Part shown: piece after piece, positions 1 through 64,000 of the stretch
Numbering within the stretch: the stretch's first letter is position 1
Layout: every line of letters starts with the position of its first letter
Assembly: GCA_951406725.2 (NCBI GenBank)
Contig: OX597822.1
Location: forward strand, 45,880,001 to 45,944,000
Reading direction: 5' to 3'
DNA from: Octopus vulgaris
Taxonomy: Eukaryota
DNA: 64,000 nt
Notes under the pieces: generated by a model
Told to the model about the DNA's origin: nothing
Database searches by the model: none
The model's input: only the letters and a program-made list of their open reading frames with translations
Position numbers and translations under genes: made by a program

Positions 1-108
1 ACACGTTAATTTCACGAGCAGGCTGTTCCGTAACCGACGGAGTGCTTCCATACTCCAGTGAAGTCTTTGTCTGAGTTTTTTAGAGTGTCAATTATTATTG
101 AGGACTGA

Positions 109-322
109 GGCGGCGAGCTGGTAGAAACGTTAGTATGCCGGGCAAAATGCTTAGCGGCATTTTGTCTGTCTTTATGTTTTGAGTTCAAATTCTGCTGAGG
201 TCGACTTTGCTTTTCATCCTTTTGGGGTCGATAAATTAAGTACTAGATATGTACTGGGTCGATCTAATCGACTGGCCCCTCCCCCCAAATTTCAGGCCTT
301 GTGCCTAGAGTAGAAAAGAATA
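109..322 (+). mobile_element. tRNA-derived SINE with Nin/Deu-like central domain (representative of about 20 copies in the window)
   Basis: B-box-like GAGTTCAAATTC; core GTCGACTTTGC.TTTCATCCTTT.GGGGTCGATAAATTAAGTAC; 15-bp TSD ATTATTGAGGACTGA at 94-108 and 323-337. Other copies near 5550, 8625, 11190, 16030, 18630, 28080, 30160, 36170 and 57220. Confidence 0.85.
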
Positions 323-2211
323 ATTATTGAGGACTGAATCTATGTTTGCATGCTCGTGAATTAGTCGATTTGTGTAGCTTTCATCCATCAGAGTGTCTTT
401 GAAAGATGGTAATACTCAGTGTGTCATTGCTCCTCACAGGAATACTATGGCTGTTGGGGTTTATACCCTCACCCTCCCTTAAAGCACAAACAACAGTAAT
501 AATGTTTATACAGGGTTATCAGTCATTGATCTTTTGTTTGAAGAAATTATGGAGACACTACTTGATAAGGGCTGACTTGGGTTTAAACGACAACAACCAC
601 CTTTGCCCTTGTTTTGATTAGAAATTCAGTACAGAAATCAGTTTATAGATTAAGAAAAGGTCCATTAAGGACTACCTGAAGTTGAAAAGTACTTGAACAT
701 CATATTTTTATCTGTTGACTGTGACCTTGGATTTATATAAGCTGTCTATTTGGACTGTTGATAGGGGAAGGAATTGAAGTGGGTTAGAGAAATCATTCAT
801 TAATGGGCTTTTGTTGTCGTAAAGGATTAAGATAAAAGATCCCTGTAACCCTAACTGTTGGTCTTTAGCCCCAGGTTAGTTCAAGAACTGATATATAATC
901 AAGGCTGTTCTAGATGTGACAATTTTTTTTTCTCAGATATACTATATGTAGGACTATATTATGTAACATTTCTCCCCATTTTTAAGTAGATGTGATTTGA
1001 GAGAGATTTAACTGCTATTTCTAGTAGTTTTTGTTACCAGTTTATTAAGGTGACAGAGGTAAAGCATGAATGTGACACAATTTAATCTTCTGTGTGTTGG
1101 GAATTAGTGGGCTTGTCCCTTAGTAACAAAGCAGTTAGTGGGAGTGAGAAATTAGCTGAAATAACCAAGTGACTAATTAAATCCATCATATTAGTATCCA
1201 GTTATTTTGGGTTCTGAGTTCAAATGATGCCTCAGCCAACTTTTGTCTTCCCTCCAGTAGTAAATAAATTAAGATATAATTAAAAAATAAAACTCATCAA
1301 TAATTAACCAAAATCCATGCAGCCAATTTATAATAATCATCCACTTATGAAAACTGGCCCTGGACTGCTGTGCTTGAGAAGACACCTCACACTTATTGAA
1401 ACGATGGGCATAGTTGGTGCTGGTGACATGTTATAGACACTCTGTTAAGTGGTTGGCGTTAGGAATGGCATTCAGCCATAAAAACCATGCCGCAACAGGT
1501 GACTGAAGCCTAGTGCAGCACTCCAGCTTATCAGCTCCTGTCAAACCATCCAACCCATGCCAGCATGGAGAGCAGATGTTAAATGATGATGATGATGATA
1601 TTTAAGCAGAAAATGTTTCAATTCTCAGTTAAGCTCTTTCGCTTTACTGAATGTACTAAATTCATTTTTGAAAGCTAACACAACACATTGCATTTCTCCA
1701 TTCTTCTTGGTAGAATCTTGAATCCCAAAAAGACGATTCTGCAATTCCTTGATGAATGTCTCCACGACCACCAAGACAAACGGTTTGTTTATAGTGATCA
1801 AAGTCTTGTATCATACATTAGCTCACTCCCTCCATCAAATGTAAAAATGATTGCAGAACAATACACGATGAAGTGTTTTGCTTAAGAATACAATGAACTG
1901 CCTGGGGTAGGAATTGAAACCACAATTTTATGATTGTGAGTGCAACACTTCAACCACCAATATTTCAATTCATCAACTGAATTGGGCTGTTAAGTATTTA
2001 TTTTGAAATATTTCTGTTTTTGGACCATAAAATCTGGGATTGACTAAGTTTTTCTCAAATGGACAGTCAGAAAGTTAGAATTTACCCGACCCTCTCCAGT
2101 GAGAGAGAAAGAAAGAGACATTTGGTCTCTGTAACGTAATGCAATTATGTGTTCTTCTGATCATCCCTTCTAGTTAATGAGAGGTGGCAAGACAAAAAAG
2201 TAGCGATTGAG

Positions 2212-2372
2212 ACTGGAAGCCATCTACTTGCGATACCAGAGGGTGCACACTCTCCTACCCTGATGTAATCTCCAGGGATACAGGCATCCAGCAACAGGGC
2301 CTCCGTAATGCTATGATGGACCGTAGCATGGTAAATTCCATTGTCTCGACCACAGTCGAACGATGATGATGA
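2212..2372 (+). mobile_element. 3' end of a non-LTR retrotransposon (RTE-like C-terminus with GAT tail)
   Basis: Plus frame reads WKPSTCDTRGCTLSYPDVISRDTGIQQQGLRNAMMDR, followed by (GAT)n. Confidence 0.6.
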
Positions 2373-3904
2373 AGACAAAAAAAAACGGTAAAATATATTT
2401 GGGGAACAAATAATGTAAAGAAGCATTTCTCAGTAATAACCAAATCACATTATTGGAAGCTAACTGGATGATAGTATGTACATGACATAGTTATGTACTA
2501 AATAACATGAATCAATCATCACGACCCATTGAGAAATTCTTTCAACACTCACCAATGGAAACAAAAGTTACCTCCCTTAAATTACCAATTTATCTCCCTT
2601 TAAACTATATGATTTGGATCATGTTTTTCTTTGGTTTAGGGTTAGATATAATGTCCTCTTTTATTTTTACAGACTGCAATTTGTGGCTTTCAGCAGATTT
2701 ACAAAGACGTTCATGGAATGACCGGAAATATTTTCAACTAAAGTGTTATATTTGTCAGACAAATATCGCTATTTTGTTTTCTTTCAACAAATGACAACAA
2801 GCCTATGTTTTGTTACTGTAACACCACCTTGCATTTTTTGTCAAATGAATTGACTCCACTACTATTGGTCTCTTTTGCTGAAGCGCTAGGTTACAGGGAC
2901 GTAAACACACCAACATTGGTCAAGCGATGGGGTGGGGGTACAGACACACACATATACTCTCTTTTACTTATTTCAGTCATTTGACTGTGGCCATGCTGGA
3001 GCACCACATTTAGTCGAGCAAATCGCTCCTAGGATTTATTTTTTGTAAGCCTAGTACTTATTCTACCGGTCTCTTTTGCAGTACCTCTAAGTTACGGGGA
3101 CATAAACACACCAACATCAATTGTCAAGCGATGTGGGGAGGGGGACAAACATATATATATATATGTGTGACTGGCTTTTTTCAGTTTCCGTCTACCAAAT
3201 GCACTCACAAGGCTTCGGTTGACCCGAGGCTATAGTAGGAGACACTTGCCCAAGGTGCCATGCAGTAGGACTAAACCTGGAACCATGTGGTTCATAAGCA
3301 AACTACTTACAAAATAGCCGCTCCTATGCATATATATATATATATATATATATATGACAGACTCTTTTTTTTTTTCAGTTTCCATCCACAAAACCCCACA
3401 CAGAAGTCTTTGGTTGGCCCGAGGCCATAGAAGACATTTTGCCCCAAGGCATCACACAGTGAGACTGAATTCGGAACCATGTGGTTGAAAAGCAAGATTC
3501 TTACCAGACACAGAAAGAGTGCATGATGCATGTACACGTAAATGAGGCTGACTACGTGCCTTGTATGATGATTGTTTTGTTTCTTCATTCTCCAATGTTC
3601 TTCAAGCTAAAGTTTATTGATCTCACCTACAACACTAATAATACCTCGGTGAAAGATATGCACAGTATGTTACCTGTATTTAATGCTCACTTTTCCATGC
3701 TTACATGGGTCAGACGAAATTCAAGATAAATCTTTCAACTTTCCTTTCACCAACCCTCACCCATTTCCATGTAAAGTAAATATTTCCCATGACCACAGGG
3801 GTTTTTTTTTTCAGACTGGAAACAACATTTGTATTACAATGATGCATATTTACAATCACTGAGTGATATCAAGACAAGGGTATGCACAAACACACATATA
3901 TATC

Positions 3905-4100
3905 TATCAGTCGCCATGATAGATTATTAGCCACTACACACATATTTTCTCCCCTTGTTTTTTTCTGTGTCCCTTTCTGTAGAAGAGCATAGGCTCGAAA
4001 CGTAAAAGACTTTTTCTATTCCTGAGCGTTATACTAATACATCTGTTTGTTTTGTACACCACCTGTCTTCGTCTTGTTTTTTTTTGTAAACTCTCCTATA
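3905..4100 (+). mobile_element. Short repeat resembling a Penelope-like pseudo-LTR with a hammerhead-like motif
   Basis: Near-identical copy at about 52280-52445 and degenerate inverted copy at about 48990-49130; flanked by (TA)n; contains CTGTAGA-A-GAGC..GCTC-GAAACGTA. Confidence 0.55.
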
Positions 4101-5989
4101 TGTATATATACATGCATATATGGGTACAGGTCATCAAAAAAACAGACAAAAATGAGAAACGAGAACATAAAAAACAAAAACATTTTTTCGAACAACGAAA
4201 GAAACAGAGAAATGAGACATGCAACATAAAGAACATTCCCTTCTTCAGTTGTCTCCTGTTGTATCTAATCTGCATTTCAAAGGTAGCGACAATATATATA
4301 TATATATATATATATAAAATCATTTAATGTCTATCTTCCATGGGTTGGATGCTTTGACAGGAGCTGGCAAGCTAGAGGACTGTGCCAAGCTCCCTCTCTC
4401 TCTCTCTGTCTTATCATTTAATGTGAATTTTCCATGCTGGCATGGATTGGACATTTTGGCAGGAGCTGGCAAGCAAGAGAACTGCACCAGGAACCAATTG
4501 CCTGTTTCTGCATGGATTTCAGAGTCCAATGTTCTTCCTAACAGCAACCACTTTACAGAGTGTACTGGGTGTTTTCTAGGTGGCACTACCATGGGACCTT
4601 TTTACATACACGAAAGACTCCACTGTATTTTTTTCCACTAAATTTGCTCAATGACCTGGTGGTATGATATAGGATACTTGCCTAAGGTTCCCTATAGTAG
4701 AACTGAACTTTACCTGTAATTTCAGAACAGAAGTTTAGCAGTTTCAATATCTGCTGCATACATAAAGCACCAACCGATTGTAACCGATGCCAGTACCTGC
4801 TGACTGGCTCTTGTGCCAGTGGCATGCAAAAAGTACCATCCAAACATGATCAATGCCAGGCCCGCCTGACTGGTTCCTGTGCTGGCAGCATGTAAAAAGC
4901 ACCGACTACACTCTTGGCGTGGTTGGCATTAGGAAGGGCATCCAGCTGTAGAAACATTGCCAGATCGGATTGGAGCCTGGTGCAGCCACTGGCTCTCCAA
5001 ACCTAAGTCAAACCATCCAACCCATGCTAGTATGGAAAATGGACATTAAACAATGATGATGATAATGATGATACACACACATTAAAATGTTTAAACAAAC
5101 ATCAAATTTTTAAAACAAACAATGCTTTAGGTTTTTGTCAAGTTTTTCTTTCTAGTTTTATTTTTTTAATTTTTTTGTTTGGTTTTTCAGCATTTTTCAA
5201 CTTTTTCTTTTTAACAGTTTTTTTGTCTTTATTTTTCAATTGTTTGCTTTTTGTTGTATTTTAAATTTTTTTTTTATTTTTTTAAGTTGTATTTCTCCAA
5301 CGATGTCTGAATTTAAGTTATTGGAAGTCAAATGTATTGTCAATAGTTTAGAAACATCATTAAAAGAGTTCAAAAGTGTGTGGGTTATTTTTTTTTAGAA
5401 GGATGAAAGGGAGGGGAGGAGAGAGGGGATGGGGATGAGAGGGAGCTCTCCCATTTTTTTTTTTGTTTCCAACAAATTTTCAAAATTCTGACATTTTCCC
5501 TTCAATTCATCTTCCTATTTCAAGCATCATCATCATTAATAATAGTTTTAAATTTTGGCACAAGGCCAGCAATTTCCAGGAAGGAGGTAAGTCGATCACA
5601 TCGACCTCCAGTACTCAACTGGTACTTATTTTATTGACTCCGAAAGGATGAAAGGCAAAGTCGACCTCAGCAGAAATTGAACTCAGAACGTTAAGACAGA
5701 CAAAATGCTGCAAAGCATCTTGCCCGGATTGCTAATGATTCTGCCAGCACGCCACCTTCAATAATAATAGTGATAATAATGTTGCTGTTGTCATTGTTAT
5801 TGTTCTTTGTGCAGTAGTTTAGCCCAAGGCCAGCCATCATTGAGTAGATAGACCAGACCTAAGATCAAAGACATTCCATCTGTGGACCCCACTCCCATCC
5901 TTTTTTTTTTTTTTTTGAGGTTGTTCTCAATTGTTGCCATTTGGAACTAGAATGGAAATTAAATAAGGAGACAGGGAAAGAAAGGAAAA

Positions 5990-6037
5990 GGGAGAGAGAG
6001 AGGGGGAGAGGAGAGAGAGAGAGGAGAGGAGAGAGGG

Positions 6038-6075
<38 letters not shown>

Positions 6076-6096
6076 GGAGAGGAGAGAGGGAGAGAG
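5990..6096. repeat. (GA)n-rich microsatellite
   Basis: Direct reading. Other SSRs include (TA)n at 41116-41163, 41453-41493 and 62600-62650, and (TG)n at 12809-12845. Confidence 0.9.
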
Positions 6097-6719
6097 TTTA
6101 TTCCACTTTGCCTAATAAATTTTTTAAAGAATTAGTGTTGTAGGATGAAAGAAGAAAAGAAAATTCAGTCAAATGATCAAAAGATTCACCACCAGACTTT
6201 TTTTGTGGGATGGGGGAAAGGGTCCAGCAAAAATACATAAAGGGCTGTCGGGTCAGACCAGGTAAAAATCTGACCTTTGAACCCCTACAATGTTGGCTGC
6301 AGCTCTGCAGTCAGATGTCCACAGCAATATCCCTTCTAACTTTTAACAATCACAATCATAGTAGTAGTGGTGGTGATGGTGGCCCTTTCTGTGGCAACAA
6401 CAACCAAAGCAATTGCAGAATTTGTAGTGCCAACAATGACAACAACAACAAGACTAGCATTTTTCTCTTTTTAGATAGTATATAGATTTGTTCTCCATCT
6501 GCAATGTTGCTGTGAAAGAAGAGGTAAGGTGGAGGAGAGTGTGACAGAAGAGTGAAAGAGAGGGAGAATTAGAGAGAGGGTGGAGAGTAAATTTTCATTT
6601 TTTTTCTTTTAGTACAGTGCAGCAGTTGTCACTCATTGCACAATTTGTGCTGTTGATTACATGCAACCTGGAAAACAAAACTGCTGTAATGACAAGGAAC
6701 TTGCTACAAGAAATGACAC

Positions 6720-6756
<37 letters not shown>

Positions 6757-8864
6757 AAAAGGAAAAAAGACAAAGAAAAAACCCTTCAGTTGAGCAATAG
6801 GTTGGAGGAGTTGGGGCAGTGTGTGAGATTTCATTGTTCAAGGGTTTAATTTGTGTGTGTGAATTGTATTAAAAAAACATAACATAGTGACAAAAATAAC
6901 AAGATAACAATAATAATAATAATAAATAGAGCAAAAAAAAATTCAAGGAAACAATTTCTCACGTTAAGAAAGGAACAAAAAAAAAAAACAGAACCTCTGT
7001 CCCTCCTCCATTAATACACCAGAGAGAGGGCTAGAGGAATAAGGGGCTCTCAGGGACAAATGTTGATACAGCAAAACAAAGACACACACATACATACATG
7101 CACACACACAGCCCCACACACACTAAATGAAATAATACATTCACACACGAGTCACTTCAGATCTGTCTCAACAGCAACCACAACCTGGGACTACAAGCAT
7201 TCAGGAACCAACTGGCTTATGCAAGCAATGTAACCTTACAGACACAGGACTGCCTTGATGCATGGTCACCATACAATAAATAAACCAGGGTATGTCATCA
7301 GAGAGCACAGTATTGGCAGTGGTGGTGGTAGTGGTGGTGATGAGGTGTTCAATATCAGATGGTGCAGGAGTGATATGTATGGAATACTGGACATGCAGAT
7401 CATACCTAGTAGTTCAAAAGATGACTTTCTATGGTGTATGCATTGGGCAAGTGTCATCTCCTATAACCCTAGGCCAACCAAAGCCTTGAGTGGATTTGGT
7501 AGAGGGAAATTGAAAGAAACGTATTTTGTGTGTGTGTGTGTGTGTGTGTGTGAAATTACGATTATCAAAAATCTTTATGTCTTGAGGAAGAGGGTTCAAA
7601 GGTCTACTACTTTTCAATACCTTGCCAAAAGGCCTCAGAGATGTACAAGGTGTTGATGTGAATGTGTTTAGAGAACACTGACATTTTTTTTCTCATATAC
7701 TTGATTAACCAACATCATGGCAAGAAACAAAGAAAGGCAGCTCTGTCCAAGTCACAATTTCACCAGGACCAATTCTGAAGAGAGGGTCAGGAAATGAACA
7801 ACTAATGAATGCTAATGGCAGTGCTTCAGCATGGGCACAGCCTCTGGCTCGAACTGATAGTAAGATAATAGAATGTTTCAACACTATCGGACCTCAACAG
7901 CTAAGAATAATTTTACCAATACAGGCAGATAGAACAGAGAGAGTTTTTTTAAGTTGAGATCAGTGAATGACTAATAATTTTTTCATTGATTTCAGATGGG
8001 TCAGTGTGTGTGTGTGTGTAGTTGTGGCAAAAAGTAAAAAAAAAAGGAAAAAAAAAAAAAAAGCAGCAGGAGTTAGAACTCAGAGGATAGGGTGGCCTCT
8101 TGTTGTTGTTGTTAACCAGGTGAAGAAGAACAAGCAGAGTTATGTCTTTTGCTCAAATTGGTCAGAGAAGGCAGATGGTTCCCCCACCACTACCACCACA
8201 TACACAGAACATTACTAAATAATCTTGCAGTTTAATACAAACGTTGAATATATTATCACGGGTATTAAGTCCAGCACCTCATCTAACCACCCCAACACCA
8301 CCACCTACTGTGCCCATTATAAGAGGTTTTAATTTTCTTTTATCAAGCATTTCATCCTAAATATACTGATTAGACAAAAAAAAAACATTCTTCCCCCGGA
8401 GCATGCACACACACATGCCCTCCATACAACAAAACAATCTCACCACTAACTCTACCACAACACCATAACATCACTCAACGCACACACACGTTTGTTATCT
8501 GTGAGACAGGCATGAAAGCTTTCAGGTGAATAGTAATTGAGCAGATCTCTCACCTAAGGGATCCCAGCCATGGTTTTGCTTTATTAATCTCAGTGTACCA
8601 TGCACCTAAGATTGTGATAACCTTTTCTACTCTAGGCACAAGACCCGAAATTTGGGGGGAGGGGCCCAGTCGATTAGATCAACCCCAGTACGCAACTGGT
8701 ACTTAATTTATCAACCCCGAAAGGATGAAAGGCGAAGTTGGCCTCAGCGGAATTTGAACTTAGAACATAAAGACAGACAAAACACCGCTAAGCATTTCAC
8801 CCAGCGTGCTAATGTTTCTGCTAGCTCGCCGCCACACCTAGGATTGTAATATCAAAACATGTTT

Positions 8865-8906
<42 letters not shown>

Positions 8907-9842
8907 GAGACACACACAAAACTGTGATGTCCATGTCTTGCAAACCATTCTGGGTCAATAACACCCCCTACCCCTCCACCTGTCTTTAAGGTTATATAAG
9001 CAAAACCAGGAAGTGAAATGGTGAGTTCTAAAAGAATTGAAGTCAAATAAGAGGAGGGACAGTACCCACGGCTTCAGAAACACCACCCTATCTATCATCA
9101 TTCATGCACATAACCTCCACCACACACACACAAACAATGCCCAAACATCTATACATCACACGGCTACATTCATGTGTAACTACACAGACATGAAAACATT
9201 TTTTGTTTGTTTGTTTTGTTTGTAGCAAAGTGTAAAGACCCTACATTTTTTTAAAAGAGAGAGGAGGTTGGTGAAGGGGAAAGAGGGATAGTGACATTCA
9301 TTATATTCCCACCTCCCCGAGGATAATTAATTAGCTTTAGCTTGGATCTGAAATCTGGTTGGGAAGATGGGGGTCACTCAACAGTAGCCAACTGACCAAC
9401 CAACCAACCAAACAAACCTCCCCCCACCAACTTGTTCAATGATGCACAAACAAACCCCTACCACACACTTAAGCTAAATAAATAAATATAAAAATATAAT
9501 TAAAAAAATATATGTAAAAACAAAACAAAAGGCAGGGGTCTGCTGTGTAAAAATAACTGGGAAGCAGAGGTGATGGGGAGGGGATTCCAACCATGATCCC
9601 AGTAAATCTATGTAAGTTGTGGCTGTCTTTACTCTCTATAGCAAATTGGGGTTTGGGGGTGAGAAAGAACGGCAGAAGGACCAAAAGAAAGTTGGCAGGG
9701 AAAAGGTGCTGGTGAGAAGAGAGAAGAAAAAAATAAAAATAAATAAAAAATAAGTAGAAAATAAGATGAAGGAAAGAAAGAAGGGAGTTGAGAATAGAGC
9801 AGAGAGAGAGAGAGAGAAAAAGAGTGCTAAGTGAGAGAATCT

Positions 9843-9935
9843 TTAAGAAGATGTAGCCGGCGATGGCGATGGGGATAAAGATTTCCTGAGATTGTTTGGT
9901 AACTGTGAATCTATCTTACTCATGTGTTTGTGAAC
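9843..9935 (-). CDS. LSM12: LSM12 terminal coding exon 5 (VHKHMSKIDSQLPNNLRKSLSPSPSPATSS*)
   Basis: Acceptor TTTTACAG in phase 0; starts VHKH (vertebrate VEKH); TAA at 9843-9845. Total spliced protein is 194 aa, the expected size for LSM12. Confidence 0.85.
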   Translation of the reverse strand, partial: VHKHMSKIDSQLPNNLRKSLSPSPSPATSS

Positions 9936-12102
9936 CTGTAAAATAGAAGCAAACAAAAATTGAATGTTAGATGATATCAGAGAAAAGAACAAGGCAAAAC
10001 ATTAACCAAACATTTCCCAAGACACTAAACCAGTCAAAACACTAATTAAAGGTGTCTATAGATTTAACAATGACTGCATTAATTGAATTGTTAAACAATT
10101 TCTACTTAGAAACAAAAAAAAAAAAGCTGGAGTGTCACCTTCAAATGAATCCCATATCATCATCATTGTTTAATGCCTGCTTTCCATGCTGGCATGGGTT
10201 GGATGGTTTGACTGGAGCCTGGTGCAGCAACCTCCTGGCTTGCCAGTCCTCAATCTGATCTGGCAAGGTTTCTACAGCTGGATGCCCTTCCTAACACTAA
10301 CCATTCCGAGAGAGTAGTGGTGCTTTTTATGTGCCACCAGCACAGGAGCAGGAGCTAGTCAGGCGGCACTGGCATTGACCACGCTTGAATAGTGCTTTTT
10401 ACGTGCCAGCAGCATGGGTGCCAATCAGGTAGCACTGGTATTGGCCACAACTACGATTTCACTTGACTCAACATCTTATGATTAAAGGGTACTTTTAAAC
10501 AGGCAGGTTATGCGACACTGGCATCAGCCATGGCTAGGATCTCACACTTTATCAGTTCCTATTTGCCTAACCAATAAGTTAAGTAACATAAAAGTAAAAC
10601 ACAAACACACATTATATATATATATAGGTGTAGCTGTGTGATAAGAAGTTTGCTTCTCAACCTTACAGTTCCAAATCCAGTCCCACTGTGTGGCACCTTG
10701 GGTAAGTGTCCTATACTATAGCCTTGAGCCAACCAAAGCCTTGTGAGGGCATCTGGGAGATAGAAACTGGAAGAAGCTTGGTGTGCATGTCTAGCATCAT
10801 CATCATCATCATTTAATGACCATCTTCCATGTGGGCACTGGTGGGTTTGTTGCTTTGACTAGAACTAGCAAGTTGGAGCGCTGTACCAAGTTCCAGCCTG
10901 ATTTGGATTGATTTCTACAGCTGGATGCTCTTCGTAATGTCAACCACCTTACAGAGTGTTCTGGGTGCTTTTTACATGGCACCAACACAGGATCTATTTA
11001 TATGGACCAGCATGATTGCCTTTGACATCAACCAGCACAAGGACTCTTGCAAGATAAAAAAACCTCTTCAGCTGGGAGCAGTGTACACAAAACTGGAAAC
11101 CACATGGTTGCTCTTATGCGTAGATCCTCGTCCACTTCGTATGTTGTTGTTGGCATTGCAATATTCTTATCGCCATTATTATGTTGTGGCAGAATTGTTA
11201 GCATGCTGGGCGAAATGCTTAGCGGTATTTCATCTGATGCTACGTCTGAGTTCAAATTCCACCGAAGTCAACTTGGACTTTCATCCTTTACGGGTCAATA
11301 AATTAAGTACCAGTTGAGTACTAGGGTCGATATGATTGACTGTGCCACTCTCTACAAAATCCAGGCCTTGTGCCTATTGTACAAAGGGCTATTATGTTGT
11401 GGCAGTATTCCGCATCTTATCTTTGACTCGTCTATTGTGCTATCGCTGATAGCTCCATAAGACAATGACCTTGAAACATCTACCTTGACAGTAACTAAAA
11501 CTCGTATATATCACATAACTAACACTGACTTCAACTGAGAACTCATACAATGACTACTACTACTGACTTTCTACAACTGACCGTCTAACTTCATAGTGGC
11601 TGGTTCATACCACTTTGTCACATGGGAAATGGAGTATCATTTTCACTACAACAGTTGCAAATTGAACTTCTTGACTACATAGCCAGATACTTTATTCTCA
11701 AGCATGGACTAACCACAGGGGAAATTAACAGAAGTTGTAAGGAATGAATCACAAGAAAGCAAAGACTGAATTCTTCAATGGCATCACAAGTGCCAGTAAC
11801 AAACAAAGAAGGAAAACAAGAGATCGTAAAATTAAGGGTATAGTTCAAATAAATAATAAACTGCCAGCAGTGGAATTGAAATCCAGACCACGAAGCTAAT
11901 AAGCCCATGTACCTTACTTCTCTCTGAGAATTACTTCAATAAGAGAGTTGGTTCGAGGCTAAATATACCCTTGAAATTTGACAAAATACTCATTAATAAG
12001 ACAATGAGTGCTCTTACTGCTAACAAACAGTGAGCTGAACTCTAACATTTGTTCTTTACAGTTAAAGAAGAAGTGGACCAGCTGATAGTCTTGATCTTAG
12101 AC

Positions 12103-12416
12103 CAGTGCTTCTCAAACACAGTCCGTATGACCCCTGGGGGGGGTACATATAAGATCTTTGGGGATCTGCATGAGCAAAATAGTAAATTGAGAATCCACAA
12201 TAGTATTTTAAGGGTCCATCAAAAAATTTTGGTTTTGATGTATTTATTACAAGAAACAACTGACTTTTTACATGGGTTTTACATTACACGAGTGAATGTA
12301 TGATAAGCAAAATAGGAATTTTAAAAGTTTCTATAAAACTAGTTTTTAAACATTGAATGGCTATGGGGGTCCACCAGCAAACAGTAACCAAAATGACTCA
12401 TAGGTGGAGAACCATT
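12103..12416. mobile_element. hAT (Charlie-like) MITE
   Basis: CAGTGCTTCTCAA ... GGAGAACCAT termini. Similar short elements at 25051-25200 (flanks CTCTAAAA/CTCTACAG), about 49973-50208 and about 55070-55220. Confidence 0.55.
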
Positions 12417-12803
12417 TAGTGAGAGAAAATGGATTGTCAGTTGGTTGAGTCATAACTCCAGCAATGTGTCCCAGTTACTCATCAGGGTGGATCTCTATTT
12501 TTCAACAATGACAACTCAGTCATTCAATCAACTGAAATACCTGCTTCTACATTAACAGGTAAGTGGCTGAGCATTCTACAGAGAGGTGTGCTCTTAGTAT
12601 AATTCTCAGGTATGGCTGTATGGCTAAGAAGCTTACTTCCCAACCATGTGGTCTGGCGTTCAGTCCCATTGCATGGCACCTTAGGTAAGTGAACCCTTTT
12701 ATAACCCCAGATAAACCTAGGTCTTGTAAGGGGACTCAATAGGCTGAGACCTGGTAGATGAATATTTGGGAGACAGAAATTGAGAGAAATCCATTGTATA
12801 AAT

Positions 12804-12848
<45 letters not shown>

Positions 12849-13572
12849 GTTGTAAACAAGCACTGTTTATTTCCAGTCTTCCCTAAAAACGTCTGACCAT
12901 GGGAAATATATTGCTTGGAAACAGGAGTGTTGGCAACAGGAAGAGCATTCAGCCATAGAAAAACCTGCTTTAAATCCCGCCTGACCTACGCAAGCATGGA
13001 GAAATGAATGCTAAATGATGATGAATCTGAGTGACATTGTGTAACAAGGCTGTTACCGTTCCAATTATGAGAACAATTGACTCAACAATAACTTACAAAA
13101 TTTCACTCACAAGGTATGGGTTAACCCAAAGCTGCAGGAAATAACAGTGGCCCAAGATGACACAGAGTGGAATTGAAATTGGAACCTCAAGATAACTATT
13201 GCCATACTGTGCCTACAATAATACTCAAGTAGGGTTAAATGCCATTCTCTAACCCAATTATTTGACACAATAACCCTCTAACCATCATCATCATCATTTA
13301 ACAGCTGCACTCCATGTTGGCATGGGTTGGATGGTTTGACATGACCCTGGCTAGCAAGGAGTTGTCCAGACTCCAACTGTCTGTTGTGGCATGGTTTCTA
13401 CTGCTGGATACCCTTCCCAACACTGACCACTTAACAGTGTGCTGGGTGCATTTTATGTGCCACTGGCACGAGTGCTTTTTAAGTGGAATCAGCACCTGAA
13501 AGGACAAGCCAGTATGTGTGGAAGACAGCAGAGGGTTAAATTGTGTCCTTTTTTTTTTAAACTTTATTTTAA

Positions 13573-14084
13573 CCCTTTAACATTCACATTACTTAGTCAC
13601 AAGTTGAGACCCCCTTTGGCCATGACTGACCATGGGATTGCACCTAGAAACTTACCCTCCCAGGCACAAGTCCAGACAAGGTTGTTTATGAAAGACCAGC
13701 AGTCGCCCATGCATACCGGCCTCCCCTCTCCACGTCACCAGTGTTAAACAAAGGAAAGGCCAATACAGCCTGGCACCAGTGACGTTGCAGCTCATTTCTA
13801 CAGCTGAGTGAACTGGAGCAACATGAAATCGAGTGTCTTGCTCAAGAACACAACACGCAGTAAGCTCGATGCTCTAACCACTGAGCCATTACCATCACTA
13901 GTCACAAGTAATGCTCATTTTATCTCATTGTTTTGAATTAATCATGCATTATGTTCTACCTTTGAGAGTTCAGTGATGTGCTGGTGGCATGTAAAAAGCA
14001 CCATCCGAACGTGGCTGATGCAGGTACCTCCGGACTGGCCCCCGTGCTGGTGGTCCAGATATGATTGGTTTAAATGCTAAAGTG
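13573..14084. mobile_element. piggyBac-like MITE (TTAA-flanked) interrupted by a SINE
   Basis: TTAA-CCCTTTAACATT ... AATGCTAAAGTG-TTAA termini; related copy at about 50258-50463. Confidence 0.55.
13605..13898 (-). mobile_element. Third SINE family with an 11-bp TSD, nested in a MITE
   Basis: TAGTCACAAGT at 13594-13604 and 13899-13909; related copy at about 34195-34510 (+). Confidence 0.7.
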
Positions 14085-16343
14085 TTAAGGTGAGGATTGT
14101 GATGCAAAAGATTAAAATTTTTTTTAGATAAAAATTATTAAAACATCAATTTTGCAATAAATGCAAAATATAACTTTCTGCATACAATGTTTAACGCATA
14201 AAGCATGACGGGTCATAGTCATGGCCATCAGGCACAGTTCAACAGGCCACGATTGTGGTCCAGATAGATGCATTTAATTTATAACGTTTGTTGGGGTCTA
14301 ATGTCACTCAAATGCTCCGATACCCCCCAGAATGCAAGGTGACTAATAGTTCAACTAATGACTTTTCAGATGATGTAAAACTTGCCACCATTATATACTA
14401 AGAAGATATTTTAACTATTTTTTGTTTATCATGCGTGAATGGTAGTCTCATTTTCATAAAATGTGCTCAGCAGTCCATGCTAAGTAAGCACTTTATGGGT
14501 TAAGCATAGAGAACTCTTCGATTTCATTCATGCTATCAAATTTTCTAGTTTTCTTCCATAAGAATATCATCATATCATCATTTAACGTCTGCTTTCTATG
14601 CTCCAATTCGATCTGGTAATGTTCCTACAGCTGGATGCCCTTCTTAAAGCCAACCACTCCAAGAGTGTAGTGGGTGATTTTTACATGCTACCAGCATGAG
14701 GGCCAGTCAGGCGGTCCTGGCACTGGCCACGCTTGAATGGTGCTTTTTACATTCCACTGGCATGGGAGCCAGTCAGGCAGCACTGGCAACGATCATGTTT
14801 TTATGGTACTTTTTATATGCCACCAGCATGAGAGCCAGTCACCTGGCAGTGGCATTTACCACACTTGACTGATGCTTTTTAAGTGCCACCAGCACAGGAC
14901 CAGTCAGGCAGCATTGGCATCGAGACCACACTCAAATGGTGCTTTTTACATGCCACTGACACAGGTGCCAATCAGGCAGTACTGTCATCGGCCATGTCAA
15001 AAACTTCACTTGCCTCAACAGATCTTCGCAAGCACTGTTTATTGCCCAATAATTGAGGGGTACTATTAAATGAGCCAGTTATGCTGCACAGGAATAGGCC
15101 ACAGTGTTCCCAACATGGAAACTCATTAGCCTTTAGAAGCAAGTGAGCCTGTGTGGCCAGGATGTTTGCTTCCCAACCATATGGCTTTGGATTTAATCCT
15201 ACTAGAGCACACTGGGCTAGAGTCAACTACAACTCTAAGCTGACCAAAGACTTGAAATTGGATTTGGTTTCGAGTGTTGGGCTTCAGGGAGGCATGGTGG
15301 CTGAGTTCCTTTCAAGTGTAGGGCATCACAGAGGAAATGACTGAGACCTTTGGTATTATGTCATGCTTGAGAAGAAGATCCACCAAGCCAAGCAAAATCG
15401 CAGTTATGGCAGATACCGGTGCCATGCAAATTGGCACCTGTGTCAGTGGCACATAAATGCATCCAAGTGTTGCGCAAATGGCACCCATGCCAGTGGCACG
15501 TAAAAGCACCCATTGCACTCTCAGAGCGGTTGGCATTAGGAAGAGCATCCAGCCATAGAAAATCATGAATTTGGTGCAGCCTTCCAGTTTACCAGTCCTG
15601 GTCAAACTGTCCAACCCATGCCAGCATGGACAACGGACATTAAATGATGATTATGAAACAGTGTGGAAGCACATCACGTGTGTGTGTGTGTGTGTAGCCT
15701 TGTCTTGACATCGTCTCATAGTTGTAAATGAGTACCGCTGTCATTCATTTCCAATATTCTGCAAAAACATTTCCAGGGAAATAGGTAAAGGTAAGCAATA
15801 GGGAGGGCATCTGGCCATAGAAAATCTGCCTCAATAAACTCCATTCCAGCTTATGCAAGTATGGAGAACTGAAATGATGATAATGATGGCAATATTATGG
15901 TGTTATATGAAATGTTCACAAGTGAAGACGTATATTGCTATGTGGGATTTAATGGAATTCTCCTGGTATGTGGTAACCATTTGAATATATATGCTGTTAT
16001 AGTTTATCAATATCTGAATGATATTAAGGCAGAAATGTTAGCATGCTTGGCGAAATGCTTAGCGGTATTTCATCTGTCTTTACATTCTGAGTTCAAATTC
16101 CACTGAGGCCGACTTTGCCTTTAATCCTTTCAGAGTCAATAAATTAAATACCAATTGTATACTGGGGTCGATCTAATTGACTGGCCCCCTCCCCAAAACT
16201 TTTGGGCCTTGTGCTAGAGTAGAAAAGAATATCTGAATGATATTTTTTCATGCTCCTGACCTTATACATGTGAGTGTGTATGTTGTGTTTCTCTACATAA
16301 GTCATTAATATATGTATGGGGCAAGAGAGGGAGAGTGACTTAC

Positions 16344-16473
16344 TATCTTTTTTACATGATTGAGGATTTGATTCCCATCGGGTCCATGGCAGTTCTCCAT
16401 CCCATATGGAGGTGTTATTTCTACTGTTTCCATTACAATTATATTCTTTCCTTTCCATTTAGTTTCTGCAATG
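16344..16473 (-). CDS. LSM12: LSM12 coding exon 4 (IAETKWKGKNIIVMETVEITPPYGMENCHGPDGNQILNHVKKI)
   Basis: W..KNI.VM..V.ITPPY..ENC.G.......HV.KI motif. Acceptor TTTCAG, donor ATA|GTAAGT, 130 nt. Confidence 0.93.
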
Positions 16474-17434
16474 CTGAAATAGAACAAGATGAAACATTTT
16501 TTTTAAAAACATGGTAAAAACAAAAAACAATTAACTAGACTAATACAAGTTTATATTAATGAGGGTAGTGGATCGATAGGGTATCAAACAAAATGTTTTT
16601 GTGCTCTTAATTATATTGAATTACTTTCAGAATTAAAATTCTACCAGGTTTGACTTGACCTTTAATCCTTCTGGCAGCAATGAAATAAATACCAGTTAAA
16701 TATTAGGGATTAGATTTTTAATCAACTGTTCCCTTCCACGAAATTCGTGGATTCGGATTGTATAAATCACCTCATTTACACTTCATGCTCTGCTAGGTTA
16801 AGATCAGAAGAGCTGAGAGGGTGTTTGTGTCTGTTCATGACTTAAGAGGCACCTAAAACCAATCTGGAAAATGCATGGTACACGCAACCAAATTATACTT
16901 GTTTGTAAGTGATAGTTATATTGCATGTTGAGGCCCAGGAGCTAAAATTTGTGGAGCAGATGTGGTCAATTGATTACATTAACCCCAGCAAGTACCTGAT
17001 GTAGGTTATTCTGTAAACCCAGGAGAGATGAAAGGTAAAGTTGATTCTGATGGGATTTGAATTCAGTAATATTATTACAGGTGCAAACATGGATGTGTGG
17101 TAAGGAATTTGCTTCCCAATTTCATTAATAGTCTATCAACTTTTGGGATTTGATCTCAGAACTCAAAAAAGGCATTTTTTGTTTTGCAGATGCTCTAACA
17201 ATTCTGCCAATTCCTCATCCATTCATAATCTTGGCACAGGGCCAGCAATTTTGAAGTGGGAGGGGGTCGATTACATCAATCCTTGCACCTGACCCTGAAA
17301 GGATAAAAAAATAAAAAGTCAACCCTTGTGAAATTTAAACTGAGAAAGTAAAGAGCCTGAAGAAATTACTGCTAAGTATTTTGTTTGATGTGCTAACGAT
17401 TCTTTAAGTCAGCCACCTTTTTACAATAAATAAT

Positions 17435-17793
17435 AAGAGCACTCAGAGAGCATAAATCTCTGCCAAGGCAACACCAATGTCCTCTCAACAATTAGCTAGA
17501 GATGATTTTTAAAATGAGTATATCTGAAATAAATCCAAATGCTCTCACAAACAAGAATACTAAAAATGAACCTAACTACTCTCAAAAATTACGTAAAAAA
17601 AAAAAAAAAAGAAAAATAATCCAGAATCCTTGTCCGGTACCAGATCAATCCCAAAATCGAATCCGTTCATGCTAGTCATGAGGCTAAACATCCCTGAAAG
17701 TTTCATCCAAATCCATCCAGCAGTTCGAGAAATCTTGTCCACAAACAAACACAACTGAAAACAATTCCTCCACCTTCGCTAAGGCAGAGGTAA
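17435..17793 (-). mobile_element. Helentron-associated (HINE/DINE-1-like) non-autonomous element
   Basis: On the minus strand: TTACCTCTGCC...GGAGG subterminal inverted repeat, TTTG repeats and 3' stem-loop GCTCTCTGAGTGC. Homologous to 23353-23700. Confidence 0.6.
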
Positions 17794-17955
17794 CAACTAT
17801 TTCTAGTATAGATATAAAGCCCACAATTTTGGGGTAAGAGTCTCATCTATCACATCAACCCCAGTGCACAACTGGTACTTGTTTTATCGATTCCATATAG
17901 ATGGCCAGGGTGAAATTTGAAGTCAGAACATGGACAGACAAAATGCCTCTAAGTA

Positions 17956-18507
17956 TTGGGTTGTCCAGAAAGTTCATGCTGATTTACAGTAGCTTACCTT
18001 CTGACTTATTTTAGAATATGGTCGAGTCCATAAAATAGGATTTGACTACACCTTCATTTAGAGCACAGTTTAAGCTATCTTTTTTATGGAAGAAGGTTTA
18101 TGTTCCTATAAACTGTGTTAATTCTGTAACCCTTTAAAATGGAAGATAAGAAAGTCCATTTTCAGCACTTGATACTTTGGGAACCAGACAAAAATTGATG
18201 CAGCTCAGCTGGGATGTATATTCACCAGATATTGCGCCTTCGGATTTCCACTTATTCAGGTCTCTGCAGTATAGTCTTAATGGTAAAAATTTCAATTCCT
18301 TGGATGACGTAAAAAGATACCTTGATGAATTCTTTGCTATGAAACCACTTCAATTCTGGGAAGAGGGTATTTTCAAGTTAAAGGAAAGATGGAGACACAC
18401 TGTGCAACAAAATGGTTCATATTTGGTTGATTAAAAATGTAATGGCAATTATTTATTGACCCTTTTCTTTCCTTTAAAAATCGGCACAAACTTTCCAGAC
18501 AACCCAA
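17956..18507 (+). mobile_element. Internally deleted mariner element with both TIRs and TA TSD, inserted in a SINE
   Basis: TA-TTGGGTTGTCCAGAAAGTT ... AACTTTCCAGACAACCCAA-TA. N-terminus MEDKKVHFQHLILW is fused directly to the C-terminal YSPDIAPSDFHLF region. Confidence 0.9.
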
Positions 18508-19684
18508 TATTTTGTCCAGAGTCATCATCAATATAATTCAAATCTATGCAGGGAGACTCCAATGGATTTCAAGTCCTCTGCCTTAACCATTCAGCCACAA
18601 TATCTGGATTATTAATAATAATAATAATCCTTTCTATTATAGGCACAAAGCCTGAAATTTGAGGGAGGGTCTTGTCAATTACATCAACCCCTTCCACTGC
18701 TCAGTTAGTAATTTTATCGGGCCTAAAAGGATGAAAGGCAAGTCAACCCTGACAGAATCTCAATTCAGAACATAAGGACAGAGAAAATGCCACAAAGCAT
18801 TTTGTCCAGTATGCTAATGGTTCTGCCAGTTTGTTGTCTAAAACACAGACACACACACATCATCATTCAATGCCTGTCTTCCATGGGTTGGACAGTTTGA
18901 TAGAAGCTGGCAAAGCTGAGAGCTGCACTAAGTTCCATTGTCTATTGTGGCATGGTTTCTACAGTTGGATGCCCTTCCTAATGCCAAAGACAGACAGACA
19001 CACATACACACAACGGGCACCTTCCATCTACAAAATCAATTCTCAAGGCTTTGGTCAGTCCAGGGATATAATAGAAAACACTTGCCCAAGGTGCTATGTA
19101 GTGAGACTGAACCAAAAACAGTGTGGTTGGGAAGCGATACTAGCATCTAATGAAAAGAGGTTACCATGTCGGGCACATATGGTTGTGATGTATGTGCTTA
19201 GGGTACCCTTATCAGATGGGTAGTCATATGGGTATACTGGGCTTTGTATATTTATATCCCAGCATCACCTTGACTGTGTGCTGCTCTCTGACTCAATAAT
19301 AATAATGGTTTCACATTTTGGTACAAGGCCAGTAATTTCAGATAAGAGATAAGTCGATTACACCAACATTTCATTGACCCCAAAAGGATGAAAGACAAAA
19401 TAAACTCTTGCAGCATTTGAACTCAGAATGTAAAATTGGAAGAAATCCTGAAAAGCATTTTTTCCAACCTTAATAATCGTTTCTACTATAGGCACAAGGC
19501 CTGAAACTTATCAACCCCCGAAAGGATGAAAGGCAAAGTCAGCCTCGGCAGACTCTGAACTCTGTGACAGACAAAATACTGCTAAGCATTTCACCCAGCA
19601 TGCTAATGATTCTGCCAGCTCATTGCCTTAATTTTCCAACCTTAATAATAATAATAATAATAAAGTAAAACAAAAAAAACCAAC

Positions 19685-19794
19685 GTTTTGATAATTGCAT
19701 CAAAAACTGCCTGTCCTTCGGCTGAAACACCAACACCAACGTGATTGACCCTCTCTTTCTTGCTGTCCACATTCTGTCTTATTCGGCTGGTCAG
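19685..19794 (-). CDS. LSM12: LSM12 coding exon 3 (LTSRIRQNVDSKKERVNHVGVGVSAEGQAVFDAIIKT)
   Basis: GVS.EGQ..F..I.KT motif of the LSM12 C-terminal (AD) domain. Acceptor TTTCAG, donor AC|GTTGGT, 110 nt, phase 2. Confidence 0.92.
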
Positions 19795-20134
19795 CTGAAA
19801 TGAAAGAATAAATTTAACATTAAAACACACGTCTCCATGATATATTTATTTATAAAATATTTAAAATATGTTAATATCATTCAAGTCCCAATAGAAGAGT
19901 TGTTACAAAGACCACCATCATCTTTTGTGGTCACTTCATGATATCATTGCTATGACAATATTGATAGCATCACATGTGTTTTACCAATTGATTAAGGAGT
20001 ATGTTGGCTATCAGTTCAATGTCAGAACTTGACTATTCAGTTGAATAAAGCTTTTGAATACAAAGGAGTGTATGTCCACAGTTTTACTCTGTTAAGTACA
20101 ACATAACACAACAATGTCATCACTGGTTAATAAT

Positions 20135-21015
20135 CCTTTATATTATGGGCACAAGGCCTAAAAATTTGAGGAGTGAGGGATAGTAGATTATATCTACCCC
20201 AGTACTCGACTGGTACTTAATTTATTGACCCCGAAAGGATGAAAGGTAAAGTTGATGCTGGTAAAATTTTAACCCAAAACATAGAGATGGATGAAATACC
20301 GCTAAGCATTTCGTCCTGAGTGCTAACAATTCTGGCAGCTCGCCACCCTAATAATAATAATCCTTTTTATTATAGGCACAAAGCCTGAAATTTGGGGAGA
20401 GGGATAGTTGATTAGATTGACCCCGGTACTCAAATGGTATTTAATTTATCGACCTCGAAAGGATGAAAGGTAAAGTTGACCTTGGCGGAATTTGAACTCA
20501 GAACACAGCAACCACTAAGCATTTCGTCCAGCACACTAACGACTGCCAGCTCACTGCCTTAATAATAATAATAATTCTATTATAGACAGAAGGCTTGAAA
20601 TTTGAAGGAGGGAGATAATCGATTATATCAACCCCAGAACACAACTGGTACTTAATTTATTGATCCCAAAAGGATGAAATGTAAAGTCGACCGTGGTGAA
20701 ATTTGAACTCAGAACATAGCAACAGGCAAAATACCGCTAAGCATTTTGTCTAGCACACTAACAATTCTGCCAGCTCACCACCTTACCACTGGTTAATAAT
20801 AACCCTTTCTACAATGGGCACAAGGCCTGAAATTTTGGGGTAGCAGGGCTAGTTGACTATATTGACCACAGTGCCTCATTGACACTTATTTTATCAATCC
20901 CAGAAGGATGAATGGCAAAGTCAACTTGAATAGTATTTGAACTCAAAAAGGAAAGACAGATGACATACCATTTAGCATTTTTCCCAGTGTCCTAACAGTT
21001 TTGCCAGCTCACTGC
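20135..21015 (-). repeat. Four head-to-tail copies of the Nin-like SINE separated by (AAT)n
   Basis: Four units of about 220 bp, each carrying an AAGGATGAA.(G/T)G(T/C)AAAGT core motif. Confidence 0.85.
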
Positions 21016-23352
21016 TCAATACTGCAGATTTGCTTGACATTTGCTTGACCTTAACGAGATAAGCATGTCCCTTAGTGGCTGACAATACATGCATCTCTGA
21101 TCACAAGCAGGAGTGGTGGGGGAGAATCAGTCATGTATTGTGAGGAATTCTTTGAAGTTTGAATAACTCACCCTGGAAACTTGGTAGTGTCCTTCAGCAT
21201 CCTCAAACAGCCCTTATTCTGGGACCTTTTGAGTGGGATGGGCTACTCGACTTGAAGAAATTCTGAGCCCCACCTGCAAGGTCATGCACTATTTATCTTG
21301 ATATAGGGTCACCACGTCACACACACATACAGTTGTAATGCATGTGCCTGGTGTACCATTATCAGATGGGTAGTCATGATGGGTATATTGGGTTTTGTAT
21401 ATATGTACCCCAGTGTCACTTTGCATATGCTGCTTTCTCAATACTACAACTAATAATAATAATGGTTTCAAATTTTGGGATCTACAAGGGCAACCATTTT
21501 GGGGGAGGGGATGTGTTGATTACATCGAGTCCAATAACAGTGATGACCTTCCTACTCGATGACCCAGGCATAACAGGTTTGGCTGTGATAGTTTAGGGCT
21601 GCAGCATGACTGAAGGGGATTTTGGGCACTAACTAATGATAAAAATATTACAGATTTGAGATTTATAATTATATAAAAGCAAGTATGATGGCCACATGAA
21701 AAGTTTCTGTACTGGCCAAAAAAAAACAAAAAAAACTGTGAAACATGAAAAATGACTTTTCATTAAAATGATAATTGAAGAAAGAGTCACAACAAAATTC
21801 TGATCACATTAAATTCTATCAGATTCAAGCTAACCCTGTAGCATTCAGATTGTGAGACCATAACTGTGGCCCATGCCAGTGCAGCATAACTTGCCCATTT
21901 AAGAGTACCCTTCAGTCATTGGGCAATAAACCGTGCTTGTGAAGATCAGTTGAGGCAAGTGAAAACGTTGTCATGGCCAATGACAGTACCACCTAATTGG
22001 CACCCGTGCCGGTGGCACATAAGATGCACTATTTTAGCATAGTCAATGCCAGTGCCGCCTGACTGGTCCCAAGCTGATGGCCCATAAAAAGCACCATTTG
22101 GGCATGGTTGTTGCCAGTGCCGCCTGACTGGCCCTCATGCCAGTGGCACGTAAAAAGTACCCAATACACCCTCGGAGTGGTTGGCGTTAGAAAAGGCATC
22201 CAGCTGTAGAAACTTTGCCAGATCAGAGTGGAGCATGGTGCAGCCTTCAGTCAAACCATCCAACCCATGCCAGCATGGAAAACAGACGTTAAACGACAAT
22301 GATTACTCAGTCAAATGTAAGGCTTATTTATTCATGTAGCCTCTGTAAAGTGATTAGAGCTAGGAAGAGCATCCAGCTGTAGAAACCATGCCAAAAACTG
22401 ACAACTGAGACCTGGTGCAGCTCTTTGGCTTGCCAGCTTCTCTTAAACCATCCAACCCATGCCAGCATGGAAAATGGATGTTAAACGATGATGCTAGTGA
22501 ATTGGAACAAAAAGAAAGGGATAGAAGATACGATTACTGCATACCATCTATGGCATGCAGTAATCTGAGCCCAGCCTCCTAAAAGCATTAGAATGTCTTC
22601 AACTGTGATCCAAAGATTAAAGAATGTACCAAATTCTTTCTACAACTTAAAAAAAGATATTTTAAATAACTTGGCACACAAACAAACACACATGAAATAG
22701 GACCATCTTACTGACATCACTGAGCCACATGCTGATAGAAACATATAAATCTGGGTTTCAATGTTCCTGAAAGGACTCCCCACTTGATCCTGGCAGAATT
22801 TGGACTCAAAACACAGGGATTAAAGTACTACTATATGACAGGTACAAGGTCAGAAATTAAAGAAGAGAGGAGAGGGGTCAGTTGATTAAATTAATCGCAC
22901 TACAAGTGCTTTATTTTATCAATTTAGGAAGGATGAAGGGCAATGTTGGCCTTGCCCACATTTGAACTTAGAATGTAAAGAACCAACTTGCATATGCTGA
23001 GTTGGCCAATCCATTACCCTAATGGACAAAAATGTTTCGGGAGGGGATGGTCAATTTGATTGATGATATTTGATTAGTATTTTGCTGAACCCAGAAAGAG
23101 AAATGTTTTTCACCACAATCCCTTCTACTACTACAAATAATAATCCTTATTATAGGTACAAGGAACAGAAATTTTAGAGAAAGGAGGTAGGCAATTACAT
23201 TGATCCCAGTACACAACTGGTACTTAATTCATCAACCCCGAAAGGATGAAAAGCAAGGTTGACTTTGGTGGAATTTGAACTAAGAACATGAATACAGGAT
23301 GAAATGCTAAGCATCTTGGCCAGCATGCTAATGATTCCACTAACACGCCTTA

Positions 23353-23700
23353 TTACCTCCACCTTAGTGAAGGCAGAGGTTTTGTTTCCAGTCATGTTTG
23401 TTTGTTTGCCCGTCCAGGGACAAGATATCTCAAAAACTGCTGGATGGATTCAGATGAAAATTTCAGGGATATTTGGCCTCATGACTGGCACGAACCGATT
23501 AGATTTTGGGATTCTGGATTATTTTCCGTTTTTTTTTCACTTAATTTTTGAGAGCAGTCGGGTTCATTTTTAGTCTTCTCGTTTGTGAGAGCAGTCAAGT
23601 TTATTTCAGATATTCTCATTTAAAAAAAAAATCATCTCTCATTAATCATTGAGAGGACATCACTGCTGTCTTAGCAGAGGTTTGCACTCTCTGGGTGCTC
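23353..23700 (+). mobile_element. Helentron-associated (HINE/DINE-1-like) element, second copy in opposite orientation
   Basis: TTACCTCCACC...GGCAGAGGT 5' hairpin; 3' GCAGAGGT followed by hairpin GCACTC-TCT-GGGTGC. Confidence 0.6.
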
Positions 23701-24376
23701 GTTATTATTAATAATAATTATTATTATTTCTACTATAGGCACAAAGCCTATAGTTGAAAACATCAAGCCCAGTGCTCAACTACTATTATAATTATTTTAT
23801 CGACCCCACCAAAAGAATGAAAGACAAAGCTGACTTCAGCAGAATCTGAACTCAGAACGTTAAGCTGGAAGAAATGCAGCAAGCATTCAATGTACCAATG
23901 ATTCTGCCTTAAGAATTTCTAATGTAGATTCAAGAGGGAATAGTCATGTATATAAACCAAGTATTTGACACCTGGATAATTTTTTCCAGCAAGGAAAACG
24001 GGCATTAAATGATTATGATGGGGATCGATAAAATAAAGTACCACTGATGTAACAGGATCAATATAATTGATCCGACTCTCCTTCCAAATATGTGGCCTTG
24101 TACATATGTAAGAAATCCTGGCAGGAGATTGACATTTATCAGCATGCCTAAGAAATCCAGCTGTAGAAACCAGACAATTAGAGCCTGGTGCAGTTCTTTG
24201 GCTTGCCAGCTTCTGTAAAACCGTCCACCCTATGCCAGCATGGAGAATGGACATGGTGATGATGATGGATGGCATGGCAGGAACACCTCTGCTCGATTAG
24301 TGTAGATTTAGAGCTAAACAATTCAAAAGGTATACAACAGAACATCAGAAAGAAGAAATAAATGCTGCTAGCTTAC

Positions 24377-24510
24377 CTTTGCTAGGTTGAGAGGCATCAG
24401 CTGTGGAGGCTGTTCTTTAGCATCTGCTAACACAATGACATCTTTCACATAATCAAGATTGATAAGTTTCATATCATGGAGATTGGAATTACCACTTGTG
24501 GCATTAGATT
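24377..24510 (-). CDS. LSM12: LSM12 coding exon 2 (KSNATSGNSNLHDMKLINLDYVKDVIVLADAKEQPPQLMPLNLAK)
   Basis: Manual translation (not in the ORF track). 134 nt, phase-compatible with exons 1 and 3. Acceptor TCTCAG preceded by TTCCTTAAC; donor AAG|GTAAGC. Resembles LSM12 ...D..LINL.YV..V.......PP.L..LN..K. Confidence 0.93.
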
Positions 24511-27500
24511 CTGAGAGACTTTGTTAAGGAAATCAAATAATGTTACAAAGCAACAAATTACAAATACATACACACATCGAAATATATTATAACATTCCAA
24601 GAGACACCTCTTCTATATACAGCTTTGAACAAGGCTTAACAGTAACTGTACAATAATTTAGTTATGTAAACAGGTTCACAAGCGTTAGTCATGTGGTAAG
24701 AAGCTTGCTTTCCAGCCATATCGTCCTGAGTTCAGTCCCACTGTGTCGCACCTAGGGCAAGTGTCTTCTACTATAGCTTCAGGTCAACTAAAGCCTAATG
24801 AGTGGATTTGGTAGATGGAAAATGAAAGCCCATTGTGTGTATGTGTTTGTCCCACCACCACTTGACAAAGGGGGTTGGTGTGTTTATGTCCCCTTTACTG
24901 TTGACATGCACACACATTACCCCCACCACTGTAATTTCATTAAACTACTGATATACACACACACACACACACACAAACGCTCTTTACAAATAATTTACAA
25001 AATATAAGTATTTAAAGTACACACCCTCCCAATTTTGGAGGTCTCTAAAACAGCAGTTCTCAACTGCCACTCCCAGGACTTTGTGCAACCTTCAACTGTC
25101 TTCCTTTTATAATTTTTTCTTTAACTGACTTGTACTTTACATTTTTTGGTGTAGCCCCCTAAAAAAAAACCCAGAATATTAAAATAGGTAAGAACCACTG
25201 CTCTACAGCATAACATCCAATATACTTTGTTGTTCTGCATGACAGCAGGGGCCAACAGAGAGCTAAACCAGTGTTGAGCAACAACAATAAAGATAGTGGA
25301 ATGTGTCCCTTAATCTCCACTTTGGTCTTGTGCTCAAAGCATGTTGTTTGTTCCTCCTCAAGCCATGCTTGGCTCATAAGGGCCAGTTTGCCGGCTTCAT
25401 TGCCATATAGGCTCCCCCACCTGGACGGGACGCCCATCCATCTCAGGTGAGCTGCTAGATGCAGGAGGAGAGAGTGAGAGAAAGTTGTGGTGAAAGAAGT
25501 AGCAGAGTTTGCCATTGCTGCATGGAGCTTAGGTGTCTTGCTCTTAAACACACATCACCTGGTCTGAGATTCGAACCCATGATGCCTCAACTGCAAGTCA
25601 GCTGCTCTCACCATAAGACCATGTGCCTCCACACTCAAAACATTAGCTGCAATAAGGTTATTGATAGAAATGTGGATCAAAAGAATCCAAAGAACAAATG
25701 TCTAATACAATAGTGCTAATGAATGGTCAGAGTTCAAAGGTATACTGACAAAATCTCAGTCTAGGCACAAAACACATAAATAAGAGGGGACAAACAAAGG
25801 GATTAAGTCGACTATATCGACCCCAGTCTGTAACTGGTACTTATTTAATCGACCCCGAAAGGATGAAAGGCAAAGTCAACCTCAGAACATAGTGGCAGAC
25901 AAAATACCGCTAAGCATTTCGCCCAGTTTGCTAACGTTTCTGCCAGCTCGCCGCCTTCACAGACATGCATACCCTTAACAAATTTCTCAGGGAGATCCAG
26001 CGTGACATAGAATATAACAAGGCTGCCCCCTTCGAACTACAGGTACAACTCATTTTTGCCAGCAGAGTGGCTGGAGCAATGTGAAATAAAGTATCTTGCT
26101 TAAGGACACGAGACGCCTCTGGGAATCGAACTCACAATTGTGAGCCAAACATCCTAACTATTAAGCCATGCACAGTCTTTATAGCTTTCAGAAAAATGGA
26201 TATTTAGAATGAAGTTTTCTACAATTACCTTTCAAATGCCAATTACATTGGAATTCAATGTGGAAAAAGAATTTTTTTTAAATGGTGGCTGTGCACACAT
26301 ACATACATTAAAATTTTCTCAAATTTTCAAGTCTCTTTTAGATATGTTTTTTTTTTTTTTACACATTATACTGACATTGCAATCTACACCACCTGAAATG
26401 TATTTGTAGAAAATTTCATTAAAAAATGCCTATCTTTCTGAAAGTTATGAAGAAACAAAACCAACTCATGTGAATTATCCAAAGCTCCGCTTCCCCATCC
26501 TTCTGAAAAAAAAATTTCCTGACAAATTCCAATATAATTGGAATCTACGCCATCAGAAGCATATTTCTAGGAAATTTCATTAAAAAAAATATCCATTTTT
26601 CTGAAAGTTATGAGGAAACAAAGTCAGTGGAGGGCACACTTGTGTAGGTGTGCCCATAACTAAGGTCTCTGCCAGAATTGGTGTGCACATGCAATTACAC
26701 ATAAAGGTCATTTGAAGGGCTTCTGGTTAGTCTCCATCTACTCAAATTTCACTCCCAAGGTTTTCAGTTAGTTAACCCAAAGATATTTGCCCAAGATGGC
26801 TCACAATGGAATCAAACCAGAGTGCCGAAGGCTTGATACACAAAGAACTGTTTCTATTCAGTCCATTCATGTGAACATATTATGCACTGACACAAATTAA
26901 TCAACAAACCTGTACATGGTTAATCAACTGGTTACAGAAATAGCAGCCAAATCTTCCTCATATACATTATTGTCAGTAGAATAAGATATGTATAATAATG
27001 ACCTCCAGGATAAAACGGAAGGAACCACAAAAAATCTATACATTGGAATTCCCAAAGATCTCCAAAAATTCTAAAGAATGGTGTTTATTGTTTATAAAAT
27101 ATATGATAAATGGTAATTAAGGCATAGGAGTGGCTGTGTGGTAAGTAGCTTGCTTACGAACCACATGGTTCCGGGTTCAATCCCACTGCGTGGCACCTTG
27201 AGCAAGTGTCTTCTACTACAGCCTTGGGCCAACCAAAGCCTTGTGAGTGGATTTGGTAGACGGAAACTGAAAGAAGCCTGTCGTATATATATGTTTTTGT
27301 GTGTGTGTTTGTCCCTAGAAATACATTTGGGAAAAAGATGTTCATACACATCAATATCCATCTTTAGTCATAAGATCAGAAATACAAAAATTTTAAATAT
27401 CTCGATCAAATAAAAGAGGATCTTGGAAAAACAGGACATGATATAAAATTTACAGAACTCCACTAAATCTAAAAATTCATCATAAAATATTCTCTATAGC

Positions 27501-28720
27501 TTCTTCACGACCTGCTGCAGTGGTTCTTATCCTGATATATTTACAGGTGATGTTCAAGAGAAGAAATTATTGAAATTAGTCACTCATTTTGCTCTGCTGT
27601 AGACATCTTGCAAATTGAAAATTATAAAATTAGACATTAGCGTCAGAAAAACTTGACTTGGAATCCAACAGAGAAAATTATTCAGATATTTTATTAGTAA
27701 CCTTAATTAAAATCGGGTCAAAGTCGAGGAAAAATTTCTTGAAAAAAAGTACCTGTCAGCTGACTAGGTTTTGGACTGTCAGCAACAACAACAACTATGC
27801 TGACCAATTTTTACTCCCAAAGATGATGAAACAGAACAAAGGATGCAATTCTTGCAAGGTAATAGTTTCAAACAGATAGGGAGGAAATAAAAGAAAATCA
27901 GAAACTATTTCTTTTACCCCACTTACCCATTCCCGCCCCTTCTCCCTACTGAGGTTGAGGTGATTGACATGCCCTGCCCCTCAAAAATTGCTGGTTTTGA
28001 ACCCAGTAATGAACATTCAAGTGGAACACAGTGATCTCAGTCATAGAAAGCAGATAACCAGGGCCCGAGAAGAAAATATTCGTTTCTACTCTAGGCACAA
28101 GGCCCGAAATTTTGGGGGAAGGGCCAGTCAATTAGATCGACCCCAGTATGCAACTAGTACTTAATTTATCGACCCCCCACCACTCACCCGAAAGGATGAA
28201 AGGCAAAGTCAACCTCAGCAGAATCTGAGCTCAGAACATAAAGACAGATGAAATACCACAAACCATTTCACCTGGCGTGTTAACGTCTGCCAGTTCGCCA
28301 CTTTCCGAGAAAATTTTCTTAGCAATTTACATTGGCTCGAAGTAGTATTTATACTACACATGTTGTATCTTTGAATTTTACATTTGTAAAACATACCATA
28401 AAGCAGCAATTAACTAGGTAGTCACTCATGCAAAATGACTTTTTAAATTGGATAACTACAGCTTACCACTTCTAGGTTTACATATGTATATATTTTTCCA
28501 CAACTCACAACGTGGTGTGCTTATAAAAAGGACAGTCTTAGATGTGCATTGTCTTAAAATAAGACCACATGGTCACAAATGGAGCGTATTAGATCACAGC
28601 TGCAGGCTACAGCAGCGGGCCTTCATGGACAGGTTTCATGCAAGACAATTTTTCCACGGACCAGAGGGTCAAGTACATAACAAAACAAAGCACATAATAT
28701 ATAAATTACTACGGCAGAGA

Positions 28721-29623
28721 TAAAGGACATGAACTGCACCTGCTTTCGGTTATTTTTTTTTTTGCTTTTGGTTTTTTTCTACAGAAACCCACCTTTTCGA
28801 CTGTGAAGATTCCGAATCTGCAAAAAAAAACAGCATTTCAATATTTGAATCCCCCCACCCCGTTTTTCACTTTTTAGAAATCTATTTTGTTGAAATATGT
28901 AGAAAAATACGAAGATTAGGATTGTAAAAAAAAATTTGTAAAATTGAAATTTTACAAAAAAATAAACACCCCTCCCCCATAAACAGTATCTAAACAGAAA
29001 ACTCGACATGCTAGAAACAGCAGCTAAACGACGAATCGTTTTTTTTTTTTAATTTTATTCCCCACCCCCTTTTTTGACAGAGAGGTGGAGAGGGGGAAAA
29101 TTAAAATTTTGAAAATGTGTTTTTGGGAGTTTTCAAAATCTTCAATTTTTAAGTACGCTCCAACCGGAAAGTCCGTCAAGCTAGAAACAACAGCCAAATG
29201 AAGATCCACATTCTAAATACGAATTATCAAAAAAAAAATTTTTTTTTAAATGTCATTTTATTGTGTGTGTGTGTGTGTGCAAAAAAACTAATTTTTACAT
29301 AGCTCTAATTCCAAAAGATCCTCAACACCACATGTTCACTTTCTGTCACAGATGCGCTGGTGGAGTGGATGGGGGTGTTTATCTATTTATGTCTATTTAT
29401 TTTTGAAAAATTGAAATTTTACAAAATCTTTTTGTCATAATCATAATCTCCCTATTTTTTTTACGTATTTTGGAAAGAAAATTTCTTTTTTTTGGGGGGG
29501 GGAGGTTAAAACTTTGAAATGCCGATTTTTTTTTTGCAGATTCGGAATCTCCACAGTGGAAAAAGTGAGTTTCTGTTGAACCCCCCCCAAAAAAACGAAA
29601 GGGGGTACGGTTCATGTCCTTTA
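28721..29623. mobile_element. Fold-back DNA element with ~260-bp imperfect terminal inverted repeats
   Basis: Left TAAAGGACATGAAC.GCACC ... GATTCCGAATCTGCAAAA; right arm contains TTTTGCAGATTCGGAATC ... GTTCATGTCCTTTA. Confidence 0.8.
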
Positions 29624-32600
29624 CCTTCGCCAATTACTACATGCATATAAGGCAGAATCGTTAGCATAGCAGCATTATACGTTCTGAGTTCAAATTCCGC
29701 TGAAGTTGACGTAATCGACATACCCACCCCTCCTACTCCCGAAATTGCTGGCCTTGTGTCAAAATTTTAAGCCAATTATTATAATTATAATAAAAAGGAT
29801 GGTCAGTAGAATTACGTTCGTTTTATCGAATTGTATTATTCTTATTTTTATTTATTCTTTTCCATACACACTTCGTTGCATTTTATATATGAACCCACGA
29901 ATTAAAATTTATTCTCTGAGCGGCCTCGGACTAAACGATTTACAGTCCATTGGTTTGAGACCGTAAGTTTCATTTCGTGGACCACGTGGCTGGTAACAAA
30001 CAACAAATTAATTGATAATTAAACCAAAGTTAAAACGGATGTATTTGTTTTTAATGATTTTTTTTCTTTTTTAACCCGTTGCCTCAGTTAATAGGAAAAA
30101 AAAGTTTTCACAAAGGAATAACGAAAGACCCTCAAAAATTATTAATATTATTATTAAAGGCGGCGAACTAGCAGAATCGTTAGCACACCGGGCGAAATGC
30201 TTAACGATATTTCGTCTGCCGTTACGTTCTGAGCTCAAATTTCGCCGAGTTCGACTTTTGCCTTTCGACTTTTCAGGGTCAATAAAATTAGTACCGGTTA
30301 CGTACTGGCATCGATGTAATCGACTTATCCCCTTCCCTCAAAACTGAGGCCTTGTGCTTCCAGTAGAAAGAGTAATAATGTATTGAGGCTAATTTCATAC
30401 AATATACACGTTAAGGAGAGATGGAGGAGGGGGCGAAGGCCTTAGATAAACCCATAAAAACTTATGAAGTTAACGGACCGAAATGTGTTTTGGACTTGCT
30501 TAAAATCAGGTTCAGGCATGCGTTGAGGTTGAGAATGTGATAACGTGCCTAGACACCATAGATCTTGGCAAACAAGTGCGTGAACATGTACGCATGTTGG
30601 TTGGTATGTGCGTATTTCTCAAGTGTTTTAAAACGTAACTTTTCTTTTATTCTTTCCGGACTCTGCACTACGGTCATGCTGGAGCACCGCCTTGAAGGGT
30701 TTTATTCGAACAAATCGACCCTAGTGCTTACTAGTAGAATCTGGCATTCTATCGATTTCTTTTGCCAAACCGCTAAGTTAGGTGGGACGTAAACAAACTA
30801 GCACTGGTTGTCAAGTGATGGCGGTGGGAGGAGGATACAAAGACACACACCCCACGGGCTTCCACACAGTGTTCGTCTACCAAATCCACTCACAAGGAAC
30901 CACATCCACATCTGCGCCTTAATGCATTGGAAAGTATTAAAAAAGTCTTATTTTTAATCGATATTTAAAAGAAAATGTAATTAAAAAAAAACGCATTTGG
31001 CCAAATTTGGACATACGACAGTTAAACATAATAGCAACGATATACATATACAACCAACATAGATATAGGTTTGATATAAATGTTGAGTGAGCATGGAAAA
31101 GCAATTCGTTATTTTACACTCGTGAATTAACTCCGAAATGGATAATAGACGACACAACACTAAGGTAGATGATGACACGACACGACGTTTAAAGTGCTTC
31201 TGCTGGTGTGAACAAACGAAAAAGCAACACGTCCTTCGTAGAAAGCCCTCTCCACCACTACCATCACTATTAAACTGTTGTCCGCAAGATTTGTAGAGCA
31301 GCGATGCCCAACCCGTTTTGCACCACAAAAAAGGGTATCAACGCGCATAAGAAAACACGAAGTGCATAATATATAATTTTTAAAATCATCAAGTCTACTG
31401 TGATAGTCAAAATAGAATTAAAATTTTTTAATTTCTTTTTGTGTGAGTGTTCGGGGTACCTTGTTGTCGAGGGTCGTAGAAAAACACTTTGCGGTGTTGA
31501 CTTACGTCCCTTGAAATTTGGCGTCGATTTGAAACTGATATCAGCTTTTATCTGATCGATAAAATAAATATCAGTGATAATAAGGAATTGCCCCACCACC
31601 ATCGTCAAGTTTGGGAGTTCTCTGGGCTAAGGTTAAAATATTGTAGGTTGTTGACTCATGTCACACAGAACCTCGTTCGGCCTGCTGGAAATCACAGCCA
31701 AATTTATCAAATCACGATACCATAGCACCTTCAAAAATAAATAACTAAAAATGTAAACATTGGGTACAGTATTTCTAAATATACTGTACTTGCATAAAAG
31801 ATGAGATAGTCATGGTTGACCTGAATATAAACAGAAATCCTAGTTTTCGGTAACAAAAAAAAGTTATGGGTTGTGTAGCAGTTTGTGCTCTCTCTAGAAC
31901 CTCAACATTTGTTCAAGCCCTTCATTGAAGTTACAGTGTTCCTTCAACTAATACCATAGTCATCTGGTATCTTTTACCTCTGAAAACCTTATCCAATTGC
32001 AATGCCAAGCTCGCACATTTAACTGTGCACCCTATTAATAACTACAAGCCCACAGATCCATCAGGCTTGGTTACACGAGACAAGACTGGAGTACTTGCAA
32101 TTCATACAGCAATCATCATTGTTTTAACGTCCATTTTTCCATGCTTGCATGGGTCATACAGACTTTATTGAGGCAGATTTTCTACAATTGGATGCCCTTC
32201 CTGTCACCAACCCTCACCTATTTCCAAGCAAGGTAATGTTTCCCATGACCAAATAGGTCTTCACAGAACATTACAAATGATACAATGTCAAGACAATGAA
32301 ATAACACACATACAAGGGCTTCTTACAGTTTCCATCTATCAAACCTCCTCGCAAAGATTGGTCAGACGGAGAATACTGCAGAAGATACTTAGCCAAGGTG
32401 CTATGTAGCAGGACTGAACCAATGCTGTGTCAGTCTACTTTTTCTAGTGCATTAGACTTCAGGTTATCAAACTCATTAAATGTTTGCATTGAAGGAAATA
32501 AGGATGAAAAAAAAAATCTCATCTAATTTTCTCTTTCATAAACCAAGTTTGGATGATTGTGTCTATAAACCACCAAAGTTATAGAATGCCTGGCTGAATG

Positions 32601-35185
32601 CATATAAGCTAATAAGGTTACTATAAGCTGCAAGTTTGATCAGGTTACATACATGGGTTTAGCACCAACACCTAGGCCTTGGGTGCCTTTAACGGAATTC
32701 ACTCTGTTATAAGCAATGGGGCCACATCTCCACTTTGAAGATAGCCCCATCATCATCATTTAACATCCATGTTCTATGTTGGTATGGAATGAACAGTTTG
32801 ACAGGGCCCAAGGACTGCATCATGCTACAATGCCTACTTCGGCAGGTTTCTACAGATGGATGCTCTTCTTACCACCACCCTCTTTACAAAACGCACTAAA
32901 TGCTTCTGTTTTTTTGGTGCTACTAGTACTAATGAGGTTGCCATTCAGCTCACAAAAATACAAACCCCAAGGTGGGGGTGAGTTTCATGTAAGATGAGGG
33001 GTTAAAGTACAATAGGGGTTCAGAGTTAGTTCTTGTAGAGGATTTAGCATAGCTATTCACATTTCGAAGAGAGAGTGAGGATAATCAATGGGAGCTGCCC
33101 TTCCCTTTTCAAGACGAAAAAGAGTAACCATCATCATCATCGTTTAACATCTGTTTTCTATGCTGGCATGGGTTGGACGGTTTGACTGGGGACTGGCAAG
33201 CACCAGGCTCCAATCTGATCTGGCAATGTTTTGCAGCAGGATATCCTTCCTGACGCCAACCATCCAGAGAGTGTATTGGGTGCTTTTTACATTCCACTGG
33301 CACAGGAGTCAGTCAGGTGGCACTGGCATCGGTCACATTAGGATGGTGCCTTTTATGTGCTACCAGCACAGGAGCCAGTTGGGGCAGGGTCACTGGCATC
33401 AACCACGTTCAGATGGTCTTTTTACACCCCACTGGCACTGACAACAACTGACGCAAGAATGGTGCTTATTGTGTGCCACCAGCACGAGAGCCAGTCAGGT
33501 GGCACTGATTCTAATAATGTGATCATATAAGGTCTCTTTATCACAGAAAAATTTCAACTGATGAAACAAATCATCACATCAAATAGTTGTATTAATTATT
33601 AAGGGCCATGAAACCATTTAGTTAATTCTTTTGTTACCATAATTCTGCTGAAACACTACTGTTGTGTCAATTAATTTTGAAAATCACGAAGAATTTAGTA
33701 AAATAACTGGCAACAGAAACGTTAGCATGCCGAGCAAAACACTAAGCAAAATTTTGTTCCTCTTTATGTTCTGATTTCATACCACAGCGAGGTTGACTTT
33801 GCCTTTCAGGGTTGATAAAATAAGTACCAGTTGAGCGCTGGGGGTCAATGTAACAAACATACTCCCTCCCCTGAAATTGCTGGCCTTGTGCCAAAATTCG
33901 AAACCAATACCAAGCTGGTGTTTTGGAATATAAATTAACATAAAATTTTAAAGGTTTAAATTTTTGTATCAATTTAAACAGGAATTTGTATCATAGAATG
34001 AGGGTCAATCTCAAGTAGGGTGGTCATCAAATGTGAAGTCACATTACAGATCGAGTATGTAGAACTTGCAAAGCAATGTTACACCTCATCACCCAAAAAT
34101 GTTTAGTCCAGGTCAGCCTTCATCAAGCAGGCCAAACAGATCAAGAGTTCCAATTGTGACTATTTCCCATTTTATTCCAAAACAGTGTGTAGGCACAAGG
34201 ATTGATGGTTAGAGTGTTGGGCTCACAATCATGAGGTAGTGAGTTCAATTTCCAGACCAGGCTACATATTGTGTTCTTGAGCAAGGCATTTTATTTCACA
34301 TTGCTCCAGTTCACTCAGCTGTAGAAATGAGTTGCAATGTCCCTGGTACCAAGCTGTATCAGCCTTTGCCTTTCCCAACATCAGTGGCATGGAGAGGGGA
34401 GGCTGATGTGCATGGGCAACTGCTGGTCATCCATAAACGACCTTGCCCAGACTTGTGCCTGAGAGGGGTACTTTGTAGGTGCAATGCCATGGTCATTCAT
34501 GACAAAAGGCAATCCTCTCAAAACAGTATAACTTGGATTGTATCATTTAATGTGCTCTTCCTTTATGACAGTAGGGAGTGATTTGATAATGGTTTGGCTG
34601 CTATTGTTAGTAGGTCAAGCAACAACGTATTTGCATCACAAGATGAAGTGCAGTGAAATGGTTTGAACTGGGAATTGAGCCAATGTCTCTTCACTCAAAA
34701 TAAGACACCACATAAAAAGCACCCTTGCTGGTGCCATGTGTAAAAGCACTGGTGCTGGCACGACATAAAAAGCACCCAGTAAACTCTGTAAAGAGGTTGG
34801 TATTAGGAAGGGCATAGAAACAATTCCAAAACAGACAACAGAGCCTGGCACAGGTCCCAGCTCCTGTGAAATCCTCCAATCCATGCCAGCATGGAAAATG
34901 GATGCTAAATAATGAAAATAGTGAAATAATAGAGCATCAGACAAAAAGAGGTATAAGTCCCCTTAACATCCAGTGTTCAAATCTCCTAAAGATCAATAAA
35001 CAAAGGATCAACTACAACCATAAGTGCAGGAGTGTCTCTGTGGTAAGTAGCTTCCTTACCAACCACATGGTTCCGGGTTCATTCCCACTGTGTGGCACCT
35101 TGGGCAGGTGTCTTCTGCTATAGCCTTGGACCGACCAAAGCGTTGTGAGTGGATTTGGTAGGCGGAAACTGAAAAAAGCCTGTCG

Positions 35186-35230
<45 letters not shown>

Positions 35231-36929
35231 GTATGTATGTATGTATGTGTGTCTGTGCCCCCCCCCCCAACAATGCTTGACAACCGATGCTGGTGTGTTT
35301 ACATCTATGTAACTTAGCAGTTCAGCAAAAGAGACCAATAAAGTACTAGGCTTTCAAAGAATAAGTCCTAGGGTCAATTTGCTCGACTAAAGGTGGTGCT
35401 TCAACATGGCCGCAGTCAAATGACTGAAACAAGTAAAAGAGAGTACAACCCTTCCCTGCAAAGATGTGGTCTTGCAGCAATATGTCAGTCAGAGAAGGCA
35501 CAGGCATGGCTGTGTGGTTGAGAAGTTTGCTTCCCAATTACATGGGCTCCAGTTCAGTCCCACTGTGTGGTACTTTGAGCAAGCATTTTATACTCTTGCC
35601 CAGGCCAGCTAAAACTGAGTGGAATTCATCATCATTTAACATCCATTGTCCATGCTAGCATGGGGAGGACAGTTTGACCAGGGCTGGGAAGCTGAGGGGT
35701 GGTGCCAGACACCAGTCTGATTTGGCAGGATTTCTGCAGCTGGACACCCTTCCTAATGCCAACCACTTGGTAGATGGAAACTGAAAGAAGCCTATCACAT
35801 GTATTTGTGTGTGAGTGCATGTATGTATGTATGTATGTGCCTCATTGTCTGGACATTGCTTGATTATTGTAAACAAATGTCATTTATTTCCAATACTCTG
35901 TGACAGGACACCTGGCCATTGGGAAATATTTCCTTGCTTAAAAATGAGTAAGGGTTGGCAACATGAAGGACATTCAGCCATGAAAATTTGCCACACTAAA
36001 CTCTTTCTAATCCATGCAAGCATGAAGAAATGTATGATAAAATGATGATGATGACAAAGCAAATATCACAGAGCAGGATACGTAAACTCGTACATAGTAA
36101 CTCTAGCATGTGACAAGGTTTGAAATCTGTGATGAAATCCACTGAAGTTCTCAATATTGTGTGCTGAGGGTGGGGCAAGTTGGCAGAATCGTTATCATGT
36201 TGGGCCAAATGCTTAGCAGCATTTCGTCTGTCTTTACATTCCGAGTTCAAATTCCGCTAAGGTCAACTTTGTCTTTCATCCTTTCGGAGTCGATAAAATA
36301 AGTACCAATTACACACTGGAGTTGAATATAACCAACTTACTCCCTCCCGCAAATTGCTGACCTTGTACCAAAATTTGAACCCACTAAACTTACTAAACAT
36401 CACATTTCCCTTTGTTCAAAACACATGGATGCACAAGAGAGATTCGTGACATGTGACACAAAAATATGATATCTCACATCCAATTTCCATGCTAGCATTG
36501 GTTGGATACATCATCAGTATCTGACAAGTCAGAGGATTGTGTTGTGCTACCAAGTCACAGATTTGGTTTCTATGACTGGTTTATACCCTTCTTAATACCA
36601 ACCACTTTACAGTGTGTACTGAGAGTTATTTTTATAGTGCCAGCACTATCAACGTTGCCCTGCAACTTGCAATAATAAAGAAAAAAGCCCACCGCCACAA
36701 GAGGAAGAAGCAGCAGGGAGAGATAGAGAGAAGGATGATTTTAGGCAAGGGGATAGGTGAGGGTAAGTACAAAAAGAGGAACAATGGATGTAAGTGAAAA
36801 GAGTAACAGAGTAGATAGTTCAGCTGTTGTGACAGAGGGAAAGGACATCATTTTCCAAACCATTACAGAAATATTGGTGACAAAACAGCAAATAAATACA
36901 TCACAAGACGTATCACTTAGTATACACAA

Positions 36930-37500
36930 TAAGCGCGACCTTTGGACGTTGGGCCTCACCAAGGCAATGACAAATGACCAAGACCTTTGGAGATATGCTG
37001 TGCTTGAGAAGACCCGGCAAGCCAAGTGAGACCATAACTGTGGCCTATGTCAGTGCAGCATAACCAGCCTATTTAAGAGTACTCTTCAATCATTGGGCAA
37101 TCAAGTGAGCATGCAAAGACCTGTTGAGGCAAGTCGTCATCATGGCCGATGACAGTACCACCTGATTGGTACATAAAATGCACTATTCAAGCGTGGTTGA
37201 TGCCAGTGTTACCTGACTGGTCCCGTGCCAGTGGCATGTAAAATGTACCATATGAGCATGGTTGATGTCAGTGCTGGTGGCACGTAAAAAGTACCATTTG
37301 AGCATGGTCATTGCCAGTGCTACCTGACAGGCTCCCATGCCAGTGGCATGTAAAAAGCATCCACTACACTCTCAGAGTCGTTGGCATTAGGAAGGGCATT
37401 CAGCTGTAGAAACACTGCCAGATTGGATTGGAGCCTGTTGCAGCCTTCTGACCCATCCAACCCATGCCAGCATGGAAAGCCAACGCTGAACGATGATGAT
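36930..37500 (+). mobile_element. RTE LINE extreme 3' end with tandem units
   Basis: DLWTLGLTKAMTNDQDLWRYAVLEKTRQAK* followed by the common tail. Tail-only copies are abundant (1400, 4770, 10160, 14580, 15310, 21850, 33130, 51610). Confidence 0.8.
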
Positions 37501-37746
37501 AATAGTTTAACACTATGGAAATGCATATCCACATGTGCACCAAGCTTGAAATATTGCTTGGAGACACAAGGCATGTTATCCAAGTCTCCTGGATTATTGT
37601 GTTTCCATAGCATGAAATTATTCGCAGATCTTATTTAAATACTATCTATACTATATGGCATTTCTTTCTCACTAGACAGACTACTTTTTTTGTTGATCCT
37701 ACCTATAACAAAACAGTAAACTATATATAGTTTATACTCCTGCGCC

Positions 37747-37788
<42 letters not shown>

Positions 37789-37790
<2 letters not shown>

Positions 37791-38143
37791 CGCAGGAGTG
37801 GTTGTGTGGTAAGTAGCTTGCTAACCAACCACATAGTTCCGGGTTCAGTCCCACTGCGTGGCATCTTGGGCAAGTGTCTTCTGCTATAGCCCCAGGCTGA
37901 CCAATGCCTTGAGAGTGGATTTGGTAGACAGAAACTGAAAGAAGCCTGTCATATATGTGTATATATGTATGTGTGTGTGTGTCTGTGCTGTTGACAACCG
38001 ATGCTGGTGTGTTTAGCAGTTTGGCAAAAGAGACCGATAGAATAAGTACTGGGCTTACAAAGAATAAGTCCCGGGGTCGATTTGCTCGACTAAAGGCGCT
38101 GCTCCAGCATGGCCACAGTCAAATGACTGAAACAAGTAAAAGA
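37789..38143 (+). mobile_element. Second tRNA-derived SINE family with internal (TA/TG)n (representative copy)
   Basis: Head GGCGCAGGAGTGG.TGTGTGGTAAG, B-box-like GGTTCAGTCCC, CORE-like CTTGGGCAAGTGTCTT. Related copies near 2960-3330 (-), 24680, 27121, 35025 and 38185. Confidence 0.8.
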
Positions 38144-41113
38144 GTATATATAGGTGTGGGTGTGTGGTAAGGAGCTTTAAGCACAGGCGTGACTGTGTGG
38201 TAAAAAGTTTGCTTCCCTACAACATGGTTCCAGGTTCAGCCCCACAGTGTGGCACCTTGAGCAAGTGTCTTCTACTACAGCCCATAGTATATATATGTTT
38301 GTGTGTGAGTTTGTCCTGCCTCCGTTGCTGGAGAACTGATGTTGGTGTGTTTATGTCCCCATAACTTAGCAGTTCAGCAAAAGAGACCGATAGAATAAGT
38401 ATTAGACTTATAAAGAATATGTCCTGGGATCGATTTATATATATATATACACACACACATGCACAGGAATGGTTGTGTAGTAAGAAGTTTGCTTCCCAAC
38501 CACATGGTTTTGGGTTCAGTCCTGCTGTATGACACTATGGTCGAGTGTGTTCAACTATAACCAATGGACAACCAAACTAGCAGAAAGAAATTGAAAGAAG
38601 ACCATCCTATATACAGATGAATGTGTGTGTGTGTGTGTGTGTGCTACTCTCTATTTGCCTTGACATCATGTGATTGTCATAAATGAGTGACATCATCAGG
38701 CAAAACAGCATTTTCTCCAATCTTCTGTGAAAGTATATTCAGGAATAAGGGAGAGAAAATCTTACTTGGAAACAGGTGAGAGTTGATGACAGGAAAGGCA
38801 TCCAGCCATAAAAAAAAAATCCACAACAAATTTTGTCCAACCCATACAAACATGGAAAAGCAGACATTAAAAGATAGTGATACACAATGCATTTTTTTTT
38901 AAGGGATTCTAAATATAGAGACAAAGCCACAACGTTTGAGGGCTGGGTAAGATAACAGGCAAAGTTAACCATAATAGAATATGAACTCAGAGCGCAAAGG
39001 ACCATAATTACATACCACAATGCAGTTTATCTAACAACTCACTCAACAAGTTTGACTAATTAATAACTGCTGAAATTTGTTGAGGCAGATTTTCTACAGC
39101 CAAATGCTCTTCCAGTCACTAACCCTCACTTGTTTTGAAGCACAGTAATATTTCCCATATGGTCAGGCATGTTTTTCAGGGAAAACCAGAAACAAACTAT
39201 GCTGCTTGTAATGATGGAGATGTGCTTTTACAATCATGATGATGTCACGATAAGAGTACACACAAGCACACGCCATCACTTAATGTCTATTTTCCATGCT
39301 TGCACAGGTTGAACAGCTTGACTGGAACTGGTAAAGGCCAGGGGCCGCACCAGGTTCCATAGTCTGTTTTGTCTTGGTTTCTACAGCTGGATGCCCTTCC
39401 TAACACCAACCACATTACAAAGTATATTGGGGGCTTTTTACCTGGCATCATCACCAGTGGTTTCAATTTCAATCTATCAAATCCACTCACAAGGCTTTGA
39501 TTGGCTCAGGACTATAGAAGATACTTGCCCAAAGTGCTGCACAGTGGGACTGAACCCTAACCAAAATGGTTAGGAACCAAGCTTTGTAACCAGAGCCATT
39601 CATCATGATTGTTTAACATATACTTTCCATGCTGGTATAGGTTGTATGGTTTGACATGGAGCTGGCCAAACTCCAATTGTCTATTGTGACATGGTTTCTA
39701 TAGCTGGATGCCCTTCCTGATGCCAACCACCTTGCCAAGTGCCTTTTACATGCCACCAGCACAGGTGTGCTTAAACAGCACCAACACAGGTGCTTTTTAC
39801 ATGGCATCAGCACCTGAAAGGACAAGCCTGTATGTCTAGAAGACAATTTTACTTACCTATACTTATATTAGATGTTATACTATGCGACTCCCACTGTCAC
39901 TAAATAATCCCTTGATATTTTCTTTAAAACAGCATGCAGTAAAAGAGACATAATTACGTAATATTCATGCTTTTTTTTTAAATATATGCTGAAGGAAATG
40001 TAATACTGGTAGGTTATCAACCAGAAACTGAACCTACACAAAAGCCTCTGCCAGGTTGTTCCACATGCTAGAAATAGCAACGAAATCAATTCACGTTTTT
40101 GGAGCTAAACATGTAGGGACCAAGAGTATGAAACTACCATCACGATAAACAGACCTTTGAAAGTCCCCAGGAGGTGAGGGGTTGTCATAATTAAATGATA
40201 TTCTGTTATCAATCATAACTAGTTCAAAGGAATGCCAAGAAGATAGTGAGATGGTCCAAACAAAAATGTAGACCAGCATTGGAATAAATGCAACCCTCCA
40301 CCTCCACACACAAAGTTCCGAGGTTAGCTACTTTTCAAATCACTGAGGGAATATCTATATGGTCGCTAGACTTGATAGAAACAGCAGTCAAAGTCTCAAA
40401 TTACATCTTACAATTTTTTTTTAAAACACATTGCTTAATATAGTCCCCAGTATACCAATAAATGAGATAGTCACTGTTGGAACGCCTTTACCTGTAGGTT
40501 TGCTTAACCAGGGCAGACCTGTGACTTAAGACATTCTATATTCTTCCAAAGCAGAACCAGTAAATATTTAGAGAATATGTCATGTCCCAATCTTTTGCCA
40601 GGGTTCGTAATTGATTTTATTCCCGATTCATGCTTTTTATTAACTGTAGTAGTCCCTTGAAGAGAAGAAAATGCCAAATCGATTCTAGCGAGATTTGAAA
40701 ACGGCAATAATTTTCGTTAACTAACGATGCTCCTTTCAGATTGTAATTTTATGAGAAAGCCTTAAATAAAACTAAAAGAAAAAAACAATTTCGAACTACA
40801 TTTAAACGGATGGAAATATAAATATATATACACACACACAAAAAAAAGCCAAAGAAATACACTCCGACCTAAGTAAAGGAAGCCAAACCCGTTAGAATAA
40901 GCCCAACCTTATTCCAACCAAAGCCTACAGTCATTAAAAGAGCACGTTATATAAAGCAGCCCTAGATACACAGTTTCAACTGAAGAAAACAATGGGATGG
41001 TCACTGCTGGAAGGCCTTTGATCGCTGATCAGCTCAGAGCTAAGGTGGGGTCAAGTAACCAAAATATACATCTCATAAACAAAAAAGAATGTTATAAAAC
41101 ACTATTATAAAAA

Positions 41114-41165
<52 letters not shown>

Positions 41166-41447
41166 CTGATTAAAAATAATATAGGTCCAACTTTGGTGTA
41201 CATTTATTCCAGTCGTACCCATCTAACCATTTTTTTAAATCTTTATTTTTTCACCAATAATCTATTTTAAATGTATTAAATGTTACAAAGACTGTAAGGG
41301 TGTGATTTAGGGAACGTATATACTGTTGTCATGCAGGAAAGATGACAGAGGTTTTAATTTTCATCTGTGGAATGCGTAATCATATAGTCATACTGTTGCT
41401 ACTCCGAGTTTCGCGTTGTCCTTATTTCGTTCTATAAACACACATAT

Positions 41448-41498
<51 letters not shown>

Positions 41499-42443
41499 CG
41501 TATTTTGATAAGCTTAAGAGTTTGGGGAGTAGCAACAATTACAATTTCTGATGAGGCAAGGATGAAGAAATGAAGACTAGGTAGGAAGGTGTTCAGTGTT
41601 TGTGTAGTAGTAGCAGTAGTAATAATACTAGTACAAGAAATTATGTGTATAGTGGTCATCAGAAACAAGCAGTTAAATCTTGATCGACCCGGTAAAAATA
41701 GCAGCCAAATCTCCCTCGGTTTGTCTTAGAAACGAAAGGACACACTGTACAATGTAGTCATCGATCTTCGAATTCCACTCACATGTCGGATGCGTTATAG
41801 GAATATAAATTGACCTAAGAATTTTGGTATATATGTGAATAAGAAGACAAGATGTTCATTGATAGAAAGTCTTTGATAGTAGGTACACCCGAAAGGGGCT
41901 GACCTGGGACTAAAGAATTACATCCCAACCTGCTAGATTAGATATAGCAGTCAAATGTTCCTCATATATCATACTCAACCATTTTAAGAAAGGATAGACA
42001 CGAGATAATGGTGTAGTCCTAGATACGCTATTAATAAAACACAGGGTGATCGTAATCATAATGTCTTTGATAAGGTCTGTCTACACAATCAAAGCTGACC
42101 AAATGCAAAACAAGAATTAAGACTTAACGTGGTAAAAATAGCAGGCTAATATCCCTAAATTCACATCCTACCATTTTTAAGTATCCGAGTACATGTTGTG
42201 CTAGATACAACCATACCTGAATAAAATACACAAGATGGTCACAGCTGACCTGAGGTTAAATAACAATAAAAATCTACAAGTATAATTACAACATTAAGTG
42301 TTGTTGCCGGCAGAAACTCTGTCCGTGTCTGTCTCTCTTTTCTCTCTCTCTCACGCACACGGTCCTCTCTCTACAAAGATATTTACTGCAAAGAACAAAA
42401 TATACAAACATACAAGAGGTATAAGCGAAGGTAAAAAGGATAC

Positions 42444-42561
42444 TAATTATTAGCAATTTGGTACCTATGTCGAAAGCAGCGACCTCTCCTTCCAGTTTCT
42501 CATTATAAACGGTGGTGCAAGAAATCCGGCTTCCAACAATGAAACATTCACTGTCCGCCAT
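42444..42561 (-). CDS. LSM12: LSM12 coding exon 1 (MADSECFIVGSRISCTTVYNEKLEGEVAAFDIGTKLLII, N-terminal Sm fold)
   Basis: Matches the LSM12 N-terminus as I recall it (F.VGS.VSC.T.....L.GEV.AFD...K.L). ATG at 42561; 118 nt, ending in phase 1 at the GTATCCTTT donor. Confidence 0.93.
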
Positions 42562-42579
42562 ATTTTGATACAGCTTCAT

Positions 42580-43260
42580 TTTCACCTTAGTGAAGACGGT
42601 TTCAGGCAGTGAATAAAAAAAAAACATATAAAATTCAAAAGTTTATTGCATACTCAAAAAATTTCACAAGTATTACAATAGCAAAAATTTTCGAAATTGT
42701 TTCCAACATCTATAAGCATTTAAGAAAAATAAAATAAATTTCTACCAAATAATAATTTAGATATTTGCATGCAGAAAAGGAAGGGGAACAAATGAAGTAC
42801 AGCATTGTTAAAATATGGAAGATTAAAAAGGTAATAATTTGTATGCCGTGAAGCAAATGAAGAAATTACATTTCTATCATTTTTAACAATTTATGCGAAA
42901 ATTTAATAAAGAATTTTAAGCATAGCATTTATCCTCTGAAATGAATCTGGATAGTAATACTGTATAAATTAAAAGAAAAAGGTAATTACAAGATGTATGT
43001 TATGTCATTCCATAATTTGCTTCTGTAGGCGTTAAGTTTTGATGCACTATACCTTAATTTTTCAAGAGGTGGGGAACCGATCAAGTAATTTTTAACATTA
43101 TAATAATTTTATCATCCAGAAAAGCATTAACTTTATGAAATATTTAAGAAGTAATTTTTTAAATTTTCCAAGGAAATTGTGATTTATATTTAATGAATCG
43201 GGAAAGGATAAGAAGTTGAAAAACTAAGAATGCAGCTCATCACGTAAAACGTGGTTACAG
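42580..43260. promoter_or_regulatory. Putative bidirectional promoter between LSM12 and the boule-like gene
   Basis: Divergent gene starts about 0.7 kb apart; no recognisable transposon; lies in a CpG-retaining domain. YY1-like AATATGGCGG overlaps the LSM12 ATG. Confidence 0.55.
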
Positions 43261-43266
43261 AGCACC

Positions 43267-43330
43267 ATGTGGACACGAATAACAAACATGGACTTTGCTT
43301 TCCCACTTGTGATTAGAAACCAAGCTGAGG
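43267..43330 (+). other. Probable upstream exon of the boule-like gene (ATG in GCACCATG context, MWTRITNMDFAFPLVIRNQAE, donor G|GTGAGT)
   Basis: Strong donor at 43331; polypyrimidine tract at about 44195-44220; first downstream AG at 44244-44245. The exon's 5' end is unknown. Confidence 0.5.
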
Positions 43331-44300
43331 GTGAGTAGTCGCTCCATACATCCGTTATGTATGTACCTGATTGCTTGCGTGTCGTGCTCAAGTTACCCTT
43401 AATTGCGATTCAATTCTAAAGGTATTTAATTTAACTTTATATATTAATGTTTACCTTTCAATCACAGTAAATATGTGTATAAACATGTATATATATATAT
43501 AGTATATACACATACATATAATTAAATATACATACCCACATTTTGTATTACAGGTTGTTGAGTGAAGATGTATTAAAAAAAAAAAAAAAACGAATTCAGT
43601 GTTCAGAATGAAGAACTAAAAAGTAAAGCATTATTAATAGATAATTACAAATATATATTTTCTTTCGAACCATTATATTTCTGTCGAAAGTTCATTCTTC
43701 CAACTAATCTTTTACCATTTGTACTCACTAAATCTCTCGTTTAGCTGTTACCATGTTAAAAGTTGCTTGGTTTTTTTTTTTTTTTTAATGAACTTTACCC
43801 TCTGCATTATTTTGTGCTATCATTATTAAAAAATATGTATATATTTCCCTACTTTCGGTAACAATAACTTTTTTTTGTTTCTATTCAAATTTATTTATTG
43901 AAAAGCTGGCTGCAGCCGAGTCCAAATTTAGATTCTCTCTCCATCACACACATTTATTCTAAAAGGGGTGTTAGCCCTAACTATCGGTTTAAAAAAAAAG
44001 AAAGAAAGGAAATTCCACCTAGATAGCAAATTCTATAAAATTCAGACTTCATTCACAAACAGAGGTGTGGGGCTCTTTCTATAGGCTGTTTTTTTTGTAT
44101 GTGTATAGGTAATTGTTTTAATTTAATTCTTAAAAAAAAAAAAAATTAAAAACACCTAGTCTATTAAACGAATAAGCTTTGTCTGTATACTAAATTTCTT
44201 TATTTTTCTTTCTTTCTCTATATCACTATCTGTTGCTGCTACCAGTGTCACACACCAGACCCAGCCAGCCTTACACAACACAGTTTCTTCGGCTTCCGCT

Positions 44301-45371
44301 ATGACCAGCGGTACGGTAACCACCGGTGCTCAGTTCGGTACCTATATACCTCAAAGGATTTTTGTTGGTGGAATTCCAAGAGATACGACTGAAAATGACC
44401 TAAAATCTTTCTTCACCTCGCACGGATCGGTCAAAGACTCGAAAATCATCATCGACAAAGGAGGCGCCTCTCGTGGCTACGCTTTTATTACTTTTGAAAA
44501 ACAAGAGGACGCCGAACGTCTCGCGTCCAAAGATGGGGAACCAATTTTCTTTCGTGGCCGAAGGCTTAATATCGGTCCCGCTGTCAAGCGTCACATACCA
44601 CACCAGAGTCCATCTCCCACGGTTGACGCCAGAGAAGTAACCCCAAATGCAGTTTATTACAACGGGCTCGGCTATGCCTATCAAAATGCCATGACCTTGT
44701 TGCAAGCCGACGACAACTATACAGTGGCACCAACTTCCGCCTATCCAGCCAGTACTGTCTTACTTTCACAACCTCAGAATAGCTATATTACGCCGGCTAC
44801 CAATTATTCCTACCATCTCGGTTCTACTCAGTGGCTGCCACCTGCCGCTCACTGGACTATTGCCCAACCGTCTGCCACAAGTCCGTACCTGAACGCCAAC
44901 CCGGCTTACTACTATGCTGCTAACTTACCTAGCGTCCAGTACGCACCCGAGTTTATGTACCAGGCTCAAGCTGCTACTGGAGCTGCAACTGGCTACCCAT
45001 ACTCTCATGCTGCCAGTCCTGTAGACCCAAGTCAGTACATTGAAAACTATCAACTGGAAACTCAGGGCAACGAAGCTACAGACAACGGGAATGGATCGTC
45101 AGAAATGGCCTCAGAATATTTACAAACGCAAACGGCGCCACTGCCGACAAAACCTACCCTTATCGCCTACCCGCGTCGACCGAACGTTGCAATGAGCGCC
45201 CACCTACATCAACCCTATTCGAATGCTGTCCTACTGAAACACCCAAAGAAAGGCCCCACGGTCATACCGTCTACCCCACAAAGTATTTTGCAGAAGTCTT
45301 TCACTACGGAACCTGTCGACGGAGTTGGCAATTTATTACTGACACCCCCTGCAACGCCGAGTACCAAATAA
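44301..45371 (+). CDS. boule: Boule/DAZ-family RNA-binding protein: N-terminal RRM plus Y/P/A/Q-rich low-complexity tail; single-exon ORF
   Basis: FGTYIPQRIFVGG (RNP2 context), RGYAFITF (RNP1) and LNIGPAVKR match Boule family signatures (YGT.IPNRIFVGG, KGYGFVTF, LNIGPAIRK). Intact 356-aa ORF with GC content above the flanks. Confidence 0.85.
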   Translation: MTSGTVTTGAQFGTYIPQRIFVGGIPRDTTENDLKSFFTSHGSVKDSKIIIDKGGASRGYAFITFEKQEDAERLASKDGEPIFFRGRRLNIGPAVKRHIPHQSPSPTVDAREVTPNAVYYNGLGYAYQNAMTLLQADDNYTVAPTSAYPASTVLLSQPQNSYITPATNYSYHLGSTQWLPPAAHWTIAQPSATSPYLNANPAYYYAANLPSVQYAPEFMYQAQAATGAATGYPYSHAASPVDPSQYIENYQLETQGNEATDNGNGSSEMASEYLQTQTAPLPTKPTLIAYPRRPNVAMSAHLHQPYSNAVLLKHPKKGPTVIPSTPQSILQKSFTTEPVDGVGNLLLTPPATPSTK

Positions 45372-46421
45372 AAACTTTTCGGCGATTGTGGACTGATATA
45401 TTTCCTTTCCTCTCACTCTCTGTGTTGGTACCAGAACTTTGGTAACTTGCAAACAGCAATTAACAACCTATAAAAAAAATATTTAAAACCCCTCAGAAAT
45501 AAGCCACTCTTATCTAGTTTACTTTTTCATTAATATGACAAAATGTAAAAAAAAACAAAAAAAAAAACTAATTTATTAAACTCCTAATCCTTGTCTTTTT
45601 TTTTTCCTACAAAAGGATTAAGGCGATAACTAGAATGCACCTTCTCTCACACTCTCCTCCTCTATTCTGTTATCGATAATTCCCCTCGCACTGGGAGGGG
45701 TGAAAAAAAAGAAGTTGCTTAATGTTACCTTCCAGGCCACCCGACCACTCACATCCTAATCTTCAACTCTTGTCACTTTGACCCCTTCTATCTTTCACCC
45801 CTTCCCCCTTCTATCTTTCTCTCTCACCCCCTCCCCCTTCGAGAAATATATAATTTTCTTTTGCTTGCTATATATTAACGACAGGATGATAAGAAACGCT
45901 CCACCATCACCATTATTACTTAACGAGCCTGTCTGAAAATTAAAATCTCGACATGCACACACATGCTTTAGGAGGGCGGGAGTGGACTTAGCTTTCTGCC
46001 ACCCACCTATACCACCATTTTTTTTTTTTTAATGTGCCCCTCCCCTACATCAGATTTCCACCCCCATTGGCACTATGAAGGAAAGATCAGTTGGAGTCTT
46101 TCTACACACAATTATATAACACACACACACACAAAGGTAGACTCGATTGTTGTTAGTACTTGTCCAGTTTAACATGTACCGACAATATGCACACATGCAT
46201 GCATTCAAAGTGCAGTATTTATCTTGTACACACAAACACACACACGTACATACATCTGCCAAATGAACTGCTGGAAATATATAAGCAGAGATTTTGTGTG
46301 CTCCTAGCATATATATTACAAACAACACATACACACACATCTATATAGCACTCGGACACAGTTCCATTACAGCTGGCACAGTCAGCCTCTCATATAATGA
46401 ATGTATCTTCTGAAGAAAGTG

Positions 46422-46443
46422 AATAAAAAAAAATGGTAATAAA
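46422..46443 (+). terminator. Candidate polyadenylation signals of the boule-like gene (two AATAAA)
   Basis: AATAAA at 46422 and 46438 followed by T-rich sequence; would give a 3' UTR of about 1.1 kb. Confidence 0.5.
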
Positions 46444-49400
46444 AGGTAAAAAAGAAATGTCTTGTTTACATTCTATTTAAACTGCAATTTCCATCCTTTT
46501 TTCTGTTTTTGATATTTCTTAAACTAAATTTAATTTCTTTTCGGTGAAACGTTATTTTACACAGTAAAATAATTTTGTCCACTTCACGAAATATTTTCTC
46601 AACTGGTCCTATCAATTGAATTCACTATTAAATTAACGTGCAAGTGGATGACTATTTCAGACACGTGTACCCTTATCGTAATTCTCAGGTCTAATCTGCC
46701 CGACATATGTGACCTGGTTGAACTTTTTTGAACTGCCGGTACAGTCTATCCAACAGTTTCTATCTACCCAATTTCGCCACAAATTTGTGGTTTAGGGTTA
46801 AAAAATATATAAAATTAGCGAGTTATGCTGAAGGGTTGAACTCCGGGTCTCGTGATTGCGAAGCGAACTTCGTTAACCATTCAGCTATGCTCGTTCTCTT
46901 TCAACTGGAATTTAACCCCTGACCAACCCTAAATTATTAGACATTTTGGTCGTGGCCATCTCGTTTTATTGTAGATCCAATACTGCATTGTTCAGTTTGA
47001 CTTTTAAAAAAATTCGGCTGCTATTTCTAACAGCTCGGTGGAAGATATCTCTTGACCGAAGTTGTACAAGGTCTGTGTTTGCTCCTTGTTTTCAGTTTCT
47101 CCAAAGACCCAACTGAACTCTCGTCTTCAACTTCAACAGTTCCCAGTCCCAACACTGCCCTGGTCGTGCAGACCTGATCAAAGGAGTTTATTTTAAACCA
47201 GACGTAAAGTAACCCTTTACTTCATAGAAATGTTTTATTTCTACGTGGGGGAAATTTGGTTACTATAAGTTTACATTGAAGAGACTTGGTCGTTGACAAG
47301 GGCCTCATAAGTTAACGCAGTGAACCATTTCATACGAGGCAATTAGTGTTATCTTCGTCTGTGATCTGTCACTGTACTACCCTTCCTCTATTTGCCTGGC
47401 AACTAAATTCTGACCCCACGTTGTTGGCTTGTCACCAGTAACCGATTTTCCTGTTGAAACCTACTGTAAATTTACCTTGTTGGGGAGGGGTTAAGCCAAT
47501 TTTTTAAAAACTTTTTTTTGAATTTTCATGCTGCAGTTTGCCGTAGCTATTCAAAGTAAACACAAGTGAATTGTCGCCTGTAGTGGTCTTCTTTGAAAAA
47601 AAAATGTTTGACTGTCCTTAAGGTTGTTTTGCTTTTTTTTTTCAATGCTTCTGATTGTATAGTAACGAAAAAAAAAACGCAATTGTCTTTAAAATGATAT
47701 ACACCGTATATCGTTGAAAAATATTTCCTAAGCTTCAGTAGGGGCTCGCTATTAACTTAGTTTTTGCAGTGTTGTTTCTCTAAGCATACACTAAGAAGTC
47801 CCTATCGTCGCCAATTTTTTCCCCTACGTTACTCCACTTAATGAATGGACTAGACACTTTACCGGCGCAAAATTCTTTACTTCATGGTATTGGACAGTTT
47901 AGTATAAAAAAAATCTATTTGTCGCCATCCTCCTTTGCAATCACAGGGTTCCTGTTAGGAACACTGCAATCAGCAAGAAGTACTCAGTGATTGAATCGGA
48001 CAGATGAGCAACGTGGTTTTGATTCCTATGGTGTCAGGGAGGTCGTTTTAATTTCTCTTACTGTTGTCAGTCAAATCCAGCCCTCACTTTATTCTCCAGC
48101 TTGAAAGTTTTTTTTTTTTTTTTCTGTGTGTAAGATTAATGGAAATATCGTTTCATTTGTTCAGTTACCAAGTCAACATAGAACTGACTGATTATGAAAG
48201 CCATGACCATCTTGATAGGATGTGATTTGAGGAAGATTGAGCTGCTCTGTCTTGCAAGTCAAACGACTACGTAGGGAAGATTCCTTCATTTGGTTTGTTT
48301 TTAGCTACCGGCATTCATATTGGTGTGAGATGAAGTCGTTTGCTGTTCTTCTGCTGCTAGCATGATCTGAAGTTGTCTTTCGCTAGTGAAAAGAAATTAG
48401 CAACAGGAAGGAATTGCTAGTTTAATAACAACCAATAGTAACTGGATACCTTGTGGGTGGGAGTTCAAGTCTTTAACGTCACTTTTCTCTTATGCTATCT
48501 CGTCTAAAGATTTATTACCAACACAACTGCTTACTTATCCTGATAGAAATAACAACTATATCTACCTCCTCAAATTAGTAAACTTTCTTCAAAATTTGCT
48601 AGCCAAAAATGGATATTGATTAGTGTTGGTGGGGGGGGGGGATGAAAATTGACGGCCAGCTTTCAAGAGCCGAGAATACTACTGATAAGTCGGAAGGGCA
48701 GAGAAGATAATTGTCATCACCATTTTAACGTCCCATTTTTCATGCATGGGAATCTGGGGCAGATTTTTTTTATACCAGATGCCTTTCCTGTCGCCAGCCT
48801 TTACTCGTTTCCAAGCAAGGTAATATTTTCCCATAGTCAGATGTTTCTTTTTTGCAGAATTTTGGAAATAGCATTGCTTTTATGCCAATCATTTTAACAA
48901 CTATCACGCGATGCCAAGATATAGAAAGACACGCTCACATGCATACGTATATATATATTATATTATGTATGTAGTTCAAATTTACAGAAAACAGAAGACG
49001 AGGGGAGGTGTAGGAACAACAAGCAGGTGTATTAATTTAATGTTTGGAAAAAGTAGAAAAGTCTTTTACATTTTGAACCAACACTCTTCGACAAAGGATT
49101 AAGAGCGAGGAAGAAAACGGAGAGGAAATGTGTGCAAATATATATAAAGATCTATGTATAAATTTCATTTGACTGCGGCCAGGCTGGAGCACTGCTTTCA
49201 GTCGAACAAATCGATCCCAGGACTTATTTTTTGTAATATATATAATGTGTGTATATATGCAGAGAAGGAGGACGGGCTTCTTTCAGTTTCTATCTACCAA
49301 ATCAACTCGCAAGGGTCGGCCTGGGGCTAGAGTAGAAGACATTTCCCCGAGATGCAACGCGGTGGGACAGAACCTTGTAGTCTGCGCCTATAAATACGAA

Positions 49401-49609
49401 GTGGCGGAAATGTTTCAACGGATTGTTCTACAAATAATGTAAATGCAATTGTTTCTCGTATGTTGAGAGTTGAAAAAGTTTGACATAAAACAGCTCAATA
49501 TTCGTCTTTTTAAAACCGAAACAGGTAAGGGAGATAACTCCTATTAGCAGAGCATTTGGTCAAAGTTTTCTGGCAATGTAGATCAGGGTTCTACAGTTCT
49601 AGACTTAAG

Positions 49610-49970
49610 AGATGAGGAATTATGTATATTATTTACAATTGACGGATATTTGTCCTCATCTTGTTTGTTGTAAACACAACATTTCGGCTGATAATCCCTC
49701 CAGCCTTCATCAGGTGTCTTGGAGAAATTTCGAACCTGGGTTCTCATTCCTAATGTATTTTTCCATGTTGTTATTATTCAGGTCACTGACTGGAATCGAA
49801 CTCAGAATCTCGGGGTTAGTAGCCTGCGCTCTTAACCTGAATAATAATAATAATAATAATAATAACATCGAAAAATACCTTAGAAATGAGAACCCAGGGT
49901 ATATCAGCCGAAACGTTGTCAACAACAAACAAAATGAGGACAAATATCCGTCAATTGTAAATAATGTAGA
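49610..49970. mobile_element. Inverted pair of a short repeat with a tRNA-like head and hammerhead core
   Basis: About 49620-49780 is the reverse complement of about 49860-49968 (the latter has an internal deletion); tRNA-like segment at 49790-49836 (-). Confidence 0.7.
49672..49719 (-). ncRNA. Minimal type I hammerhead ribozyme motif
   Basis: Minus strand reads AGACAC CTGATGA A GGCTG-N10-CAGCC GAAAT GTT GTGTTT: stem I, core, stem II and a vestigial stem III. Confidence 0.6.
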
Positions 49971-50659
49971 TGAGGGGTTCCCCCAACCATCAGGCCACTG
50001 GCCAGTGTTGGGCCACACCAAAAAAAAGAAGAGAATTTAAAAATTTATTTTTATTTGATCAACTATCACAATCTGCAGGGTGTTATATATGTATTAATTA
50101 GATTCTGTACTATGCACTTCGTTTTGTTATGCTTTTGATCCCCTCTGTCCTTGGAAATATTGTTTTACATGATATTGGTCCGAGGTGCAAAAACGGTTGG
50201 CGACCGCTGACGTAGACAATGGACATTGTTGGAGATTTTGTCTTTGAAGCCAATCGACCTTTTAGCATTTAAACCAGCCCAGAATATTCTTCCTGTTCTC
50301 TGTTTAAACCTGCCAAATCAGACTTCTCACACCTACTCTACAATGTCATTCTAAAAATAAACAATTCCATTGAACTCTCTGAGCGACGAGATAATGCATA
50401 ATTAATTTCAAACAATGAATAAGCATTATATTTGACAGAGTAATCAGAATGCTAAAGTGTTAAATATGATATGCATTAAAGTTTAAAATATGGGGAGAAA
50501 AGAAAACCCCTTTTTTTTTTTTAACATTCAAGCATTAGCATGGATTTTCTAAAGCTTTAAATTGTTCCAGCATGGGTACTTTTTATGCAGAATTGGCACA
50601 GGTGTTTTGATGCGGCACCATCAACCATGCAAGGTGAGGGCCTTGGCTGAGAGAGGGAG

Positions 50660-51570
50660 TTGAGGGCTTGGCTGTAAAGGACCTGCTCTTATGTATGGAT
50701 GACCATGATTTTATGTAGGTCAACGTGTCTTCTCAAGCACAGCACAAACCACTAAAGGTTTCAGTCCTTTGTTTTCTCCTCAGTGAATCCAATATCTGCA
50801 GATCCTTTTTCATCACTTCATCCCATGTCTTCCTGGATCTACCCTCATGTTCCCTCCACATTTTCTTCATGCAGCTGTCCTCATCCATGTGCATTCACAT
50901 GACCATACCACTACAGCCGTTTTCTCTTGCATGCTACAATCGATACCTCTTCAACCCAATTTTTCTCTCAGATGCACACTGACATCACCCACCCAGCAGA
51001 TCATGCTGGCTTAATTTCTTTCAAGTCTTCACATGTCCTCTGTAGCCACAACCCATGTTTCGCTGCCACGTAGCATAGCTGTAAGCACACAAACATCATA
51101 CAATCTGCCATTCACTCTAAAGGAGGGGCCTTTTGTTACCAGTAAAAGTAGTAGCTCTCTGACCTTTACCCAGAATGTTATTCTAGCTACTACACTTTCA
51201 GAATTTCCTCCTCCGCTGCTAACTTGGTGGACTTGATACTTCTATCTACTTCTAAGGATCTCCACCCCACCAGACATTTGAGGAAGTCTATTCTCTGTAC
51301 ATTCTTAGTGTTTATTGTATCTGCACATCTGCTACTACTTCCTCTGTTAACCTTCCTCTGATACTTCTGCACCCCTTATCTGTGCATAGCTTGCACCAGG
51401 TACACCATATGGAGTTTCTATCAACATCTTTCCTACATATTGAGCAAGGCCACCTCCTGAAGGAATTTGTGATTTGTCTACTTTCCTACTTGCTAGGACA
51501 TTGGTCTTTGCTAAATTAACTCTTTGATTTCTGACCTTACTTCCACACCTGAAATTTCATCTCTAGTTCA
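50660..51570 (-). mobile_element. RTE LINE 3' fragment, degenerate
   Basis: Reverse complement of the 53.4-kb and 58.4-kb RTE sequences. Confidence 0.75.
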
Positions 51571-52442
51571 GGTGTGTGTATCCACATCATCATCATCATT
51601 ATCATCATCATCATTTAACATCCATTTTCCATGCTAGCATGGGTTGGACGGTTCAACCGGGGTCTTGGAAGCCAGGAGGCTGCACCAGGCTCCAGTCTGA
51701 TCTGGCAGTGTTTCTAATTCCAACCACTCTGTGAGTGTAGTGGATGCTTTTTATGTGCCACCAGCACAGGGGCCAGAGGAGGCTGGCAATAGCCACGATT
51801 ATTTGGTGCCTTTTACGTGCCACTGGCACGGAAGCCATTCAAGGCGGCACTGGCATCGGCCACGTTTGGATGGTGCTTTTTACCTGCCACTTAAACGTGT
51901 ATCCAACTACAATTTCCATTTGATTTTTATTTTGATGTTGATGTTGATGTACTTGGCTCAATAGGTCTCCTCAAACACAGACTCTCCTGTTGAAGACAAC
52001 ATACAAGTGTTCAGATTTAGCCAAACAACCTGCATAAAGGATTTGTTTATAGTGATTTAAAAGTATGTGCTGTTCATTAACTCAATCCTCACATCATATT
52101 GATGTTGTCTGAATGGATGCATGGTGTACCATGTGTCAAGTGTTGAAGTGATTGCAGAGCAATGTGGGAAGAAGAGTTTTGTGCAAGAACACACAGCATC
52201 ACCTAGTCTAGGAACTGAAACCACAATCTCATGACTGTGAGTGCAACACCCTAACTACCAGGCCAGGCATCCTCATATATATGTTTCTCTCCTTGTTTTC
52301 TTCTGTGTATCTTTCTGTCGAAGAGCGTAGGCTCGAAATGTAAAAGACTTTTTCTATTTCTATTCCTAAGCGCTATACTAATACATTTGTTTGTTTGTAC
52401 TCCACCTGCCTTCGTCTTTTGTTTATTTTCATAAACCTTCCC

Positions 52443-52473
<31 letters not shown>

Positions 52474-52655
52474 GGAGTTTAACGCAGGTATAATTCAAAT
52501 ATTTTTACTTCCGACACAAAATATTCCACGTAAACCTGAAGTTTCTACCTTTAAAAACAAGGAGTTACAACCTCTTTATTTATGTGATTTTTTGCTACCC
52601 TGGTAATTATTTATCTATTTTTTTCCGTGTTAATTGTTAACAAGGGAAAAATACA

Positions 52656-52689
<34 letters not shown>

Positions 52690-52692
<3 letters not shown>

Positions 52693-53351
52693 GGGTTGGA
52701 CAAAACAATGGGAACACCTGGCATCATAATTTTGAAATATCTATAAAATCATAAAATCACCAAAAGCTTGTTTATTTTTATGTTTTTAATATGTTTTGCT
52801 AAAATTGTTGTTTCTTTTCAGATATCATCAGAAAAAAGTAATTAAAATTCATTAAAATGACAGATCTATCGGACTTTCAAAGAGGTTAAATTGTTGGTGC
52901 TCATATGGCAGGGTCTAGCATAACAAAAACAGATAAAATGTTTGGTGTATCAAGAAGCACTGCCTTGAAAGTAACAACAGCCTTTGAGAAAGAGGGAAAT
53001 ACCTCTTTGTCAAAACAAAACCCTGGAAGAAAACCAAAGCTTTCAGATAGGGACCATCAGACTCTTACGCAAATTGTTAGAAAGGATCACAAAGGTACAT
53101 CTCCCAAAATTACTGCAGATCTTAATGACCACCTCGAGAATCAAATTTCTACAAAAACTGTTCACCGGGTGCTACACAAAGCTGGATATCATGGGAGGGC
53201 TGCAATCAAAAAACCACTACTTTCAAAAACAAACGTTGCAAAGTATTTAGAGTGGAGTAAAAACCTACAGAATTGGTCCCTAGAGCAGTGGAAGAATGTT
53301 ATTTTCTCAGACGAGTCATCCTTTACCTCATTTCCAACCACTGGCCGAGTA
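52690..53351 (+). mobile_element. 5' half of a Tc1-like transposon (transposase pseudogene)
   Basis: TA-CAGGGGTTGGACAAAA left TIR after (TA)n; MTDLSDFQRG* start; GRKPKLS, KKPLLS and VIFSDES motifs; truncated by an RTE fragment. Confidence 0.88.
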
Positions 53352-54410
53352 TAAACACTGAAGATGTACAGAAAACAGATTCCATCACACACCAAGGGGA
53401 GAAACTAGAAGTAGTTGATAGCTTCTGCTACCTAGGCAACTAAGTCTGTAGTGGAGTGGTTTCTCTGAGAGTGTAGTGGCTAGAATAAGAATAGTCTAGG
53501 CAATGTTCAGGGAGCTCCTACCTCTGCTGGCAACTAAGGGGCTCTCACTCAGGATGAAAGGTAGAGAGTATGATGCATGTGTGCAAACTGCCATGCTACA
53601 CGGCAGTGAATCATGGGCCATGAATGCTGAGGACATGTGTAGGCTTGAAAGAAATGATGCTAGTATGATCCACTGCATTTGTAATGTCAGTGTGCATACA
53701 TAACAGAGTGTAAGTGCCCTGAAAGAAAAGTTGGGCATAAGAGGCATCAAATGTAGTATGCAAGAGAGGCGACTGTGCTGGTATGGTCATGTGTTATGTA
53801 TGGATAAGGACACCCTAACTGTGGAAGGAACCTGTGGTAGAGGTAGACCCAGGAAGACTTGGGATGAGGTGGTGAAGCATGACCTTTGAATGTTGGGCCT
53901 CACAGTGGCAATGACAGGAGACCTAGACCTTTGGAGATAAGTTATGATTGAGAAAACTCGACAACTAAAGTGAGATTGCAGCTATGGCTGATGCCAATGT
54001 TGTATGTCCAGCCCATTTAAGAGTACCCTTGATGTGTTGGGTGATATGATATGATATGCTTGAGAAAACCTGTTGAGTCGAGTAAAACCAAAATGTTGCT
54101 GTGGCCAGTACTCCTGACTGGCTCCTGGTTCAGTGGCATGTAAAATGCATCATCTGAATATGGTCAATGCCAGTACCCCCTGACTGGCTTCCATGCTGGT
54201 GGCACATAAAAAGCACTATCCAAACATGATCGATGTCACGCCCACCTGACTGTCTCCCATGCTGGTGGCACGTAAAAAGCACCCATTATACTCTCGGAGT
54301 GGTTGGCTTTAGGAAGGGCATCCAGCTGTAGAAGCATTGCCAGATCAGACTGGAGCCTGGGGCAGCCTTCTGGCTCTCCAGACTTCAGTCAAACCTATGA
54401 TGATGATGAT
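53352..54410 (+). mobile_element. RTE-clade LINE 3' fragment with tandem-repeat 3' UTR and (GAT)n tail
   Basis: LEVVDSFCYLG, MLHGSESWA and GRGRPRKTW motifs, with stop codons. Confidence 0.85.
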
Positions 54411-55504
54411 GATATATGCATGAATGTATTATTTTTCATTATTTTGCTGTGTGAAGTGTGTTTTTTTTCTAATCTAGTTTAGCCCTGTGTAAAAGACTGT
54501 CTATAAATTTTAAGGAATAACTGTGACATAATCATGTAGCTATGTGTACAGGTGTGTTTACATGTATGAATGTGTGTGTGTGTGTGGTTTACATGTTAAT
54601 GTAGGCCAGTTAGTGAAATATTTTGCCCATGTTGACCCCAATTGTGAACAGAACTATGTCACTGGAAATTGCAAGATCTACTACAAGCACCTGTTGATCA
54701 CAGTATTTCCCTCATCCCCACACCCACCCTATATCCCCACTACCACTATGACCACCACCACTGTACATTTTTAAACACCTACTACATCCCTCTAAATCAC
54801 TTTATTTTGTAAATTCTGTTCAAAGTTCATAAAATAATTCAACTGAAGATATTTTTCTTTTATTCTGTGGTGGTGGTGGCGGTGGTAGTAGTGATGGTAG
54901 TAGTATAGTAGTGATGGTGGTGGTGGTGGTGAAGGCAATGAAGGAGATGGTGATGATGATGGTGGTGGTGGTGGTGATGATGTCAGTGAACTTGCTCATA
55001 GTTGGCATTACTGTTTAACCCCAGGTGAGCCCTAACTGAACAGACTTTTCTTGTAAGTTGACTATGTAGAGTAGGTATGGGCAATTCTTTTTGAGAAAGG
55101 GATCACATGAGACATGGCTTGTCACCAGGTGGGGGCTGCTCTGCTAAAAAAAAATCAAGTTAATTTTTCATTAGGTGTGCCATTCACAAAGTCCTGTGAG
55201 CCGCACTTTGCCCACAACTGACACGGAGACTCCCTCGATGACCCAGAATTACACAATGTCTTATTCAATGGAATTACTTTTTACTGATAGGCTGTGTGAT
55301 AAGAAACATGCTTCACAATTACATGTCCTTTACCTTGGGCTGACCAAAGCGTTGTGAGTGGACTTGGTAGACAGAAACTGAAAGAAGTTTGTTGTATATT
55401 AATCTATCTGTTGCATTTCAGCACATGAGATCATTAATCCAGACATGTTTTTTGCCTCTCTCCAGGTTTTCCTTTGTTTTCTTCCCTCACATTTCTATCT
55501 ATCT

Positions 55505-55543
55505 ATGACAGACAGATAGGCATGCAGTCAGGCAGGCAGATAT

Positions 55544-55611
<68 letters not shown>

Positions 55612-56102
55612 GCAGGTAATGTAGATAGGTAGGTAGATAGATAGAGAGACACATAGCTAGCTAGATAGATAGATAGATAAACAATTAGATAGATAGATAG
55701 TTCAATAAAAAGATAGATAGATTGATAGACAAAAAGATAGATAGATAGGTAGGTAGGTTGGTAGATAGATAGGTAGATAGACAGGTAGATAGGTAGGTAG
55801 ATAGACAGACACATAGATAGATAGATAGACAAACAGATAGACACATAGATAGTTCAATAAAAAGATTGATAGACAGATAGATAGATAGGTAGGTAGGTTG
55901 GTAGATAGATAGGTAGATAGACAGGTAGGTAAGTAGATAGATAGGTAGATAGACAGACACATAGATAGATAGATAGATAGACAAACAAATAGATAGATAA
56001 ACAGATAGATAGATAGACAGACAGACAGATAGACACATAGATAGATAGTTTGATAAAAAGATAGATAGATTGATAGATAGATAGACAAAAAGATAGATAG
56101 AT
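55505..56102. repeat. Compound (GATA/GACA/GGTA)n microsatellite with higher-order duplication
   Basis: Pure GATA run at about 55545-55610; the interruption AGTT(C/T)(A/G)ATAAAAAGAT recurs near 55700, 55851 and 56047. Confidence 0.9.
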
Positions 56103-57734
56103 ATGCAACAGGCTTCTTTCAGTTTCTGTCTACCAAATCCACTCACAATGCTTTGGTCAGCCCAAGGTTATATTAGAAGACACGTAATTGTGAAACAAGC
56201 CACACCTGTACTTACCAAGCCACACCTGTACTTACCGGTGAAATGTAATTCACATGAATAAGTCATTGTGTAATTTGATCTTCAATAAGATTTGTCTTCA
56301 GAATGTAGAATACAGAAATTAATGCCACCAAGGTGTTTTTTCTGGTGCTCTACCAGTTCTGACATGAGTCAGTGAGAAGGCCTCTATGTGGTTGCTTGGC
56401 CTGCTAGAAATAGCAGCAAGAAGGACCTGTGGCTAAACAAAAACAATAAACATTACTCAATCAAAAGTAACTGGGGTGGGAGCAGGGGGACTAAGTAATA
56501 ACTTCAGCAACTTCCTTTCCTTGTAGTACTACCATGATAGCCCTTACATCACACCCTAAAGAAAACTCTGAGCCAGTAAGGCAGCCTTTACTTGGTCACT
56601 CAAACTTCTAGAAATAACAGCCAAATGTCTTATAATTCACATCATACTGTTTTAAAAATAGGACATACTAGATAATATAGTCCTAGATACATTGTATATG
56701 AAAAGACAAGATGGTCTTGGCTGACAAGCTTTTGATCATAAATCTGGTGGACCAGGGTCACCATGGGGTTAAACAGCAACGATAACAACAACAACTACAT
56801 TGGCTAATAGTACAGTCAGTCCAGTCGTGATAGCCTTCACATCATACCTAACAAGAAACTTGAAGAAATGTTATTTCCTGCCTACTATGACTCAATCTGC
56901 TACTTTAACAAATAGGTACAGGTGTGCTCCAGGTAGACAGTTCAAATATGCAAAATTCTATTTTTAGAACCAAATGACTTGACTTTGTTATTGAAATCAA
57001 CAGGTGACGTTTGTGTGTGCATGTGAGTGTGTGTGTAGAACCTTCCGGCTTTCTCAAAAGCTGAACACAAACAAACACAGCATTAACCCTCTTAGTTTAC
57101 TTAGTAACACTTTATTTATTTAGTCTACTAGTTGAGTGATTTTGCTATCACATTTTATGTTCTTTGGCCCAATTTATTCAACACCAATTCCTTCAAAAAT
57201 TCACTAAAAAATATTGGCTTCAAATTTTCATACAAGGCCAGCAGTTTTGGTGGAGATAAGCTAGTCGGTTACATTGACCCCCAGTGTTCAACTGGTACTT
57301 AATTTAATGACTCTGAAAGGATGAAAGGCAAATTTGACCATGGTAGAATTTGAACACAGAACATTAAGATGGTGAAATGTCACAAAGCATTTGGCCTGGC
57401 ATGCTAACGATTCTTATTTCTTTATTGCCCACAAGGGGCTAAACATAGAGGGGACAAACAAGGACAGACAAAGGGATTATGTCGATTACATCGACACCAG
57501 TGTGTAACTGGTACTTAATTTATCGACCCCGAAAGGATGAAAGGCAAAGTCGACCAGGGCAAAATTTGAACTCAGAACGTAACAGCAGACGAAATACCAC
57601 TAAGCATTTTGCCCAGCGTGCTAACGATTCTGCCACCTCTCTGCCTTTATATATATACATATATATAAACATATATATGTATTATACATGTGTATATGCA
57701 TATGTATATGTACACATATATAAATATATATATA

Positions 57735-58830
57735 TGAAGACAGGGAAAGCACCTGGCCCATCAGGAATCACCTCTGAATGCTTAAAATATCGGGCGGTGT
57801 GAGTTATGGTTTTGTTACCAGCATAGTAAATCAGGTTATCCATGAAGGAGTCATACCCAATTACTGGTGTAGCAGCACCATAGTCAACAGCTACAAGGGT
57901 AAATGTGATACTTTAGATAGAAATAACTATAGGGATATCAAATTATTGGATCGGGTGATGAAAGTTACAGAGAGGGTCATAGCCAAACCAATTAGGGAGA
58001 GAGTTAGCCTAGATGAGATGCAGTTTGGTTTTCTGCCACTGATGCTATATTTCTGGAGTAATTTCTAGCCAAAGATAAACCTCTGTACTTGGCTTTTGTT
58101 GACTTGGAGAAAGCTTTTGACAGGGTCCCCTCATCCCTTATCTGGTGGTCAATGCAGAAACTGGGGATAGACGAGTGGTTGGTAAGAGCAGTGCAGTCGC
58201 TGTACAGGGATGCTGTCAGTAGGGTGAGGGTCCGCAACAAGTATAGTGAAGAATTCCAGGTAGAAGTAGGGGTTCACCAAGGATCAGTCCTCAGCCCCCT
58301 CTTATTCATCATAACCCTCCAGGCAATAACAGAGGAATTCAAGACAGACTGCCCAGACGAAGTTTAGGGTGTGGAAGCAAGCTCAAGAATCGAAGGGCCT
58401 TAGGGTTAACCTAACAACAACCAAAGTCTTAGTAAGTAGGAAGGCTGACAAATCACAAATCCCTTTAGGTAAATGGCCATGCTCGATCTGGAGAAAAGGT
58501 GTGGGTAGAAACTCCTTACAATGTACCCAGTGTAAGCTATGGACACATAAAAGGTGCAGCAATATCAAAGGATGGTTAACCAGGAAGACAGTTTTTGTGT
58601 GTGGCAGATGCACAGGGGCAATAAACACTGAAGATGTCCAGAAAAAAGATTCCATCACACGCTAAGGGGAGAAACTAGAAGTAGTTGATAGCTTCTGCTA
58701 CCTAGGCAACCAAGTCTGTAGTGGGGGTGGTTTCTCTGAGAGTGTAGTGGCTAGAATAAGAATAATCTAGGCAAAGTTCAGGGAGCTCCTACCGCTGCTG
58801 GCAACTAAGGGGCTCTCACTCAGAATGAAA
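57735..58830 (+). pseudogene. RTE-clade LINE reverse transcriptase fragment (degenerate)
   Basis: GKAPGPSG, NYRDIKLL, QFGF, AFVDLEKAFDRVP and GVHQGSVLSPLLF motifs plus a PHD-like Cys cluster; frameshifts and deletions. Confidence 0.9.
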
Positions 58831-59019
58831 GTGGTCAAACACCATTTCAACAAATGAAATTCATCATCATCATCATCGTTTAACGTCCGTTTTTCCATGC
58901 TGGCATGGGTTGGACGGTTTGACTGAGGTCTGGAGAGCCAGTGACTGCACCAGGCTCCAATCTGATCTGGCAATGTTTCTAGAGCTGGATGCCTTTCCAA
59001 ACACCAACCACTCCGAGAG

Positions 59020-59510
59020 TGTAGTGGGTGCTTTTTACGTGCCACCAATACAGAAGTCAGTCAGGTGGGCCTAACATCAATCATGTTCAGATAGTGCTTT
59101 TTACATGCCACCAGCATGGGGGCCTGTCAGGGTACTGGCATCGGCCACGTTTGGACGGTGCTTTTTATGTGCCACCAGCATGAGGCCAGTCAGGGGTTAC
59201 TGGCATCTGCTACGTTCGGATGCTGCTTTTTATGTTCCACTTGTATGGGATCTAGTCAGGAGGTACTGGCATAAGCCACATTCAGATAGTGATTTTTATC
59301 TGCCACCAGCATGGGAACCAGTCAGGGGCTACAGGCATCAGCCATGTCCGAATAGTGATTTTATGAGGCACCAGCATGAGAGCCAGTCAGGGGTTACTGG
59401 CATCAGCCATGTTCGGATAGTGCATTTTATGTGCCACCAGCATGGGAGCCAGTCAGGCGGATCTTGCATCAACTACATTCAGATGGTGCTTTTTACGTGT
59501 CACCAGCACG
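59020..59510 (-). repeat. Tandem array of ~60-65-bp units in an RTE-related tail
   Basis: About seven to eight repeats of GTGCTTTTTA.GTGCCACCAGCATGGG.GCCAGTCAGG..GTACTGGCATC.GCCA.GTTC.GAT. Confidence 0.8.
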
Positions 59511-59842
59511 TAGATATGAGAGTGATAGTATTTTTAAAGATACCATTGCTGGTGGCTGTGAACACAGGCTGTACAGGCAAATTAATGAAATATATAGATA
59601 TATAAATATATTCGAACATGGTTGTTGCCAGAACCACCTGACTGTGGAACATAAAAAGCACTCACTACACTCTCGGAGTGGTTGGCATTAGGAAGGGCAT
59701 CCAGCTGTAGAAACTTTGCCAGATCAGATTGAGCCTGGTGTAGCCTTCTGGCTCACCAGTCCTCAGTCAAACCATCCAACCCATGCCAGCCTGGAAAGCG
59801 GACGTTGAACAACGATGATGATGATGATAATATATGTGTATG

Positions 59843-59888
<46 letters not shown>

Positions 59889-59899
59889 GTCAATATGAG

Positions 59900-60531
59900 G
59901 AAATATACTGCAAGTGATGAAAATCAAGCATCCAGTCAACATCATGGTGTTTGGAGTGATTACTAGTGATGGCAACGTTATGCTTCTATTCATCTTCCCA
60001 CACAGCCTCAGACTCCACAAAGAAGCCTACATCATGTGCCTGGAGGAGGTAGTACTATCCTGGTTCATGAGGGTGACTGCTGGAAGACATTATGTCTGGC
60101 AACAGGACTCTGCACCATGGCACACATTCAGGAGAACCCAGTCATGGCTGTCAGACAATTTCTGTGACCTCACCGACCCTAACATCTGGCCATCTAACTC
60201 CACAGACTGCAACCCCTTTGATTATTATGTGTGGGGCGCAGTTGAGCGAGAGACCAACAAAACTCCTTGAAACATCAAAGATGAACTGAAAGCAAGGATT
60301 ATGGCAGCATTCACCAACTTAAACAAGGAGACTGTCCAGAAGAGTTGCAGGAGATTCTGAAGTCATCCGAAAGCCATAGTTGAAGCCAATGGCGATTTTA
60401 TTGAAAAAATTTACTCTTTAGTATTTCAAGATATTTTTATATAATTTTGGTAAATATATCTGTCAAAATGAAATGTCAGTGTTGTTTTAATTTTTGCGTA
60501 ATTTAGACGACAGTTTATTCACCGCACCCTG
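59900..60531 (+). mobile_element. 3' half of a DD37D (maT) Tc1/mariner-superfamily transposon
   Basis: 37 residues lie between the D of WQQDSAP and the D of CNPFDY; right end TTTATTCACCGCACCCTG. Confidence 0.85.
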
Positions 60532-60535
60532 TGTA

Positions 60536-60569
<34 letters not shown>

Positions 60570-60989
60570 TGCATCTATATATCATCATCATCATCATTTA
60601 AGTTCCATTGTCTATGCTGGCATGGGTTGGACAGTTTGACCAGGGCTGGTAAGCTGGAAGGATGCACCAGACTCTAGCCTGATTTGGTATGGTTTCTATG
60701 GCTGGATGACATTCCCAACATCAACCACTCTGAGAATGTAATGAGTTCCTTTATGTGCCACTTGCATGGGTGCTATTTGCATGACGTATCTGCCATGACT
60801 GTGATTCTACTTAGCTTGATGGGTTTTCTCAAGCATGAGATAATGCCAAATGTCTTGGTCATTCATCATTGCCTCTGTGAGACCCAACACTCGAGCTTTC
60901 CACGTGTCGCTGGCTTTTGGCACTTTGCCTCCTCGAGGCCCAATACTCGAAGGGTACTTTTTACATGCCCCCAGCATGGGTGCCAGTTA

Positions 60990-61860
60990 CATGGCACCAG
61001 CATCAGCCACAACTACAATTTCACTTGGCTTGACAGGTCTTCTCAAGCACAGCTTATTGCCAAAGGTCTTGGCCATTAATCATTGAGGCTCACTAATCTG
61101 TGAGGTCCAAAGTTCGAAGATCATGCTTCACCGCTTCCTCTCATGTCTTCCTTGGTCTACCTCTACCACAGGTTCCCACCACAGTTCGAGATCGGCACTG
61201 TCCTTGTCTATACACATCACATGACCATACCAGCATAGTTGTCTCTCTTACACACCACATCTTATGCCTTACTTTCCTCTCAAGATGCTTACACTCTGTC
61301 AAACATTCTTTCCAGCCTACACTGTACTCAGCTGTCACAGCCCATGTTTCACTGTCATGTGGCATAGCTGTTCACACACAGGCATCATACAATCTGCCTA
61401 TCATTCTGAGGGAGAGGCCCTTTGTTGCCAGTAGAGGTAGGAGCTCTCTGAACTTGGCCCAGCCTTACTGACAGTTGATGGAGTCTATTTTGTATACATT
61501 TTAAATGTTTATTGTACCTGTGCATCTTCCACAAACAAAAGCTATTTTCCCTGATAACCTTCCTCTGATTTTGTTGTGCCCATAGCTTACAATGAATACA
61601 TCTTATGGAGTTTCTACCTACACCATTTCTACAGATCGAGCAGAACCATTTACCTGAAAAGACTTGTGATTTGTCTGCCTTCCTACTTACTAAGACTTTG
61701 GTTTTTGCAAGGTTAAATCTAAGGTCCTTTGGTTCTAGACCTTGCTTCTATACCTGAAACTTCTCTTGTTCTGGTAGTGATTCAGCTATAAGAACAAGGT
61801 CATGGCATTGAGGAGCTCCCAAGGGCAGCCTGTCTTCAATTCATCTGTTATTGCCTGGAT
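60990..61860 (-). mobile_element. RTE LINE 3' fragment, degenerate
   Basis: HDSETWAV and VVGTCGRGRPRKT peptides on the minus strand. Confidence 0.75.
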
Positions 61861-62369
61861 ATATGATACTCATCTGTTATTGCCTGGATAAATAATACTT
61901 ACCCTGCCCTAATTACCCAACGAAACTAACCAGTCTACCACAAGCAAACCTCCACCCAGAAAATTTACCAGTGCAAGAACAAAATTTCAATGTAAGAATT
62001 ACCAATTTGTTTACATTACCATCACATATGTATCAATCATTTTCGCATCCTAAACCGATGCATCTATCTATATTCGCATTCTGAAGAGATTTACTTACCC
62101 CAGTAAATTGAAATGATCATAAATGCCACCCTCATCTCTTCTTCTTACTTCTTTGTTACCTATATCTAATTAAAGACATGCCAGTGTAAACCATGAGTTT
62201 CCCATTGTTATCATATCCATTTTCTCCTTTTATATATATATACGAGAAAGGTTGAGTTCAATTAGAATATTTTTATTTTGTGGGGTCCAAAGTTAGATTT
62301 CTAATAAAGATTCTTCATATTAAATTTGTAGCTTACTATTGTAAGCATTTTATTAAAAATATGAAAATT

Positions 62370-62590
62370 ATACAAGTATAAGGTGTATTATGAGCATTTA
62401 TAGAGCACAGTCCTATATAAATTCAACAAAACAATTTAAGATGGAGAAGAGATGTTAAAAGTTTGATAGCCTTTTAATCCATTAAAATGTTATCAAACTT
62501 TGAACATCTTTTCTTCTCCATCTTTAATGGTTTGTTGAGATGATACAGGACTGTGTTTTATAAATGTTCATAACACATCAAATACTTATA
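62370..62590. repeat. Long imperfect palindrome with ~105-bp arms
   Basis: Centre TTTTAAT-CC-ATTAAAA at 62472-62487; arms pair out to AAGTAT/ATACTT. Confidence 0.88.
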
Positions 62591-62596
62591 TATATG

Positions 62597-62658
<62 letters not shown>

Positions 62659-62676
62659 ATATGTGTGTGTATGTAT

Positions 62677-62715
<39 letters not shown>

Positions 62716-62927
62716 ACAGAGTTATTAGTGAGAGATTATCAATCTGGGCAAAATACTTTATAAGCTTTCTGTTGGTACACCATGCTAACAATAATGTTTA
62801 GATTATGAAAGAACTCTGTGTGTTCTTGTGGTAGGGTCTGAGGTCATAGTTTATCACCATTCTGTATTGTGAATCCATGATTGTGTTCCAGTTAGACTGG
62901 TTTTAAGTCAGAGCGATATACAAGACA

Positions 62928-63237
62928 AAGGTATAAATAATGGTCATTACATATTTTTCTTTATTGCAGTAAACATGACTTGCAGCTGTTTCCAGTGGTC
63001 ATCATAGGTTTGTTATTGATAGGTTTATTCAAATGGCCCCTTGATCAATTGAAAAAAGTTGAACAACCTAAAGACATTAATGCTGCTTTCATTAGAGTCA
63101 TTTCTGATTATAACAAACAGAACACTGAAGGAAGAGTGCTTGTCAATAATGAACCTACAATGACTACCAGAAACATCTGTAAGCCAAATTTACTACAATA
63201 TGAAAAAAAATGTAATGGCCATTATTTATACCTTGTA
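62928..63237. mobile_element. MITE with ~45-bp TIRs, probably mariner-derived
   Basis: AAGGTATAAATAATGGTCATTACAT ... ATGTAATGGCCATTATTTATACCTTG-TA. Confidence 0.7.
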
Positions 63238-63239
63238 TG

Positions 63240-63279
<40 letters not shown>

Positions 63280-63686
63280 TATATATACACACATATATAC
63301 ATATATATATAATCCAACCCATGCTAGCATGGAAAGCGGACATTAAATGATGATGATGATACATATATATACACACATATATATGCATATATACTCATAG
63401 ATATACATACATACATATACATACACACACACACACATATACATATACATATATATACACATACACACACACATATATTTATACACACACACACACACAT
63501 ATATATATCAAAAGGATATGTTATGATTCTATTCCACACCCATACCAACAATCCAACATACCTCCATCATCAGTTGCTCCTCAGATATCATTATGGTTTC
63601 GACACCTAGGCGGTACCATTCGATCTGGCGATTTCAACAGCACTAAAATAAGTGTTGTTTGGGAACAAACAAACCAAAGAAGGGAA

Positions 63687-64000
63687 CTTCATGGGGAAAA
63701 GGTTCTTCTCTCTATCTGGTGGGATTGCAAAGGAGTAATTCACTTTGAATTGTTGCCACCTAATGCAACAATCAATACTCAATGTACTTTCCCTGGTTAT
63801 CAGCAATTAGAGCGTTTGAACCAAGCTTTGAAGAAAAGAAGACCCGCTTTAGTGAATCAAAAAGGAGTGATGTTTCATCAGGAAAATGCGTGACCCCACA
63901 CTACAAAGATCACATCACAGAAGATTGAAGAGCTTGGTTGGGAAAAAAACCTCTCATCCACCTTATTCTCCCGACCTTAACTCCTTCAAACTACCATTTG
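63687..64000 (+). mobile_element. Mariner transposase pseudogene fragment (runs off the window)
   Basis: KVLLSIWWDCKGVIHFELL, FHQENA*PH and HPPYSPDL motifs, with frameshifts. Confidence 0.88.

Follow-up and report, generated by a model that had tools for sequence, protein, structure and literature searches.

The 64,000-nt stretch of Octopus vulgaris DNA analysed here (the window, on contig C9) holds a boule-type RNA-binding protein gene in one uninterrupted reading frame, lying head-to-head with LSM12, which raises the question of where such a gene came from, whether it still functions and in which tissue it acts. An earlier note, made from the DNA letters, had read it as a candidate retroposed extra germline regulator of the DAZ family that survives by using the LSM12 promoter. 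The reading frame is as that note described: 356 codons and a stop (P0001), with RNA recognition motif (RRM) and tail in a single stop-free exon. The same frame is the longest stop-to-stop stretch in the window, at 403 codons against 177 for the runner-up. Pfam RRM_1 matches residues 20-83 (E 5.5e-17), and the diverged motifs that had been quoted are all present in P0001: PQRIFVGG as RNP2, RGYAFITF within RNP1 (DKGGASRGYAFI) and PAVKRH within a C-terminal GPAVKRH. The O. sinensis "protein boule-like" (P0002) is identical at 355 of 356 residues. In the predicted structure, pLDDT is approximately 80-96 at residues 11-100 and below 50 for most of residues 103-347; within the tail, the motifs NGLGYAYQN (residue 121), QW (residue 177), PYSNAVLLKH (residue 305) and LLTPP (residue 346) can be aligned to mollusc Boule. 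The frame is intact among decayed repeats, as claimed, with transposase or reverse-transcriptase remnants in three of the six nearby frames scanned.

Contigs of all four runs examined (four studies) cross the ORF unbroken, join position 43421 to 44246 and reach approximately 46446. That these four runs are RNA is a guess; the clean GT-AG splice joint in their contigs marks a processed transcript. At most one intron had been expected upstream of the ORF, and the one spliced 5'-UTR intron listed in Table 1 is what was found. Position 44301 is the first in-frame ATG, and the spliced leader contains an in-frame stop. At the other end, AATAAA/ATTAAA hexamers at 46422 and 46438 lie just upstream of the contig ends seen in three of the four runs. 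The 5'-most contig end of the boule copy is at 43063, or at 42997 in one low-depth contig, and the leader from 43063 to 43421 contains seven upstream ATGs that open short frames of 5-23 codons; if transcription starts so far upstream, this suggests that the boule-copy mRNA is itself under translational control. The ORF is present in 20 of 24 listed runs from eight studies, none of them recorded as RNA and none labelled by tissue. At the intron acceptor (window 44244-44246), the N-termini of the proteins P0027 and P0028 diverge (VAASS versus LKKI) ahead of ASNF, and this divergence point matches the phase-2 junction within VAATS of the octopus copy. The acceptor may thus be conserved in these cuttlefish-cluster proteins.

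Table 1. Features of the boule copy and its LSM12 neighbour in the window
Feature	Position	Strand	Basis or remark
Two LSM12 AD-domain exons	19681-19797 and 16344-16493	-	No further AD match found genome-wide
LSM12 exon 1, ATG at 42561	42444..42598	-	Pfam LSM12_LSM, E 9e-15; contigs
Gap between divergent transcripts, 464 bp, 25% GC; candidate shared promoter	42599..43062	.	Contig ends
Non-coding exon 1 of the boule copy	43063..43421	+	Start taken from the long contig reaching furthest 5'; no mapped TSS
Sole intron, 5' UTR, 824 bp, GT-AG, phase 2 relative to the ORF frame	43422..44245	+	Joint in 4/4 runs
Single-exon ORF, second boule gene	44301..45371	+	356 aa + stop (P0001)
Boule-type RRM, aa 13-98	44337..44594	+	Pfam; structure model; Dazl fold matches
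Low-complexity A/P/T/S/Y/Q-rich tail, predicted disordered	44595..45368	+	Alignment; low pLDDT
3' UTR	45372..46446	+	Contig ends 46446-46448 in 3/4 runs

An intron-containing boule, for which a search had been proposed, was found in the same genome. A scallop Boule query gave seven exon-sized matches on contig C27, and exact protein mapping resolved the canonical boule (P0069) into 12 coding exons with GT-AG edges over 102 kb (C27:34550933-34653176). Three of its introns are inside the RRM and one is at the RRM end, which fits the conserved Boule layout given in PMC2904765. The stretch of the parent that corresponds to the window ORF contains ten introns, and all ten are absent from the copy, the pattern of a retrogene with an intron-containing parent elsewhere in the genome. 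Because all ten are missing, the second boule copy is very probably the product of a retroposed boule mRNA. Copy and parent have RRMs that are 62% identical and share only 4 of 22 four-fold sites, i.e., these sites are saturated, so that a poly(A) remnant and target-site duplication are expected to have been lost. A processed boule mRNA would have been inserted before octopods and decapods separated and would have gained a 5' non-coding exon; the copy would then have changed fast on its stem branch before being held by purifying selection.

Could the copy instead be a DNA-level duplicate from which recombination with its own cDNA later removed every coding intron? The surviving intron lies 5' of the ORF, where cDNA-driven loss would leave one, and intron-poor RRM genes are common in this genome, since 12 of the 19 RRM matches are in frames of at least 250 aa. 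However, the surviving intron is in phase 2 while the first coding intron of the parent is in phase 0, all ten homologous introns would have had to go, and the copy is on a different contig from the parent, with no match to the LSM12 AD domain on C27. We consider this origin quite unlikely and prefer retroposition. A recent or pseudogene origin was rejected on the basis of the orthologues and the four-fold saturation. Out-of-Z retroposition was also dropped: the Z is O. vulgaris chromosome 16 (bioRxiv 2024.12.09.627507), and neither C9 nor C27 is the Z if contig numbers follow chromosome numbers. Protein and DNA searches of the genome, in which the best candidates were scored, gave no third intact boule copy. 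A decayed 200-bp fragment on another contig (C8:78272936-78273137, minus strand) is identical to the RRM of the copy at 142 of 198 aligned bases; it scores 120, where the best of 30 shuffles scores 46, and is closer to the intronless copy than to the parent. The rest of the ORF was not found within 10 kb around it.

To date the duplication, we turned to other cephalopods. Orthologues of the copy are present in O. sinensis (355/356), in Argonauta (88%), and in Sepia pharaonis and Logan/ENA proteins (52-57%), and both paralogues are recorded in O. sinensis, Argonauta and Sepia pharaonis. On the sequence evidence, the duplication is older than the split between octopods and decapods, which dates back roughly 270-300 million years. 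The decapod copy would also be intronless, judging by P0006 (29.5-kb contig), whose N-terminus seems to continue through the 5' intron into an ORF without breaks. All our trees are quick trees, the second copy tree being made without 27 long-branch and redundant rows that were removed after the first. All copies group in a single clade (SH-aLRT 100) with a stem of 1.7-1.9 changes per column, and within it octopods are split from Sepia-like rows. An RRM-only tree that included 24 non-DAZ RRMs (84 columns) placed the copies, with their single N-terminal RRM, inside the DAZ/Boule clade with a support of 99, in agreement with the proposed DAZ-family membership; a non-DAZ RRM identity was rejected by this placement together with the Dazl fold matches presented below. 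The copy clade falls near the bivalves in one quick tree and is unplaced in another, and the AU test does not reject a grouping of the clade with the cephalopod parent (p-AU 0.31).

A profile of six copies gave five clusters at 620-697 bits, followed by ordinary Boule at 211 bits or less (7995 best candidates scored). Three of the five high-scoring clusters are named, all of them cephalopod, and a profile search of 1.84 billion representatives gave one cluster. The description "lineage-specific" in the earlier note has to be adjusted, since the gene is common to octopods and cuttlefish and is therefore old. The long stem and the varying position would also fit a second boule lineage as old as the molluscs or older that was lost outside cephalopods, as would the absence from the copy of the HMTTQ... 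exon, which every one of the 26 coleoid parent isoforms listed contains and which the copy may predate. The drop from 620 to 211 bits below clusters whose three named members are all cephalopod, the single cluster among the representatives and the one boule homologue described for Pomacea in the available text of PMC13072017 speak against such a lineage, making it very unlikely. Argonauta has two parent-type boule records (P0060 and P0160) on different scaffolds (2.8 and 5.4 Mb), representing either a further duplicate or a haplotype.

We next consider constraint. Among five copies, identity is 81-95% in the RRM and 47-86% in the tail, compared to 97-100% and 78-91% for the parents of the same groups; between octopus and Sepia, the values are 88% and 54% for the copy versus 99% and 89% for the parent. 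Across the four runs, the 1071-bp ORF has no differences while the 3' UTR has five substitutions and five indel rows, which is weak evidence alone. Of the 41 RRM positions at which 90% or more of 43 other Boule proteins agree, 33 are kept in all five copies; twelve RRM positions are fixed in the copies for a non-consensus residue. R53K, K58R and K97R are fixed in the five copies at sites that are invariant in all 43 other Boule proteins, and most of the fixed swaps retain charge. The RNP2 motif PQR(I/V)FVGG occurs in 13 of 13 copy-type proteins, with its Q in none of the 43 others, and the R-GY-A pair of the copy RNP1 is seen in none of 211 scorable Boule-type proteins (245 in the set). Like an established retrogene, the copy is intact, transcribed and under purifying selection, as judged indirectly from the identity, four-fold and run comparisons, and it almost certainly encodes a functional protein. 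The proposal of an intact, intronless and diverged but functional DAZ-family copy is thus supported; the contrary results named in advance (a sole boule copy that is intronless across molluscs, a position outside the DAZ family, or neutral change with no expression) did not occur where they could be tested.

The five best fold matches of the model are all the mouse Dazl RRM, four of them with RNA (rmsd 1.7-2.9); the Dazl matches (PDB 2XS5, 2XS7, 2XSF and 2XS2) have TM values of 0.81-0.87 on the target at 38-39% identity. Dazl is likewise the top hit among single-domain PDB entries. According to the accessible parts of PMC12285545 and PMC4884919, the DAZL RRM binds GUU-type 3'-UTR elements and promotes translation through PABP. 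Since the fold and the aromatic RNP residues are kept, the copy most likely acts as DAZL does, and by this analogy DAZ-like translational control is quite likely. As in the rest of the family, its RRM would bind U-rich or GUU-like 3'-UTR elements and its tail would recruit poly(A)-binding protein, causing targets to be stabilised and translated. An altered RNA preference may result from the fixed changes in the RRM, which lie near RNP1 and the C-terminal strand.

What drives expression of the copy? The 5'-most contig end of LSM12 is at 42598, leaving the ends of the divergent transcripts 399-464 bp apart on opposite strands (these are contig ends, not mapped start sites). This confirms the head-to-head arrangement, and by contig ends the two genes fall within the less than 1 kb between divergent 5' ends that defines a bidirectional pair. 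The gap is single-copy except for a repeat-like end. Capture of the LSM12 promoter, as put forward in the earlier note, is nevertheless unsupported: the adjacency is shown for this genome alone, and the numbering of squid genes hints that the two are apart there. Squid Lsm12 (EB44958) is 343 gene numbers from Boll-2 (EB44615) and 17 from Pard3, the counterpart of which is located at C9:91 Mb in O. vulgaris, 45 Mb from the boule copy. If the squid numbering is positional and Boll-2 is indeed the orthologue, boule copy and LSM12 are not adjacent in squid, in which case the octopus arrangement may be secondary. That the promoter was captured at the birth of the copy seems doubtful to us.

The CpG observed/expected ratio is 0.60-0.91 per kb over the boule-copy region (window 41001-50000) and 0.99 for the ORF, compared to 0.37 for the whole window and 0.51 for the coding sequence of the C27 parent. 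This suggests that germline gene-body methylation affects the parent and LSM12 but spares the boule copy, and the high ratio over the copy, unlike that of the LSM12 body, hints at separate regulation. LSM12 does contain a CpG-rich patch (window 29001-32000; 0.91-1.14), the first 635 bp of which are a dispersed repeat with approximately 75-80% identical copies on many contigs.

The germline part of the earlier reading, an extra DAZ-family regulator specific to the germline and sustained by a bidirectional LSM12 promoter, draws on what is known of the family: Boule is gonad-restricted in the deuterostomes examined in PMC2904765, and in a snail boule is male-biased and needed for sperm, although the same source (PMC13072017, as far as available) also detects it in somatic tissues. 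In addition, the boule copy and LSM12 are close together and both are found in three of the four runs, among the pieces listed, and the decayed C8 fragment needs germline expression if it was made from RNA. However, "boule" has no matches in the text or supplement of an O. sinensis gonad paper, and boule terms are absent from the supplements of PMC9712504 (three files), PMC9023564 (seven), PMC13218726 (one) and PMC11202624 (one). With a boule paralogue listed in squid optic lobe and the large separation of Lsm12 and Boll-2 in squid gene numbers, we regard this reading as unlikely. No gonad data were found to support the germline role, and the only tissue-labelled hint is neural.

This hint comes from a bobtail squid atlas, Table S5 of which lists "Boll-2" for two adult optic-lobe clusters (PMC12240821). 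As tabulated there, 12% and 24% of the cells in these clusters have Boll-2, against 16-18% of the other cells, if the unlabelled columns follow the Seurat convention, as we assumed. The atlas, by its available description, extended gene models by 3 kb at the 3' end, so that Boll-2 counts may include neighbouring genes. In the same table, the gene-number neighbours of Boll-2 include H2B (EB44609) and alpha-tubulin (EB44622). On O. vulgaris C9, H2B is 2.0 Mb and alpha-tubulins are 0.6 and 3.7 Mb from the boule copy; H2B/alpha-tubulin pairing at 4 Mb covers about 0.35% of the genome, and the parent contig C27 has none of 35 tubulin and none of 121 histone matches. The assignment assumes positional gene numbers, and these neighbours were chosen after the fact, with three other close neighbours left out. 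Against it, the RIG-I C-terminal domain, a gene-number neighbour of squid Lsm12, maps to C2. A neighbour named in advance, the myosin-I tail, has clear matches on C6, C12 and C17, and one on C9 that is below the cut-off and 112 Mb away. Taken together, squid Boll-2 is probably the orthologue of the intronless copy. The parent boule could also be neural, as Drosophila boule reportedly has neural roles, going by two paper titles. Substantial somatic or neural expression of the copy is, in our estimate, somewhat favoured. On balance we lean towards an account in which a shared, coding-intronless boule, retroposed, would regulate translation by binding 3' UTRs, probably in somatic or neural tissue as well as or instead of the germline. 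A bolder version, in which the retrogene was fixed before the octopus-squid split, had its RNA-binding surface re-tuned and is broadly present in optic-lobe cells, adding DAZ-type 3'-UTR control to the coleoid brain, is put forward only tentatively and is less likely to be right than wrong.

How does the copy compare with known systems? Its single N-terminal RRM resembles that of Boule/BOLL, with 51% identity to Pan BOLL in addition to the parental value given above, and it shares alignable tail motifs and a place in the DAZ/Boule clade with mollusc Boule (Argopecten P0013, Pomacea Pcbol). Boule as delimited in PMC2904765 has the RNP2 PNRI(V)FVGG, the RNP1 DRAGV(I)SKGYGFV(I) and two or more introns placed at conserved junctions of the RRM. 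The C27 parent shows all of these; the copy departs from both signatures and has no RRM intron. Unlike Boule, it has no coding introns and carries the RRM swaps N18Q, R53K, K58R, G61A, K88R, K97R and Q98H; unlike the parent, to which its tail is only about 32% identical, it evolves faster. The DAZ repeat (Pfam PF18872) has no match in P0001 or in the parent P0069 and is not discriminating in molluscs. Mouse Dazl is the best structural match, yet DAZL is described as a duplicate of vertebrates that has 11 exons and carries a DAZ repeat. Lineage-restricted, diverged extra boule genes are also described for sea anemone (Boule2) and Macrostomum (macbol1 and macbol3) in PMC2904765 and PMC13072017. 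Boule2 likewise is without some RRM introns but, in contrast to the copy, keeps RRM junctions (PMC2904765), and in the available text neither it nor the Macrostomum genes are described as retrogenes. Amphioxus SYCP1, as presented in PMC5803294, is an invertebrate germline gene that, like the copy, is a single-exon retrogene, using neighbouring regulatory elements; it replaced a lost parent, whereas the cephalopod boule parent was kept.

The protein is already named "boule-like" in databases. In RefSeq, "protein boule-like" is the intronless copy in O. sinensis and the true boule goes under other names, so the paralogue quantified in expression studies may not have been the intended one. In the full-text literature searched, which has most subscription papers outside it, no title or abstract reports a cephalopod boule duplication. 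The copy is an old and conserved boule paralogue in coleoid cephalopods that has no coding introns and is probably a retrogene. Boule ranks with the most conserved genes of reproduction, and a processed copy that persists in both octopus and cuttlefish, with fixed changes at RNA-binding sites that are invariant elsewhere, provides a natural test of target shift in a DAZ-family RRM. If the optic-lobe Boll-2 of squid is this copy, it also becomes a candidate for a neural post-transcriptional innovation of cephalopods.

Two further observations concern the surrounding genome. A strongly diverged alpha-tubulin-like gene is located at C9:46507241-46507630, 0.6 Mb from the boule copy. Multi-RRM genes in single open frames of 264-661 aa are present on C10 (102.7 Mb), C11 (20.5 Mb; two), C20 (two), C7 and C21; by motif, we take these to be three PABPC, three hnRNP A and one ELAV copy, and they are possibly further retrogenes.
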